A DNA stretch of 64,000 bases, taken from assembly GCA_964642925.1 (NCBI GenBank), contig CAZXPJ010000007.1, positions 10,664-74,663 on the forward strand, in the 5' to 3' direction. Each line of letters opens with the position of its first letter. Position 1 is the stretch's first letter. The translations under genes were made by a program, and so were the position numbers. The notes below the pieces were generated by a model. That model was not told where the DNA came from. It saw only the letters and a list, made by a program, of their open reading frames with translations, and searched no databases. This document shows, piece by piece, positions 1-64,000 of this stretch. Origin of the DNA: an uncultured Eubacteriales bacterium. Lineage in GTDB: Bacteria; Bacillota; Peptococcia; Peptococcales; SKKY01.

Positions 1-788
1 CTTACAACGGTAGAAACATAATAAATACTTTTCATTCTGCCTTCAATTTTCAAACTATCTACACCAGCTTCAATAATTTTATCAATACCATTAAACAAAG
101 ACATGTCTTGAGAATTGAAAATATAAGTTCCTCTATCATCCTGAACTATTGGGTAATACTCTCCTGGTCTTTTTTCTTCTACAAGATTGTAGTTCCAACG
201 ACAAGATTGAGCACATTCACCTTTATTAGAATCTCTTCCAGCCATATAATTACTTAATAAACATCTTCCTGAATAGGAAATACACATAGCACCATGAACA
301 AAAGTTTCAATTTCCATTTGTGTTTTTTCTTTTATCTCTTTTATTTCTTTAATATTTAATTCTCTTGCTAATACAACTCTTTTCACACCTTGATTCTTCC
401 AAAAAAGAGCACTTTGATAATTTGTACAATTTGCTTGAGTGCTCAAGTGGACTTCAAAATCTGGATATTTATCCTGAATAACAGAAATGATACCAGGGTC
501 AGCAACTATTAAGGCATCAACACCTATTTCTTGGAGTTGACCTAAATATGTGCTTAAACCTTCAAAATCTGAATTTTTAGGGAAGATGTTCATAGTAAGA
601 TAAACTTTCTTATTCCTTTTATGAGCATATCTTACTCCAGCATCTATTTCATTTATTGTAAAATTCCCAGCAAAGGCTCTAAGCCCAAAAGACTTACCAC
701 CTATATATACAGCATCTGCTCCATAGTTAAGTGCATATTTTAATTTATCTATATTTCCTGCCGGAGCTAATAATTCAACTTTTTTCAT
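1..788 (-). CDS. trhP: U32 family peptidase-like protein (tRNA U34 hydroxylation, TrhP/YrrO-like); 3' end runs off the window
   Basis: Not in the ORF track. Translated by hand from ATG at 788: MKKVELLAPAGNIDKLKYALNYGADAVYIGG...VHGAMCISYSGRCLLSNYMAGRDSNKGECAQSCRW...SLKIEGRMK, with the U32 Fe-S cysteine motifs. Lies directly after the trmR-like gene. Confidence 0.88.
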   Translation of the reverse strand, partial: MKKVELLAPAGNIDKLKYALNYGADAVYIGGKSFGLRAFAGNFTINEIDAGVRYAHKRNKKVYLTMNIFPKNSDFEGLSTYLGQLQEIGVDALIVADPGIISVIQDKYPDFEVHLSTQANCTNYQSALFWKNQGVKRVVLARELNIKEIKEIKEKTQMEIETFVHGAMCISYSGRCLLSNYMAGRDSNKGECAQSCRWNYNLVEEKRPGEYYPIVQDDRGTYIFNSQDMSLFNGIDKIIEAGVDSLKIEGRMKSIYYVSTVV

Positions 789-796
789 TGTTTTAT

Positions 797-1441
797 TCAC
801 CTTTTTCTAATTAAAGCAACTCCATCTCCAAGAGGAATTAATGTTAATTCATATTTTTTGTTGTTTTTAAACTCTTCAAGAAATTTTCTCATGTTCATAA
901 CCATAGTTTTTTTTCTTCTCTCAGGATATTGAAGATTTATAACCCACCCATTTATCAAAACATTATCTGCTATAATTATTCCATCATCTTTTAAAAGAGT
1001 ATCACATTTTTGTAAAAATTTTCCATATTGCCCTTTAGCAGCGTCAAGAAAAATCATATCAAAGGGTTCGTTAAAATCATTTATAATTTTTCGACCATCT
1101 CCAAGAATTAGGTCTACTTTATTTTTTTGTCCACTTTTTTCAATAAAATAGGCTGCTTTTTCCATTCTTTTTGGTAATAATTCAATCGTTATTATTTTCC
1201 CTTCATTACTAATAGATTTAGCAATATTTATAGTAGAGTAACCTAAACCTGTTCCTATTTCTAAAATCCTTAATGGTTTTTTTATTTTTGTAATTATTTT
1301 CAAAAAATTCCCTACTTCTTCTTCCACAATAGAAACATGATTTTCATCAGCATACTTTTGAATTTCTAATTCTAAATCATCTTTTTCTGGAAGAATGTTC
1401 TTCAAAAAATTTTGTAATTCTGTATCTAAAAGATCCTTCAC
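797..1441 (-). CDS. trmR: SAM-dependent O-methyltransferase (tRNA 5-hydroxyuridine methyltransferase TrmR/YrrM-like)
   Basis: LEIGTGLGYS SAM motif, FDMIFLDAAKGQY, IIIADNVL; conserved mltG-yrrM-U32 order. Confidence 0.82.
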   Translation of the reverse strand: MKDLLDTELQNFLKNILPEKDDLELEIQKYADENHVSIVEEEVGNFLKIITKIKKPLRILEIGTGLGYSTINIAKSISNEGKIITIELLPKRMEKAAYFIEKSGQKNKVDLILGDGRKIINDFNEPFDMIFLDAAKGQYGKFLQKCDTLLKDDGIIIADNVLINGWVINLQYPERRKKTMVMNMRKFLEEFKNNKKYELTLIPLGDGVALIRKR

Positions 1442-2457
1442 TGTCTATAACCCCAATTTCTCATTTGTTTTTCATGTTCGCTATAAGTTTTATTGAAAAC
1501 GTGTTCTCCTGTACCATCATTTTTAGCAAAGAAAAATAAGTAATCAGTATTTTCTGGTTGGTAAACAGCTCTTAAAGCACTTTCTCCTGTAGCGCAAATA
1601 GGAGTCGGGGTTAATCCTGTTCTCCTATAAGTATTATAGGGAGAATCTATTTCTAAATCACTATATAAGACAATCTTTTTTCTTTCTCCCAAAGCATATT
1701 GAATAGTCGCGTCACATTCTAGACGCATACCTTTATCTAATCTATTAAGGAACACGGAGGCTATTATAGGCCTTTCCTTTGATGCCATAGCTTCGGCTTC
1801 TACTATAGATGCAAGGATCAATGCTTCTCGTTCAGATAGACCAGAATTGTTTTCAGGAAGTCTATCATAAACAACTCTATATTGATTAAGCATTATTTCA
1901 AATACCCTTTTTGGATTTTCTGTTTGGGAAATATAATATGTTTCAGGAAAAAGATAACCTTCTAAACGATGTTTATCTTTTTTTAATTCAGCAAGAAATT
2001 CATATTCTGGAAAATCTTCTTCAATAGCTAGATTCCAAAATGTTTCTTCAGACATAATATTTTTATTCACCAATAGCTCACAAATTTGCCAAATAGTATA
2101 TCCTTCTGGGATAGTGAACCTTTTTTGAATAGATACCCCTTTTATTATAATATCTGTGATTTCTTGAACAGACATTTTATCCGTAAGTAAATAATTACCT
2201 GCTTTTAGTTCAGATCCAAATTTATTAATTTTAATATAAGCTAAAAAAGATTTTTCATCTTTTATAAGTTTGTTCTCTTTTAGATTTTTTGCAATACTTG
2301 CAGGAACTGAACCAGGCTCAACTAGAAATTCCACTTTTTTTACTTCTTCTTCTGAATTAACAGGAGATAATTTATTTTGGTAATAAAAATATCCTCCAAC
2401 AGCTACTAGGACAAATGTTAAAAAAAGTACTATTAAAATCTTAAGTGATTTATTCAT
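1438..2457 (-). CDS. mltG: Endolytic transglycosylase MltG
   Basis: N-terminal TM helix; LEGYLFPETY, LASIVEAEA, RLECDAT, SPYNTY motifs. Confidence 0.95.
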   Translation of the reverse strand: MNKSLKILIVLFLTFVLVAVGGYFYYQNKLSPVNSEEEVKKVEFLVEPGSVPASIAKNLKENKLIKDEKSFLAYIKINKFGSELKAGNYLLTDKMSVQEITDIIIKGVSIQKRFTIPEGYTIWQICELLVNKNIMSEETFWNLAIEEDFPEYEFLAELKKDKHRLEGYLFPETYYISQTENPKRVFEIMLNQYRVVYDRLPENNSGLSEREALILASIVEAEAMASKERPIIASVFLNRLDKGMRLECDATIQYALGERKKIVLYSDLEIDSPYNTYRRTGLTPTPICATGESALRAVYQPENTDYLFFFAKNDGTGEHVFNKTYSEHEKQMRNWGYRQ

Positions 2458-2477
2458 CTTTTCTCCTCTGCACAGTA

Positions 2478-2501
2478 AAATAAAACCACCCCTTGGGGTG
2501 G
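2478..2501 (-). terminator. Intrinsic terminator after DUF1292 gene
   Basis: CCACCCC-TT-GGGGTGG inverted repeat at 2486-2501 followed on the minus strand by TTTTATTTT. Confidence 0.7.
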
Positions 2502-2510
2502 CATTATTTA

Positions 2511-2780
2511 TTACTCTTCTTCGTTATCTTCTGAGCTTTCATCCCATAAATCTGCTATTTTTTCCCACTCTTCATCATCTTCTATTTCAACTAGGAACTC
2601 TTCTTCCCCATCTTTTTCTACCTTGAAGATAATTATTTCATCAATATCTTCTCCATTTACAGGAGAAAGTACAACATATTCATTACCATCTGATTCAAGG
2701 CTGCCAATAAAACCAAATTCTACTTCATTACCATCTTCATCAATCAGAACTAAATTTTCATTTTCAGGATTATTTGTCAA
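2511..2780 (-). CDS. DUF1292 (YrzB-like) acidic protein
   Basis: LIDEDGNEVEF...EYVVLSP...LVEIEDDEEWEKI; usual position after ruvX. Confidence 0.85.
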   Translation of the reverse strand: MTNNPENENLVLIDEDGNEVEFGFIGSLESDGNEYVVLSPVNGEDIDEIIIFKVEKDGEEEFLVEIEDDEEWEKIADLWDESSEDNEEE

Positions 2781-2848
2781 AATTATCCACTCCTTTCAAG
2801 GGAAAGCGTAACAAATATATATTTAAAAAGCAAGAATTATTAAATTCA

Positions 2849-3259
2849 TTAATAATGTCTTTTTAGATAATTTTGTAATATTAAATTAGCAGCAACTTTA
2901 TCAATAACTTTTTTTCTATTTTTTCTAGAAACATCTCCGGATATGAGCATTCTCTCCGCCTCTACTGTAGTTAATCTTTCATCAGAGAAGTCTACTTTCA
3001 CATCCGTATATTTTTGTAGCTCTTTTATAAATTCTTTTACTTTTTCTGCTTGTGGCCCTTCTGTTCCATTCATATTTTTAGGCAAACCAACTACAAGTAA
3101 TTCTACATCATTATTTTTGATTAAATCAGTAAAATATTTATAGTCTTCTTTATCATTTTTGCGAAAATAAGTTTCTAGCCCTTGAGAAGTAATTTTCAAA
3201 GGGTCACTCATAGCCACACCTATCTTTTTGTCACCTACATCAAGAGCCATAATTCTCAA
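2849..3259 (-). CDS. ruvX: YqgF/RuvX family nuclease (pre-16S rRNA processing)
   Basis: MRIMALDVGDKKIGVAMSD, VVGLPKNMNG, DERLTT, IDKVAA. Confidence 0.95.
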   Translation of the reverse strand: MRIMALDVGDKKIGVAMSDPLKITSQGLETYFRKNDKEDYKYFTDLIKNNDVELLVVGLPKNMNGTEGPQAEKVKEFIKELQKYTDVKVDFSDERLTTVEAERMLISGDVSRKNRKKVIDKVAANLILQNYLKRHY

Positions 3260-3271
3260 TATAATCCCTCA

Positions 3272-3526
3272 CTATTTTTTTAAATATTTTGTTAATATTT
3301 CTTCCACTAATTCATTTCTATCAATTCTTTTAATTTGATTTCTAGCATCATTATAACTTGTAATATAAGCAGGATCGCCAGAAATAATGTAGCCTACAAG
3401 TTGATTAACTGGATTATATCCTTTTTCTGTTAGAGATTCATACACATTATCCAAAACTTCTTTAATATAGTTGTCTTTTTCTGCATTAATCTTAAAATGA
3501 ACCGTTTCATCAAATTTTCGACTCAT
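3272..3526 (-). CDS. ireB: IreB/ReoM family regulatory phosphoprotein (UPF0297)
   Basis: EKGYNPVNQLVGYIISGDPAYITSYNDAR; N-terminal DETVHF carrying the conserved Thr. Confidence 0.93.
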   Translation of the reverse strand: MSRKFDETVHFKINAEKDNYIKEVLDNVYESLTEKGYNPVNQLVGYIISGDPAYITSYNDARNQIKRIDRNELVEEILTKYLKK

Positions 3527-3549
3527 TACCTATGCCTCCCTAATTTTTA

Positions 3550-6198
3550 TTAACTAAGTTGTTCACGAATAACTTCTTCAGCTTTTTCTAAAGCTTCTTT
3601 TATTTTAGCAGGATCTTTACCCCCTGCTTGTGCTAGATCAGGACGACCACCACCACCGCCGCCACAAACTTGTGCTGTTTCTTTAATTATATTTCCTGCG
3701 TGAACTTTTCCTGCTAAATCTTTAGTTGCAGCTGCAATAAGGTTTACTTTTCCTTCTACAGCTGAAGCTAATACAATTACAGCAGAACCTAACTTATCCC
3801 TAAATTGATCTGCCATTTCTCTTAATTGTTCCATGGATTGATTATCCACTTCTGCTGTTAACACCTTTACGCCAGAGATTGAAACTGCTTGAGCATTTTC
3901 AATAAGTTGTTCTACAGCGTTTTTAGATTGTATATTTTTATATTTTTCAATTTCATTTTCTAATTCTTTGTTTTTTTGGATAATCTGTTCTACTCTACTA
4001 ATTAAATCAATTTTATTAGTTTTTAGTTCATAAATAACTTTATTTAATAATTTTTCATCTTCTTTTTGATAATTATATGCTTCCATTCCTGTTACTGCTT
4101 CTATTCTTCTTACTCCTGCAGCTACAGCACCTTCAGACAAGATTTTAAATAATCCTATTTCGCTTGTATTTTTAATATGTGTTCCACCACATAATTCGAA
4201 ACTGAATTCACCAATCTTTATACAACGAACGATCTCTCCATATTTCTCACCAAATAAAGCAGTTACTCCCATTTCTTTAGCTTTATCTAACTCTGTTTCA
4301 AAAGCATCCACAGGAATTGATTTATATACTGTTTCATTAACTTTTCTTTCTATGTCTAATAATTCTTCAGCTGTTACTTGAGAAAAATGAGAAAAATCAA
4401 AACGAAGTCTATCAGAATTCACATATGAACCAGCTTGATTTACATGGTCTCCTAGAACGTCTTTAAGGACTTTATGCAATACATGAGTAGCAGTATGATT
4501 TTTTTCTGTACTTTTCCTGAAATATTCAGCTATTTTAGCATTTCCAGGCTCACCAACTGTAATTTGTCCTCTAACTTTTCCTATATGAACATATTTCCCA
4601 TCGGGTGTTTTTTTTGTATCAGAAATTTCAATTTCTCCATGACTAAAAGTTATTAGTCCTTTGTCTCCAATTTGCCCCCCACCTTCACCATAAAAAGGAG
4701 TTTGGTCAAGAATTAAAAAGGCTTCTTCACCTTCGTAAATAACATCTTTCTTTTCTCCTTCAACTAAAGCGCCAAGAAGTACAACTTTTGTATTTAAGCT
4801 ATCATAACCAACGAATTTTGTTTTAGGTAATTCTTGGAAATTGTTTGCTACAGTATGAGCTAGATCCCAGGCACGATTATCTTTTTGTGCATCTCTTGCC
4901 CTTTGTCTTTGTAGCTCCATTTGTTCATTAAATCCATCTAAGTCTACTGAAAATCCATTTTCTTCAGCAATATCACTTGTTAGATCAATAGGAAAGCCAT
5001 AAGTATCATAAAAAGTAAAACTTTCTTCACCTGATATCACGGTTCTATTTTCTTTTTTCATTTTTTCTATAACTTCGTTTACAATTTTCATTCCATCTTC
5101 AAGTGTAAGTTGGAACCTTTCTTCTTCGATCTTGATAACCTTTTGAACATAGGACAATTTTTCACCTATTTCAGGGAAATCTTCTCCCATTAATTTATTA
5201 ATCAATATAGGAAATTGGTATAAAAAAGATCCTTCTATTCCTAGTACTTTACCTAATCTGGCAGCTCTTCTTAAAATTCTTCTTAAAACATATCCTCTGC
5301 CCTCATTACTGGGAAGTACCCCATCAGCTATTAAGAATGTGCAAGCACGAGAATGATCTGCTATTACTCTAAAAGGAAATCCTTTCGGTCCTTTATCATA
5401 TTTTTCTCCAGAAATTTTTTCTACCATAGAAATTATTGGTATTATATTGTCTATTTCATAGTTACTATCAGTGTTTTGAACTACAGAAGTAATTCTTTCT
5501 AGCCCCATACCTGTATCAATACTTGGACGAGGAAGAGGGGTTAAAACTCCATTTTCATCTCTATTATATTGCATGAAAACTAAATTCCATATTTCAAGCC
5601 ATCTATCACAATCACAAACACCTAAGGCACAAATTGGAGCATCGCAACTTTTATCTTCTCCACGATCTATATGGATTTCACTACAAGGACCACAAGGTCC
5701 TGTATCTCCCATTGACCAAAAGTTATCTTTTTCTCCTAATTTTAAGATTCTTTCTGCTGGAACTGGAGTTAACTCTTTCCATAATTCACCTGCTTCATCA
5801 TCATCTTCAAAAATAGTTATATATAATTTATCCTGAGGAAGATCAAGTTCTTTTGTTAGAAATTCCCAAGCAAAACTTATCGCATCTTTTTTAAAATAAT
5901 CGCCAAAGGAGAAATTTCCCAACATCTCAAAAAAAGTATGGTGTCTGGCTGTTCTTCCTACCGTATCAAGGTCATTGTGTTTACCACCTGCTCTTACACA
6001 TTTTTGGGAAGTTACAGCTCTTGAATATTCTCTTTTCTCAAGGCCTAAAAAAACATCTTTAAATTGGTTCATACCTGCATTATTAAAAAGCAGGGTAGGA
6101 TCATTATAAGGAATTAATGAAGAACTCCTTACTTCCTCATGACCATGTTCTTTAAAGTATTCTATAAATTTTCTTCTTATTTCTTTTGCCGTAAGCAT
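3550..6198 (-). CDS. alaS: Alanine--tRNA ligase
   Basis: DPTLLFNNAGMNQFK, RHHTFFEMLGNFSFGDYFK, editing motifs HTATH and ELCGGTH, C-Ala GGGGGGRP. Confidence 0.99.
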   Translation of the reverse strand: MLTAKEIRRKFIEYFKEHGHEEVRSSSLIPYNDPTLLFNNAGMNQFKDVFLGLEKREYSRAVTSQKCVRAGGKHNDLDTVGRTARHHTFFEMLGNFSFGDYFKKDAISFAWEFLTKELDLPQDKLYITIFEDDDEAGELWKELTPVPAERILKLGEKDNFWSMGDTGPCGPCSEIHIDRGEDKSCDAPICALGVCDCDRWLEIWNLVFMQYNRDENGVLTPLPRPSIDTGMGLERITSVVQNTDSNYEIDNIIPIISMVEKISGEKYDKGPKGFPFRVIADHSRACTFLIADGVLPSNEGRGYVLRRILRRAARLGKVLGIEGSFLYQFPILINKLMGEDFPEIGEKLSYVQKVIKIEEERFQLTLEDGMKIVNEVIEKMKKENRTVISGEESFTFYDTYGFPIDLTSDIAEENGFSVDLDGFNEQMELQRQRARDAQKDNRAWDLAHTVANNFQELPKTKFVGYDSLNTKVVLLGALVEGEKKDVIYEGEEAFLILDQTPFYGEGGGQIGDKGLITFSHGEIEISDTKKTPDGKYVHIGKVRGQITVGEPGNAKIAEYFRKSTEKNHTATHVLHKVLKDVLGDHVNQAGSYVNSDRLRFDFSHFSQVTAEELLDIERKVNETVYKSIPVDAFETELDKAKEMGVTALFGEKYGEIVRCIKIGEFSFELCGGTHIKNTSEIGLFKILSEGAVAAGVRRIEAVTGMEAYNYQKEDEKLLNKVIYELKTNKIDLISRVEQIIQKNKELENEIEKYKNIQSKNAVEQLIENAQAVSISGVKVLTAEVDNQSMEQLREMADQFRDKLGSAVIVLASAVEGKVNLIAAATKDLAGKVHAGNIIKETAQVCGGGGGGRPDLAQAGGKDPAKIKEALEKAEEVIREQLS

Positions 6199-6230
6199 AT
6201 TTCTCCTCCTCTGATTCTTGTAACTATATA

Positions 6231-6239
6231 ATTATATCA
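6231..6239 (-). promoter_or_regulatory. Extended -10 sigma-A promoter element for alaS
   Basis: Minus strand TG-A-TATAAT about 32 nt upstream of the ATG; no clear -35. Confidence 0.55.
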
Positions 6240-6254
6240 TAAAATATCATTTAT

Positions 6255-7307
6255 TTATCTGCTAGATTGAATAACTCCTCCACCTATTAGACGGTCTTTT
6301 TTATAAATAACTACAGATTGTCCTGGAGTTATTGCCCTTTGAGCTTCTGTAAAATGAACTTCAATTTTATTGTCTCTTAAGTTTTTCACTTTACCTTTTG
6401 AAGTTTTTACAGAATATCTTATTTTAATATCATATTCTAGATCTTCTTCAAAGGGATTGCCATCTAATTTATTGATTTCTCCCGCAATTAACCTGTCTGA
6501 GAATAAATCTTCATTTTTACCAATTTGTAAAATGTTTTTATTTTGATCCCAACCCACTACGTAAGCAGGGTATTCCAAACTTATACCTAATCCTTTTCTT
6601 TGTCCTATTGTGTAAAAAGGTAAACCCAGGTGTTCACCAATTATATTACCATCCATGTCAATAACAGGTCCTTTATTAAAAGTCCTTTCACCAAAGGCTT
6701 TTCTTAAATATTTTTTATAATCATTATCAGCTATAAAACATATTTCCTGACTTTCTTTTTTTTGAGCTACATTAAGTCCTATTTCATTAGCTATTTTTTT
6801 AACATCCTCTTTTTTATAATTTCCAAGGGGGAAAATAACTTTACTTAATATATCTTGATTTAAATAATAAAGAAAATAAGTTTGATCTTTTTTTTCATCT
6901 TCTGCTTTTCCCAAATAATATAGTGAAGATTCCTCATCCTGTAAAATTTTAACGTAATGACCTGTGGAAATATAATCAAAATCTAAATCTTTTATTAGTT
7001 CAAAAAACAATTTGAACTTAATTTCTCTATTGCAAACTATACATGGATTAGGAGTAATGCTATTTAAATATGAGTCCTTAAAATAACTTATAACTTTTTC
7101 TTTAAACTGATCCCTTATATCAAAATGTCTAAATTCAATTCCTAATTGTTCTGAAACTCTTTGAGCATCAATAAGACTTTGGTCTACATTTTCTTTATCC
7201 GTCATTTGAAGATAAATTCCTGTTACTTTATACCCTTGTTTTTTTAATAAATAAGCAGCTACAGAGCTATCAACTCCACCACTCATGCCTAAAGCTACAT
7301 TTTTCAT
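6255..7307 (-). CDS. mnmA: tRNA-specific 2-thiouridylase MnmA
   Basis: SGGVDSSV PP-loop, TPNPCIVCN, STGHY, KDQTYFL, ESQEICF, TPGQS. Confidence 0.98.
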   Translation of the reverse strand: MKNVALGMSGGVDSSVAAYLLKKQGYKVTGIYLQMTDKENVDQSLIDAQRVSEQLGIEFRHFDIRDQFKEKVISYFKDSYLNSITPNPCIVCNREIKFKLFFELIKDLDFDYISTGHYVKILQDEESSLYYLGKAEDEKKDQTYFLYYLNQDILSKVIFPLGNYKKEDVKKIANEIGLNVAQKKESQEICFIADNDYKKYLRKAFGERTFNKGPVIDMDGNIIGEHLGLPFYTIGQRKGLGISLEYPAYVVGWDQNKNILQIGKNEDLFSDRLIAGEINKLDGNPFEEDLEYDIKIRYSVKTSKGKVKNLRDNKIEVHFTEAQRAITPGQSVVIYKKDRLIGGGVIQSSR

Positions 7308-7310
7308 GAA

Positions 7311-8579
7311 TTAGTCCTTCCTTTTATAAAACTTTTCACCTAAAAGTGCATCTGGGAGATATTGTTGTTCTACCCAATTATCAGGATAGTTATGGGGATA
7401 TTTATATTCTTTTGTAGCTCCACCACTTCCTGAATAGTGAGAATCTCTTAAATGACCAGGAACAGGATAAATTGCTCCCTTCCTTATTAGATTAAGGGTA
7501 TAATCAATACTTTCATAGGCATCATTATTCTTATTAGCCAATGCACAATATAATACTGCATGAGAGAGAATGATTCTTCCTTCTGGCATTCCTAGTCTCT
7601 CCACTGCTTGATAGGCAGATAAGGCCACCGTTAAAGCATTGCTATCAGCTAGGCCAATATCTTCTGAAGCCAAAATTAATATTCTTCTAGCTATAAATAA
7701 GGGATCCTCCCCAGCTTCCAGCATTAATCCTAGGTAATAAATAGCTGCATCTGGATCTGAGCCCCTCATACTTTTTATAAAAGCTGAGATAACATCATAA
7801 TGCTGGTCGCCAGATTTATCATAACTTATAGCAGGTCTTTGGACAGAATCTTCTGCTTCTTTTAAGGTTATTTTTCGCAGCCCTTTTTCATCTGGAAAAG
7901 TAGAAACTACTGCTATTTCTAGGGCATTTAGACCCTTTCTAGCATCTCCAGAGGCAAAATTAATGATATGATTTAATGCTTCAGTGGAGATGGAGACTTC
8001 ATAATTTCCCAATCCTTTTTCCTTGTCTTTTAAAGCATCACCAAGTATATTCATTATTTCTTTATCATTAAGTTTTTTTATTTCAAAAACATTAGATCTG
8101 GATAATAAGGCACTATTAATAGAAAAATAGGGGTTTTCAGTAGTAGCTCCAATTAAAATTAACAAACCAGTTTCAACAGAAGGTAAAAGTGCGTCTTGTT
8201 GGCTTTTATTAAACCTATGAATTTCATCTATAAATAGTATGGTTTTTTTATTATAATATTTTTTATTTTCTTCTGCTTTTAATATTATTTTTTTTATATC
8301 TTGAATTCCACTTACCACGGCATTTATTTTATTAAAGTCTGCTCCGGTAGAATTTGCAACAGCCATAGCTATTGTTGTTTTACCAGTACCAGATGGACCA
8401 TGAAAAATCATTGAACTTAAACGGTCTGAATCTACCATCCTATTTAGTATTTTTCCTGGCCCTAGAATATGTGTTTGTCCTTTAATATTACTTATTTTAT
8501 CCGGTCTCATTCTATCTGCTAAAGGAGATTCTTTTTTACTAATTTCCTTATTATAATCAAATAAATCCAATATTATCAC
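7311..8579 (-). CDS. rarA: Replication-associated recombination AAA+ ATPase RarA/MgsA
   Basis: PLADRMRP, GPSGTGKTT, FIDEIHRFNKSQQD, GATTENP, SAFIKSMRGSDPDAA. True start probably TTG at 8570 (AGGTGA RBS). Confidence 0.95.
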   Translation of the reverse strand: MIILDLFDYNKEISKKESPLADRMRPDKISNIKGQTHILGPGKILNRMVDSDRLSSMIFHGPSGTGKTTIAMAVANSTGADFNKINAVVSGIQDIKKIILKAEENKKYYNKKTILFIDEIHRFNKSQQDALLPSVETGLLILIGATTENPYFSINSALLSRSNVFEIKKLNDKEIMNILGDALKDKEKGLGNYEVSISTEALNHIINFASGDARKGLNALEIAVVSTFPDEKGLRKITLKEAEDSVQRPAISYDKSGDQHYDVISAFIKSMRGSDPDAAIYYLGLMLEAGEDPLFIARRILILASEDIGLADSNALTVALSAYQAVERLGMPEGRIILSHAVLYCALANKNNDAYESIDYTLNLIRKGAIYPVPGHLRDSHYSGSGGATKEYKYPHNYPDNWVEQQYLPDALLGEKFYKRKD

Positions 8580-8590
8580 CTATTTTTCTT

Positions 8591-9340
8591 CTAAATAACT
8601 ATTCCACCATTAGGGCTTATTATTTGACCTGTAATAAAATCCGCTTCTGAAGAGGATAAGTATAAAGCTAAGTTAGCAATATCTCCTGGTGTTCCTAGTC
8701 TCATAAGTGGAGTGTTGTCTTTAAGAGAGCACTTATCTTCATCGCTGAGACAATTATTCATGTCTGTATCAATAACCCCAGGTGTTATACAATTAACCTG
8801 GACTCCAGAGGGACCTAATTCCTTTGCTAAGGCCTTTGTGAAGCCGATCATACCTGCCTTAGAGGTAGAGTAATGAACCTCACAAGAAGCACCAACCATA
8901 CCCCAAATAGATGAGATATTAAGAATTTTCCCCTTTTTCTGCTTAATCATATAAGGGACTGCTTTTTTACAACAATTAAACATACCTTTTAGATTTACAT
9001 TCATCATTAAATCCCAATCTTCTTCTTTAATCTCAGTAAAAAGTTTAAATTGACTGATTCCTGCGTTATTAATTAAAATATCTATACCAGAAAATTTTTC
9101 TTCAATAAAATTAAAAATTTTTTCTACATCATTATTGTTAGTAATATCACCTTGAACTCCATAGGCTTCGCAACCCATCTCTCTTAATCTACTTTCTAAA
9201 TCTTTAGCTTCATTATAAGATCTGTAAAAATTAAAAACCACATTATATCCTTTTAAAGCAAATATTTCTGCCATTGCCCTTCCTATACCTTTTGCTCCCC
9301 CAGTAATTAATACAGTTTTTCTCAAAACATTCATCTCCAT
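8591..9340 (-). CDS. ymfI: SDR family oxidoreductase, YmfI/EfpI-like (EF-P 5-aminopentanone reductase; FabG paralogue)
   Basis: TGGAKGIG, NNAG, YxxxK (YSTSK); GMVGASCEVHYS segment resembles YmfI more than FabG. Confidence 0.7.
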   Translation of the reverse strand: MEMNVLRKTVLITGGAKGIGRAMAEIFALKGYNVVFNFYRSYNEAKDLESRLREMGCEAYGVQGDITNNNDVEKIFNFIEEKFSGIDILINNAGISQFKLFTEIKEEDWDLMMNVNLKGMFNCCKKAVPYMIKQKKGKILNISSIWGMVGASCEVHYSTSKAGMIGFTKALAKELGPSGVQVNCITPGVIDTDMNNCLSDEDKCSLKDNTPLMRLGTPGDIANLALYLSSSEADFITGQIISPNGGIVI

Positions 9341-9375
9341 CTTTATAGTTATGTATTTTCAATTCTACCATTAAA

Positions 9376-9398
9376 TAAAAAAACCGACCATAGGGTCG
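9376..9398 (-). terminator. Second, weaker intrinsic terminator downstream of trxA
   Basis: CGACC-ATAG-GGTCG stem at 9385-9398 followed on the minus strand by a T7 run. Confidence 0.55.
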
Positions 9399-9423
9399 AA
9401 GAAATATTATCTCTAATTATCAT

Positions 9424-9452
9424 AAAAAAACGAGGAATCTTAGATTCCTCGT
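9424..9452 (-). terminator. Intrinsic terminator after trxA
   Basis: ACGAGGAATCT/AGATTCCTCGT perfect inverted repeat at 9430-9452 followed by a T run on the minus strand. Confidence 0.85.
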
Positions 9453-9464
9453 GAAATATCAAAA

Positions 9465-9782
9465 TTATAATGCTTTTTGTACAAATTTTAATAATTCTTC
9501 TTTTGGGGTAAAGCCCACTGTCCTAGAGAATTCAGCACCATCTTTAAATAATATAAGAGTAGGAATACTCATAACACCGTATTTTTGAGCATATAATTGA
9601 TTATCATCCACATTAAGTTTACCTACTATCACTTTTCCCTCAACATCTTTTGCTAATTCTGCTACTACCGGACCAACCATTTTACATGGCCCACACCAAG
9701 GTGCCCAGAAATCTACTAATACAGGACCCTCTGCTTTTAACACATCTTTTTCAAAACTTGCATCTGTAAATTCTTTTACCAT
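9465..9782 (-). CDS. trxA: Thioredoxin
   Basis: [13 protein letters not shown] active site; MSIPTL cis-Pro. Confidence 0.98.
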
Positions 9783-9794
9783 TATATTGCCTCC

Positions 9795-10064
9795 CTATTT
9801 TATAAATTTTGATAGAATATCCATTAACTCTTCAACACTTTCATTTTGTTCATAACCTTCAAAAGAATTTTTTAAACATTCTTGTGCATGTTTTTCAAAA
9901 ATAATAGTGCCTACTTTGTTGACAGCTGATTTAATTGCTGCTATTTGAATTAACACATCAGAACAAGAAGCTTCATTATCAATCATCTTTTGAACTCCCC
10001 GAACTTGTCCTTCTATTTTCCTTAATCTAGTTTGAATCTTTTTACTTTCTTCATTCTCATTCAT
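9795..10064 (-). CDS. CsoR/RcnR (DUF156) family transcriptional repressor
   Basis: [36 protein letters not shown]; x-C-H-C fingerprint. Confidence 0.92.
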
Positions 10065-10068
10065 CTTT

Positions 10069-10087
10069 TATACCCCCATACGGTATA
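10069..10087. promoter_or_regulatory. Putative CsoR-family operator
   Basis: TATACC-CCCATAC-GGTATA: AT-rich inverted repeat around a C/G tract, the known CsoR/RcnR operator layout; overlaps the predicted start site and the GGGGGT RBS. Confidence 0.75.
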
Positions 10088-10093
10088 TTACTA

Positions 10094-10122
10094 ATGATAC
10101 AATCCTTCTTTAAATTTGTCAA
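10094..10122 (-). promoter_or_regulatory. Sigma-A promoter of the csoR-like/trxA unit
   Basis: TTGACA (10122-10117), 17 nt spacer, TATCAT (10099-10094). Confidence 0.8.
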
Positions 10123-10808
10123 TAATTTATAATATCATTTATTACTTTTTCAGCAAGTTTCAAACCACCTTGGGCTGGTACAAAAGAAATTGAAGATATT
10201 ATTTTATCATTTACAATAATATCTGGATGAACTGGAGAAAAAAGAACTTGTACCCCTTTGTAAATAAAATCCTCTTTTAATTTCTTTCTCAACTTTCTAG
10301 CCAAAGGGCAACCATAGGTTTTACTTATATCTGATATTATATAATCTTTAAATACAGTTCTATTTCCTGTCCCCATACTTGAAATTATTCGCAAATTATT
10401 TTTTACACAATATTTTATTATAGCTCTTTTCCCTTTAATATCATCTATTGCATCAATAACATAGTCCGTATCAAGAGGAATAAAATTAGATACATTTTCT
10501 TCTCCTACTTTATCTGGAAAGACTGTTACCTTTATATTTGGATTTATTTTTTTTATTCTATCTTCTGCACTGTTAACTTTATATTCATCAATAGTATCCA
10601 TAGTGGCAATTAGTTGACGATTTAGATTTGTAATATTAATCGTATCATAATCTATTAAAATTACTTCTCCCACTCCAGCTCTTACAATTGCCTCTAAAGA
10701 ATAGGAGCCTACACCACCAACTCCAAAAATAACTATTTTAGAATTTATTATTTTATTAATTTTTTCTTCTCCTAAAAGAATCCTAGTCCTTGTTAGAAAA
10801 TCTTCCAT
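10119..10808 (-). CDS. tcdA: tRNA threonylcarbamoyladenosine dehydratase (ThiF family, YrvM-like)
   Basis: IFGVGGVGSY, TNLNRQL, YVIDAIDD, SSMGTG, CPLARKLR; usual position after aspS-6S RNA. Confidence 0.88.
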   Translation of the reverse strand: MEDFLTRTRILLGEEKINKIINSKIVIFGVGGVGSYSLEAIVRAGVGEVILIDYDTINITNLNRQLIATMDTIDEYKVNSAEDRIKKINPNIKVTVFPDKVGEENVSNFIPLDTDYVIDAIDDIKGKRAIIKYCVKNNLRIISSMGTGNRTVFKDYIISDISKTYGCPLARKLRKKLKEDFIYKGVQVLFSPVHPDIIVNDKIISSISFVPAQGGLKLAEKVINDIINY

Positions 10809-10833
10809 ATGTATTCAACCACCTAATATAAAA

Positions 10834-11007
10834 AAACCCCGCAATGCCGTTGTCTCGTAATTATTTGAACCTGCTTATGCAGGTGGGTGTCCTCCCACTT
10901 GCTTCATAAGTCCATTTAAGGCCTTTATTCCACAAATGAAGTTAGACTCCCGTATTAAAGGTGTTGGCTCAAATAAAAAGCGAGTATACGAACATCGCAG
11001 GGTTCTT
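10834..11007 (-). ncRNA. ssrS: 6S RNA
   Basis: Ends pair (ACCCUGCGAUGUUCG with ACGGCAUUGCGGGGU); contains UUUGAGCCAACACC and GGAGGACACCCACCUGC..GCAGGUUCAAA; sits between aspS and tcdA as in many Bacillota. Ends approximate. Confidence 0.9.
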
Positions 11008-11014
11008 AATATAA

Positions 11015-11043
11015 ATTTTAGCATATTAAGTCAAATTAAACAA
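11015..11043 (-). promoter_or_regulatory. Sigma-A promoter for 6S RNA
   Basis: TTGTTT (11043-11038), 17 nt, TAAAAT (11020-11015) with extended TG. Confidence 0.6.
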
Positions 11044-11048
11044 TTAAG

Positions 11049-12827
11049 CTACTTTTGTTTTAAGTTAAGTTTTACATGTAATTCTTTAAGTTGTCTTTCC
11101 GATACTTCTGAAGGTGCATTAGTCATTAAGTCAGTAGCACTTTGAGTTTTAGGAAAAGGTATTACTTCACGGATACTATCTTTTTTAGCCATAAGCATAA
11201 CCATTCGGTCTATTCCAAAAGCAAGACCACCATGGGGAGGAGTACCATATTCAAAAGCATCCATTAAATATCCAAATTTTTCTTTTGCTTCCTCATTAGA
11301 TAATCCAAGAAGATTAAACATCTGTTCTTGTAATTCTCTTCTATAAATTCTAAGGCTTCCACCACCAATTTCAACTCCATTTAGAATCATATCATAAGCT
11401 TCAGCTCTAATTTCTCCAACTTTATTAGTTGACATTAGTTCTATGTCTTCAGCTAAAGGAGATGTGAATGGATGATGCATAGCACTATATCTTTTTTCAT
11501 CTTCATCCCATTCGAATAATGGAAAATCCACTACCCATAAGAAGTTTAATTCATCTTCATTAATTATATTTAATTTTTTTGCAATTTCAATTCTTAAATG
11601 CCCAAGACTATCCGCAACAATTTGTGGCTTATCAGCAACAAATAAAAGCAAATCTCCTGCTTTAGCTTCGAGAATATTTAATATTTCTTGTACTTCCTCT
11701 TCTTTAAAGAACTTAGTAATTGGGGATTTTATTTCATTCTCCGTAATTACCATATAGGCTAGACCCTTTGCTCCATAGATAGATGCATATTTTGTTAAAT
11801 CATCAATTTCTTTTCTAGAAAAATGCCCACAAGCTTTAGCATTAATGGCCTTAACCTCTCCGCCTTTTTTTGCAATTTCAGCAAATACTTTGAAGTCACT
11901 TCCAGCAGCAAGTTGAGTAAGATCTTTCAATTCCATTCCAAACCGAAGATCAGGTTTATCAGAACCGTATTTATCCATAGCTTCTTTATAAGTAATCCTT
12001 TTAAAAGGAACTGGAATCTCAACTCCTAAAGTTTTTTTGAATACGAAGGAAATTAAATTTTCATTTAAGGTTAAAATATCATTTTTATCCATAAAAGAAA
12101 CTTCCATATCTAATTGAGTAAACTCTGGCTGTCTATCAGCCCTCAAATCTTCATCTCTAAAGCAACGAGCAATTTGAAAGTATTTTTCATAGCCGGCAAC
12201 CATTAACAATTGTTTAAAAAGCTGTGGCGACTGAGGTAAGGCAAAAAAATTGCCTGGGTTTACTCTACTGGGCACAAGATAATCCCTTGCACCTTCAGGT
12301 GAACTTTTTGTTAAAATTGGAGTTTCTATTTCTAAAAAATCTTCTTGGTCGAGAAAATCACGAATTGCTTTTATTACTTTATGTCTTAAAATAAGGTTTT
12401 TTTGCATTTCTGGTCGTCTTAAATCTAGATACCTATATTTAAGACGTACACTTTCATCCACATCAATATCATCACTAATTGGAAATGGGGGAGTTTTCGA
12501 TTTATTCAAAACTTCAATTGAATCCACATAGATTTCCACCTTGCCAGTTTTCAACTTTTCATTATGCATTTCTTCAGGTCTTCCTTTAACAGTACCTTTT
12601 ACAGCGATTACATATTCATTTCTGATTTGCTCTGCTAAAGAAAAAATTTTTGGGCCTATGTCAGGATTAAAAACTATTTGGCATACTCCTGAACGGTCTC
12701 TTAAATCAACAAATATTAGTCCTCCATGATCTCTTCTTTTTTGAACCCATCCTGTTAAAACTACCTTTTGATTAATTAGATCCTCTTGCATTTCTATTGC
12801 TTTATGAGTTCTTTTTAACATTGTCAT
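11049..12827 (-). CDS. aspS: Aspartate--tRNA ligase
   Basis: RRDHGGLIFVDLRD, RLKYRYLDLRR, ALPQSPQLFKQ, FRDEDLRADRQPEFTQ, PPHGGLAFGIDR. Confidence 0.99.
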   Translation of the reverse strand: MTMLKRTHKAIEMQEDLINQKVVLTGWVQKRRDHGGLIFVDLRDRSGVCQIVFNPDIGPKIFSLAEQIRNEYVIAVKGTVKGRPEEMHNEKLKTGKVEIYVDSIEVLNKSKTPPFPISDDIDVDESVRLKYRYLDLRRPEMQKNLILRHKVIKAIRDFLDQEDFLEIETPILTKSSPEGARDYLVPSRVNPGNFFALPQSPQLFKQLLMVAGYEKYFQIARCFRDEDLRADRQPEFTQLDMEVSFMDKNDILTLNENLISFVFKKTLGVEIPVPFKRITYKEAMDKYGSDKPDLRFGMELKDLTQLAAGSDFKVFAEIAKKGGEVKAINAKACGHFSRKEIDDLTKYASIYGAKGLAYMVITENEIKSPITKFFKEEEVQEILNILEAKAGDLLLFVADKPQIVADSLGHLRIEIAKKLNIINEDELNFLWVVDFPLFEWDEDEKRYSAMHHPFTSPLAEDIELMSTNKVGEIRAEAYDMILNGVEIGGGSLRIYRRELQEQMFNLLGLSNEEAKEKFGYLMDAFEYGTPPHGGLAFGIDRMVMLMAKKDSIREVIPFPKTQSATDLMTNAPSEVSERQLKELHVKLNLKQK

Positions 12828-12830
12828 TCT

Positions 12831-14090
12831 TTATTGTTCCTCCTTGAGATTATTCATAAAAATAGTAAGATCTTTCTCTTCTTGAGTTCCTAAAGTCATA
12901 TCTTTTATGATTAGTGTATTTTTTTCAAGTTCATTATCACCGATAATAATTAAATTTTTTGCATTTAATTTATCTGCAGTTTTAATTCGGTTCTTAAAAC
13001 TTTTTCCTTGATAATCAGTTTCAGCATAATATGATTTTTTTCTTAATAAATTAAGTAACTTAAAGGACAATTTTTCAGCCTTATCACCCATACCAATAAT
13101 ATAATAATCTAAAGTTTTATCCGAATCTATCTTTATTTTTTTCTCTTCCATTAACATGAGTATTCTCTCTATTCCCATGGCAAAACCAATACCCGGGATA
13201 TCTCTACCACCAATTAGACTTAGAAGGCCATTATACCTTCCCCCACCACAAACTGTTCCTTGAGCTGCAAAGTCCTTTGCTATTATTTCAAAAGCTGTAT
13301 TTGTGTAGTAATCAAGACCCCTAACTAATCTAGGATTCTCTATATATTTAATGTCAGAAATTCCTAAAAATCTTTTTACCTCTTCATAATGAGGTGAACA
13401 TTCGTCACATAGATATTCAGTCATAATTGGAGCCTTCTCTGTAAGTTTCTTACAAGTTTCATTTTTACAATCAAGAATTCTTAATGGGTTTTTTTCAAGT
13501 CTATCTAAACAAGAGGAACAAAGTCTATCTTTTTTATCTTCAAAATATTCAATAAGCGCTTTTTTATAAATAGGTTTACAAGTAGGACAACCCACCGAGT
13601 TAATATGTAGTTCTAGATCTTTAAGACCTATTTCTTCTAGAATAAAAACGGCAAATTTAATAACATCTGCATCAGAAATTGCTTCATTAGTACCTAGAAA
13701 TTCTACACCGAATTGATTAAATTGTTTATATCTACCTTTTTGAGGTCTTTCATAACGAAACATTGGCCCCATATAGTACAATTTTCTTATATTTCCGTCC
13801 CCATACATTTTATTTTCTAAATATGCCCTACAAACACTAGCAGTTCCTTCAGGTCGGAGAGTAATACTACGGTCTCCTTTATCCATAAATGTATACATTT
13901 CCTTACCTACTATATCAGTAGTTTCTCCTACTCCTCTAACAAAGAGTTCAGTGTGTTCAAAAAGTGGGGTTCTAATTTCACCGTAACCATATATTTCTGA
14001 TTTTTCTCTAAGCAACTTTTCTAAATAATGCCATCTACCAATTTCTTCAGGTAAAATATCATTAGTTCCTTTAGGTTTTCTAATCTCCAT
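12831..14090 (-). CDS. hisS: Histidine--tRNA ligase
   Basis: TLRPEGTA, FRYERPQKGRYKQFNQ, LVRGLDYY, GGGRYNGL, GFAMGIER. Confidence 0.99.
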   Translation of the reverse strand: MEIRKPKGTNDILPEEIGRWHYLEKLLREKSEIYGYGEIRTPLFEHTELFVRGVGETTDIVGKEMYTFMDKGDRSITLRPEGTASVCRAYLENKMYGDGNIRKLYYMGPMFRYERPQKGRYKQFNQFGVEFLGTNEAISDADVIKFAVFILEEIGLKDLELHINSVGCPTCKPIYKKALIEYFEDKKDRLCSSCLDRLEKNPLRILDCKNETCKKLTEKAPIMTEYLCDECSPHYEEVKRFLGISDIKYIENPRLVRGLDYYTNTAFEIIAKDFAAQGTVCGGGRYNGLLSLIGGRDIPGIGFAMGIERILMLMEEKKIKIDSDKTLDYYIIGMGDKAEKLSFKLLNLLRKKSYYAETDYQGKSFKNRIKTADKLNAKNLIIIGDNELEKNTLIIKDMTLGTQEEKDLTIFMNNLKEEQ

Positions 14091-15525
14091 TTTCGAACTC
14101 CTTAAATATATTTTCTATATATCCAATTTTTTTATTTATAACATCTTCTATTTTATCATTATAATAATATAAATCTTTAGGATTAAAAACATTTTCTAAA
14201 GTTAAATCTTTTTGATTTATTAACTTACTTGTAGCCCCTACTCCAAATCCTAGTATGACCTGTCTTTCTTCAATCATTTGAATGTTATAGGCAGAATATT
14301 TTCCTTTTTTTGCAAAACCAATATTTTCTTGACCACCTACAGTTAGTTTTTGTTTATATAAATAATATGGTTCATAATTAGCAATTCTCATTTTAGAAAT
14401 AATATTATCAAAGTGTCCTGATTTTTTTAAAGATTGAATTTTATTCTCATCTAATTTCATTTTAGATTTTCTTTTAAAAGCAAGACTATGGATTGTTATA
14501 TTTTCAGGATTTAGATTTATTACTTTATAAAGACTTTCATAAAATTCTTCCTCTGAGTTTTCAATACCCATGATTAAGTCCATATTTATAATTTCAAATC
14601 CAATATCTCTAGCAATTTTATATGTTGTGAAAATATCTTCAGTTAAATGAGTCCTCCCAAGATTTTTTAGTACAGAATCCTTCATAATTTGAGGATTAAT
14701 ACTAATCCTATTTACCCCATGATTTTTTAAAAGTTTCAGTTTTTCAGCATCTATAGTGTCTGGTCGTCCTGCTTCAAAAGAAAACTCTTTTATGTAATCT
14801 AGTGTAATATAGGTATCTAAGGTTTTTAATAATCTTTCTAGCTGTTCAGCATTAAGAATAGATGGAGTTCCACCACCAATATATACTTTATCAATTGTTA
14901 AAGCTGTTTCTTTGACTTTACTTAGTACTTTCTTAATTTCGTAAATTAAATTATCTAAATAATTTGCTAGTAAATGTTCATATTTTTTTAATAAATATGA
15001 ACCGAAGGTGCAATAGGAACAAATTGAAGGGCAGAAAGGAATAGAAATATATATAGCTATCTTTCGATAGCTTTCTCTTTCTGATAAAAAATAATCTCTT
15101 TGTTTTTTTGTTATTTCTAAAATAAGATTTGCTTTATCTTTTTTTACTAGATATTCCTCTGTCAAATTTTTAAAAATTTCTTTTTCATTTAAACCTTGAT
15201 CTATCATTCTATGAACAATTTTGGTAGGTCTGATCCCTGTCATAATACCCCAGGAATCGATTTTATTACTATAATTTTTATTAATCAAAATATAAAGAAG
15301 TTTTTTTATTACTCTTTTGACATTATTGTCGGAAGAATTTTCCACAAATTCTTCCAAACAATAATTGTCTAATTCTATCTTAATTTTATTACCAATAACA
15401 GTGATCTTAATCTCAGGATATTCTTTATTTTGAAGATCTTCCCACTTATATTCTCCAAAAAATATTCTAATAACATCAAATACAACAGTCTTATACTTAC
15501 TGTTATCTTCACTTAAACTAAACAT
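14080..15525 (-). CDS. hemZ: HemZ-like radical SAM protein (coproporphyrinogen dehydrogenase family)
   Basis: GIMTGIRPTK, YISIPFCPSICSYC (CxxxCxxC), YIGGGTPS, EAGRPDTI, PYYLYKQK. Confidence 0.88.
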   Translation of the reverse strand: MFSLSEDNSKYKTVVFDVIRIFFGEYKWEDLQNKEYPEIKITVIGNKIKIELDNYCLEEFVENSSDNNVKRVIKKLLYILINKNYSNKIDSWGIMTGIRPTKIVHRMIDQGLNEKEIFKNLTEEYLVKKDKANLILEITKKQRDYFLSERESYRKIAIYISIPFCPSICSYCTFGSYLLKKYEHLLANYLDNLIYEIKKVLSKVKETALTIDKVYIGGGTPSILNAEQLERLLKTLDTYITLDYIKEFSFEAGRPDTIDAEKLKLLKNHGVNRISINPQIMKDSVLKNLGRTHLTEDIFTTYKIARDIGFEIINMDLIMGIENSEEEFYESLYKVINLNPENITIHSLAFKRKSKMKLDENKIQSLKKSGHFDNIISKMRIANYEPYYLYKQKLTVGGQENIGFAKKGKYSAYNIQMIEERQVILGFGVGATSKLINQKDLTLENVFNPKDLYYYNDKIEDVINKKIGYIENIFKEFENGD

Positions 15526-15527
15526 TT

Positions 15528-16148
15528 TTAAATAAAAGGATTAATTTGTTTTTCTGTAGCAATAGTTGTATCTGGTCCGTGTCCTGGGAAAACAACGGTT
15601 TCATCAGGAAGTTCCATTAATCTTGCTAAAGATTTAGTCATTTCTTGATAATCAGAACCGGGAAGATCAGTTCTACCTATGGAACCATAAAACAAAGTAT
15701 CTCCAGAGAAAAGGATCCCCTCTTTTTCTGAATATAATCCGATCCCTCCTGGGGTATGACCTGGTAAATATATTACTTTTAAGCTACATTTTCCAAACTC
15801 TATTAAATCTCCTTCATCAAGGAATCTGTCTGCAGCTGGACCATTACTTTCTTCCCCCGATAATATGGAAAAATTTCTTCTAGATGAAGTTAGCATATCA
15901 CTGTCTTTTTTATGAATTAAAAGATCTTTTTTTGTATATTCTTTTATTTTTTTATTCGCTCCAATATGATCATGATGACCGTGAGTGTTAATTATATATT
16001 TTACATCCATCTTGATTTTTTGAATAACACTTATAATTTGATCCCCATCTCCACCTGGATCAATAACTATTCCTTCTTTTGTATCCCCACAATAAACAAG
16101 ATAACAGTTGGTTCCAAGGGCTCCAACTTCCATTATTTTTATGTGCAT
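15528..16148 (-). CDS. MBL-fold metallo-hydrolase (glyoxalase II-like)
   Basis: THGHHDHIG, PGHTPG, SGDTLF, PGHG. Confidence 0.9.
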   Translation of the reverse strand: MHIKIMEVGALGTNCYLVYCGDTKEGIVIDPGGDGDQIISVIQKIKMDVKYIINTHGHHDHIGANKKIKEYTKKDLLIHKKDSDMLTSSRRNFSILSGEESNGPAADRFLDEGDLIEFGKCSLKVIYLPGHTPGGIGLYSEKEGILFSGDTLFYGSIGRTDLPGSDYQEMTKSLARLMELPDETVVFPGHGPDTTIATEKQINPFI

Positions 16149-16151
16149 TAT

Positions 16152-16682
16152 TTATCTCCCACTTTCAAAATATATTAAATCTTCTTCAAGATATCTCTCA
16201 ATAGCATATATTGCATCTGATAATCTATTTACATACTTTATTAATAAAGGATTTACTTCTTCTTCTCTGCTTAATTGTAATATAAGTCTTTCCGCTCTTC
16301 TTGCTACTGTTCTAGAAAAGTCTAAGTGAGCAGAAGCTAAGGTTGATCCAGCAATAATAAACTTATTAACACCATCAATTTTTGCTATGCAATTATCAAT
16401 AATATTTTCTAAATCAACTACATCACTTTCCTGCATAATATAGAACTTTTTGTCTTCTTTTCTAGTGGCTAGCTCTCCACCTACGTAAAATAATTTTCTT
16501 TGAATACCAAGTAAAAGTTCTTTCATTTCTTTATCTTCAACAATACTTCTTGCCATACCTAAAGTTGCATTCAATTCGTCAATTGTACCATAACATTCGA
16601 CTCTTAAACTATCCTTTTGAACTCTTTCTCCATCCCATAAGCTAGTCTGACCTGTATCACCAGTTTTAGTATAAATTTTCAT
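16152..16682 (-). CDS. pduO: PduO-type ATP:cob(I)alamin adenosyltransferase
   Basis: KIYTKTGDTGQT, YGTIDELN, RTVARRAER, YVNRLSD. Confidence 0.92.
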   Translation of the reverse strand: MKIYTKTGDTGQTSLWDGERVQKDSLRVECYGTIDELNATLGMARSIVEDKEMKELLLGIQRKLFYVGGELATRKEDKKFYIMQESDVVDLENIIDNCIAKIDGVNKFIIAGSTLASAHLDFSRTVARRAERLILQLSREEEVNPLLIKYVNRLSDAIYAIERYLEEDLIYFESGR

Positions 16683-16699
16683 TTTCTTACCTCCTAAGA

Positions 16700-17143
16700 T
16701 TATTTTTTACTATCAATTAATATTGTCACTGGGCCATCATTTATAAGAGATACTTTCATATCTCCTCCAAAGACTCCTGTTTCGATATTTAAACCTGTTT
16801 TTTTTAATTCTTCATTAAAAATATTATATAAATTAATTGCTTTATCTGGTTCTGCTGCTTCAACAAAACTTGGTCTTCTACCTTTTTTTGTGTCTCCATA
16901 TAATGTAAATTGAGATACAGAAAGTATATCTCCCTTTATCTCTAATACAGATAGATTCATTTTGCCAAATTCATCTTCAAATATCCGAAGATTTAGAACT
17001 TTATCTACAATATATTTAAGATCTGCTAATTCATCTTCTTTTGAAAAACCTACTAATAAAAGCAGGCCTTTATTAGCTTTCCCTACTACTTTATTATCAA
17101 TTTTAACTTCTGCTTTTAAAATTCTTTGTACAACAATTTTCAT
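16700..17143 (-). CDS. dtd: D-aminoacyl-tRNA deacylase
   Basis: [29 protein letters not shown]. Confidence 0.97.
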
Positions 17144-17156
17144 TTTTTTATCACCT

Positions 17157-19340
17157 TTAGTTAGTTTTTACTCTCCTAACTTCAATTACATCTTTTATAG
17201 CTTTTATTTGATCCATTACTTTATATAGTTGATCAAGGCTATTTATATCTATATTTATAGTTACATAGGAACTTCCATCTTTTGAGCGTCCATTAATATT
17301 GCTAATGTGAACTTTTAAATCATTAATAGTAGACATTATTTCTGCAGTAATTTTAGGCCTATCTAATGCAATTATTTCAATTTCTACTTGATAAACAGAT
17401 TTTACCTCCGCATCCCAAGCAGCTTCTACAAGCCTTTCAGGTTCATTCAATTCATAATCTCTAACATTAACACAATCCTGCCTATGAATTGATACCCCTC
17501 TACCTCTAGTTATATAACCTACTACCTTATCACCAGGTAAAGGATTACAACATTTACCAAATCTTACTACTACCCCATCAATATCTTTAACTCTAATTCC
17601 CTTAGCACTTTTTCCGAGTGCTGAAGGTTTCACTGTTTTTAAATCTGTTTTTATATCATCTATGTTAATTTCTTTAATTACTTTGCCTGGTTCTTTAATA
17701 ACAGTTTTTAATTTTAAGATAATTTGATTTGGACTTATTCCCCCTTCACCAACTCCAACAAACATATCTTCAACTGTCTTAAAACCTAATTTGTCTACTA
17801 CTAATTCCAATGATGAGTTTTTTAAAAATTTTTCTGAGTTTAATTCTAATTTCTTTACTTCTTTTTCAAACATTTCTTTACCTTTTTCAAGATTTTCATC
17901 TCTATTTTCTCTTTTAAACCATTGGCGTATCCTATTTTTAGCTTGAGAAGTTTGAGCAATTTTTAACCAATCTCTAGAAGGACCATGAGCTTGTTTAGAT
18001 GTCATTACTTCTATAATGTCTCCAGTTTTAAGCTTATAATCGATAGTAACAATTTTACCATTAATTTTAGCCCCAATACACCTGTGGCCTACGTCTGTGT
18101 GAACTAGATAAGCAAAATCAATAGGGGTTGAACCCCGAGGTAATTCAAACACATCACCTTTTGGAGAAAAGACAAATACCCTATCTGAAAAAAGATCAAT
18201 TTTTACGGTTTCTACAAATTCTTTAGAATCTTGAAATTCATCTTGCATTTCTTTGATATTTTCTAGCCATGCTAATTCACTAATTTTTTTATCTTGTGAT
18301 TTGTTACCCTCTTTATATAACCAATGAGCCGCAATACCATATTCTGCTGTAAAATGCATATTCCAAGTTCTAATTTGAATCTCTATAGGAACCCCAGTCT
18401 TACCTATAACTGTAGTGTGCAGTGATTGATACATGTTTGGCTTAGGCATTGCTATATAGTCTTTGAAACGACCTGGAATAGGTTTCCAAAGAGTATGAAT
18501 TATCCCTAAAATACCATAACAATCTCTTACTGAGTCACAAATAATTCTTACAGCTACAAGATCATAAATTTCGGATAATTCCTTACCCTTATTTTCCATT
18601 TTTTTATATATAGAATAAAAATGTTTCGGTCTACCACTTATATCTACTTTTATATCTAATTCATCTAACTCTTTTTTTAGAACAGATATAAGTTCATTTA
18701 TATAATCAATACGCTCTTCTCTTTTCATTTGAATCTGTTCAACTAAATTATAATATTTGTCTGGATATAGATAACGAAGACAAAGATCTTCTAATTCCCA
18801 TTTTAATTTAGACATCCCTAATCTATGAGCTATAGGGGCATAAATCTCAAGAGTTTCCTTTGCTGTCTCCCGCTGCTTCCAGAAACTTTGATACTTTAAA
18901 GTTCTCATATTATGAAGACGATCAGCTAATTTAATAATAACCACACGAATATCATTAGCCATCGCTAGGAACATTTTTCTGTAATTTTCTACCTGCCGAT
19001 CTTCTTTAGAAATATATTCAATTCTGCTTAGTTTAGTAACACCATCTACAAGATATGCTACTTCATCCCCAAACAGCTCTTTTATTTCTTCTAGTGTTAC
19101 ATCTGTATCTTCTACAATATCATGAAGAAGAGCAGCTGTTAGAGTAATCTCATCTAATCCCAAATCCAGAAGGATTTCTGCCACAGAGAGAGGGTGTATA
19201 ATATATGGTTCTCCTGATTTTCTTATTTGTCCATCATGAAATTTATTTGCAAAATTAAAAGCTTTTACAATTAATTCAATATCATATTCAGGATGCTTTT
19301 TTAATATTTTTTCTTTTAGATCCAAAAAAGAATTAATCAA
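17157..19340 (-). CDS. relA: Bifunctional (p)ppGpp synthetase/hydrolase Rel
   Basis: HD motif [43 protein letters not shown] and ACT domains. Confidence 0.98.
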
Positions 19341-19350
19341 GATATCACCC

Positions 19351-21705
19351 TCATTTATAGTTTGTCATATTGTATAATTTTGAGTTTTTTAAGTTATTTT
19401 TTTGGGGCCTTTTATTTAATTTAACTTCTAGAATATTGTTCCTCAGAGAATAATCTAGAAAACCAAGTTCTTCAAAAATCATTACTCCTAAGATAATTTT
19501 TTCATTAGTCATTTCTATATTATTATTATTTTTGATAAAGAAAGATATTTCAGATAAATTATAACATTCAATGGAAGAATATAACTTCTTAAGAATAATA
19601 TAAAGAGAGGATAATTCTTCTCTAGAAATATTATCTCTTTTTTTAGATTCTTCTAATACAAATATATTAATTACAGGATTTAATTGTTTTAATAAAAATA
19701 AAATATTTTCTTTTGGCTCTTCTTCAAAAAATATATAATTATCTGTGTTCGTTAATAATTCCTTTTTAATTAAAAAAGAATCTGTTATAAGAGTTCCTTC
19801 TTTTACTAAATTTAAATATTTTTGTAAGTTTTTAAAGTTTTCAGGGAAATCTCGATTATTATTATATAAAAACAAATTTTGACTGATTGTCTTTTTATGT
19901 TGATTTAGAAAAAATTTTTGATTATTAGAATATATTATGTTTCTTGAATTATTTAAAATATCCCAAACATCATTATACTTTATTCTTCCTTCAATTGTAA
20001 AATTTTTAGATAGCTTTTCCTCTGAAAAATACAAAGCTCCATAGATTGATTGTTCCATTTTCTGAGATTCTGTTTTCTCACCATCTAATATTTTTTTTAT
20101 TTCAAGTTGTAACGATACTTTATTTTGCCATTCATTAATACCTATAGAAAAAATAATGTTTTTTTTAGCTTCTTCACCAGGGTATTCTAGGTAGTTAAAA
20201 TATATACCATTAATTTTTTTCTTGTTTTCTGATATGTTAATTCTCAAATGGTCTTTTAATTTTCCAATTTTTTTTAGGACTAAATTAATGGGTTTTTTAA
20301 ACTTGAAAAGAGGCTCAGGATTTCCCATGCCAAAGGGTTCAAGTAAGGCTAAATCTTTATATAAATCTTCTGTAATCTCTTCAATTCCATTAAGATCAGC
20401 ATCTGAAACATATTCATTATAAAAATCTTCATGTTTTAATTGTTTATAAATATCTTCTTTTAATTTATTTCTTAATATATTAATATTTTTTTTAAAAATA
20501 CTTAAGCCTGCTGCTTGAGCATGCCCACCAAATTCTTCAATAATATCTTCTTGTTTCTTTAAAGCAATAAATATATCATAACTTTCTATACTGCGACCGG
20601 ATCCTTTATAAAAACCATTTTCACTTTCTGAAAGGAGTACTACAGGTCTTTTATATTCATTCAAAAGTTTGGAAGCAACAATTCCTAAAACTCCTTGAGG
20701 CCAGTCAATGTTATCCACTATAATAATCGGATCTGAAAAATAATGTTTTTCTAAAATGATTTTTTGAACTTCTTTATAAACTTTATTGACTAAATCTTTC
20801 CTTTGATTATTTAATTGAATTAACTCATCTGCTAGTATATCCGTTTCTAAAATATTATCTTCAATTAATAATTTAAGGGCAATTTCTGGATTTTCCATCC
20901 TTCCGCTGGAATTAATAATTGGGGCTAGTAAAAAAGATATAGTTTTAGAATTTATTTCTCCTATATTGTTTTTATTTACAAGACTCTGTATTCCAGTAAT
21001 TGGATCCATGTTAAGTTCAATTAAGCCTTTTCTAACTATTTTTCTATTTTCCATGCTCAAATTTACTAAATCAGCCACAGTTCCTAATGCTGCTAATTGA
21101 ATTAAATTAGAATTGATTTCTTGAATTTCTTTATATTTTTCCCCTAAAGCTGATGCTAGTAAATATGCTATTCCCACTCCTGCTAAATCAAAGAATTCTT
21201 TTTCCCCTGAAAGTTTTGGATTCACTATTATAGCATGGGGCAAATTGTCATCTGGAGTATGGTGATCTGTAATAATAAAATCCATACCTTTTTGAGTAAA
21301 TTCTTCTACTAAGTTAAAAGATTTTATACCACAGTCAACAGTTATAAGAAGATTAATCCCTTGATTAAAGATTGTTGATAAGGCTTCGCGATTAAGTCCA
21401 TATCCTTCTCCATCCCTCTGGGGAATATAATAAAATACCTGATCGTGAATTTTAGATAAAGCTTTGTATAATAAAGCAGTACTAGTAATACCATCAGCAT
21501 CATAATCACCATAAATTAAAATCTTCTCATTTTTATCAATTGAATAAATAATTTTTTCAGAAGCCTCTTTAACCCCCCTTAGAGAGAAGGGGTCAAGTAA
21601 ATCTGTTTTCTCAGGATAAAGAAAGTCTTCTAATTTTTCTGGATGTGCACATCTTTGTAAAGCAATATCAATTATTATTCTATTTATATTTTCCAAATTT
21701 ATCAC
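19351..21705 (-). CDS. recJ: ssDNA-specific exonuclease RecJ with C-terminal extension
   Basis: YGDYDADG, TVDCG, ITDHH, LGTVAD, GSGRS, GGHAQAAG. True start may be TTG at 21696. Confidence 0.95.
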   Translation of the reverse strand: MINLENINRIIIDIALQRCAHPEKLEDFLYPEKTDLLDPFSLRGVKEASEKIIYSIDKNEKILIYGDYDADGITSTALLYKALSKIHDQVFYYIPQRDGEGYGLNREALSTIFNQGINLLITVDCGIKSFNLVEEFTQKGMDFIITDHHTPDDNLPHAIIVNPKLSGEKEFFDLAGVGIAYLLASALGEKYKEIQEINSNLIQLAALGTVADLVNLSMENRKIVRKGLIELNMDPITGIQSLVNKNNIGEINSKTISFLLAPIINSSGRMENPEIALKLLIEDNILETDILADELIQLNNQRKDLVNKVYKEVQKIILEKHYFSDPIIIVDNIDWPQGVLGIVASKLLNEYKRPVVLLSESENGFYKGSGRSIESYDIFIALKKQEDIIEEFGGHAQAAGLSIFKKNINILRNKLKEDIYKQLKHEDFYNEYVSDADLNGIEEITEDLYKDLALLEPFGMGNPEPLFKFKKPINLVLKKIGKLKDHLRINISENKKKINGIYFNYLEYPGEEAKKNIIFSIGINEWQNKVSLQLEIKKILDGEKTESQKMEQSIYGALYFSEEKLSKNFTIEGRIKYNDVWDILNNSRNIIYSNNQKFFLNQHKKTISQNLFLYNNNRDFPENFKNLQKYLNLVKEGTLITDSFLIKKELLTNTDNYIFFEEEPKENILFLLKQLNPVINIFVLEESKKRDNISREELSSLYIILKKLYSSIECYNLSEISFFIKNNNNIEMTNEKIILGVMIFEELGFLDYSLRNNILEVKLNKRPQKNNLKNSKLYNMTNYK

Positions 21706-21729
21706 CTATGTTAATTATAAATTTTGCTT

Positions 21730-21766
21730 AAAATAAAAGATACCTCTTTTATAAGAGGTATCTTTT
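21730..21766 (-). terminator. Intrinsic terminator after secF
   Basis: AAAAGATACCTCTT/AAGAGGTATCTTTT inverted repeat at 21735-21766. Confidence 0.8.
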
Positions 21767-22621
21767 TTATGCTTTTTTTCCTTTTAAGTTTCTAAATACT
21801 AACCAGAAGTTGGAGGCCAAGAAAATTGACGAGTATAGACCACTTATTACCCCTGTAAACAATACTATATTGAAGTTTTTAATAGTTTCTCCACCAAAGA
21901 CAAGAAGAGCTACCACTACAAAAAGAACTGTGATTGTAGTATTTAAGGACCTTGCTAAAGTTTGCTTTATACTTATATTGACTATGTTTTCAATTGATTC
22001 TTTTTTTAGTGAAGTTAAATTTTCTCTTATTCTATCAAAGATTACAATAGTAGCGTTAATAGAATAACCCACTACCGTAAGAACGGCAGCAATAAACTCC
22101 GAATTTACTTCAAATTGAAGTATGGAAAAAAGACCTACCATAATTAGAACATCATGACATAAAGCTAAAATTGCTGCTATTGCAAAAGAAAATTCAAAAC
22201 GTATGGTTATGTAAACAACCATTAAAGCTAAAGCTATAAACAAAGATATTAATCCATTCCTTCTAAGCTCTGCTCCAATACTTGGCCCAACGCCTTCATT
22301 CCTCATAATTTCATAATTTCCTACGTTTTCAGTAATTGAAACAAGTAATAAGTTTTCTTGTTCATCATCAATTACTTTTGTTTTTATGATAAAAGAATTG
22401 TTTTCTGATTTTTGAACCATAGCATCACTTATGCCAGATTCGTTTACTGCATCTCTAACTATATCAACATCAGTCTCTTCTTGAAACTGAACCTGAATAA
22501 GATTACCACCAACGAAATCAATACCGAAATTCAAACCATTTATCATTATTGATACTATGCCTGGGATAATAATAACCAGTGAAATAATAAACCAAAGCAT
22601 TTTTTTTCCTGAGAAATCCAT
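21767..22621 (-). CDS. secF: Protein translocase subunit SecF
   Basis: GLNFGIDFVGG, VGPSIGAEL, GYSINATIVIFDRIRE. Confidence 0.96.
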   Translation of the reverse strand: MDFSGKKMLWFIISLVIIIPGIVSIMINGLNFGIDFVGGNLIQVQFQEETDVDIVRDAVNESGISDAMVQKSENNSFIIKTKVIDDEQENLLLVSITENVGNYEIMRNEGVGPSIGAELRRNGLISLFIALALMVVYITIRFEFSFAIAAILALCHDVLIMVGLFSILQFEVNSEFIAAVLTVVGYSINATIVIFDRIRENLTSLKKESIENIVNISIKQTLARSLNTTITVLFVVVALLVFGGETIKNFNIVLFTGVISGLYSSIFLASNFWLVFRNLKGKKA

Positions 22622-22633
22622 TATTTTATCCTC

Positions 22634-23863
22634 CTAGGCTCCATAATATTTTGTGTTACTCACAACAAGAGACGTTTGTTTCAAAAAATATCTTGTAAAG
22701 GATAGAGCCGTTATCATACTAGTAATAACTCCAATACTTAAAGTAACAGCAAATCCTTTTACAGTTCCTGTTCCAAAATAAATCAGAACAAAAGAAGCTA
22801 TTAAAGTTGTTAAATTTGAGTCGAAAATAGTCCATATAGCTCTTTTAAAACCTGAATCTATAGAAGCTCTTAAGCTTTTCCCATTAGCAAGTTCTTCTTT
22901 TATTCTCTCATATATAATTATATTAGCATCTACTGCCATCCCTACCGAGAGGAGAAATCCTGCTATTCCAGGTAAAGTTATAGTCGCATTTATTGAGTAT
23001 AATATCATCCAAACAATAACTGAATATAAAATTAATGATACTACTGCCACTATCCCAGGTAGTCTGTAGTAAGCAATCATAAATAAAGCTATTGCAATTA
23101 AACCATATATAGCAGCTTTAGCACTTTGTTCTAATGATTCTATACCAAATTTAGGACCTACTGTTCTTTTTTCTATTATTTTCATTTCTATTGGAAGAGC
23201 ACCGGAACGAAGGAGTAAAGCTAATGATTTAGCTTCTTCTAATGTTTGGAAACCTCCCGATATTGAAGCTTTTCCATCAGTAATTGATGTTTGTACCATT
23301 GGTGAAGAAATCATATTACCATCTAGAACAATAGCAATCATTCTATTCTGATCAGTCTCTGAATACTTCGATACAAGCTCACTTGTAGCATCGGCAAACT
23401 TTTTGGCGCCTTCACTATTAAATTCAAGACTAACATTATACATTTTTCCTGCTACCCCAGAGGGATCTTTACCTTCCTGAGCATTTTTTAAGTCTCTTCC
23501 TGTTACAACAACTTCCCCATTGTCTACTCTAACAAATTCAAGTAAAGCTGTTTTACCGATAAGATCAACTGCTTCTTCAGGGTCTTCCACTCCAGGAAGC
23601 TCAATCAGAATTCTGTTATCTCCTTCTCTTCTGATTTCTGGTTCTGTAACACCTAAAGCGTTAACTCGGTTATCAATAATAGCAACTGCTTTGATCATAT
23701 CATCTAAGGTAGCACCTTCAGCTGCTTCTAATCTTACTTGGACACCACCCTTTAGATCAAGACCGAGTCTGAGATCATTTTTTAGAAAATTAAATGAAAA
23801 AAATGCTAAACCTACAACTGCAATGGTTATTATTGATACTATTACTAAACTTCTTTTCTGCAT
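22634..23863 (-). CDS. secD: Protein translocase subunit SecD
   Basis: LGLDLKGG, RVNALGVTEP, LRSGALP, GMAVDANIIIYERI. Confidence 0.96.
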   Translation of the reverse strand: MQKRSLVIVSIITIAVVGLAFFSFNFLKNDLRLGLDLKGGVQVRLEAAEGATLDDMIKAVAIIDNRVNALGVTEPEIRREGDNRILIELPGVEDPEEAVDLIGKTALLEFVRVDNGEVVVTGRDLKNAQEGKDPSGVAGKMYNVSLEFNSEGAKKFADATSELVSKYSETDQNRMIAIVLDGNMISSPMVQTSITDGKASISGGFQTLEEAKSLALLLRSGALPIEMKIIEKRTVGPKFGIESLEQSAKAAIYGLIAIALFMIAYYRLPGIVAVVSLILYSVIVWMILYSINATITLPGIAGFLLSVGMAVDANIIIYERIKEELANGKSLRASIDSGFKRAIWTIFDSNLTTLIASFVLIYFGTGTVKGFAVTLSIGVITSMITALSFTRYFLKQTSLVVSNTKYYGA

Positions 23864-23900
23864 CTTTTATTTCCTCCTAATGCTGTAATAACACCATGTT

Positions 23901-23929
23901 ATTATATACCTGTTCAAAAGATTATACAA
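23901..23929 (-). promoter_or_regulatory. Sigma-A promoter for secDF
   Basis: TTGTAT (23929-23924), 17 nt, TATAAT (23906-23901). Confidence 0.7.
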
Positions 23930-23931
23930 AT

Positions 23932-23959
23932 AAAAAAGTCTCTTTTTAAAGAGACTTTT
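23932..23959 (-). terminator. Intrinsic terminator at the end of yajC
   Basis: AAAAGTCTCTTT/AAAGAGACTTTT inverted repeat containing the yajC stop; T run follows on the minus strand. Confidence 0.75.
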
Positions 23960-24275
23960 CTTCATCTTCTTCGTCTTCAAAAACTTCATTTAGTTCCTCA
24001 TCATAATCTTCTTCATCTTCGTCATCTGTAATTACTTGTCCTACAGCAGTCTTTAACAAATCTACCTGAACATTATCAGCAATTTCCAATATAACTGAAT
24101 CTTCTAATACCATGACTATTCTACCTTTAATTCCTCCGATAGTTGAAATTATATCATCAGGTCTTAAGCTTTCTATCATTTTTTTTCTAGTTTCCATTTG
24201 TTTTTTCTGAGGTCTTATCAACAGAAAATACATAAATCCAAACATAGCTGCTAGTAAAATAAAATTTTGACTCAT
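23946..24275 (-). CDS. yajC: Preprotein translocase subunit YajC
   Basis: MYFLLIRPQKK, TIGGIKG; acidic C-terminal tail. Confidence 0.95.
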   Translation of the reverse strand: MSQNFILLAAMFGFMYFLLIRPQKKQMETRKKMIESLRPDDIISTIGGIKGRIVMVLEDSVILEIADNVQVDLLKTAVGQVITDDEDEEDYDEELNEVFEDEEDEEKSL

Positions 24276-24302
24276 TAATCAAACCTCCTTTAATATATTA
24301 TT

Positions 24303-25415
<1,113 letters not shown>

Positions 25416-25433
25416 CTATTTTTATTATTTTTA

Positions 25434-26459
25434 TTATTTAATAAACATAGCATCTCCAAAACTAAAAAACCTATAATCTTTTAGGATTGCTTCAGAGTAT
25501 GCATTTAAGATTGAATCTTTACTAGCTAATGCAGAGACCAGCATTAACAAAGTTGATTTTGGTAAATGGAAATTTGTTATTAAAGCATCTGTTGCTTTAA
25601 AAGAATAGCCTGGGTAAATAAAAATATCTGTCCAACCCTCTTTTTTAACTATTTCTTTATTTTCCACTGCTGATTCTAAGGTCCTAGTGCTAGTAGTTCC
25701 CACAGCTATAATTCTCTTTCCACTTTTTAATGCTTTATTAATTTTATCAACATTTTCATCAGTAATTGAAAAAAATTCTGAATGCATTTTATGTTCTGTT
25801 ATAATCTCTGTATTTACAGGTCGGAATGTGCCTAGTCCAACATGTAGAGTTACTTCTGCTATTCCAACATTTTTTTCACTTATTTTTTTTAATAATTCAT
25901 CTGTAAAGTGGAGCCCTGCTGTTGGCGCTGCCACTGATCCGGATTCTTTTGCATATACTGTTTGATACCTATCTGGATCTTTTATTTTCTTTTTAATATA
26001 AGGTGGTAACGGAACTTCCCCAATTTTGTTAATGGTTTCCATAAATGAGCCTTCATAGGTAAATTTTATAATCCGACTTCCACTATCTTTTCTAGATATA
26101 ATCTCACCCTTAAGAAGACCTTCTTCAAAAACAACTAATGTACCAATTTTTACTTTCTTACCTGGTTTTACTAAACATTCCCAAACTCCTTCATCTTTTG
26201 TAGGCTGAAGAAGAAATACTTCTACTTTAGCACCTGTATCCTCTTTATTACCTAATAATCTGGCTGGTAAAACTTTTGTACTATTAATCACTAAAAAATC
26301 TTTTTCATTTATATAATCTAATATATCATAAAAATTTTTATGTTCTATTTCTCCTGTTTTTCTATCAAGAATTAACAATCTTGATCCATCCCTTTTGCTA
26401 AGGGGATCTTGAGCAATTAGCTCTTCAGGAAGAAAGTAATCAAAATCCCTTGTTTTCAT
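25434..26459 (-). CDS. queA: S-adenosylmethionine:tRNA ribosyltransferase-isomerase
   Basis: [51 protein letters not shown]. Confidence 0.99.
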
Positions 26460-26482
26460 AGCATCTCCTGTTTATTTAATAA

Positions 26483-27490
26483 TTAAAAACGATCTAAATT
26501 TTCATCATAAGGTACCTTTAAATGTTCATAAGCTAGTTTTGTGCAAACTCTTCCTCTGGGAGTTCTTTTTATAAATCCTAATTGTAATAAAAAAGGCTCA
26601 TAAACATCACCAATTGTATCTGCATCTTCACTTATTGTAGCACTAAGGGTATCAAGGCCTACTGGTCCTCCATTAAACTTGTATATTATAGCTTCTAACA
26701 TTTTTTTATCAAGTTGATCTAAACCTACACTATCAATTTCTAATAATTCTAAACCTTCCTGTGTTATTGGAAGATCAATAATACCATCTGATTTCACCAT
26801 AGCAAAGTCTCTTATTCTTCTAAGAATTCGATTAGCTATTCTTGGAGTTCCCCTGGACCTTCGAGCAATTTCTTTTGCTCCCATATTATTAATTGTAGTA
26901 TTTAAAACTCTAGAACTTCTTTTTACGATTTCAGTTAGTTCTTCTTCTGTATAATATTCCAATCTTGAAACCACACCAAATCTTGCTCTTAATGGTGAAG
27001 TTAATAAACCAGCCCTAGTAGTTGCCCCTATTAAGGTAAAAGGAGGCAAGTCAATTCTTAGTGACCGAGCACTTGGACCTTTGCCTATTATTATATCTAA
27101 AGAGAAATCTTCCATTGCGGAATATAAAATTTCTTCTATAGTACTATTTAAACGATGGACTTCATCAATAAAAAGAACATCGTAAGGTTCTAAATTGGTT
27201 AATATTGCAGCTAAGTCTCCTGCTCTTTCTAAAGCTGGACCTGAGGTTATTTTTATACTAGAATTTATTTCATTAGCTATTATATTAGCTAAAGTAGTTT
27301 TTCCCAAACCTGGAGGACCGTATAGAAGAACATGATCAAGAGCATCTCCTCTTAGTTTTGCTGCTTCAATATATATTTTCATTAATCCTTTAATTTTTTC
27401 TTGACCTATATAATCTTCTAGAAATTTAGGACGGATTTCTATATTTTCTTCATCCATCTGTGATCCAGGAGAAACAATTCTTTCTTCCAT
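26483..27490 (-). CDS. ruvB: Holliday junction branch migration helicase RuvB
   Basis: [39 protein letters not shown]. Confidence 0.99.
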
Positions 27491-27499
27491 TAATTCCCC

Positions 27500-28105
27500 C
27501 TACCTTCCGGATAGAATTTTTAAAGCTTTCTTGATTATCTCTTGTTCTGATAATTCTTCATTATTCTCCATTTCAGGAAGTAATTTTAAAATTTCTCTAT
27601 TTGAGTATCCTAAAGCTTCCAAGGTATCAAATACATCTGTTAATTTTCCGTTTTTAACTTGAAGATAACCATCTTGTGAAGTTTCTTCTTGACCCAAAGT
27701 ACCTCTTTTAATTAGCTTTTCTTTTATATCTAAAATTATTCTTTGAGCAGTTTTTTTGCCTACACCGGGAAGTTTTATAAGCATATTAAGATCTTCATTA
27801 ATTACAGCTTTGCTTAATGAATTTATGTCCATAAAAGATATAATAGCCATGCTGCTTTTAGGCCCTATTCCAGATACTTCGTTTAAAAGATTAAACATCT
27901 CTTTTTCTTCCCTAGTCAAAAATCCATAAAGGGTCATTTCATTTTCTCGTACAACTAATTCCGTATAAAATTCATTTTCTGAATCTATCTTTATAAAATT
28001 AATTTCTTTTTCAGGAATAAACAAAGTATATCCTACATTATTTATTAGGATAATTACTGTTTTTTCATCTTTATCAATAATTTTACCTTTTAAGTAACCA
28101 ATCAT
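27500..28105 (-). CDS. ruvA: Holliday junction branch migration protein RuvA
   Basis: MIGYLKG, VSGIGPK, PGVGKKTAQRI, LEALGY. Confidence 0.97.
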   Translation of the reverse strand: MIGYLKGKIIDKDEKTVIILINNVGYTLFIPEKEINFIKIDSENEFYTELVVRENEMTLYGFLTREEKEMFNLLNEVSGIGPKSSMAIISFMDINSLSKAVINEDLNMLIKLPGVGKKTAQRIILDIKEKLIKRGTLGQEETSQDGYLQVKNGKLTDVFDTLEALGYSNREILKLLPEMENNEELSEQEIIKKALKILSGR

Positions 28106-28599
28106 TATATACCTCGAATTAATTTATTTGTGGAATAGGATTGACTATGACATATAGCTATAGCTAAAGCATCAGCCGCATCATCAGGCTTAGGAATTTT
28201 TTCAAGACATAATATTGTCTTTACCATTTGCTGTACTTGTCTTTTTTCAGCTCTTCCATAACCAGCTACTGCTTGTTTTACTTGAAGAGGAGTGTATCCT
28301 TCAACAATAAGATCATTTTGCTCTCCTGCAAGTAAAATAATACCCCGTGAATGACCTACACTAAGAGCAGTTTTTGCATTTTTATTAAAAAATAGTTCTT
28401 CTACAGCTAAATGGCCAGGCTTATATTTATGAATAAGATCTGAAATTTCTCTATAGATCTTATCTAATCTTTTAGATAGAGGTAATTTACTATCAGTATA
28501 AATGCATCCATAAGCCACAGCTTTAAGATGATTACCTTCTTTATCTAAAATACTATAACCTGTAATTGCTGTACCTGGATCTATCCCCATAATTCTCAT
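28105..28599 (-). CDS. ruvC: Crossover junction endodeoxyribonuclease RuvC
   Basis: [27 protein letters not shown] catalytic residues. Confidence 0.98.
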
Positions 28600-28616
28600 A
28601 ATTTAAATTCCTTTGT

Positions 28617-28630
28617 CGAACATTCTTTCT
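28617..28630. promoter_or_regulatory. Putative LexA (SOS) box upstream of ruvC
   Basis: CGAACATTCTTTCT vs Bacillota consensus CGAAC-N4-GTTCG (one perfect half-site, two mismatches); just downstream of the -10. Confidence 0.55.
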
Positions 28631-28633
28631 TAT

Positions 28634-28662
28634 ATTATCTACTATATATTAAATTTTGGCAA
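28634..28662 (-). promoter_or_regulatory. Sigma-A promoter for ruvCAB-queA-tgt-yajC
   Basis: TTGCCA (28662-28657), 17 nt, GATAAT (28639-28634). Confidence 0.65.
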
Positions 28663-28670
28663 AGGTTTTA

Positions 28671-29426
28671 TTATTCGAGAGCCTCTAGAATTTCTTCAGG
28701 TATTTCAACATTTACATAAAGATTTTGAACATCATCATGATCTTCAAGTATCTCAAGGAGTTTAATAATTTTCTTTGCTTGTTCTAAATCATCAACAACA
28801 ATATTATTTTTTGGTACCATGGATAAAGATGCTTCTTTAATTTCTATGCCATCTTTAATTATTTCCATACGAAGACTTTCTAAATTTTCTACTTCTACAT
28901 AGATCTCATATATATCATCTTTAACTTTAATATCATCGATTTCTTTTTCCATTAAATAGAGAATAAATTCTTCTTCGTTCATAGTTACTTTATCTTTTTC
29001 TATTTCAATATATCCTAATCTATCAAACATCCAATTCACACAACCTGTTTCCCCTAAATTACCTTCATTTTTGTCAAGAATATGGCGAATCTCTCCAGCG
29101 GTTCTGTTACGATTGTTAGTCATTAGCTCCATAATTAATGCAACACCTGAAGGGCCATAACCTTCATAAACTATTTCTTCATAATTTTCTCCTTCGGTTC
29201 CACCGGATCCTTTTTGAATTGCTCTTTTTATATTATCTATTGGCATATTGTTTTCTTTAGCTTTTTCGATAGCTATTCTTAATCTAAAGTTTCCATCTGG
29301 GTTATCTCCCCCCATCTTTGAAGCAACCATAATTTCTTTTGATAGTTTTGTGAAAACTTTACCTCGTGCACCATCTAATTTAGCTTTTTTATGCTTAGTT
29401 GTTGCCCATTTTGAATGTCCAGCCAT
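28671..29426 (-). CDS. yebC: YebC/PmpR family protein
   Basis: MAGHSKW, YEGYGPSG, TNNRNRT, LEDHDDVQNLY. Confidence 0.97.
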   Translation of the reverse strand: MAGHSKWATTKHKKAKLDGARGKVFTKLSKEIMVASKMGGDNPDGNFRLRIAIEKAKENNMPIDNIKRAIQKGSGGTEGENYEEIVYEGYGPSGVALIMELMTNNRNRTAGEIRHILDKNEGNLGETGCVNWMFDRLGYIEIEKDKVTMNEEEFILYLMEKEIDDIKVKDDIYEIYVEVENLESLRMEIIKDGIEIKEASLSMVPKNNIVVDDLEQAKKIIKLLEILEDHDDVQNLYVNVEIPEEILEALE

Positions 29427-29460
29427 AAGAATCCCACCCTTATAATTTTATATTTTTACA

Positions 29461-29485
29461 AAAAAAAAGGCTTCTCAGCCTTTTT
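29461..29485. terminator. Bidirectional-type intrinsic terminator after the lipoprotein gene
   Basis: A8-GGCT-TCTC-AGCC-T5. Confidence 0.7.
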
Positions 29486-29489
29486 CTCT

Positions 29490-29870
29490 TTATTCTGCCA
29501 TTGAATATATATTACCTTTAAGTTCTTCCAACGCAACGTCAAATTCTTTACGAAAATCATTTAATAAATAATTTTCTCCAGTTTCAAGATAAGTAATTAG
29601 CTTTACATAGTTAGTAGATAATTTTTCAATTGATTCTGAAATTTCTTTATAATCTTTAGCTTGGATACTTAATTTAGTTACTTCACTCCAAACTTTTCTT
29701 GCTTTTTTAATATCTTTATTTGCTATTGCTGTATCTGTTTCTTTAACAAAAGTTTCTATAATTGAATCCAGTTTATCTTTATCAATAGTATTTTTACTTG
29801 TACATCCCATTAAAAGAGATACTAATAAAACAATAATAATAATAAAAACATACTTTGCTTTAGGGTTCAT
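29490..29870 (-). CDS. Hypothetical lipoprotein
   Basis: Basic N-terminus, hydrophobic core and LMGC lipobox; mature part looks helical; RBS present; no family recognised. Confidence 0.75.
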   Translation of the reverse strand: MNPKAKYVFIIIIVLLVSLLMGCTSKNTIDKDKLDSIIETFVKETDTAIANKDIKKARKVWSEVTKLSIQAKDYKEISESIEKLSTNYVKLITYLETGENYLLNDFRKEFDVALEELKGNIYSMAE

Positions 29871-29904
29871 AATTCACACCTTTTATACTAACCATGTGAT
29901 TCAC

Positions 29905-29933
29905 ATTTTATAATTATTTCACTTTTTTGTCAA
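29905..29933 (-). promoter_or_regulatory. Near-consensus sigma-A promoter for the lipoprotein gene
   Basis: TTGACA (29933-29928), 17 nt, TAAAAT (29910-29905). Confidence 0.8.
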
Positions 29934-29953
29934 ATTTACCAATAAAATCCTAT

Positions 29954-31309
29954 TTAAATTTCCTCCTTGGCCTTTATATTTTTCATATAATCTTTAGTCT
30001 CTTTTACAACTACGCCACTAAGAGCCACTAGACCAATTAAATTCGGAATAGCCATTAACCCATTCATTGTATCTGCAAGATCCCAAATAAATTTTAAACC
30101 ACTCATTGATCCTACCATAATAAACAATATAAAAGTTACTCTATAAAAAATTATTCCTTTTTCCCCTACAAGATATTCAAGACACTTTTCCCCATAATAA
30201 GACCAACCAAGGATAGTAGAATAAGCAAAGAAAATTATACCTACAGCAACTATTAAACCACCAATACCAGGAAGTGTATTGTTAAAAGCTGTAGTTGTTA
30301 AAGCAGCTCCTGTAAAAGCTTCTCCTGTATCTGGATTTATAGTTCCCACAAGTCCTGATGTTAAAATTGCTAATGCTGTAAAAGAACAAACAACGATAGT
30401 ATCTATAAATGTTTGTGTCATACTTACAAGACCTTGTCTTACAGGATGATCCGTCTGAGCTGCTGCTGCGGCTATAGGAGCTGATCCTAGTCCTGCTTCA
30501 TTAGAAAATACTCCTCGAGCTACACCATATCTAATAACTGTTCCAATAGCACCACCAGCAATGGCTTTCCCTGTAAAGGCATCTGTAAAAATTGAATAAA
30601 AAGCTTCAGGAACTAACGCTCCGTTTTTAATTATAACAATACTACCACCTATTACATAAAAAAGTGCCATTATTGGAACTAAAAGAGCTGTTACTTTTCC
30701 AATACTTTTAATTCCGCCTAATAAAACAATTGAAGTAAATATAACTAACAGAACTCCTGTTGCCCAATGGGGAAAACCAAAGGTTGTGTATATAGCATCG
30801 GCAACTGAGTTGGCCTGTACCATGTTTCCAATACCAAAGGCTGCTACAGCACCAAAGAAAGCAAAAATAACAGCCAGCCATTTCATCCCAAGACCTTTTT
30901 CTATGTAATACATTGGGCCACCAGACATTTCACCTTTTTTATCTTTAGAGCGATATTTAACTGCTAAAACAGCCTCAGCATACTTAGTTGCCATACCTAC
31001 TAATCCTGTAACCCACATCCAAAAGACTGCTCCAGGTCCACCTGCTGCTATTGCTGTAGCTACACCAGCTATATTACCCGTACCAATAGTAGCAGCAAGA
31101 GCAGTAGTTAAAGCTTGATAATTTGTTATATCTCCCTCAGAACCTTCATTTTTCTTAAATATCATCTTATGTGCATAAATTAAATTTGAAAATTGAAGCC
31201 CTTTAAGTCTTATAGTTAACATAAGTCCTGTTCCTACAAGCAAAATTAACATTGGTGGTCCCCAAACAATATTGTTTATTGCACTGTTTAGTGTTGTTAT
31301 TAATTCCAA
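29954..31309 (-). CDS. Alanine/glycine:cation symporter (AGCS family)
   Basis: [51 protein letters not shown]; TTG start with GGAGG RBS. Confidence 0.95.
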
Positions 31310-31362
31310 AATAATTCCTCCTTTAAGCTATAAGTTCTTTTAGGCAAACTCATTTATAATAG

Positions 31363-31391
31363 ATTATATATTCTGAACATTTTGTTAACAA
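31363..31391 (-). promoter_or_regulatory. Sigma-A promoter for the AGCS gene with an overlapping CodY-like box
   Basis: TTGTTA (31391-31386), 17 nt, TATAAT (31368-31363); AATGTTCAGAATATA at 31381-31367 matches AATTTTCWGAAAATT at 12 of 15 positions. Confidence 0.55.
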
Positions 31392-31398
31392 GAACTAT

Positions 31399-31920
31399 TT
31401 ATAAAAATAGTGTATACAGTACTACACCAACGATGCTTTTTGCATCTTTTATTTGGCCTTTTTTAATCATCTCCATAATCTTATCTTTTTCAATCCACTC
31501 ACTGGTAAGATTTTCATCAACATCAAAGTTTATTTCTCCTAATCTCAAATCAGATCCTTTGAATAAATATATTTTTTCCGTACAAAAACCAGGTGAAGGA
31601 TAGACTACTTGAATAAGCTCTAAATTATTAGCAATATAACCTGTCTCTTCTTCTAATTCTCTTCTTGCACAGTCTAAAGGTAATTCTCCTTCTTCAAGTT
31701 TTCCTGCTGGTATTTCTAATAAAATATCCTCAAAAGCTTTTCTATATTGATTAACGAATAAGAATTTATTATTTTCACAAACAACAATTGCCACCGCACC
31801 ATTATGTTCTACTATCTCCCTGGTAGATTTAAGCCCATTTTCTAATTGTACTTGAATTTTTTTTAATTTTAATATTTTCCCCTTATATATCATTTCTTCA
31901 TTTAAAGTTTTTTCCTCCAT
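31399..31920 (-). CDS. nudF: ADP-ribose pyrophosphatase (Nudix)
   Basis: REIVEHNGAV, LEIPAGKLE..ARRELEEETG Nudix box, SPGF, DAKS. Confidence 0.92.
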   Translation of the reverse strand: MEEKTLNEEMIYKGKILKLKKIQVQLENGLKSTREIVEHNGAVAIVVCENNKFLFVNQYRKAFEDILLEIPAGKLEEGELPLDCARRELEEETGYIANNLELIQVVYPSPGFCTEKIYLFKGSDLRLGEINFDVDENLTSEWIEKDKIMEMIKKGQIKDAKSIVGVVLYTLFL

Positions 31921-31947
31921 TTGAATTACCTTCCCCGCTTATTTTTA

Positions 31948-31979
31948 TAAAAAAACAGCTGGATTTTACCTCCAGCTGT
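31948..31979 (-). terminator. Intrinsic terminator after ilvE
   Basis: ACAGCTGGA-TTTTACC-TCCAGCTGT stem-loop; T run follows on the minus strand. Confidence 0.8.
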
Positions 31980-31984
31980 AAATT

Positions 31985-33043
31985 TTACAGTTCAACAGTC
32001 CAATTAAATTCATCTTCGAGATCACCATATTGAACTCCAGTTATATAATCATATACTTTCATTGCAAGACTATCTTTAGAATATTCCCCAACCTTTATTA
32101 TTTCATCCTTATATTTTAATTCAGAAACAGGAGAAATTACAGCTGCTGTACCCATTCCGAATATTTCTTCTAACTTCCCTTGTTCAGAAGCTTTAAGAAG
32201 TTCCTGGATACTTATACGTCTTTCTTCAACAGGATAACCCCATTTTTTTAGAACTTTTATAACGGAATCCCTAGTTATTCCCGCCAAAATACTTCCATTA
32301 AGAGCTGGTGTTATTATTTTACCATCTATCTTAAATAAAATATTCATGGTTCCCACTTCTTCAATATATTTTTTCTCAACACCATCAAGCCATAATACTT
32401 GGGAATAACCAATTTTTTTTGCTTTTTCTCCTGCTAAAAGACTTGCAGCATAATTAGCCATTGTTTTTGCTTCTCCAAGACCTCCTGCTACTGCTCTAAC
32501 ATGATTTTCCTCTACCATAATTTTAACCGGCTTCAAGCCTTCTGGATAATAGGCCCCTACAGGGGAACAAATAATAATAAATTTATAGGTCTTGGATGGG
32601 TTCACTCCTAAAAAGTGGTCAGAAGCAATAATAAAAGGCCTTATATATAAAGATTCTCCATGTTTTTTCGGAACCCATTCTTGATCTATTTCTATTAGCT
32701 TTTTTAATCCTTCATAAGCAAGTTCCGGATCAATCTCAGGTATACAAACTTTTTCAGCTGAGCGATTAAGCCTCTTAAAATTATCCATTGGCCTAAAGAG
32801 GTTAATTTTGCCATTTTTATTATAATAAGCCTTCATGCCTTCAAAAATTCCTTGCCCATAGTGAAGAGTACAACAAGCAGGATCCATTTGAATTGGTCCA
32901 TAGGGCATTATAATAGGATCATGCCAGCCTTTACCTTCAGTATAATCCATGACAAACATATGATCAGTAAAGTAAACGCCAAAATGAAGTTCACCTTCTG
33001 GTTTTTTTTTCAGATCCTTTTTAAGATTAAGCTGGATATCCAT
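31985..33043 (-). CDS. ilvE: Branched-chain amino acid aminotransferase
   Basis: LHYGQGIFEGMKAY, SLYIRPF, AKTMANYAAS (PLP lysine), EEVGTMN, ILAGITR. Confidence 0.96.
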   Translation of the reverse strand: MDIQLNLKKDLKKKPEGELHFGVYFTDHMFVMDYTEGKGWHDPIIMPYGPIQMDPACCTLHYGQGIFEGMKAYYNKNGKINLFRPMDNFKRLNRSAEKVCIPEIDPELAYEGLKKLIEIDQEWVPKKHGESLYIRPFIIASDHFLGVNPSKTYKFIIICSPVGAYYPEGLKPVKIMVEENHVRAVAGGLGEAKTMANYAASLLAGEKAKKIGYSQVLWLDGVEKKYIEEVGTMNILFKIDGKIITPALNGSILAGITRDSVIKVLKKWGYPVEERRISIQELLKASEQGKLEEIFGMGTAAVISPVSELKYKDEIIKVGEYSKDSLAMKVYDYITGVQYGDLEDEFNWTVEL

Positions 33044-33133
33044 TAAAACTCCCCCAATTAATTAATATAAGTTTTTACTTCTTGATATTATATAATAACC
33101 CTCTTCAAATTTAAAGCTTAAGGCTGTAGATCT

Positions 33134-36100
33134 TTAAGCAAATATAGATATTTGATTATTTTCCGGTAGTTCTGTAAGCATTCCATGTCTTTGCATAGTT
33201 TCAATTACAGTTTTACTCACTTTTGTACGAATTCTTAAGTCTTCAACGGATTTAAATTCTCTAATATTTCTTTCATTTTCCACGTTCATAGCAGCTGTTT
33301 CACCAACACCTGGTAAAGCTACAAAGGGAGGAATAAGTTGATTATTTTCAATGATAAATTTATGAGCTAAAGATTTTTCTAAAGAGACTTTTTGAAATGT
33401 GAATCCTCTTAAAAACATTTCTAAGGCTACTTCTAATACAATTATCAATCTTATTTCTTTTTGAGTAGCTTGATTACCTAATTCTTGTATTTTTTTTATT
33501 TCATTTAAAATACTCTCTTTCCCTTTTACTATAATTTCAGCATCAAATTCTGCAGCTCTTATGGAGAAAAAAGCAGTATAGAAAGCTATTGGATAATAGA
33601 TTTTAAAATAAGCAATTCTAAAAGCCATCATAACATATGCCACAGCATGAGCTTTAGGAAACATATACTTTATTTTATTACAGGAAGCAATATACCATTC
33701 AGGAACTTTGAATTTTTTCATTTCTTCCTGGTACTCAATTTTAACCCCTTTACCCTTCCGCACATCTTCCATTACTTTAAAGGCTATTAAGGGATCTAAA
33801 TTCATATTTATTAAATATGTCATAATATCATCTCTTGCGGAAATAGCTTCTGATAATTGACATGTTTTATTTTTTATTAAATCCTGAGCATTATTAAGCC
33901 ATACATCTGTACCATGAGAAAATCCACTTATACGAACTAAATCAGAAAAATTATCTGGTTTTGTATCTTCAAGCATCTGTCTTACAAATTTTGTACCAAA
34001 CTCAGGTATTCCATAAGTGCCAATCTTGGACTGTAAGTCCCTCTCTGATACTCCTAAAATCTTAGTAGAAGAAAATAATGACATTACCTCTTTATTATCA
34101 AAGGTGATTTTTTGAGCATCAATTCCAGTAAGATCTTCAAGCATTTTAATCATTGTGGGATCATCATGGCCTAATATGTCAAGTTTTACTAAATAGTCAT
34201 GAAGAGAATGAAAGTCAAAATGGGTTGTAACTGTAAGAGAATTAACATCTTCTGCTGGTCTTTGAAGAGGCGTAAAGTCAGAAGCTTCTTTACTTTTTGG
34301 CACCACTATTAAACCACCTGGATGTTGTCCCGTTGTTCTTTTAACACCGGTACACCCTTTAATCAATCTATTTAACTCTGCTGAATTATAGTAAATATCA
34401 TTTTCTTCAAGATAGTTTTTAACATAACCAAAAGCAGTTTTTTCTGCTACTGTCCCAATTGTACCTGCTCTAAAAACATGATCTTTACCAAATAATTCTT
34501 CTACGTATTTATGTGCAGTAGCTTGATATTCACCTGAAAAATTTAAATCTATATCTGGTACTTTATCCCCTTCGAAGCCAAGAAAAACTTCAAAGGGGAT
34601 ATCAAAACCATCTTTATCTAAGTCTTTGCCACACTTCGGACATTTTTTTTCCGGTAAATCTGCTCCACAACCATACTCACCCTTTATAAAAAACTCAGTA
34701 TAATAACAAGTTGGACACCGATAATGAGGAGCCAAAGGATTTACTTCTGTGATACCAGTTAGTGTCGCTACTAAAGATGAGCCTACAGAACCTCTAGAGC
34801 CTACAAGATAACCATCTTCATTTGATTTTTTAACAAGTTTTTGTGATATAAGGTAAAGAACTGCATATCCATTATTAATTATAGAATTTAATTCCTTATC
34901 AATTCTTTTTGCCACAATTTCAGGCAAATTTTCTCCGTATATTTCTATTGCTTTTGTAATGGTCATTTCTCGTATTTCTTCTTCTGCCCCTTCAATTTCA
35001 GGTGGATAAAGCTTATCTGGTATTGGTCTGATATTATCAACTAAATCTGCTATTTTATTTGGATTAGTTATAACTACCTCATATGCCTTTTTATCATCTA
35101 AATAAGAGAATTCATTTAGCATTTCTTCTGTAGTTCTGTAATAAAGAGGAGGTTGATTAATCGCATCTGAAAAACCTTGTCCTGCTTGGATTATTCTTCT
35201 ATAAATAGAATCTTCAGCGTTAAGAAAATGAACATCCCCTGTAGCAACAACAGGTATATTTAATTCTTCACCTAATTCTATAACTTTGATATTAATGTTT
35301 TCTAAATCTTTTTTCCCTTTTACTATTTCATTGCGAATCATAAAATCATTGTTACCTATAGGTTGTATTTCTAAAAAATCATAGAATTTGCAAATAGTTT
35401 TTAATTCTTCTTCTGTTTTTCCTTCAATTATAGATGTTATTAATTCCCCCGCTTCGCAAGCTGAGCCAAATATTAAACCTTCTCTATATTTTTCAAGAAG
35501 ATCCATGGGAATTCTTGGTACTTTTTTATAGTAAGTTAACTGAGATTCAGATATTAAATGATATAGGTTTTTTAAACCTATCCGGTTTTTCACAAGAATT
35601 ATAAAATGAAAATTTTTCTTTTTTTTCTTCTCTTTTACTTCGTTCTTTTTAAAAACATATGCTTCAATTCCATAAATAATTTTGACCCCATATTTTTCTC
35701 CAGAAAAATATGCTTCAGGAAAAGATTGCACTACTCCGTGATCTGTTACAGCTATTGCTTTATGACCCCATAAAGCAGCTCTTTTTACATAATCATCAAT
35801 TTGATTCATCGCATCGTTCTTGCTCATATTTGTATGTAGATGTAATTCAACTCTTTTTTCTGGATAATTATCTCTCTTTTCATCCACTATTAACTCTTCA
35901 TGACTAGAAAGCATTAAAACATATTCTTTAGAAAATTGATCATAACGAATATTCCCTGACATTCTATAAAAACTATCTTTTTTAACTTCAATAAGTATTT
36001 CTTCTGCTTCTTCTTTTTTCTTTATATATTTGCTTATTATTGAAGAAGTTTTATCTGTAACAGAAATTGTTACTAATACTTTGCCAGTTTTTAGGTCTCT

Positions 36101-36826
36101 TCTCTGGATATCGAAAACTCTACCTTCAATAACAATATTATTTTCTTCTTCTCTGAGAGAGTTAATTTTTTTAATCTCCCCTTGATAACCCTTTAAATTA
36201 ATTTTTTTCCTACTCTTCTTCTTCCAGCTACTATTACTATTTGTATCTTTTTTGCTCTCTTTATTACTAATTTCAGGTGCTTTAACCTCTGGTAAGAATT
36301 CTTCTATTGACTGTAGAGTATCTATATCTTCTAATTCAGGATCCAGTTCAAAAATAATTTTTCTTGTTTTATTATCAGAAACATTAATTTTTTCTTCAAT
36401 TAATAGACCTGCATTCTTCTTCGTAAAATAATTATAGGCCCAGCTTGACCCAGTCTTTATTTTTATTTCATTTCTCTCATCATTATATTCTATCTTAGTT
36501 TTTTTAAAGCAATTACTTAAAACTGGAGCTTCTTCTTTACTGATTATATCGATAAATTGCTTTATTTTGTTCTCATCATTTAAACAATCACAAGTTAGAG
36601 CTGGAATTAATTTAATTTTATCTAGTTTTGGAAGTTTTTCTAATAAGAAGTCTTCTCCTTTTTTTAAAATATCCATATCAAATTGTTTTTTTGGATAAAA
36701 ATATATTTCCCAGGCATTTAAAGCCTGGGAAACTGATACTTTACAGATTTCTAATTCCTTAAGAAAGATAGAAATCTGACAATTATTATCTTTATTAAAT
36801 AATTCTCTAGGTAGTTTTTTATTCAT
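33134..36826 (-). CDS. polC: DNA polymerase III alpha subunit, PolC type, lacking the 3'-5' exonuclease insert
   Basis: NTD and OB fold, PHP (ELHLHT, TDHG, YGIE, GSAC, GDVH), GSRGSVGSS, Zn finger [32 protein letters not shown]; only 1230 aa. Confidence 0.97.
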
Positions 36827-38519
36827 TTAAATAAAATTCCTTTACTTTTGATATTACATTATTAAAATCTATATCTTCAGATTCTGAATCCTTTCTTCCT
36901 TTAATTTCTACAAGATTCTCAGTAATTTTTTTCCCTACTGTAATTCTTAAAGGATATCCTATAAGATCAGCATCATTAAATTTTACACCTATTCTTTCTT
37001 TCCTATCATCTAAAACTACTTCAAATCCTTCTTCACGAAGTTTTAGGTATAGTTCTTCTGCTTTTTGATATTGAATTTCATCATTTACTTGAACTGGTAT
37101 AACTATAACCTGGTAAGGTGCTATATTTTTAGGCCATATAATACCTTTTTCATCATAATTTTGTTCAACACAAGCTGCCATTGTTCTAGAAACACCAATT
37201 CCATAACAGCCCATTACAATTGTCTGTTCTTTACCATTTTCATCTAAATATTTAGCATTAAGTTTCTCTGAATATCTAGTTCCCAGCTTAAATACCTGAC
37301 CTGTTTCAATTCCTTTAGCAAAAATTAATTTACCCCCACATTTAGGACAAGGATCTTTATCAGTGACTTCCCTTAAGTCATGAAATTCTACCTTCGGAAA
37401 ATCTCTTTTAACATGTGTATGAAGGTAGTGGTAACCTTCCTCATTAGCTCCGCATACTCCATCTGTCATATATTGAAGTTCATTATCTGCATAAACAACA
37501 ATGTTTTTTATTCCTATTGGAGAAATTGATCCTGGCTCACAATTAAATAATTCTATAATTTCTTCTTCTTCGGCTTTTTCTAAGAAATCAGTCTTTAATA
37601 CTTTTTTAAGTTTTATTTCATTTAATGCTCTATCACCTCTTAAAGCTGTAACAACTAGTTGCTCATTAGTTTTATAAACTAATGTTTTAATTGTTTCTTC
37701 AGGTGAAATATTTAAAAATTTTACTACTTCTTCTATAGTTTTTTTACCTGGAGTTGCAATTTTTTCTAACTCTTTGCTTTCAGCTTTTTCTTCTTCTAAA
37801 GATATACATTCCGTAATTTCTATATTAGAAGCATATGAACAAGTATCACAATAGGCTATAGTAGCTTCACCATTTTCCGCAAGAACCATGAACTCATGAG
37901 TATCGTCCCCACCAATAGCACCGGAATCAGCTTCAACTGCTCTATAATTTAAACCCATTCTATCAAAAATTCTACTATATGCATCAAACATTTTTTGATA
38001 AGAAACATCTAAAGCAGCAAAGTCCCTATCAAAGGAATAAGCATCCTTCATTATAAATTCACGACCCCTCATTAGACCAAATCTTGGACGCCTTTCATCT
38101 CTATATTTATTCTGAATTTGATATAAATTTAATGGTAGTTGCTTATAGGATTTAACCTCACCTCTTACAATATCCGTAATCATCTCTTCATGAGTTGGTC
38201 CAAGACAAAAATCTCTATCGTGACGATCTTTAAGTCTAAACATTTCGTCTCCATAAACATCCCATCTACCACTTTCAGCCCATAATTCTGCTGGCTGGAT
38301 AATAGGAAGAAGTAATTCTTGAGCATCTGAATTATCCATTTCTTCTCTTACGATCTTTTCTATTTTTCTTAAAACTCTTAGAGCTAATGGAAGATAGCTA
38401 TATATGCCAGCTGCACTCTTTCTGATAAAACCGGCCTTTACTAAAAGCTGATGACTGATTATTTCAGCTTCAGCTGGAACTGCCCTTAGTGTCGGTAATA
38501 ACCCTTTAGATACTCTCAT
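36819..38519 (-). CDS. proS: Proline--tRNA ligase (bacterial type with INS editing domain)
   Basis: LGPTHEE, FRDERRPR-like [20 protein letters not shown] domain [17 protein letters not shown]. Confidence 0.98.
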
Positions 38520-39600
38520 TCTTTTCTCCCCTTATCTTTTCTAGTTCTATAAGAAGCTCTTTAACAATATCCTCTTCTTTGATTTTACGAATAATTTCGC
38601 CTTTTTTAAATAATAATCCTTCATTAATACCACCTGCAATACCTATGTCAGCTTCTCTTGCTTCTCCTGGTCCGTTAACAACGCAGCCCATTATAGCAAG
38701 CTTAATATTCTCTTTGTAACCTTTAGTTTTTTCCTCAACTTCCAGAACTATTTTTTCTAAATCAACTTGGCATCTTCCACATGTTGGACAGGAAACTATT
38801 TGAATCCCTTCTTCTTTTAATTTTAGAGATTTTAGAATATCTTTAGCAACTATAATTTCATTTACTGGATTCCCCGTAAGAGAGACTCTAATCGTATCTC
38901 CTATACCTTCAGCTAAAAGAGTACCTACGCCTACAGCACTTTTTATTATTCCCGTATTGACGCTACCAGCCTCTGTAACTCCTAAATGCAAAGGATAATC
39001 TACTTTTTTAGCAAGCTTTCGATATACATCAATCATTAAAGGAACTTCTGAGGCTTTAATAGAAATTTTTATTTGATCAAAATTCATCTTTTCAAGTATT
39101 TTAACATGCTTAAGAGCACTTTCTATCAATGAATTACTATTTACTCCTTTATACTTTTCAAGCATTTCTTTTTCTACAGAGCCTGAATTTACACCTATCC
39201 TAATAGGAATATTATAGGCTTTTGCACTTTCTACTACCTGTCTTATACGCTCTTCATTACCAATATTGCCGGGATTAATTCGTAACCCGTGTATCCCATT
39301 TTTAATTGTTTCTAAAGCCAATCTATAGTCAAAATGAATATCGGCTATAACTGGAATAGGGGAGCTGCTTACTATATCTTTTGTTTTTTCAGCTGCTTCC
39401 ATATCTGGAATCGCAATTCTAATTATTTCACAACCAGCTTGAGTTAATTCCTTAATCTGAGATAAGGTTTTTTCTACATTCCTTGTGTCTGTATTAGTCA
39501 TAGACTGTATTGTTACCGGATAATCTGATCCAATGCCTATATCCCCAATAAAAACATTACTAGTTTTTCTTCTTTCAAACATATTAAGGCCTTCCTTCAT
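38506..39600 (-). CDS. ispG: HMB-PP synthase IspG (flavodoxin-dependent)
   Basis: [47 protein letters not shown]; start could be the second Met at 39582. Confidence 0.98.
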
Positions 39601-40640
39601 TTACCTAAAAAAGTAGTTAAATCATTATAAGTTATTAATATAAATAAACCGATTAAAAATGCAAAACCTAGCATTGTAAGAAATCCTTCTTTTTTTCTAT
39701 CAATAGGCTTTCCACTTATACCTTCATATAAAATAAATAATATTTTACTTCCATCTAATCCAGGAATAGGTAATAGATTTATAAAACCAATATTGGCTGA
39801 CATAAACCCGGTGAGATATAGAAGAGGCATAAATCCTACTTTTGCAGTTTCATCAATTATTTTTATTATACCAACTGGACCAGAAAATGATTCAATACCA
39901 ATATGCCCTGAAAAGAGAAATTTAAAGGATGCAAGGATAAATACCATTAACCTTGTCGTTTCACCAATAGCATATTTAATTGATCCAAAAAGTCCTTGTT
40001 TCTCAAGTTTATATCCTTCTCCGACAATTCCTAAAAAGCCAAGCTTCTCTTCTCCTTCTCCAATAATAGGATAAAGAGCTATTAATTCTTCTGTGTCTCC
40101 TCTTTGAACCTTAAATTCTAGTTCTTCATTGGGATTTGTTTTTATAATTGTATCTAAATCACTTCTATTATTAATTTTCTTTCCATTAGCTTCTCTAATT
40201 ATATCACCTGGTAAAAAACCCGCTGTGGCAGCAGGAGAACCTTCTACAATTTCAGTTATTATAGTATCTCCTGCAGGAACACCATTTTGAAGAGCAATAA
40301 GAGTGAAAATAATTATTGCCAATAAAAAATTCATTATTACACCAGCAATAACGACAAAAATCCTTTGAAGTATAGTCTTATTGTTAAAATTCCTCGGATT
40401 ATTACTTTCCGGAGAGCCTTCTTCATAATACTCTCCTTCCATTTTAACATAGCCACCAATTGGTATTCCTCTTAATGAATAAAGAGTTTCTTTTCCTTGC
40501 TTGGAAAATAATTTTGGGCCCATTCCTATACTAAATTCATCAACTTTTATTCCTACGGATTTAGCTGCAGCAAAGTGTCCAAACTCATGGACAATTATTA
40601 TGATGCCAAATACTAATAAGCTGACTATAAAAGTTTGCAA
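39597..40640 (-). CDS. rseP: RIP metalloprotease RseP
   Basis: HEFGH, PIGGYVKM, PDZ domain, NLLPIPGLDG. Confidence 0.97.
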   Translation of the reverse strand: MQTFIVSLLVFGIIIIVHEFGHFAAAKSVGIKVDEFSIGMGPKLFSKQGKETLYSLRGIPIGGYVKMEGEYYEEGSPESNNPRNFNNKTILQRIFVVIAGVIMNFLLAIIIFTLIALQNGVPAGDTIITEIVEGSPAATAGFLPGDIIREANGKKINNRSDLDTIIKTNPNEELEFKVQRGDTEELIALYPIIGEGEEKLGFLGIVGEGYKLEKQGLFGSIKYAIGETTRLMVFILASFKFLFSGHIGIESFSGPVGIIKIIDETAKVGFMPLLYLTGFMSANIGFINLLPIPGLDGSKILFILYEGISGKPIDRKKEGFLTMLGFAFLIGLFILITYNDLTTFLGK

Positions 40641-40659
40641 AAAATCACCCCAAATTAAT

Positions 40660-41799
40660 CTATTTTATATTTTCTAATGCTTCTTTTCTTGCCCATAAAT
40701 CTATTTTTATAATCTCCTCTAAGTCAGGATTAAATTCAGTTTTATGTTTTTCCATTACTTTTTCTACTACTTGTGGAATCTGAGTAAAGGATATCTTTTT
40801 ATTTAAAAATAATCCTACTGCAATTTCATTAGCTGCGTTTAAAACTGCTGGCATAGTTCCACCTATTCGTCCTGCTTCATAAGCAAGTAAAAGAGAGGGA
40901 AACTTTTCAAAATCTGGCTTATAAAAATTTAAACTTCCGATCTCAGTTAAATCTATTTTTGGAAAATCATTGTTTCTTCTTTCAGGATAAGTTAAAGCAT
41001 ATTGTATTGGTATCCTCATATCCTTTGGACCTAAGTGACCTATGATACTTCCATCTCCATATTGAACCATAGAATGTACAATACTTTCTGGATGAATAAC
41101 AACAGTAATATTATCATAATCAATATCAAATAACCAATTTGCTTCTATTACTTCTAGTCCCTTATTCATTAGTGTAGCAGAGTCAATGGTAATTTTTTTA
41201 CCCATTTTCCAAGTGGGATGTTTTAAAGCATCCTCCGGGGTTACTCTTGCTAAATCTCTTACAGACCATTCTCTAAATGGTCCCCCAGAAGCAGTTAATA
41301 ATATTTTACGGAATGCTTTTGAATCTTCCATACATTGCATAATAGCGGAATGCTCGCTATCAACAGTGATAACTTTACCACCCTTATCTTTAATTATGTT
41401 TTTTACTACGATTCCTGCACTAACTAAAGTTTCTTTATTAGCTAAGGCTACTGTAATTTTCTTCTCAAGAAAAGTTAAAGTAGGCTTAATTCCAGCAGCA
41501 CCAGAAATACCTCCAACACAAATGTCTATTTTGAAGTTGTCTAAGACTTGTGATAATTTTGAAAATCCAAAAAAAAGTTTTGTATCTAATAGATCCAAAA
41601 CCTTTAATTTATTATAACAATTACCTTCAGTAATAAAAACAACTTTAGGTTTATATTTCATTACCTGTTTGTAAATTATTTCAAAATTACTGTGAGCAGA
41701 AAGAATTTCTACAGAAAAGTCATGTTTAAACTCATCAATAACTTCTAATGTTTGAACACCTATAGAACCAGTTGATCCTAAAATAGCGACTTTTTTCAT
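40660..41799 (-). CDS. dxr: 1-deoxy-D-xylulose-5-phosphate reductoisomerase
   Basis: LGSTGSIG, LANKETLV, VDSEHSA, LTASGGPF, HPTWKMG, NKGLEVIE. Confidence 0.99.
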   Translation of the reverse strand: MKKVAILGSTGSIGVQTLEVIDEFKHDFSVEILSAHSNFEIIYKQVMKYKPKVVFITEGNCYNKLKVLDLLDTKLFFGFSKLSQVLDNFKIDICVGGISGAAGIKPTLTFLEKKITVALANKETLVSAGIVVKNIIKDKGGKVITVDSEHSAIMQCMEDSKAFRKILLTASGGPFREWSVRDLARVTPEDALKHPTWKMGKKITIDSATLMNKGLEVIEANWLFDIDYDNITVVIHPESIVHSMVQYGDGSIIGHLGPKDMRIPIQYALTYPERRNNDFPKIDLTEIGSLNFYKPDFEKFPSLLLAYEAGRIGGTMPAVLNAANEIAVGLFLNKKISFTQIPQVVEKVMEKHKTEFNPDLEEIIKIDLWARKEALENIK

Positions 41800-41814
41800 T
41801 TTTAGCCTACTTTC

Positions 41815-42615
41815 TTATAATACTAAAATCCTTAATATAATATAAAAGACCGGGGCTACAAATATTGTACTATCAAAACGGTCTAAAAAACCACCATGAC
41901 CAGGTAATATTTTCCCTGAATCTTTTACATTATAAATTCTTTTGATAGAACTTTCAAATAAGTCTCCTAGTTGAGATACTAGTGTTAAAGCAAAAATCAT
42001 TATGCCTAATAGGAAAGGAGATATAGCAATAAATACATTTAGTTTATAATTTATAATTAAAGAGACCACAATAGCAAAAAAAGAGCCTCCTAATGAGCCT
42101 TCAATAGTTTTCTTAGGACTAACCCTTGGTGCAAGTTTTCTTTTACCTAGTAGCATTCCTGTAAAGTAGGCAAAGCTATCAGTAATCCAAATAATTATAA
42201 ACATAAAGAATATATATTTAAAATCATCTTTAATATTCCTTATTAAAACTAAATGATACATAGGGACAGTCACATACATATAGATAAATAAACTTTGGAT
42301 AATTATTAAAAATTTTGTTTTATTTTCTTCCATATTATCTTTAAAATTAATTACATAAAAGATAAATATAGAAAGCATAAATAGAATGGAAATTCCAAAG
42401 TAAGATAAATTCTCAGGCAGAAAAACTACTATAGTTGAAAAAATATATAGTAGGAACAAAATTGTCTGATCTTTTATTCCCATAATTTTAAATAACTCTG
42501 TAATCCCTACGATCACCATGACTAAAACTAGAACTTGGGTATAATATCCTCCCATATAAAGCAACCAAAGGAAAACCGGCAAACCTATTACCGCTGTCAT
42601 TATTCTGCTTATCAA
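41815..42615 (-). CDS. cdsA: Phosphatidate cytidylyltransferase
   Basis: WITDSFAYFTG, VSPKKTIEG, GDLFESSIKR, PGHGGFLDRFD. Confidence 0.97.
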   Translation of the reverse strand: MISRIMTAVIGLPVFLWLLYMGGYYTQVLVLVMVIVGITELFKIMGIKDQTILFLLYIFSTIVVFLPENLSYFGISILFMLSIFIFYVINFKDNMEENKTKFLIIIQSLFIYMYVTVPMYHLVLIRNIKDDFKYIFFMFIIIWITDSFAYFTGMLLGKRKLAPRVSPKKTIEGSLGGSFFAIVVSLIINYKLNVFIAISPFLLGIMIFALTLVSQLGDLFESSIKRIYNVKDSGKILPGHGGFLDRFDSTIFVAPVFYIILRILVL

Positions 42616-42617
42616 TT

Positions 42618-43349
42618 TTATTTCTCCTTTTCTTTAACAGCTCCGAATCTTCTGTCTCTATCTTTATATTCATTAATGGCTTCTAATAAATGATTCTCTG
42701 TAAATTCAGGCCAAAGAACATCTGAGAACCAAAGTTCGGAATATGCTCCTTGCCACATTAGGAAATTACTTAATCTTTTTTCTCCAGAAGGTCTAATAAT
42801 AAGATCTGGGTCTGATTGACCACTAGTATATAAATGTTGAGAAATTAATTCTTCATTTATTTGATCTATGGATATTTCTCCAGATAATACTTTACTAGCT
42901 AAAAGCTTAAATCCATGGGTAATTTCTGCTCTACTTCCATAATTTAAAGCTACGTTCAAAATTAGCTTTTTATTATTTTTTGTTTTTTCTATTGCTTTTT
43001 CAATTTCTTTAACAGTTTGGGTAGGTAATTCTGAATAATTTCCAATAGGATTTATTCTAACACCATTTTTATGTAAAACATTAAGTTCTCTTTTAATATA
43101 TTCAATAATTAAAGACATTAAAACAGATACTTCTTCTTGAGGTCTTTTCCAGTTTTCTGTTGAAAAAGCATAAACTGTTAATATTTTAACACCAATATCC
43201 CCAGAATAACTGACTATTTTTTTTAATGTTTCTATACCCATTTTATGTCCAGCAGTTCTTGGAAGACCACGTTTCTCCGCCCATCTCCCATTGCCATCCA
43301 TAATTATTCCAATATGCAAAGGTATTTTGTTCTTGTCCATTAATGTCAT
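42618..43349 (-). CDS. uppS: Undecaprenyl diphosphate synthase
   Basis: HIGIIMDGNGRWA, YAFSTENWKR, IRPSGEKRLSNF. Confidence 0.98.
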   Translation of the reverse strand: MTLMDKNKIPLHIGIIMDGNGRWAEKRGLPRTAGHKMGIETLKKIVSYSGDIGVKILTVYAFSTENWKRPQEEVSVLMSLIIEYIKRELNVLHKNGVRINPIGNYSELPTQTVKEIEKAIEKTKNNKKLILNVALNYGSRAEITHGFKLLASKVLSGEISIDQINEELISQHLYTSGQSDPDLIIRPSGEKRLSNFLMWQGAYSELWFSDVLWPEFTENHLLEAINEYKDRDRRFGAVKEKEK

Positions 43350-43369
43350 AATTATTCACCATTGTAGAT

Positions 43370-43398
43370 AATAAGCCCCCCATTTTGGAGGGCTTATT
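43370..43398 (-). terminator. Stem-loop after frr (possible partial terminator or stability hairpin)
   Basis: AATAAGCCC..GGGCTTATT inverted repeat; U tract weak. Confidence 0.45.
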
Positions 43399-43406
43399 AT
43401 GAATTT

Positions 43407-43964
43407 TTAGATTTCAGTTACTTCTTTTTCTTTTATTTCTAATGTTTTATCAACTTCTGCAATATACTTATCTGTTAATTTTTGAATATCATCCATGGCT
43501 ACTTTTTCTTCATCTTCTGCAATTTCTTTATCTTTTTCCATTTTTTTCACTTTATCATTGGCATCTCTTCTTACATTTCTTATTCTTATTTTTATTTCTT
43601 CGGCCATTTTTTTTAATTCTTTTACTAATTCAATTCTTCTTTCACTTGTAAGTTGAGGAACTGCTAATCTAATAACCGTGCCATCCCCTGATGGTGTAAT
43701 CCCAATATTTGACTTTAAAATAGCTTTTTCAATCATTGGTATTGATGATTTATCCCAAGGTTGTATTACTAAGAGTCTAGCTTCAGGTACAGAGATATTT
43801 GATAGTTGATTAATCGGAGTATCTACTCCATAGTAATCTACAGTTATCTTTTCTACCATTTGGGGATTGGCTCTCCCAGCTCTTAAAGATGAATAATCAT
43901 TTTGTAAAGCTCTTAGTGCGCTTTCCATCTTTTCTTCTGTATCAAGTTTTAATTCTTCTAACAT
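43407..43964 (-). CDS. frr: Ribosome recycling factor
   Basis: LRAGRANP, DYYG, QPWDK, RIRNVRRDA. Confidence 0.98.
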   Translation of the reverse strand: MLEELKLDTEEKMESALRALQNDYSSLRAGRANPQMVEKITVDYYGVDTPINQLSNISVPEARLLVIQPWDKSSIPMIEKAILKSNIGITPSGDGTVIRLAVPQLTSERRIELVKELKKMAEEIKIRIRNVRRDANDKVKKMEKDKEIAEDEEKVAMDDIQKLTDKYIAEVDKTLEIKEKEVTEI

Positions 43965-43967
43965 TTT

Positions 43968-44684
43968 TTACCCTCCTACATAAGTACCTATTTTTTCTCC
44001 AAATATTACTTTTTTAATATTACCCTCTTCTATAATACTGAAAACAATAAGAGGAATATTATTATCCATACATAGGGATGCAGCCGTACTATCCATTACT
44101 CCTAGAGATTTATTTATTACTTCAATAAAACTTAATCGATCATATTTTATAGCGTTTGGATTTAAAACAGGATCGCAGTCATAAACACCATCAACTTTCT
44201 TTGCCATAAGAATGATCTCTGCTTCAATTTCGGCAGCTCTTAAGGCAGCAGTGGTATCTGTTGAAAAATAAGGATTACCTGTCCCAGCAGCAAAAATTAC
44301 TACTCGTTTTTTTTCTAAGTGACGAATTGCTTTTCTTCTAATATAAGGTTCTGCTATTTGTCTCATCTCTATAGCTGTCTGAACTCTTGTGGAAACACCA
44401 TAATTCTCTAATGCATCTTGTAGAGCTAAAGAATTTATTACCGTAGCTAACATTCCCATATAATCAGCAGTGGCTCTATCCATACCATGCTTACTACCGG
44501 AAACACCTCTCCAAATATTACCTCCGCCAACAACTATTGCAACTTCTACACCAAGGTCTATTATTTCACTTACTTGTGAAGCAAAGGATGATAATGTTTC
44601 TTGATTAATTCCGTAACCTAATTTACCGGCTAAAGATTCTCCACTTAATTTTATTATTACTCTATTAAACTTTGGTTTTTCCAT
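43968..44684 (-). CDS. pyrH: UMP kinase
   Basis: [40 protein letters not shown]. Confidence 0.99.
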
Positions 44685-44711
44685 TTTTGATTTCTCCTAG
44701 CTATATTATTT

Positions 44712-44740
44712 AAAAAAAAAGAACACTTCGTGTTCTCTTT
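44712..44740 (-). terminator. Intrinsic terminator after tsf
   Basis: AGAACAC-GAA-GTGTTCT on the minus strand followed by a T9 run. Confidence 0.8.
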
Positions 44741-44743
44741 TTT

Positions 44744-45394
44744 TTATTTATTAATTTCAGCCATTACTTCGCTAGCAAAATCTTCTTGCTTCTTTTCTAA
44801 GCCTTCACCCATTTGATAACGGGTAAATCTTCTAACTTGTATATTTTCACCAATTTCACTAATAGCCTCATTAATCATTTCTGAAACAGTTTTTGAAGGA
44901 TCCTTTACAAAAGCTTGATCTAAAAGACAGATTTCTTGATAATATTTTTTAATTCTTCCCTCAACCATTTTATCTACAACCTGCTGTGGTTTTCCTTCAT
45001 TTAAAGCTTGTGCTCTTAGAATTTCTTTTTCTTTATTTAATTCTGTAGGATCTACTTCTTCACTTCTAATATAGCTTGGGTTTGAAGCAGCAATTTGCAT
45101 AGCGATATCTTTAACTAAAATCTTAAACTTATCTGTTTTAGCAACAAAATCAGTTTCACAGTTTACTTCTACTAGGACGCCAATTTTTCCACCCATGTGA
45201 ATGTATGATTCAACAATACCCTCAGCTGCAATTCTAGATGATTTCTTTTGAGCTGCTGCTAAACCTTTTTCTCTTAAATACTCAATAGATTTTTCGATAT
45301 TACCATCATTTTCTAGTAGAGCTTTTTTACAATCCATCATTCCTGCTCCTGATTTTTCTCTTAATTCTTTTACCATAGCCGCCGTAACTGACAT
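44744..45394 (-). CDS. tsf: Elongation factor Ts (short form)
   Basis: [37 protein letters not shown]; second ATG (45394) has the correct spacing from AGGAGG. Confidence 0.98.
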
Positions 45395-45413
45395 TTTCAT
45401 ACCTCCTGTATTT

Positions 45414-45461
45414 AAAAAAGGGTAGCCATTGATGGCTTATTCACCTAATGGTACCCCTTTC
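45414..45461 (-). terminator. rpsB-tsf intergenic terminator-like structure
   Basis: GGGUA-CCAUU pairs with AAUGG-C-UACCC, followed by U6. Confidence 0.55.
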
Positions 45462-45479
45462 ATAATTCAAAATTGTTTT

Positions 45480-46298
45480 TTATTTTTCTTCTTCTTTTAC
45501 TTCTTCTGCAGATTCAGTATTAACTTCTACTGTATCTTCTGCCGCTGCTTTCTCTTCAACTACTTTTGCATCTGCTGCTGCTTTTGCATCTGCTGCTTCT
45601 TGAGCGCTATTAATCATTCCTTGTTTTGCTTCAAACACTGCATTAGCCATTACCCTTGTTATAAGGTTTACAGCTCTAATTGCATCGTCATTACCAGGAA
45701 TAACATAATCTGCTTCATCAGGATCACAATTTGTATCAACAATAGAAATTACAGGGATTCCTAGTTTTTTAGCTTCAAGAATAGCAATTCTCTCTTTTTT
45801 AGGATCTACAACAAAAATAGCTCCAGGTAGAGTTTTCATATCCTTAATACCGCCTAAAAACCTTTCTAATCTTTCTTGTTCTTTCTGAAGTTGGAATACT
45901 TCTTTTTTAGGAAGAAGATTCATTGTTCCATCTTCTTGCATTCTTTCAAGTTCAAATAATCTATCAATTCTTTTCTTGATAGTTTTGTAGTTGGTAAGCA
46001 TTCCACCTAACCAACGTTCATTGACATAGAATTCTCCACATCTTAGTGCCTCTTCTTTAATAGTGTTTTGCGCTTGCTTTTTAGTGCCAATAAAAATAAC
46101 CGGTTTACCTTCTTCAGCTACACCTCTTAAAAACTCATAAGCTTCTTCGATTTTTTTCAATGATTTTTGTAAATCAATGATATAAATTCCATTTCTTGCT
46201 CCAAAAATATACTTACTCATCTTCGGATTCCATCTTCTTGTTTGATGTCCGAAATGTACACCAGCTTCAAGTAATTGTTTCATAGTAACTACCGCCAT
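45480..46298 (-). CDS. rpsB: 30S ribosomal protein S2
   Basis: [44 protein letters not shown]. Confidence 0.99.
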
Positions 46299-46304
46299 TT
46301 AGGC

Positions 46305-46398
46305 ACCTCCTCTCGTTTTTTTCCTCCGCTTTTTTCAGCTTATTGTACAACTCATAAAGAGCAACAGTACAACAATCCAAAAGCGTGTGTTTTAATAC
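46305..46398 (-). promoter_or_regulatory. rpsB 5' leader (S2 autoregulatory element)
   Basis: ACACACGC near the 5' end and GCGGAGG before the RBS, with a central hairpin; typical of rpsB leaders. Confidence 0.7.
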
Positions 46399-46406
46399 CG
46401 TCGATA

Positions 46407-46435
46407 ATTTTATCATATAATACTTGTTAAATCAA
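46407..46435 (-). promoter_or_regulatory. Sigma-A promoter for rpsB-tsf
   Basis: TTGATT (46435-46430), 17 nt, TAAAAT (46412-46407) with extended TG. Confidence 0.8.
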
Positions 46436-46747
46436 TTAAATTTTAATATCTAATTTCCCAGGGGTGAAGCATGGAATTTGTTCTTCCATTTTTGTTTCTT
46501 CTTTTGTTTTACTCTTAGATTTATCATGTTGTCCATTCTTATTTTCTTTAGAATCATTTAAAAGATCTTTTTTCTCACTTTTATCTGTACCATTAACACT
46601 ATTCATTCTTTTTGCTATTTCTTCGTTAGCCGATAATGCTTTTTGTTGAGATTCAATATCTCCCTTTTTTAAAATATTTTGTTGTTCTTTACTAGCATCA
46701 AAAGACTTTGGAATTGCTAGTTGAAGCTCAATTGGTCTTATTGACAT
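46436..46747 (-). CDS. Hypothetical protein at the end of the fla/che cluster
   Basis: MSIRPIELQLAIPKS N-terminus and GKLDIKI C-terminus resemble small clostridial proteins found after DUF342 genes (recalled, not searched). Confidence 0.75.
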   Translation of the reverse strand: MSIRPIELQLAIPKSFDASKEQQNILKKGDIESQQKALSANEEIAKRMNSVNGTDKSEKKDLLNDSKENKNGQHDKSKSKTKEETKMEEQIPCFTPGKLDIKI

Positions 46748-46769
46748 AATAAAACACCACTTTTCATAT

Positions 46770-48353
46770 TTATATTAAAGGGCTAGTAACAATATCTCCA
46801 GAACTTAGAAATATCTTCACTTTATAATTTTCATTTACAAATTTTTTTGAGTATTCCCCTATATGCACTTCTGTTCCTGGGTTCAGAACTTCTTCTACTT
46901 CTATAAAAGCATCTTTTAATTGATTTAATTTTTCTGAAAATTCAATTACTTCTTGTCTTAGCTCCTCTTCTTTTTCAACTAGTTTTTTTAAATTACAAAG
47001 AAAATCAAACAGCATTTTTTCTCTTGAAGGAGATAATTCTCCTTGTCTTTCTTTTGTTTCTTCTAAAATTCTTATACCTTGCTTAGATTTTTTTATACTA
47101 TCTTTTACTTCATTATATTTACAAGAAACAACAAGAAACTCATCTTTTAAAGCTGGATCCACTCCTATTTCAAATTCGGTTTTAGTAGCTAAACTACTTC
47201 CAACATTTTTACATTTTATAAAAAGAGCCGCTCTAGTTATTCCACCTACAATAAGACCTTTATTTTTTGTTAAAACAACTGAATTACCAGCAATAATTTC
47301 ACTATGCATTATTGCCTCATCTGCAAATATATCTACATTAGCTCTTACAAATGCATTTTCAATAAATTTAGTACTAACAGATCCCTTAGCTATTATTCTA
47401 GTTCTTTTTAATCCTCTAATTCCAATTGTTATAAAAACATTCCCATCAGCTTCAATTGATCCACCTTCTACTATACCGTAAATATGAACATCTCCACCTG
47501 ATTTTATGGTAAAACCATTTTTTAGGTTTCCTTTTACCACAACATTACCAAGAAATTCAATGTTACCTGTAGAAAAATCCACATCTCCATTTACTTCAAA
47601 TATAGGAAGAATTGAGACACGATTTCTTGATGTAGAAAGCATTCCATCTATTATAGCTACAGCTTTTAATCCATCTGGGGTATGTTCAATATTTTTACCT
47701 GGGGGTAGCTTGGCATTTTTCCCATTTAGTGCATGTATAGCTTTTCCCTTAACAGTTATGCCCGGAACTCCTAGTGTTGGAGGTATTTTTTCTATTATTA
47801 CTTGTCCTTTTCTTACATTGACGATTACATTTGTATTATAGAAATCTGCACTACCATCTTTTAAGAGTTTAGGTTTAGCAGGACCTGGATTGTAAATTTT
47901 ATAAACTATTTCAGCATCAACACCATTAATAGCATCTCTTGTTTCAGCAAAAAGCTCATCTATAAAAATTTCTTTAGTATTCTTTATTTTAATGAGAGCT
48001 ACGTCAATTAATCCATGACTAATTCCTTGACGTGCAATTTCTTGGTTTATCATATCAGGAGAAGGGCAGGATCCTGTGATTAGATCCGGATAAGTTGTTA
48101 TAAAAGCTTGTGTCATTTTTCCATTAAATGTAATTTCCACTTTTGCATTTGTATCGATTTTTTCTTTATGACCAATTTTTATTTCAGAAATACTACCCTC
48201 TGCCCATTTAGCAATAGATAACTGGTCGATTTTTATATTTCTAATTTTAATCTCTCTAGATAGATAAGAACCTAGTTTTTCATTTACATTGGTTATATCC
48301 TTTTTCTTTATTGAAAATTCTTCATCTATTAAAACCCAATCATAATACTTCAC
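46770..48353 (-). CDS. FapA/DUF342 family protein
   Basis: VDFSTGNIEFLGNVVVKG, GLIVGG, beta-helix-like repeats, C-terminal coiled coil, PGTEVHIG. Confidence 0.88.
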   Translation of the reverse strand: MKYYDWVLIDEEFSIKKKDITNVNEKLGSYLSREIKIRNIKIDQLSIAKWAEGSISEIKIGHKEKIDTNAKVEITFNGKMTQAFITTYPDLITGSCPSPDMINQEIARQGISHGLIDVALIKIKNTKEIFIDELFAETRDAINGVDAEIVYKIYNPGPAKPKLLKDGSADFYNTNVIVNVRKGQVIIEKIPPTLGVPGITVKGKAIHALNGKNAKLPPGKNIEHTPDGLKAVAIIDGMLSTSRNRVSILPIFEVNGDVDFSTGNIEFLGNVVVKGNLKNGFTIKSGGDVHIYGIVEGGSIEADGNVFITIGIRGLKRTRIIAKGSVSTKFIENAFVRANVDIFADEAIMHSEIIAGNSVVLTKNKGLIVGGITRAALFIKCKNVGSSLATKTEFEIGVDPALKDEFLVVSCKYNEVKDSIKKSKQGIRILEETKERQGELSPSREKMLFDFLCNLKKLVEKEEELRQEVIEFSEKLNQLKDAFIEVEEVLNPGTEVHIGEYSKKFVNENYKVKIFLSSGDIVTSPLI

Positions 48354-48377
48354 TTATTTACCTCCTATCTCTTTATC

Positions 48378-49133
48378 TCAATCTATGTATTCTTGTAAAG
48401 CTCCTTTTAGTTTAATAATTGATTTTTTATGAATTTGTGAAATTCTTCCTTCAGAAAGATCAAGTACTCTGGCTACTTCCTTTGTGGTTAAATCTTCGAA
48501 ATAAATTAAAGATACTACTATTTTTTCTTTTTCGTTAAGTTTCTCAATTTTTTTGATAAGTAAGCTTTTTAATTCATTCCGCTCTACTACTACTTGAGGA
48601 CCCGGTTCCTTTTCATCAGCAAGAAAATCTTTTAAAATAAATGTATCATCATTACCTGATTCAAGAGAATTTTCTAAGGAATATATTGTTAAGGAGGCTG
48701 CATCATTTAAATTTTTTTGATATGTTTCTATATCCATTTCTAAAAATTCAGCTACTTCCCCATCCTCTGGCTCCCTTCCAAATTCTTTTTCTAAATATTG
48801 ATAAGCTTTTTCCATTGCTTTTGTCTTTCTTCTAAGAGATTGAGGTGCCCAATCCATTTTTCTTAGTCCATCATAAATTGCTCCCCTAATTCTTAATGAT
48901 GCATAAATTTCAAATAACACATTTCTGCTTGGGTCATATTTATCAACAGCATCAATTAAACCAAAGGTACCATAAGAAATAAGATCATCTATTTCCACCA
49001 TACTAGGAAGCGATTGAGAAATTTTATAAGCATGAGTTTTTACCAGATCAACATAGTTTATTATTAATTGTTCTCTAGCCCGGCTATTTTTATTATTCAG
49101 ATGGGATTCCCAAAGCTTATTTTTATCATCCAT
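48378..49133 (-). CDS. fliA: Flagellar sigma factor FliA/SigD (WhiG family)
   Basis: DDLISYGTFGLIDAVDKYD, RIRGAIYDGLR..DW, LSEGRISQIH. Confidence 0.96.
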   Translation of the reverse strand: MDDKNKLWESHLNNKNSRAREQLIINYVDLVKTHAYKISQSLPSMVEIDDLISYGTFGLIDAVDKYDPSRNVLFEIYASLRIRGAIYDGLRKMDWAPQSLRRKTKAMEKAYQYLEKEFGREPEDGEVAEFLEMDIETYQKNLNDAASLTIYSLENSLESGNDDTFILKDFLADEKEPGPQVVVERNELKSLLIKKIEKLNEKEKIVVSLIYFEDLTTKEVARVLDLSEGRISQIHKKSIIKLKGALQEYID

Positions 49134-49134
49134 T

Positions 49135-49617
49135 TTATATTTCCTTTACTCCATATTTTATTGATTTAACAGTTAATTTTCCATCAACTGCAAATAACTC
49201 GATAGTTCTTCCAAAGTTATCTCCAGTATCTTCTGCTATTATTTTTATACCATGATTATTTAGGTGTTCCTTAACAGCGGCAACATTTCTTTGTCCAATT
49301 TTCATAATATCACTGGCGTTGGATGAGGTAAACATCTGAGCTCCTCCAGCTATTTTTGCGGTAAACCGGCCCTTAACCCCGCCCATTTTTTCCATATTAA
49401 TTATTAAATCCATTATACCTGTATCTGCGAATTTAAATCTATTAGAATTGTTTTTTGTATTATTACTATCTGGCAACATTATATGTACCATTCCAGCTAT
49501 TTTTTTTACAGAATCATATAAACAAACTCCAACACAAGAACCTAAGCCAATGGTTATTATAGAATCATTTGTCCCACAAACAGCCGCTTCAGCTATTCCT
49601 ACTTTATGTTGTGTCAT
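49135..49617 (-). CDS. cheD: Chemoreceptor glutamine deamidase CheD
   Basis: TIGLGSCVGV, GMVHIMLP, KFADTG, AKIAGGAQMF, IGQRN. Confidence 0.97.
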   Translation of the reverse strand: MTQHKVGIAEAAVCGTNDSIITIGLGSCVGVCLYDSVKKIAGMVHIMLPDSNNTKNNSNRFKFADTGIMDLIINMEKMGGVKGRFTAKIAGGAQMFTSSNASDIMKIGQRNVAAVKEHLNNHGIKIIAEDTGDNFGRTIELFAVDGKLTVKSIKYGVKEI

Positions 49618-49619
49618 TA

Positions 49620-50231
49620 TTATGATACTCCTAATCTTTCCAAGATTTTTTTTAAGGATTGAGGTTCAGGAAGAAGAAAAAAATGACCATTAACCTCTAT
49701 TTCTTCTTCTCTAAAGACACTTTCAATAACAAATGCATAATCACTAACTTCCCCATATAATTGTAGTACATTACCAATGATTGCTCCTGACATATCATAA
49801 GCTAAAGCTGGTACAGTAGCTTCAAAAAGAAGATTTGTAAACATTCCTAGAGAATTTAAATATGCTCCCGCTAGAATATTAGTTACTTCTTTTACTACTG
49901 ATTCGCACATTTCATCGAAATCTTCAAAACTTTTTAATTCTTTACCTATTAATATTTTCATAAATAGTGCAACACTTTTTTCAGGAATAGCAAAAAGTAT
50001 GCTCATAGGAGCATCTCCTTTTACTTCTAAGTATCCTCCGGCAACTAATGAATCTGCTCCTCCCATTATTTCAACTACTTCATTAAAGGGAAGAACACCA
50101 ATTTTAGGTACTGACATATCTATTCTTTTGTTTAGTAAGGTGGACAATGCAGTGGCAGCATTACCAGCACCAATATTACCTATTTCTTTTAGTGCATCTA
50201 ATTGTAAAGGGTTTAAGTCTTCAAATTTCAT
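49620..50231 (-). CDS. cheC: CheY-P phosphatase CheC
   Basis: DALKEIGNIGAGNAATALS and KEVTNILAG (two ExxN motifs). Confidence 0.96.
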   Translation of the reverse strand: MKFEDLNPLQLDALKEIGNIGAGNAATALSTLLNKRIDMSVPKIGVLPFNEVVEIMGGADSLVAGGYLEVKGDAPMSILFAIPEKSVALFMKILIGKELKSFEDFDEMCESVVKEVTNILAGAYLNSLGMFTNLLFEATVPALAYDMSGAIIGNVLQLYGEVSDYAFVIESVFREEEIEVNGHFFLLPEPQSLKKILERLGVS

Positions 50232-50240
50232 AATATTCTC

Positions 50241-50684
50241 CTATTCCTTTTTTTCATCAGATTCAGCAATGGTAAGAATCTCTTCTAATTTAAGAAGAAT
50301 TAATAATCTTCCCTCGTATTTTCCTACACCATCAACAAATTTTTTATCAATAGAATCTATTAAATTTGGTTCTTCAATATCTTCTTCTTTTATTCTTATA
50401 ACTTCAGTCACATTATCAACAATAATTCCAAAACGATTATTATTTACTGTCAAAATAATAATTCTTGTAGCTTCATCTACAGTTTTTTCTTCACCTTTAA
50501 ATTTTTTCCTTATGTTCAAAATAGGTACTACGTTACCTCGAAGATTAATTACACCTTTTACATAAGTACTTGATTTCGGTACCCTTGTAATTTTTATCAT
50601 TTTTAAAATCTCATTTACAGAGAGAATATCTACTCCATACTCCTCTTCACCCAACATAAAACCAACTATTTGCAACTCTTTCAA
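50241..50684 (-). CDS. cheW: Chemotaxis coupling protein CheW
   Basis: EEYGVDI, ITRVP, GVINLRGNVVPI, GIIVDNV. Confidence 0.96.
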   Translation of the reverse strand: MKELQIVGFMLGEEEYGVDILSVNEILKMIKITRVPKSSTYVKGVINLRGNVVPILNIRKKFKGEEKTVDEATRIIILTVNNNRFGIIVDNVTEVIRIKEEDIEEPNLIDSIDKKFVDGVGKYEGRLLILLKLEEILTIAESDEKKE

Positions 50685-50695
50685 AATAACTCCTC

Positions 50696-51781
50696 CTATC
50701 TTGTTAATCTTTTATATGCATTTAATATTTCAAAAGCTATATTATCTAAAGGCGCTTTTATGTCAACTGCATTTGCCTCTACCGCTGCTTTAGGCATTCC
50801 ATAAACTACGCTGGTCTCCTCAGATTCAGCAATAGTAATAGCACCTTGATTATTTAATTTTACCATTCCATCTCGACCATCATATCCCATTCCCGTCATT
50901 ATTACTGCTATTACTTTAGAAAAATTATAAGTTGCAAAGGAATTAAACAAATAATCTACTGAAGGTCTATGACCGTTTACTAACTCATCTTTCGATAGTT
51001 TAATTTTTAACTGACTACCTGTTAAAGTTATTCCCATTTGATATCCACCAGGAGCGAGATAAGCATGTCCAGGTTTGACTTCATCCCCATCTTCAGCTTC
51101 TTTTACTCGAAAAGTAGAAATCAGGTCCAATCTCATGGCTAAAGATTTGGTAAAGGTTGCAGGCATATGCTGTACAATAAATACAGCAGCATTAATATTA
51201 CTACTTAAGTCATCCATAACTTTATGAAGAGCTCTTGGCCCTCCTGTTGAGGTTCCTATAAGTATAACAGGAAAAGGAAGATTGTTTTTCTTTTTTTGAG
51301 AAAGTTCTAGGCCTATAGGGATTTCTTTCCTTATTGATGGTACTTGGATTAGTCTTTTGTTTTTAATTTCTTTTCTGGGTTTACTTTTACTTGCTATTTT
51401 TACTTTTTCTATTATTTGGTCTTGTATTTCATCCATTTTTATAGAAATAGAACCACCAGGTTTAGCTATAAATTCAACAGCACCTAATTCTAAAGCTTTT
51501 AAGGTAACTTCCGCTCCCTCTTTTGTTAAACTACTTACCATAACTACCGGTGTTGGGCATTCTTCCATAATTATTGTTAAGGCTGATAGACCATCCATAA
51601 CTGGCATTTCTATATCCATAGTTATTACATCTGGTTTTAATCTCCTTATTTTTTCTAAAGCATCTTTACCATTTCTTGCTATATCTATTATTTCTATTTC
51701 AGAATCTTTTTCTAATATATCTCTTATCATTTTTCTCATAAAAGAAGAATCATCTACAATTAGTACTTTTATTTTTTCCAT
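50696..51781 (-). CDS. cheB: Chemotaxis response regulator methylesterase CheB
   Basis: Receiver VDDS..MDIEMP..KP; esterase GTSTGGP, VQHMP, HRPSVD, MTGMGYDG. Confidence 0.98.
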   Translation of the reverse strand: MEKIKVLIVDDSSFMRKMIRDILEKDSEIEIIDIARNGKDALEKIRRLKPDVITMDIEMPVMDGLSALTIIMEECPTPVVMVSSLTKEGAEVTLKALELGAVEFIAKPGGSISIKMDEIQDQIIEKVKIASKSKPRKEIKNKRLIQVPSIRKEIPIGLELSQKKKNNLPFPVILIGTSTGGPRALHKVMDDLSSNINAAVFIVQHMPATFTKSLAMRLDLISTFRVKEAEDGDEVKPGHAYLAPGGYQMGITLTGSQLKIKLSKDELVNGHRPSVDYLFNSFATYNFSKVIAVIMTGMGYDGRDGMVKLNNQGAITIAESEETSVVYGMPKAAVEANAVDIKAPLDNIAFEILNAYKRLTR

Positions 51782-51817
51782 TATTAAACCTCCTATAAAG
51801 CAGAATTAAAAATACTC

Positions 51818-52711
51818 TTACCCTCTTAACAAGGAAGATATCCTGGAAAAATAATCTTTTAATCCTTTGTTTATCTTTTTTTCGTAATTTATATCTAGAA
51901 TATCAGCAGCAATATGATATACATCAGCTGCAGCTTGTGAGTTAGGGGCAGATATTAAAAAAGGTTCCTGTCTTTTTACTGCATTAATTACCATTTTATC
52001 ATCGTGAATAAAACCTAGAACATCTAAATCGCATTTCTCGAGAAATCTATCTGCAACTATTCTTATTTTCTTACCTGTAAGCTCTCCTTCTTCTTTGGAT
52101 ACAACTCTATTTACAATTAACTTAATTTTTCCCATATATCGGTTTCGATTTATAGTTTTAATTAAACCATATGCATCAGTTAAAGATGTAGGTTCTGGAA
52201 TTGTTATAACAAAAACTTCATCTGCAGCAAGAGAAAAACTTAAAACACTTTTGCTTAAACCAGCCCCTGTGTCGATTAAAAGGAAATCATATTCATTATC
52301 TATTTGAGATAATTGAGTTAAAAAATTGTTTAACTCATCCTCAGGTAGTTGAGCTAATTCAAAAACTCCAGATCCACCTGGTATAATATCAATATTATTT
52401 GGACCTTTAATAATAATATCTTTAATAGTTCTTTTTCCACTTATTACATGAGATAAATTATATTTTGGAGCAGCTCCTAATAAAACATCAATGTTTGCAA
52501 GACCTAAATCAGCGTCTAATATAAGAATTTTTTTTCCAAACTCTCCCAAAGCAATGCCAAGGTTAAGTGATATATTGGTTTTACCAACTCCACCTTTACC
52601 AGAAGCAATAGTGATAACTTTGGTCTTCTTCTCCAAACCTTTGATCTTATTTTCCACATCCGTTTTTAAGTTTTCTGCTAGTATTCTTAATCGATCTAGT
52701 TGGTTACTCAT
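51818..52711 (-). CDS. flhG: MinD/ParA family flagellar ATPase FlhG (YlxH)
   Basis: SGKGGVGKT, DADLGLANID, IDTGAG, PEPTSLTDAY; follows flhF. Confidence 0.93.
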   Translation of the reverse strand: MSNQLDRLRILAENLKTDVENKIKGLEKKTKVITIASGKGGVGKTNISLNLGIALGEFGKKILILDADLGLANIDVLLGAAPKYNLSHVISGKRTIKDIIIKGPNNIDIIPGGSGVFELAQLPEDELNNFLTQLSQIDNEYDFLLIDTGAGLSKSVLSFSLAADEVFVITIPEPTSLTDAYGLIKTINRNRYMGKIKLIVNRVVSKEEGELTGKKIRIVADRFLEKCDLDVLGFIHDDKMVINAVKRQEPFLISAPNSQAAADVYHIAADILDINYEKKINKGLKDYFSRISSLLRG

Positions 52712-53885
52712 CTTTTAAGTCCCCAATCAATAAATTATAATATTTGTCTTGGTCTGCAATTTCAATATCATCAGGAACACTTTGTCCTGTAGTAAAATAT
52801 GACAAGTGTTTTTTGCTTTTATCAATAAGATTGAGAATTGCTCCATAAGTTGATGTCTCATCAAGCTTTGTAAATATTATTTTTTTTATCTTAAGAGCTT
52901 CATACTGTTCAAGTATATCAATCATGTCTTTATATTTAGTACAAGCGCTTAATACTAAATATATATCATCAGGTGCGGCAGCTTCTAAGAAGCCTTTTAT
53001 TTCTGACATTTGAATGGCGTTCTTATGACTTCTCCCTGCTGTATCAATGAAAATTATTTCTTTATCATTGTTATCTTTAATAGAGTTTTTTAAATTTTGA
53101 GGAGTGAAAACCACCTCAACGGGTACACCTATTATTTCTCCCACTGTTTTTAATTGTTCTACTGCAGCAATTCTATATGTATCCACAGTAATTAAAGAAA
53201 TTTTCTTTTTATCATTTATAGTATAATTAGCTGCAAGTTTAGAAATAGTTGTTGTCTTACCCACACCAGTAGGTCCAACCAAAGCAACTACTGTTTGTTT
53301 GTTTTTATTATTTTCAATAGGTTTTGGGTTTTTTATTATCCTATGAATTTCTTCGTTTAATAAGTCATAAATTGCACTAGTGGAAGTCTTATCAGAATAT
53401 TTTTTTTCAATTCTTTTTAAGATCCTATTAGCTAATTTCGAAGACACTTCTTGCTCAATAAGTTTATCATATATTTTTTTAAATTCCCCTTTGAATGCTA
53501 TATTCCCTGACTCTATCATGGACATCATTTCATCCATTTTTTTTTGTATTTCAGAAAATTCCGAATTAAAATCTTCTTTTTCAATTTCCACTTTATCTAA
53601 TTCTTCCTTTATATTATTGGGAATAGAAATTTGCTGATTTAATATCTTTAATTTTTCATCTTCTTTAATAGCTTCTAACCTTTTCTCTTCAATTGATTCT
53701 TCATCATCGTAATTAAATTCTTCTACTGCAGCAGTTATATCATAATATTCCTTAGCAAAAAAACCGAAAATACCACCTTTTTTTTGTTTCTTTGTATGGA
53801 GAATTACAGCATCATTCCCCATTTCTAATTTTATTTGATGATAAATTTCTTGTATGTTTTTTCCAGTAAATTTTTTTACCTTCAT
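52704..53885 (-). CDS. flhF: Flagellar SRP-family GTPase FlhF
   Basis: GPTGVGKTTT, DTYRIAAVEQL, DTAGRS, TKLDET, GQSVPDD. Confidence 0.97.
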   Translation of the reverse strand: MKVKKFTGKNIQEIYHQIKLEMGNDAVILHTKKQKKGGIFGFFAKEYYDITAAVEEFNYDDEESIEEKRLEAIKEDEKLKILNQQISIPNNIKEELDKVEIEKEDFNSEFSEIQKKMDEMMSMIESGNIAFKGEFKKIYDKLIEQEVSSKLANRILKRIEKKYSDKTSTSAIYDLLNEEIHRIIKNPKPIENNKNKQTVVALVGPTGVGKTTTISKLAANYTINDKKKISLITVDTYRIAAVEQLKTVGEIIGVPVEVVFTPQNLKNSIKDNNDKEIIFIDTAGRSHKNAIQMSEIKGFLEAAAPDDIYLVLSACTKYKDMIDILEQYEALKIKKIIFTKLDETSTYGAILNLIDKSKKHLSYFTTGQSVPDDIEIADQDKYYNLLIGDLKDE

Positions 53886-55951
53886 TTTTTAATATTCACC
53901 GTCCCCACAACTTCAATATTTATATTCTGTGGAATTTCATTGTATGAAAGTACAGGTATTGATGGAAAGTTTCTTTCTATCAATCTCCTTAAATATAATC
54001 TTATAATTGGTGGAGTAAGTATTGCTGGCTGTAACCCTAGTAATGAAACTCTTTCACTTATATCAGATAGTTCAGTAGCAATTGCTTGAGCATACCTTGG
54101 TTCTAAGGCAAGATAATTTCCACCATCTGTTTCCTGAACACTATCTCTAATTATGGTTTCTGATTCTGGAGATAAGGTTATCACATTTAAAACATTATTT
54201 TCTAAATAAGCATTAATAATTTGCCTGGATATAGCTTGTCTAACATATTCTGTTAGAATATCAAGATCTTTTGTAACACCTGAGTAATCACCGATAGCCT
54301 CGAAAATAGTAACCATATCTCTAACGGGAACTCTCTCATTGAGAAGATTAATTATTATCCTATGGACTTCACTTAAAGATAGCAATCTTGGAATTACTTC
54401 ATCTACCACTGATGGGGAAGTTTCTTTTACATGATTTATTATGTTTTGAACATCCTGTCTTGAAATTATTTCAGTAGCATGTGTTTTTATAAATTCTGTT
54501 AAATGAGTTGAAAGAACAGAAGGTGGGTCAACTACAGTACAACCAGAAATTTCTGCCTCTTCTCGATCTTTCTCCTCAATCCATAAAGCTGGAAGTCCAA
54601 AGGCGGGTTCTAATGTTTCTATACCTTGTATTAAAAGTTCTTCCCCGGGATTCATTGCTAAAAGGCGGTCAAGAAGAAGTTCTCCCTCCGCCATAATAAC
54701 TCCCTTTAATTTAATTAAATACTTATTAGGTTCTAATTGCATATTATCTCTTATTCTTACTGGAGGAACCACTATGCCAAGTTCTACAGCTATCTGCCTT
54801 CTGATAAGAATCACTCTATCTAAGAGATCCCCGCCTTGGTTAGAGTCAACCATAGGAATTAAGCCGTATCCTAATTCTAATTCTAATGTATCCACATTTA
54901 ATAAATTATATACATTTTCAGATTTTTTAGTTTCTTCAACTTCAGCTTCAATTTCATCAATTTCATCTTTAGCAATACTTTCTCTTGTTGTTTTTTTCAT
55001 TATATAAGCTATATAAAATAAGAAAATTCCTATTGATGCAAATGGGAAAAAGGGTAGTCCTGGTACTGAACCAAGACCAACTAGGAAAACACCCGTAATA
55101 ATAAGTACTTTTGGATTAGCAAATATCTGGTTTACCATGTCGCTACCTAAGTTAGCGTCAGAGGCTGCTTTAGTTACTATAATACCTGTAGCAGTGGATA
55201 ATAAAAGAGCAGGTATTTGAGATACTAAACCATCTCCAACTGTTAATAAGGTAAACTTAGCTGCTACTTCACCAATACTTCCTAAATTTAGTTGGAAAGT
55301 ACCTATAATTATACCACCAGTTATATTAATTAGAGTAATAACTATACCAGCAATAGCATCACCCTTAACAAATTTTGTAGCACCATCCATTGCACCATAG
55401 AAATCTGCTTGTCTTTGCACATCTATTCTTCGCTGACGAGCTTCCATATCGTTAATTAAGCCTGCATTTAAATCAGCATCAATAGCCATTTGTTTACCAG
55501 GCATAGCATCCAGGGTAAATCTTGCTGCTACTTCTGCCACCCTCTCAGAACCTTTTGTAATAACAATAAATTGTATAATTACTAAGATTAAAAAGACAAT
55601 TAAACCAACAATTGGGTTTCCCCCCACAACAAAGTTACCAAATTGTTCAATTACTTCACCAGCATCCCCTGTAAGAAGAATTAATCTAGTGGAGGATACG
55701 TTTAAAGCAAGTCTAAATAATGTCATTATTAATAGTAATGCAGGGAATATGGAAAATTGTAAAGGGTCTTCATTATACATAGCGACTAGTACAACTATTA
55801 ATGCAAGGGAAATATTAAATACTATTAATAGACTTAGTAGCCAAGTTGGTAAAGGAATAATCATCATTACAACAATCATTATTACACCAACAGCTACAAC
55901 TATATCACTGTATTTTGTTAATATACTTGGAGTTTTACTAGAATCTGCCAT
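53882..55951 (-). CDS. flhA: Flagellar export gate protein FlhA
   Basis: LFRLALNVSSTR, RVAEVAARFTLDAMPGKQMAID, FYGAMDGA, LVSQIPALL. Confidence 0.99.
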   Translation of the reverse strand: MADSSKTPSILTKYSDIVVAVGVIMIVVMMIIPLPTWLLSLLIVFNISLALIVVLVAMYNEDPLQFSIFPALLLIMTLFRLALNVSSTRLILLTGDAGEVIEQFGNFVVGGNPIVGLIVFLILVIIQFIVITKGSERVAEVAARFTLDAMPGKQMAIDADLNAGLINDMEARQRRIDVQRQADFYGAMDGATKFVKGDAIAGIVITLINITGGIIIGTFQLNLGSIGEVAAKFTLLTVGDGLVSQIPALLLSTATGIIVTKAASDANLGSDMVNQIFANPKVLIITGVFLVGLGSVPGLPFFPFASIGIFLFYIAYIMKKTTRESIAKDEIDEIEAEVEETKKSENVYNLLNVDTLELELGYGLIPMVDSNQGGDLLDRVILIRRQIAVELGIVVPPVRIRDNMQLEPNKYLIKLKGVIMAEGELLLDRLLAMNPGEELLIQGIETLEPAFGLPALWIEEKDREEAEISGCTVVDPPSVLSTHLTEFIKTHATEIISRQDVQNIINHVKETSPSVVDEVIPRLLSLSEVHRIIINLLNERVPVRDMVTIFEAIGDYSGVTKDLDILTEYVRQAISRQIINAYLENNVLNVITLSPESETIIRDSVQETDGGNYLALEPRYAQAIATELSDISERVSLLGLQPAILTPPIIRLYLRRLIERNFPSIPVLSYNEIPQNINIEVVGTVNIKK

Positions 55952-55962
55952 TTATTCACCTG

Positions 55963-57045
55963 TTATATAGATTTATTTTTTAATTTATAAACATACGCTA
56001 ATACTTCTGCAACAGCCTGGAACATATCTCCAGGAATTTCTTGTCCTATCTCTATATTATAATACAAAGCTCTAGCAAGTTGTTTATCTTCGTATAAAAT
56101 AATCCCATTTTCTTTTGCTATTTCTTTAATTTTAAGAGCTATATTATCTTGACCTTTTCCGATTACTTTTGGAGCTGGCATTCCTTGAGAATACTTTAAT
56201 GCTACGGCAAAATGCGTCGGGTTAGTAATTACAACATCTGCTGAGGGTATTTCTTGCATCATTCTTCCTAAGGCCATTTGTCTTTGTTTTTCTTTAATTT
56301 TACTTTTTATTAATGGATCTCCTTCAATATTTTTATACTCATCCTTAATTTCTTGCTTTGACATTTTCTGACCTTCTGTATAATCATATTTCTGAAATAT
56401 AAAATCAATAATTGCTAGAATAAGAAGAAAAATTAATACCCGCCATATAATTGCAAAAATTAATTCTCCTATAAAAACTAGGGATACTTGAATATCCATA
56501 TCCATAAACTGAGGAAAAGACATAGTTCTGTCTTTTATCACTGAATAGGCCAAATATAGTATCCCAGATATTTTAAAAATAGATTTAAAAAGTTCCATTA
56601 GTGTCTTTTTGGAAAAGATCTTTTTAAAACCTTTAATTGGATCTATTTTTTCTAGTTTCATTTGTAAGGGTTCGGTTGTAAAAAGAAAACCTATTTGAAC
56701 GTAGTTTGCCAAAACACCAGCCAACATACTTAGAAGCATAATGGGTAAAACAATTTTCCCTAACCACATTAAGGTAGTAATGTAAATATGTTGAATTGTT
56801 TCTATGGTTATTACTCCAGATGTGTCAAATTGAAAAAAAGTGATAAATAAAGCTTGCATGTTTTTAATCATATCACTCATGAAAATTCTAAGAAATACTA
56901 AAGTTACAAGAAGAATTACTGCTGAGTTTATTTCACTACTTTTTGCTACTTGCCCTTTTTTTCTCGCATCTTCAAGCTTTTTTGGAGTAGGTTGTTCTGT
57001 TTTTTCACCAGAGAAAAGTTGCAAATTTACATAATATTTATTCAT
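55963..57045 (-). CDS. flhB: Flagellar export switch protein FlhB
   Basis: EKTEQPTPKK, EGDP, NPTH autocleavage site. Confidence 0.99.
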   Translation of the reverse strand: MNKYYVNLQLFSGEKTEQPTPKKLEDARKKGQVAKSSEINSAVILLVTLVFLRIFMSDMIKNMQALFITFFQFDTSGVITIETIQHIYITTLMWLGKIVLPIMLLSMLAGVLANYVQIGFLFTTEPLQMKLEKIDPIKGFKKIFSKKTLMELFKSIFKISGILYLAYSVIKDRTMSFPQFMDMDIQVSLVFIGELIFAIIWRVLIFLLILAIIDFIFQKYDYTEGQKMSKQEIKDEYKNIEGDPLIKSKIKEKQRQMALGRMMQEIPSADVVITNPTHFAVALKYSQGMPAPKVIGKGQDNIALKIKEIAKENGIILYEDKQLARALYYNIEIGQEIPGDMFQAVAEVLAYVYKLKNKSI

Positions 57046-57824
57046 GATAGTATCCTGATTAATGTATATATATCTTGGAAAGATCTTTCAAAAAAAGAAC
57101 CTAAAATATAAATATACAGGGGAATTATAATAATCGCAAGAATAAAGCCTAAACCAATTTTTAAAGGCATACCAATCATAAACACATTCATTTGAGGGAC
57201 TGTTCTGGCTATAATCCCAAGAATAAAGTCCGTAGCAAAAAGTGCTCCCACATATGGAAGTGCTACCTTTATTCCAATTACAAAAAGATTTCCTGTAACA
57301 TAGATTATAAAATTCATTAAAGTCATATCCACAGTAAAATCACCCAAGGGAATTATCTGATAAGATTTCATTAAAGCATCCAATAGAAGAACATGACCAT
57401 TAATTGAAAGGTAAAAAAACATTGTTAAAAAATATTTAAAAGTACCCATTACAGGCATTTGTGCTCCAGATTGAGGATTTACAACATTGACAATACCAAA
57501 ACCCATTTGCATGTCAATAAGTTGACCTGCCAGATTTATAGCATCAAAAAATAATGTTGCAATAAATCCTATAGAAAGACCTATAACAAATTCGCTAATT
57601 CCATATATAAAAAAAAGCAGTATGGAAGAGTCAATGGTTAATAACGGTGTATCAACAATGGTTGGTACTACCAGTATGCTGATTAGCATGGCTAATGCAG
57701 CTTTCATCAATGACAATACATTCCTACTGCTAAATAATGGCGCAATAATAAGAAATCCAATTACTCTAAAAAAAACAATTAAGTATGTTGGAAAGTTTTC
57801 ATAAAAAATCTGTAAATAATCCAT
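57042..57824 (-). CDS. fliR: Flagellar export protein FliR
   Basis: AGQLIDMQMGF, INGH, ARTVPQMNVF. Confidence 0.96.
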   Translation of the reverse strand: MDYLQIFYENFPTYLIVFFRVIGFLIIAPLFSSRNVLSLMKAALAMLISILVVPTIVDTPLLTIDSSILLFFIYGISEFVIGLSIGFIATLFFDAINLAGQLIDMQMGFGIVNVVNPQSGAQMPVMGTFKYFLTMFFYLSINGHVLLLDALMKSYQIIPLGDFTVDMTLMNFIIYVTGNLFVIGIKVALPYVGALFATDFILGIIARTVPQMNVFMIGMPLKIGLGFILAIIIIPLYIYILGSFFERSFQDIYTLIRILS

Positions 57825-57826
57825 AA

Positions 57827-58096
57827 TTAACTTCCTAACTTTGCCATAATTGTAAATAAATTCTGAGTAAAAGCAAGAAGAATATTAAGCATCCAAGGTC
57901 CTAAAATTACTATCATTACAAAAATAGCAACAATCTTTGGCACAAAGGTTAAAGTTTGCTCCTGAATTTGTGTCGTTGCTTGAAATATACTGATAGTCAA
58001 GCCTATCAGTATGCTACCTATTAATAGTGGTCCTGAAATTAAAAGAACTGTGTAAACCGCTTCTCTTCCTATGTATATTACTAATTCCGGAGTCAT
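57827..58096 (-). CDS. fliQ: Flagellar export protein FliQ
   Basis: FQATTQIQEQTLTFVPK. Confidence 0.98.
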   Translation of the reverse strand: MTPELVIYIGREAVYTVLLISGPLLIGSILIGLTISIFQATTQIQEQTLTFVPKIVAIFVMIVILGPWMLNILLAFTQNLFTIMAKLGS

Positions 58097-58114
58097 TCTT
58101 TACCTTCTCCTTTC

Positions 58115-58867
58115 TTAAAAACCCATAATTAGAGATTTTACAACCATATGCCAGCCATCAACTAAAACAAATAATAAGATTTTAAAGGGAAGTGATATCA
58201 TCATAGGTGGTAACATCATCATACCCATAGACATTAATACACTGGCTACTATCATATCAATAACTAAAAAGGGTATAAAAATTAAAAAACCTATTTGAAA
58301 GGCTGTTTTAATTTCGCTTATAACAAAAGAAGGAACAAGTACATATAGAGGAACATCATCTCTAGTCTGTGGTCTTATAGTTTCCGAAGCATTTATAAAC
58401 ATAGCTAAATCTGCTTCTCTTGTATATTTAAACATAAAATTTCTTACTGGACCAAGAGCATTCTCAAGAGCCTCTCCTTGATTAATCTCCTCATTAATAT
58501 AAGGTTGTATAGCTTCTGCATTAACTTGTGTAAAAACAGGACTCATCACAAAAAAAGTAATAAAAAGAGCTAAACCTACTATAACTTGGTTAGGTGGCAT
58601 TTGTTGTGTGGCTAAACCTTGTCTTACAAAGGAAAGAACTATTATTACTCTAGTAAAAGAGGTCATTAAAATAAGGATCCCAGGAGCTAATGTTAAAATA
58701 GTAAGCAAAAATACAATTTGCAGACTAAGTGCAACATCCTGAGGTTCTGTTGCATTATTAAGACCAATCTCAATACCTGGAATTGCAAACTCCTGAGCAT
58801 AGGCTCCAGTTATTAAAAAAGAAAATATAAAAATTATTATTATTAAGGAAACACCTTTTTTATTCAT
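58115..58867 (-). CDS. fliP: Flagellar export protein FliP
   Basis: TSFTRVIIV, QMPPNQV, PSFVISE, GMMMLPP, LFVLVDGW. Confidence 0.99.
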   Translation of the reverse strand: MNKKGVSLIIIIFIFSFLITGAYAQEFAIPGIEIGLNNATEPQDVALSLQIVFLLTILTLAPGILILMTSFTRVIIVLSFVRQGLATQQMPPNQVIVGLALFITFFVMSPVFTQVNAEAIQPYINEEINQGEALENALGPVRNFMFKYTREADLAMFINASETIRPQTRDDVPLYVLVPSFVISEIKTAFQIGFLIFIPFLVIDMIVASVLMSMGMMMLPPMMISLPFKILLFVLVDGWHMVVKSLIMGF

Positions 58868-58868
58868 T

Positions 58869-59396
58869 TTAGTCTCTTTTCTTATTAAAATATTTTTCAG
58901 CTATTTTAATATTTTGTTTAAGATGGTTTTGAAAAGATTCTTTTTCTTTCTTTTTAAATGGGTTCATAGTAAATTCATTAAAATCTTTATTAAGAATAAT
59001 TTCACTTTTAATTTTTTCAAAGTCTTGACCACTAATTTTTGTTAATACATTTAATGAATTTTCTGTACTCCCAATAACATATCCTTCTTTATTTATCTCT
59101 ACAAGATATAATCCTCGGTTATTTCCCATATAATTATAATCAAGCACATTTACCCAATTTCCTTCACGATACTGGGGTTCATTTTTCTTGGAAATAAATT
59201 TTAAAGTAAAATACAATAAGGACACAACAAAAATAACTGCTATAAGGTATCTGGCTAACAAAAAACCAATGTTAGGAGATCCTTCAGTTAAATTTATCGC
59301 ATCCGTAGTATCTGGTGGCAAATTAAGATCTTGATTTGCCATAGCATAAAATGGATTTATTAAAATTAAACTAATAAATATTATTAGTTTTTTCAT
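58869..59396 (-). CDS. fliO: Flagellar biosynthesis protein FliO/FliZ
   Basis: Position between cheY and fliP; TM segment then LGxNR-like MGNNRGLYLVEI..YVIGST. Confidence 0.8.
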   Translation of the reverse strand: MKKLIIFISLILINPFYAMANQDLNLPPDTTDAINLTEGSPNIGFLLARYLIAVIFVVSLLYFTLKFISKKNEPQYREGNWVNVLDYNYMGNNRGLYLVEINKEGYVIGSTENSLNVLTKISGQDFEKIKSEIILNKDFNEFTMNPFKKKEKESFQNHLKQNIKIAEKYFNKKRD

Positions 59397-59755
59397 GATA
59401 AGGCCTTAGAAACAGCCTCCAGAACTCTATCTGCCTGGAAGGGCTTTACAATAAAATCCTTTGCTCCTGCTTGAATTGCTTCAACTACCATAGCTTGTTG
59501 TCCCATGGCACTACACATTACTATTCTTGCACTAGGATCCCCTTGTTTTATTTTTTTCAAAGCTTCAATACCATCCATCTCAGGCATTGTAATATCCATT
59601 GTTACTAAATCTGGTTTTAATTCATTATATTTTTCAATAGCTACTGCACCATTTTCTGCTTCTCCCACTACATCATAGCCATTTTTAGATAATATATCTT
59701 TTATCATCATTCTCATAAAAGCCGCGTCATCAACAATCAAAATTCTCTGTGCCAT
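59393..59755 (-). CDS. cheY: Chemotaxis response regulator CheY
   Basis: VDDAAFMR, DLVTMDITMP, CSAMGQ, FIVKPF. Confidence 0.97.
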   Translation of the reverse strand: MAQRILIVDDAAFMRMMIKDILSKNGYDVVGEAENGAVAIEKYNELKPDLVTMDITMPEMDGIEALKKIKQGDPSARIVMCSAMGQQAMVVEAIQAGAKDFIVKPFQADRVLEAVSKALS

Positions 59756-59772
59756 TATATCTTTCCCCTTTT

Positions 59773-60918
59773 TTATTGTAGTTTTTTAACTCGTTCTATG
59801 GGACTGACAATATCGAGTATCCTTACCCCAAAATTTTCGTCTATAACAACAACTTCACCTTTTGCAAATAATTTTCCATTAATCATTAAATCAACAGCTT
59901 CTCCAGCTAACTTATTTAATTCTATAATAGACCCAGTAGAAAAATCAAGAATTTCTTTTACCGTTTTTTGGGTTCTACCCAATTCCACGGAAACATTTAA
60001 GGCTACATCAAGAATTAAATCTAGATTTTGAGATCCTGTAACACTTATATTATAGTCTAATTGTTGAAATTCCGCAGGGGAAATATTAATACTTTTAGGA
60101 TTATTGCTATGGGTCTCTTTTGGTGCTTCATAATATTCCTCTTTATTATATGGATCTTCAATTTGACCACTTGACTGTTGTTGTGGTTGATATTCTTCTT
60201 GTTCTTGTATTTGTGAATCTCCTGAAGGTGCTGAACCAATATTACCAATTAAAGATGTAGCCATTTCCTTTGCAAAGGCTAAAGGACTAATCTGTATTAG
60301 TTTACTATCTACTAGACCTTCTATTTTCATATTAAAAGTTACTAAAACTATAATATTAAGAGAAGGATCTAAAAACTTTACACCCTCTTCAGCAATATTT
60401 ACAATTTCTACCTGTGGGGGAGCTATATTAATAGTTTTATTTATCAAAGTAGACATTGAAGTAGCAGCTGAACCCATCATTTGATTCATTGCCTCACTCA
60501 CTGCACTTAAGTGTAGTTCATTTAATTCTTCTACATCTGGCTTTCCTTCTCCTCCCATCATTAAATCAGCAATTATAGCTGCATCCATATTTTTGAGAAT
60601 TAAGACATTACTACCTACAAGTCCTTCCGTATATTTTACATTTACAACAGTATGAGGATATCCATATTCTAATTCAAAGTCTTTGACACTAATAACTGAA
60701 ACCGAAGGTACTGTTATTGAAACTTTTCTCCCTAGTAAGGTGGAAAGAGTGGTTGAAGCTGTTCCTAGGGTAATATTAGATACCTCACCTACTGCATCTT
60801 TTTCAATATCACTAAGTTCATCTCCTGTTACATCATCAAGAATAAAGTCAGAGTCTATATCATCATTTCCCCTTAAAAGGGCATCTATTTCTGCCTGAGA
60901 TAATATTCCATCACTCAT
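59773..60918 (-). CDS. fliY: Flagellar switch phosphatase FliY (CheC-like plus FliN domain)
   Basis: LSQAEIDALL, GEVSNI, SEAMNQMMG, C-terminal VELGRT..GEVVVIDENFGVRI. Confidence 0.96.
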   Translation of the reverse strand: MSDGILSQAEIDALLRGNDDIDSDFILDDVTGDELSDIEKDAVGEVSNITLGTASTTLSTLLGRKVSITVPSVSVISVKDFELEYGYPHTVVNVKYTEGLVGSNVLILKNMDAAIIADLMMGGEGKPDVEELNELHLSAVSEAMNQMMGSAATSMSTLINKTINIAPPQVEIVNIAEEGVKFLDPSLNIIVLVTFNMKIEGLVDSKLIQISPLAFAKEMATSLIGNIGSAPSGDSQIQEQEEYQPQQQSSGQIEDPYNKEEYYEAPKETHSNNPKSINISPAEFQQLDYNISVTGSQNLDLILDVALNVSVELGRTQKTVKEILDFSTGSIIELNKLAGEAVDLMINGKLFAKGEVVVIDENFGVRILDIVSPIERVKKLQ

Positions 60919-61925
60919 ATAACGCCATCCTCCTCTTCATGATTATTATCAAATATTGGTCTTGTTATTTGTACACCTATAGACTTACCTGTAAGACCAA
61001 CTTTGCCTTTAAATTTTTTTCTTTTTTGAACTCTAATATCCACTTCATCATCTACTCTTTTTTCAAGATTAATTACATCTCCAACTCTAAAATCTAATAA
61101 ATCTTTTATAGTTATATAAGTTTCACCAAGGACTGCTGAAACTTCCATTTTTGTCAATTTTACTTTTTTATTTAAGCTTTTAACTATTTCTTCTGTTTGA
61201 GTTTTAGTTTCCGACCCATAGAAAAATTTAGCATTTAATTTATTTCCAATTGGTTCAAGACTGTAACAAGGAATACAAATATTCATAAAACCTTCAAGAT
61301 CTTCTCCTAATTGAATATTTAAAGTAACTAGTATTACCATCTCCGTAGGAGAAACAATCTGGCTAAAAGTTGGGTTTGTTTCTAGTGTTTCAAAAATTGG
61401 ATTAACATCAATTATGTTTTCCCATGACTCTCTTAAATGTTCCAAGGTTTCTTTCATTAATCTACTAACCACGATCTCTTCTATTTCTGTCAAGGGTCTT
61501 GATTTAAAACTAGTTACTCCTGGCCCACCAAATAGTTTGTCTATTATATAAAAAACTAATTGAGGATTAAATTCCAATACTGACTTCCCTTCCAGGGGGT
61601 CAAGTTGAAAAATGTTTATTATAGTTGGATTGGGTACAGAACGAATAAACTCATCATAGGTTAGCTGTTCTACAGAAGCAACTTTAATATTTGCCCTCGT
61701 CCTTAGTTTTCCAGATAACATGGTAGAAACTAAACGAGCAAAATTTTCATGAATAAATTGAATTGTTTTCAATTGATCCTTAGAGAATTTGTTAGGTCTC
61801 TTGAAATTATAGAGAGATATTTTCTTATCAGATTCTTTCTCTTTTATATCCTCCGCATCTACAGCGCCACTTTGCAGTGCATTTAAAAGAGAGTCAATCT
61901 CTTCCTGAGATAGGATATCAGCCAT
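60915..61925 (-). CDS. fliM: Flagellar motor switch protein FliM
   Basis: LSQEEIDSLL, YNFKRPNKFSK, HENFAR, VEQLTYDEF. Confidence 0.98.
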   Translation of the reverse strand: MADILSQEEIDSLLNALQSGAVDAEDIKEKESDKKISLYNFKRPNKFSKDQLKTIQFIHENFARLVSTMLSGKLRTRANIKVASVEQLTYDEFIRSVPNPTIINIFQLDPLEGKSVLEFNPQLVFYIIDKLFGGPGVTSFKSRPLTEIEEIVVSRLMKETLEHLRESWENIIDVNPIFETLETNPTFSQIVSPTEMVILVTLNIQLGEDLEGFMNICIPCYSLEPIGNKLNAKFFYGSETKTQTEEIVKSLNKKVKLTKMEVSAVLGETYITIKDLLDFRVGDVINLEKRVDDEVDIRVQKRKKFKGKVGLTGKSIGVQITRPIFDNNHEEEDGVI

Positions 61926-61957
61926 TTTTACACCTCTCTAATCTTTGAAGGTAAAAA

Positions 61958-62419
61958 TTATTGCCATACAAAACCTTCAAAATAAATATTAATTACTTCG
62001 CCATCATTTAGTATATCATTTAATGCCCCAACAAGTTGGGCTCCTATCTTATCTTTAGAGCCTTTCATTTCCAGTTCTTCTAAGGATAGATTCCCTAAAA
62101 CTCTAAGCACTGTATGGTTAAAGATAGGTAACTTACTTTTTATTTCAGTAAGTACCTTTTTATTATCCACCTCAACTGAAAACTGGGTTCTTAAAAATCT
62201 TTTTCCACCGGCGTTATGAATATTTACAGTATATTCTTCAGTTTGGAAAACAGGTCCTAAAGTTATTTGGTTTTCATCTTTGTTTTTCCCTGATAACATA
62301 CTATAACCTACTATAAAAACCGCAGCAAAAACAATCAGAAGAAAAATGATACCTCCGACCATAATTAATTTACTTATACCTTTTTTTTCTTTCTTTTGTA
62401 CATTCTCTTTTTCATCCAT
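61958..62419 (-). CDS. fliL: Flagellar basal body-associated protein FliL
   Basis: Single N-terminal TM; YTVNI..RFLR; VINIYFEGFVWQ; between motB and fliM. Confidence 0.9.
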   Translation of the reverse strand: MDEKENVQKKEKKGISKLIMVGGIIFLLIVFAAVFIVGYSMLSGKNKDENQITLGPVFQTEEYTVNIHNAGGKRFLRTQFSVEVDNKKVLTEIKSKLPIFNHTVLRVLGNLSLEELEMKGSKDKIGAQLVGALNDILNDGEVINIYFEGFVWQ

Positions 62420-62448
62420 CTAATAATACCTTAATTTTAAACTATATA

Positions 62449-63225
62449 TCAGTCTAAAACTACCCTTTCTTCAGTATAAGATATATCATTTCTTAAAACA
62501 ATAATATCAACTCTACGATTTTTCTGTCTAGATCTTGCATCATTATTGAATACTAAGGGATAAAATTCACCATAAATTCCTCCAGACATTCTGAAAGGAT
62601 CCATATTACCATTTTCTACAAGATACCTTAAAACATTTGTGGCTCTAGCAGCAGAAAGTTCCCAGTTAGTAGCATAGACCCTTCTGTCCGTAGGAACATC
62701 ATCTGTATGTCCTTCAATACGGTAATATCTATCCATGCCTCTTAAAGTACTAGATACTTCATTTAAAGCCATTTTAGCTTCTTTTCGCAAAACAGCAAGA
62801 CCGCTATCAAATAGAAGGGTATCTTGTAGTCTTATTAAAACTCCTCTTTCATTTAATTGTACAATTATTTCGCCTTTTGCTATTTCTTCACTAAGTTCTT
62901 GTTTAAGTTGTTGAACTATTTCTAATAGCTCTTCGATGTCGTTAGTTTGTGCTTCTTCCATAGCTGTTAAGATGCTTTCACTTATAGAATTAGGATCTTT
63001 CCCTTGACTTAGAAGCTCAGCTCTATTTAAAGTTTCACCACCATCTAGGACCCCGATTGATCCTTTAAGAGAAGAAACTACCATTTTCCATTTTACACTA
63101 TCAGTTGAGGAAAAAGCGAAAAGCAAAATAAAAAAGCACAAAACCAAAGTAATCATATCTCCATAAGTAGTCATCCATAAAGGAGCACCTGGAGGATTCT
63201 GAACAACCTTTTTTTTTCTGGCCAT
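62449..63225 (-). CDS. motB: Stator B subunit (MotB/MotS/PomB family)
   Basis: WMTTYGDMITLVLCFFILL TM helix; OmpA-like domain IEGHTD, NWELSAARA, KNRRVDI. Confidence 0.96.
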   Translation of the reverse strand: MARKKKVVQNPPGAPLWMTTYGDMITLVLCFFILLFAFSSTDSVKWKMVVSSLKGSIGVLDGGETLNRAELLSQGKDPNSISESILTAMEEAQTNDIEELLEIVQQLKQELSEEIAKGEIIVQLNERGVLIRLQDTLLFDSGLAVLRKEAKMALNEVSSTLRGMDRYYRIEGHTDDVPTDRRVYATNWELSAARATNVLRYLVENGNMDPFRMSGGIYGEFYPLVFNNDARSRQKNRRVDIIVLRNDISYTEERVVLD

Positions 63226-63227
63226 TT

Positions 63228-64000
63228 TTACTCATCCTCTTCATTTTTTTCAAAAGCTTTTCTTGAAGAAGGGCTTAAGAAAGCTTTCATTTTTTCTGCT
63301 ACAATTCTTGGATTCTCTCCAGCCTGTATTGATAAAATCCCTTCAATTACTAATTGTTTGTTTAAAATTTCATCTGCACTTCTTAGTTTCAATTTACCTG
63401 CAATTGGTATAAAAAGCAAATTTGCTAAGAAAGAACCATATAAAGTTGTAATTAAAGCGGTAGCCATACCAGGGCCAATTGCATCAGGGTCAGATAAGTT
63501 ACCTAACATAAGTATAAGTCCAATTAAAGTACCAATCATACCAAAAGCTGGTGCTGATGCACCCATGCTATCAAATAATGAAGCCCCTGTACGATGTCTT
63601 TCTTCTAAGAAACTTAATTCTGTTTCTAAGATTTCTCTTACTAATTCAGCATCAGTACCATCTACAATAAGTTCTACACCCTTTTTCATAAAATCATCAT
63701 CAAGACTTTCAGCCTCTGATTCCAAAGCTAGGAGACCCTCTCTTCTTGCCTTTTCTGCGAACCTAACAATGTTGTCAATTACTTCTTTAGGTTCATCATG
63801 TTTACTTTGAGTAAAGGCAATTTTTACTATTTTCACAGATCCTATTACTTGGGATAAATTAAAATTAATTAGGGTAGCCGATATTGTTCCTCCAAATACT
63901 ATTAAAATTGAAGATAAACTAACAAATCCTCCTAATGAACCTTGTATCATTATGGAACCTAATATTAATCCTACTCCTAATATAACACCGGTTAAACTAC
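63228..64000 (-). CDS. motA: Stator A subunit (MotA/MotP family); start lies just beyond the window
   Basis: Frame stays open to the edge (..SLTGVILGVGLILGSIMIQG); ARREGLLALE, APAFGMIGTLIGL, ALITTLYG, GENP. Confidence 0.96.
   Translation of the reverse strand, partial: SLTGVILGVGLILGSIMIQGSLGGFVSLSSILIVFGGTISATLINFNLSQVIGSVKIVKIAFTQSKHDEPKEVIDNIVRFAEKARREGLLALESEAESLDDDFMKKGVELIVDGTDAELVREILETELSFLEERHRTGASLFDSMGASAPAFGMIGTLIGLILMLGNLSDPDAIGPGMATALITTLYGSFLANLLFIPIAGKLKLRSADEILNKQLVIEGILSIQAGENPRIVAEKMKAFLSPSSRKAFEKNEEDE

Follow-up and report, generated by a model that had tools for sequence, protein, structure and literature searches.

The polC locus and its product

Within the 64,000-nt stretch of DNA analysed here (the window), the reverse strand carries an ORF encoding a PolC-type DNA polymerase III alpha subunit of 1230 amino acids (Table 1). 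The whole protein scores above the cut-offs of both NCBIfam PolC equivalog models (NF001688, 1613.6 bits versus 873; TIGR01405, 1454.4 bits versus 1043). The gene is the last in the run uppS-cdsA-dxr-rseP-ispG-proS-polC, the typical surroundings of polC in Firmicutes. The ORF is a genuine chromosomal PolC replicase gene of a low-GC, Clostridia-type bacterium.

The domains follow the order known from PolC proteins: an OB fold precedes the PHP domain, followed by the Pol3 core, the fingers, the helix-hairpin-helix (HhH) domain and the clamp motif. Pfam assigned PHP (residues 327–482), DNA_pol3_alpha, finger and HHH_6 domains. The polymerase core contains a Cys4 zinc motif, CPTC(704)/CPKC(729), and the catalytic motifs PDIDLNF(757) and LDILGHDD(882), at positions that are almost invariant in the PolC alignment. 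With the catalytic aspartates, the zinc motif, the HhH domain and the clamp motif all present, the polymerase machinery of this protein appears intact.

The gene is the only polC in the assembly, which comprises 1.65 Mb and is 98% complete. A genome-wide search with PF07733 matched only this protein and a DnaE, ruling out a second, hidden polC copy that bears the exonuclease.

Table 1 Features of the polC locus, with positions in the window.
Feature	Position	Strand	Basis
polC, Exo-less PolC-type DNA polymerase III alpha subunit	33134..36826	-	NF001688; no RNase_T domain
polC N-terminal segment	35894..36175	-	Aligned with 3f2b residues 7-100
PHP N-terminal half, residues 327-392, ligands H329, H331, D338, H363, E388	35651..35848	-	Pfam PHP; ligand codons verified
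13-residue lysine-rich linker, residues 393-405, in place of the ~200-aa DEDDh insert	35612..35650	-	Alignments
PHP C-terminal half, residues 406-600, ligands H407, C457, D531, H533	35027..35611	-	Alignment, AF2/Foldseek
Polymerase core (palm, thumb, fingers), residues 617-1035	33722..34978	-	Pfam PF07733, PF17657
Tandem helix-hairpin-helix domain, residues 1143-1223	33158..33400	-	Pfam HHH_6, E = 5.5e-10
Beta-clamp-binding-type C-terminal motif QISIF, residues 1225-1229	33140..33154	-	Sequence; family consensus at this place is QLSLF
proS (prolyl-tRNA synthetase)	36819..38519	-	proS end overlaps polC start by 8 nt

A short linker in place of the DEDDh exonuclease

In Firmicutes, PolC is both the essential replicase and a target of drugs; its accuracy is ascribed to a DEDDh exonuclease carried as an insert. 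This DnaQ-like insert in the PHP domain is the sole PolC feature absent from the protein described here, and its absence defines the variant. Pfam yielded no RNase_T (PF00929) match within the ORF, even at E ≤ 1. When aligned with the full-length PolC of PDB entry 9qpc, the protein gave a split match, residues 222–392 corresponding to residues 257–429 of the chain and residues 400–1229 to residues 634–1471. About 200 amino acids are therefore missing at the site of the DEDDh exonuclease. The engineered delta-Exo PolC of G. kaustophilus (3f2b) aligned without a break with residues 218 to 1230. The domain search and both alignments thus bear out a first, sequence-only reading of the locus, which had described a PolC without its proofreading exonuclease.

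The DnaQ-like exonuclease, which normally sits in a loop of the PHP domain, appears to have been deleted, with a short and probably disordered linker left in its place. Such a deletion is structurally tolerated, since the delta-Exo protein of G. kaustophilus (3f2b) still folds and can bind both DNA and dNTP.

The linker ([13 protein letters not shown], residues 393–405) contains eight lysines among its 13 residues and lies exactly where it had been read, at 35650–35612. The PolC exonuclease is inserted in a loop that lines the groove to the PHP site in M. tuberculosis DnaE1 (PMC5636811), and on structural grounds the linker might therefore touch the primer strand. The sequence-only reading had suggested that the basic linker contacts DNA or a partner, an idea that found no support among other exo-less PolCs, in which length, charge and sequence all vary. 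The linker is about 5–15 residues long in 27 aligned exo-less relatives. Among 83 distinct exo-less junction segments, counted with five flanking residues included, the length ranges from 10 to 54 residues (median 18) and the net charge from -9 to +6 (median -1). Only the closest members of the same genus (congeners in the following) share the richness in lysine, another congener having RDNKS at this place. An AAA-rich spacer is, moreover, unremarkable in a genome of 31% GC. As neither length nor charge is conserved, we rejected a specific function of the basic linker.

A complete and conserved PHP metal site

All nine ligands of the PHP metal site are present: H329, H331, D338, H363 (in TDH), E388 (YGIE), H407 (FHF), C457 (SAC) and D531/H533 (DVH), with D338 seven residues after H331. 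Their codons span positions 35842–35228, inside the interval 35220–35855 within which they had been read as matching M. tuberculosis DnaE1. The trinuclear zinc site of that enzyme consists of five His, three Asp/Glu and one Cys (PMC5636811). The ligand set found here, HHDHEHCDH, fits the published active motif HHDHEH[C/H]DH (PMC12926913, PMC5636811).

The predicted structure agrees with this assignment. An AF2 model of residues 318–625 was confident overall (pLDDT 89.9, pTM 0.86), the linker block being weak at about 66. It has the PHP barrel fold and superposes in Foldseek both on the PHP domains of PolC (TMq 0.84 for 3f2b and 0.89 for 9qrl and 9qpc) and on those of DnaE1, including the M. 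tuberculosis enzyme (7pu7 and 5lew, TMq 0.73–0.75).

We then looked at these positions in other PolC proteins. The nine ligands are invariant in 143 mostly clostridial PolCs, 72 of them exo-less and 71 exo-containing. A further 79 PolCs of named origin formed a second sample, in which the full motif occurs in all 19 exo-less proteins, whereas it is broken in 26 of the 60 exo-containing ones. Taking the two samples together, 91 of 91 exo-less PolCs (72 + 19) keep the nine ligands, although these motif counts are not phylogenetically independent.

The commonest break is an exchange of D for N at the eighth ligand (HHDHEHCNH), found in about 24 PolCs of the Sporosarcina group; the PolC of G. kaustophilus has the same change (GNVH). 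With this one mutated ligand, the G. kaustophilus protein reportedly has no PHP exonuclease activity, and mutation of the equivalent D226 inactivates the M. tuberculosis enzyme (PMC5636811). Two of the 26 broken motifs, those of Savagea and of a Planococcaceae genome, have decayed more heavily, and the motif reads NHDYEHCDH in one PolC of the Vallitaleaceae. In these alignments, broken PHP sites are restricted to PolCs that bear the DEDDh exonuclease, a pattern that would be expected if at least one proofreader is always kept.

An intact PHP site is, however, not special to the exo-less forms, as the exo-containing PolCs of clostridia are equally conserved at these positions. Ligand conservation by itself is therefore no proof of proofreading, and the ligands could also have been kept for another role, for instance a structural one or as a pyrophosphatase (PMC3666897, PMC4822814).

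Distribution of exo-less PolC and repeated loss of the exonuclease

The PolC proteins of the congeners are 1206–1229 amino acids long and share 66–80% identity with the one described here; one of them comes from a closed genome of 1.9 Mb. PolCs of 1190–1263 amino acids were found in about 50 independent relatives, covering the genus, the order and nearly the whole of a small GTDB class. In the class sample, which consisted of 60 GTDB genomes at least 90% complete, 58 genomes match PolC, and the protein is conserved at 50–57% identity across the class. A PolC of 1455–1462 amino acids was present in only two or three genomes of the order and class sample.

The exo-less form also occurs in cultured organisms, namely Zhaonella formicivorans (WP_227766605.1; 1234 aa) and Acidaminococcus hominis. 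The cluster formed at 90% identity around the PolC of one congener bears the NCBI labels "Clostridia bacterium" and "Eubacteriales bacterium".

To follow the loss of the exonuclease, we mapped its presence on a PolC tree that was computed with FastTree and from which the insert columns were left out. The state of the exonuclease requires seven changes on this tree, of which at least five are forced by well-supported branches. The DEDDh insert was hence lost at least five times (five to seven). Two Lachnospiraceae PolCs keep remnants of the insert, 49–53 residues in length.

We also searched for substitutions recurring with the loss, defined as positions with a consensus of at least 80% in the exonuclease-bearing proteins and another majority residue in at least three of four exo-less clades. 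None was found among the exo-less clades at these thresholds, and convergent or compensatory substitutions were rejected. Repeated loss without compensatory change fits a pre-existing, redundant PHP proofreader that was already functional when the exonuclease was lost.

DnaE1, a single DEDDh gene and the integrity of the assembly

Beside PolC, the genome encodes a full-length alpha subunit of the DnaE1 type, 1138 amino acids in size (PRK06826, 1586.7 bits, cut-off 1260; PRK05673, 1451 bits, cut-off 1002; PRK06920 below its cut-off). Its nine PHP ligands are intact, and it has an internal clamp motif, QVSFF. A PolC without the exonuclease insertion thus stands beside DnaE1 rather than DnaE3, the combination that characterizes the subgroup delineated by Timinskas et al. 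The same authors found exo-less PolC only in systems with PolC and DnaE1 and speculated that its role is limited (PMC3919608). DnaE1, complete as it is, might then copy most of the chromosome and leave PolC with a limited or specialised part, so that the exo-less enzyme would not be the bulk replicase. Yet polC has been kept at its canonical proS-polC locus, and its occurrence throughout the class (58/60 genomes at 50–57% identity), with catalytic and clamp motifs intact, argues for an important role. We consider it unlikely that PolC has been demoted in this way. Such a division of labour would also be compatible with an active PHP site.

A search for stand-alone DnaQ-like enzymes yielded one RNase_T-family gene in the genome. 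It is located on the 6.3-kb contig C36 and encodes a 316-aa protein (Exo-BRCT) in which a DEDDh exonuclease domain is combined with a BRCT domain at the C terminus. The sequence-only reading had considered a separate exonuclease recruited by the replicase, and this protein could in principle serve PolC in trans, as epsilon does for DnaE of E. coli. It is the sole member of its family in the genome, its catalytic residues D-E-D-H-D can be read in the sequence, and its exonuclease domain is most similar to that of a PolC (PDB 2p1j, E = 3.9e-15). Its best NCBIfam model is PRK06195, "DNA polymerase III subunit epsilon", which it matches with 244.9 bits, below the cut-off of 373. Just after the exonuclease domain follows a clamp-like peptide, QPAIF.

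The distribution of Exo-BRCT, however, does not follow that of the exo-less PolC. It is missing from all five congeners, which share the exo-less PolC; a Pfam search of these five genomes, the closed one included, detected no RNase_T-family gene at all. The family is patchy over the Firmicutes, including Bacillus, Anaerocolumna and Pelosinus, and most other genera of the order have only a DinG-type exonuclease-helicase fusion of about 930 amino acids. This fusion is also the typical finding in the other 55 genomes searched, mostly with one or two RNase_T matches each. The QPAIF peptide was considered as a clamp-binding motif and discarded, being unconserved among 104 aligned sequences (the protein of this genome and 103 homologs).

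Absent from the congeners, patchy as a family, below the PRK06195 cut-off and without a conserved QPAIF, Exo-BRCT is best regarded as an accessory gene of the species. The search that had been proposed for a separate exonuclease and for dnaE thus returned one candidate of each kind, Exo-BRCT and DnaE1, and no partner conserved across exo-less genomes. We regard proofreading of PolC by this protein as quite improbable, and since five of the six genomes of the genus are devoid of DEDDh nucleases, a DnaQ acting in trans can be excluded there on genomic grounds.

PolC of Bacillus normally has the exonuclease. An origin of Exo-BRCT from a PolC exonuclease that split off as a gene of its own was considered and rejected, as the family occurs in Bacillus, too, and the congeners are without it.

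The lineage has not given up fidelity control, because four congeners still have MutS; in the fifth, an assembly that is 76% complete, it was not found.

An assembly collapse or chimera of the metagenome-assembled genome that removed about 600 bp at the A-rich linker, whose DNA is of low complexity with an A8 run, is excluded for all practical purposes, because the junction is in frame, as already noted for the 1230-aa product, and the same architecture recurs in independent assemblies: in the congeners at 66–80% identity, including the closed genome, in about 50 further assemblies, in many database proteins of 1190–1275 amino acids without PF00929, and in a 94%-identical protein of 1230 amino acids from an independent source.

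Probable proofreading by the PHP site

The most likely proofreader, and in our judgement a probable one, is the trinuclear-metal PHP nuclease site of the exo-less PolC itself. We infer that this site binds metal and acts as an exonuclease. In this model, which follows M. tuberculosis DnaE1 and Thermus Pol III, a mismatched primer 3' end would leave the polymerase site and enter the PHP site. DnaE1 of the same genome, likewise equipped with an intact PHP site, could help. PHP sites of the kind found in exo-less PolCs have been classed as "active" in the literature (PMC3919608, PMC12926913).

Of the two options left by the sequence-only reading, proofreading by the PHP domain is accordingly the better supported, and recruitment of a separate exonuclease is disfavored by the congeners without any DEDDh gene. 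One point against proofreading by the PHP site is the single, active-looking DEDDh gene in the genome of the window.

A broader proposal, which we regard as evenly balanced, is that the PHP sites of PolC and DnaE1 are the only replicative proofreaders in the genus. The DEDDh insert and the PHP site would then be interchangeable in PolC, with at least five losses of the insert and never a protein that has neither. If this is true, the enzyme would be the first PolC-type replicase shown to proofread via its PHP site.

Comparison with known PolC and PHP systems

PolCs without the exonuclease insertion had been noted before, as the sequence-only reading had rightly said: 6% of PolCs belong to this kind (Timinskas et al., NAR 2014, PMC3919608). 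All were from Clostridia and Negativicutes, except for one extra PolC copy in Thermotogae, and in these two groups PolC is paired with DnaE1 and the PHP metal sites are conserved (PMC3919608). The exo-less architecture as such is therefore already described. According to a 2026 survey, Clostridia usually hold three "active" proofreaders (PMC12926913). A biochemical study of a natural exo-less PolC was not found in our literature search, in line with the earlier statement that none was known.

Compared with the exo-less PolCs of 2014, the protein described here shows the same loss of the exonuclease, the same pairing with DnaE1 and the same conserved PHP site. Nothing fundamental differs; a further lineage is added, with a class that is almost universally exo-less. 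The difference lies in the genus, in which five representative congeners are without any DEDDh gene.

Compared with the canonical PolCs of B. subtilis, S. aureus and G. kaustophilus (3f2b, 9qpc), the order NTD-OB-PHP-Pol3-HhH is the same, as are the Cys4 zinc motif, the catalytic aspartates, the C-terminal clamp motif and the proS-polC locus. Identity with the PolC of G. kaustophilus is high throughout residues 218–1230 (phmmer, 1238 bits) and amounts to 46% over the PHP region (Foldseek). Unlike the canonical proteins, the PolC described here is devoid of the DEDDh exonuclease of about 200 amino acids, and unlike that of G. kaustophilus it has D instead of N as the eighth PHP ligand, which completes the set of nine.

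With M. tuberculosis DnaE1 and the Pol III alpha subunit of Thermus it shares the set of nine residues, including HxH followed by D seven residues later (PMC5636811), a likeness known here from the sequence and the predicted fold. It differs from M. tuberculosis DnaE1 in having the domain order of PolC and a loop of 13 instead of 29 residues.

The variant was published in 2014 and is common in uncultured Clostridia, and the present case therefore adds an example and comparative support rather than a discovery. The enzymes shown so far to proofread with a PHP domain are all of DnaE1 type (Mycobacterium, Thermus), and natural exo-less PolCs are a test case at hand for the same ability in a PolC. 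The genus described here is an unusually clean system for this purpose, combining an exo-less PolC, a DnaE1 with intact PHP site and MutS with the absence of DEDDh nucleases from five of six genomes. Its contribution beside the known exo-less PolCs is this natural system for PHP proofreading by PolC, provided by five congeners devoid of a DEDDh nuclease.

DEDDh exonuclease genes in the genus

A Pfam search for the DEDDh exonuclease family RNase_T (PF00929) in the whole genomes of five congeners of the organism studied here, including a closed 1.9-Mb chromosome, returned no matches, while as a positive control the same search gave matches in all ten bacterial control genomes. In the genome holding the window (G000), the sole RNase_T-family gene lies on a separate contig of 6.3 kb (C36) and encodes an Exo-BRCT protein with an active-looking exonuclease domain. 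This gene has no counterpart in any of the five congeners. Its neighbors on the contig are genes for Hsp20 and for a DMT-type membrane protein, together with two further ORFs, one small and GNAT-like, the other resembling a 3-methyladenine glycosylase. The Exo-BRCT protein belongs to a family patchily distributed among Firmicutes, annotated solely as "exonuclease domain-containing protein".

Features located in this part of the analysis
Feature	Location	Strand	Description
Exo-BRCT protein, 316 aa	G000 contig C36, locus L001, 1030..1980	-	DEDDh exonuclease domain and C-terminal BRCT domain
QISIF, N-terminal copy, PolC residues 17-21	window 36764-36778	-	pentapeptide in N-terminal domain
MutS domain I match	G003:C1:437561-437896		within a 146-aa open frame of the closed congener

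The window PolC carries the pentapeptide QISIF twice, the second copy (residues 1225-1229) forming a C-terminal clamp-type motif; the N-terminal copy may be coincidental. In the closed congener (G003), mutS may be disrupted or frameshifted, its open frame being far shorter than the MutS-bearing frames elsewhere in the genus (874-895 aa).

PolC variants in other genomes

Two genomes of the same order (G013 and G028) encode exonuclease-containing PolCs of 1455-1462 aa (L095 and L096, respectively). Because these cluster in the PolC tree with distant exonuclease-containing sequences and not with their family's exo-less PolCs, the grouping suggests either replacement via transfer or misplacement of the two genomes. 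In a metagenome-assembled genome (MAG; G053, 71% complete), a single contig (C92, locus L097) carries two exonuclease-containing PolC-like frames in tandem, 1637 and 1670 aa long and in differing reading frames. The probable cause is either a large insertion or a duplication introduced by the assembly. Two Lachnospiraceae MAGs (L038 and L040) encode PolCs of 1230-1243 aa with a segment of 49-53 residues where the insert belongs; these segments look like partly eroded remnants, standing between the full exonuclease and the short linker.
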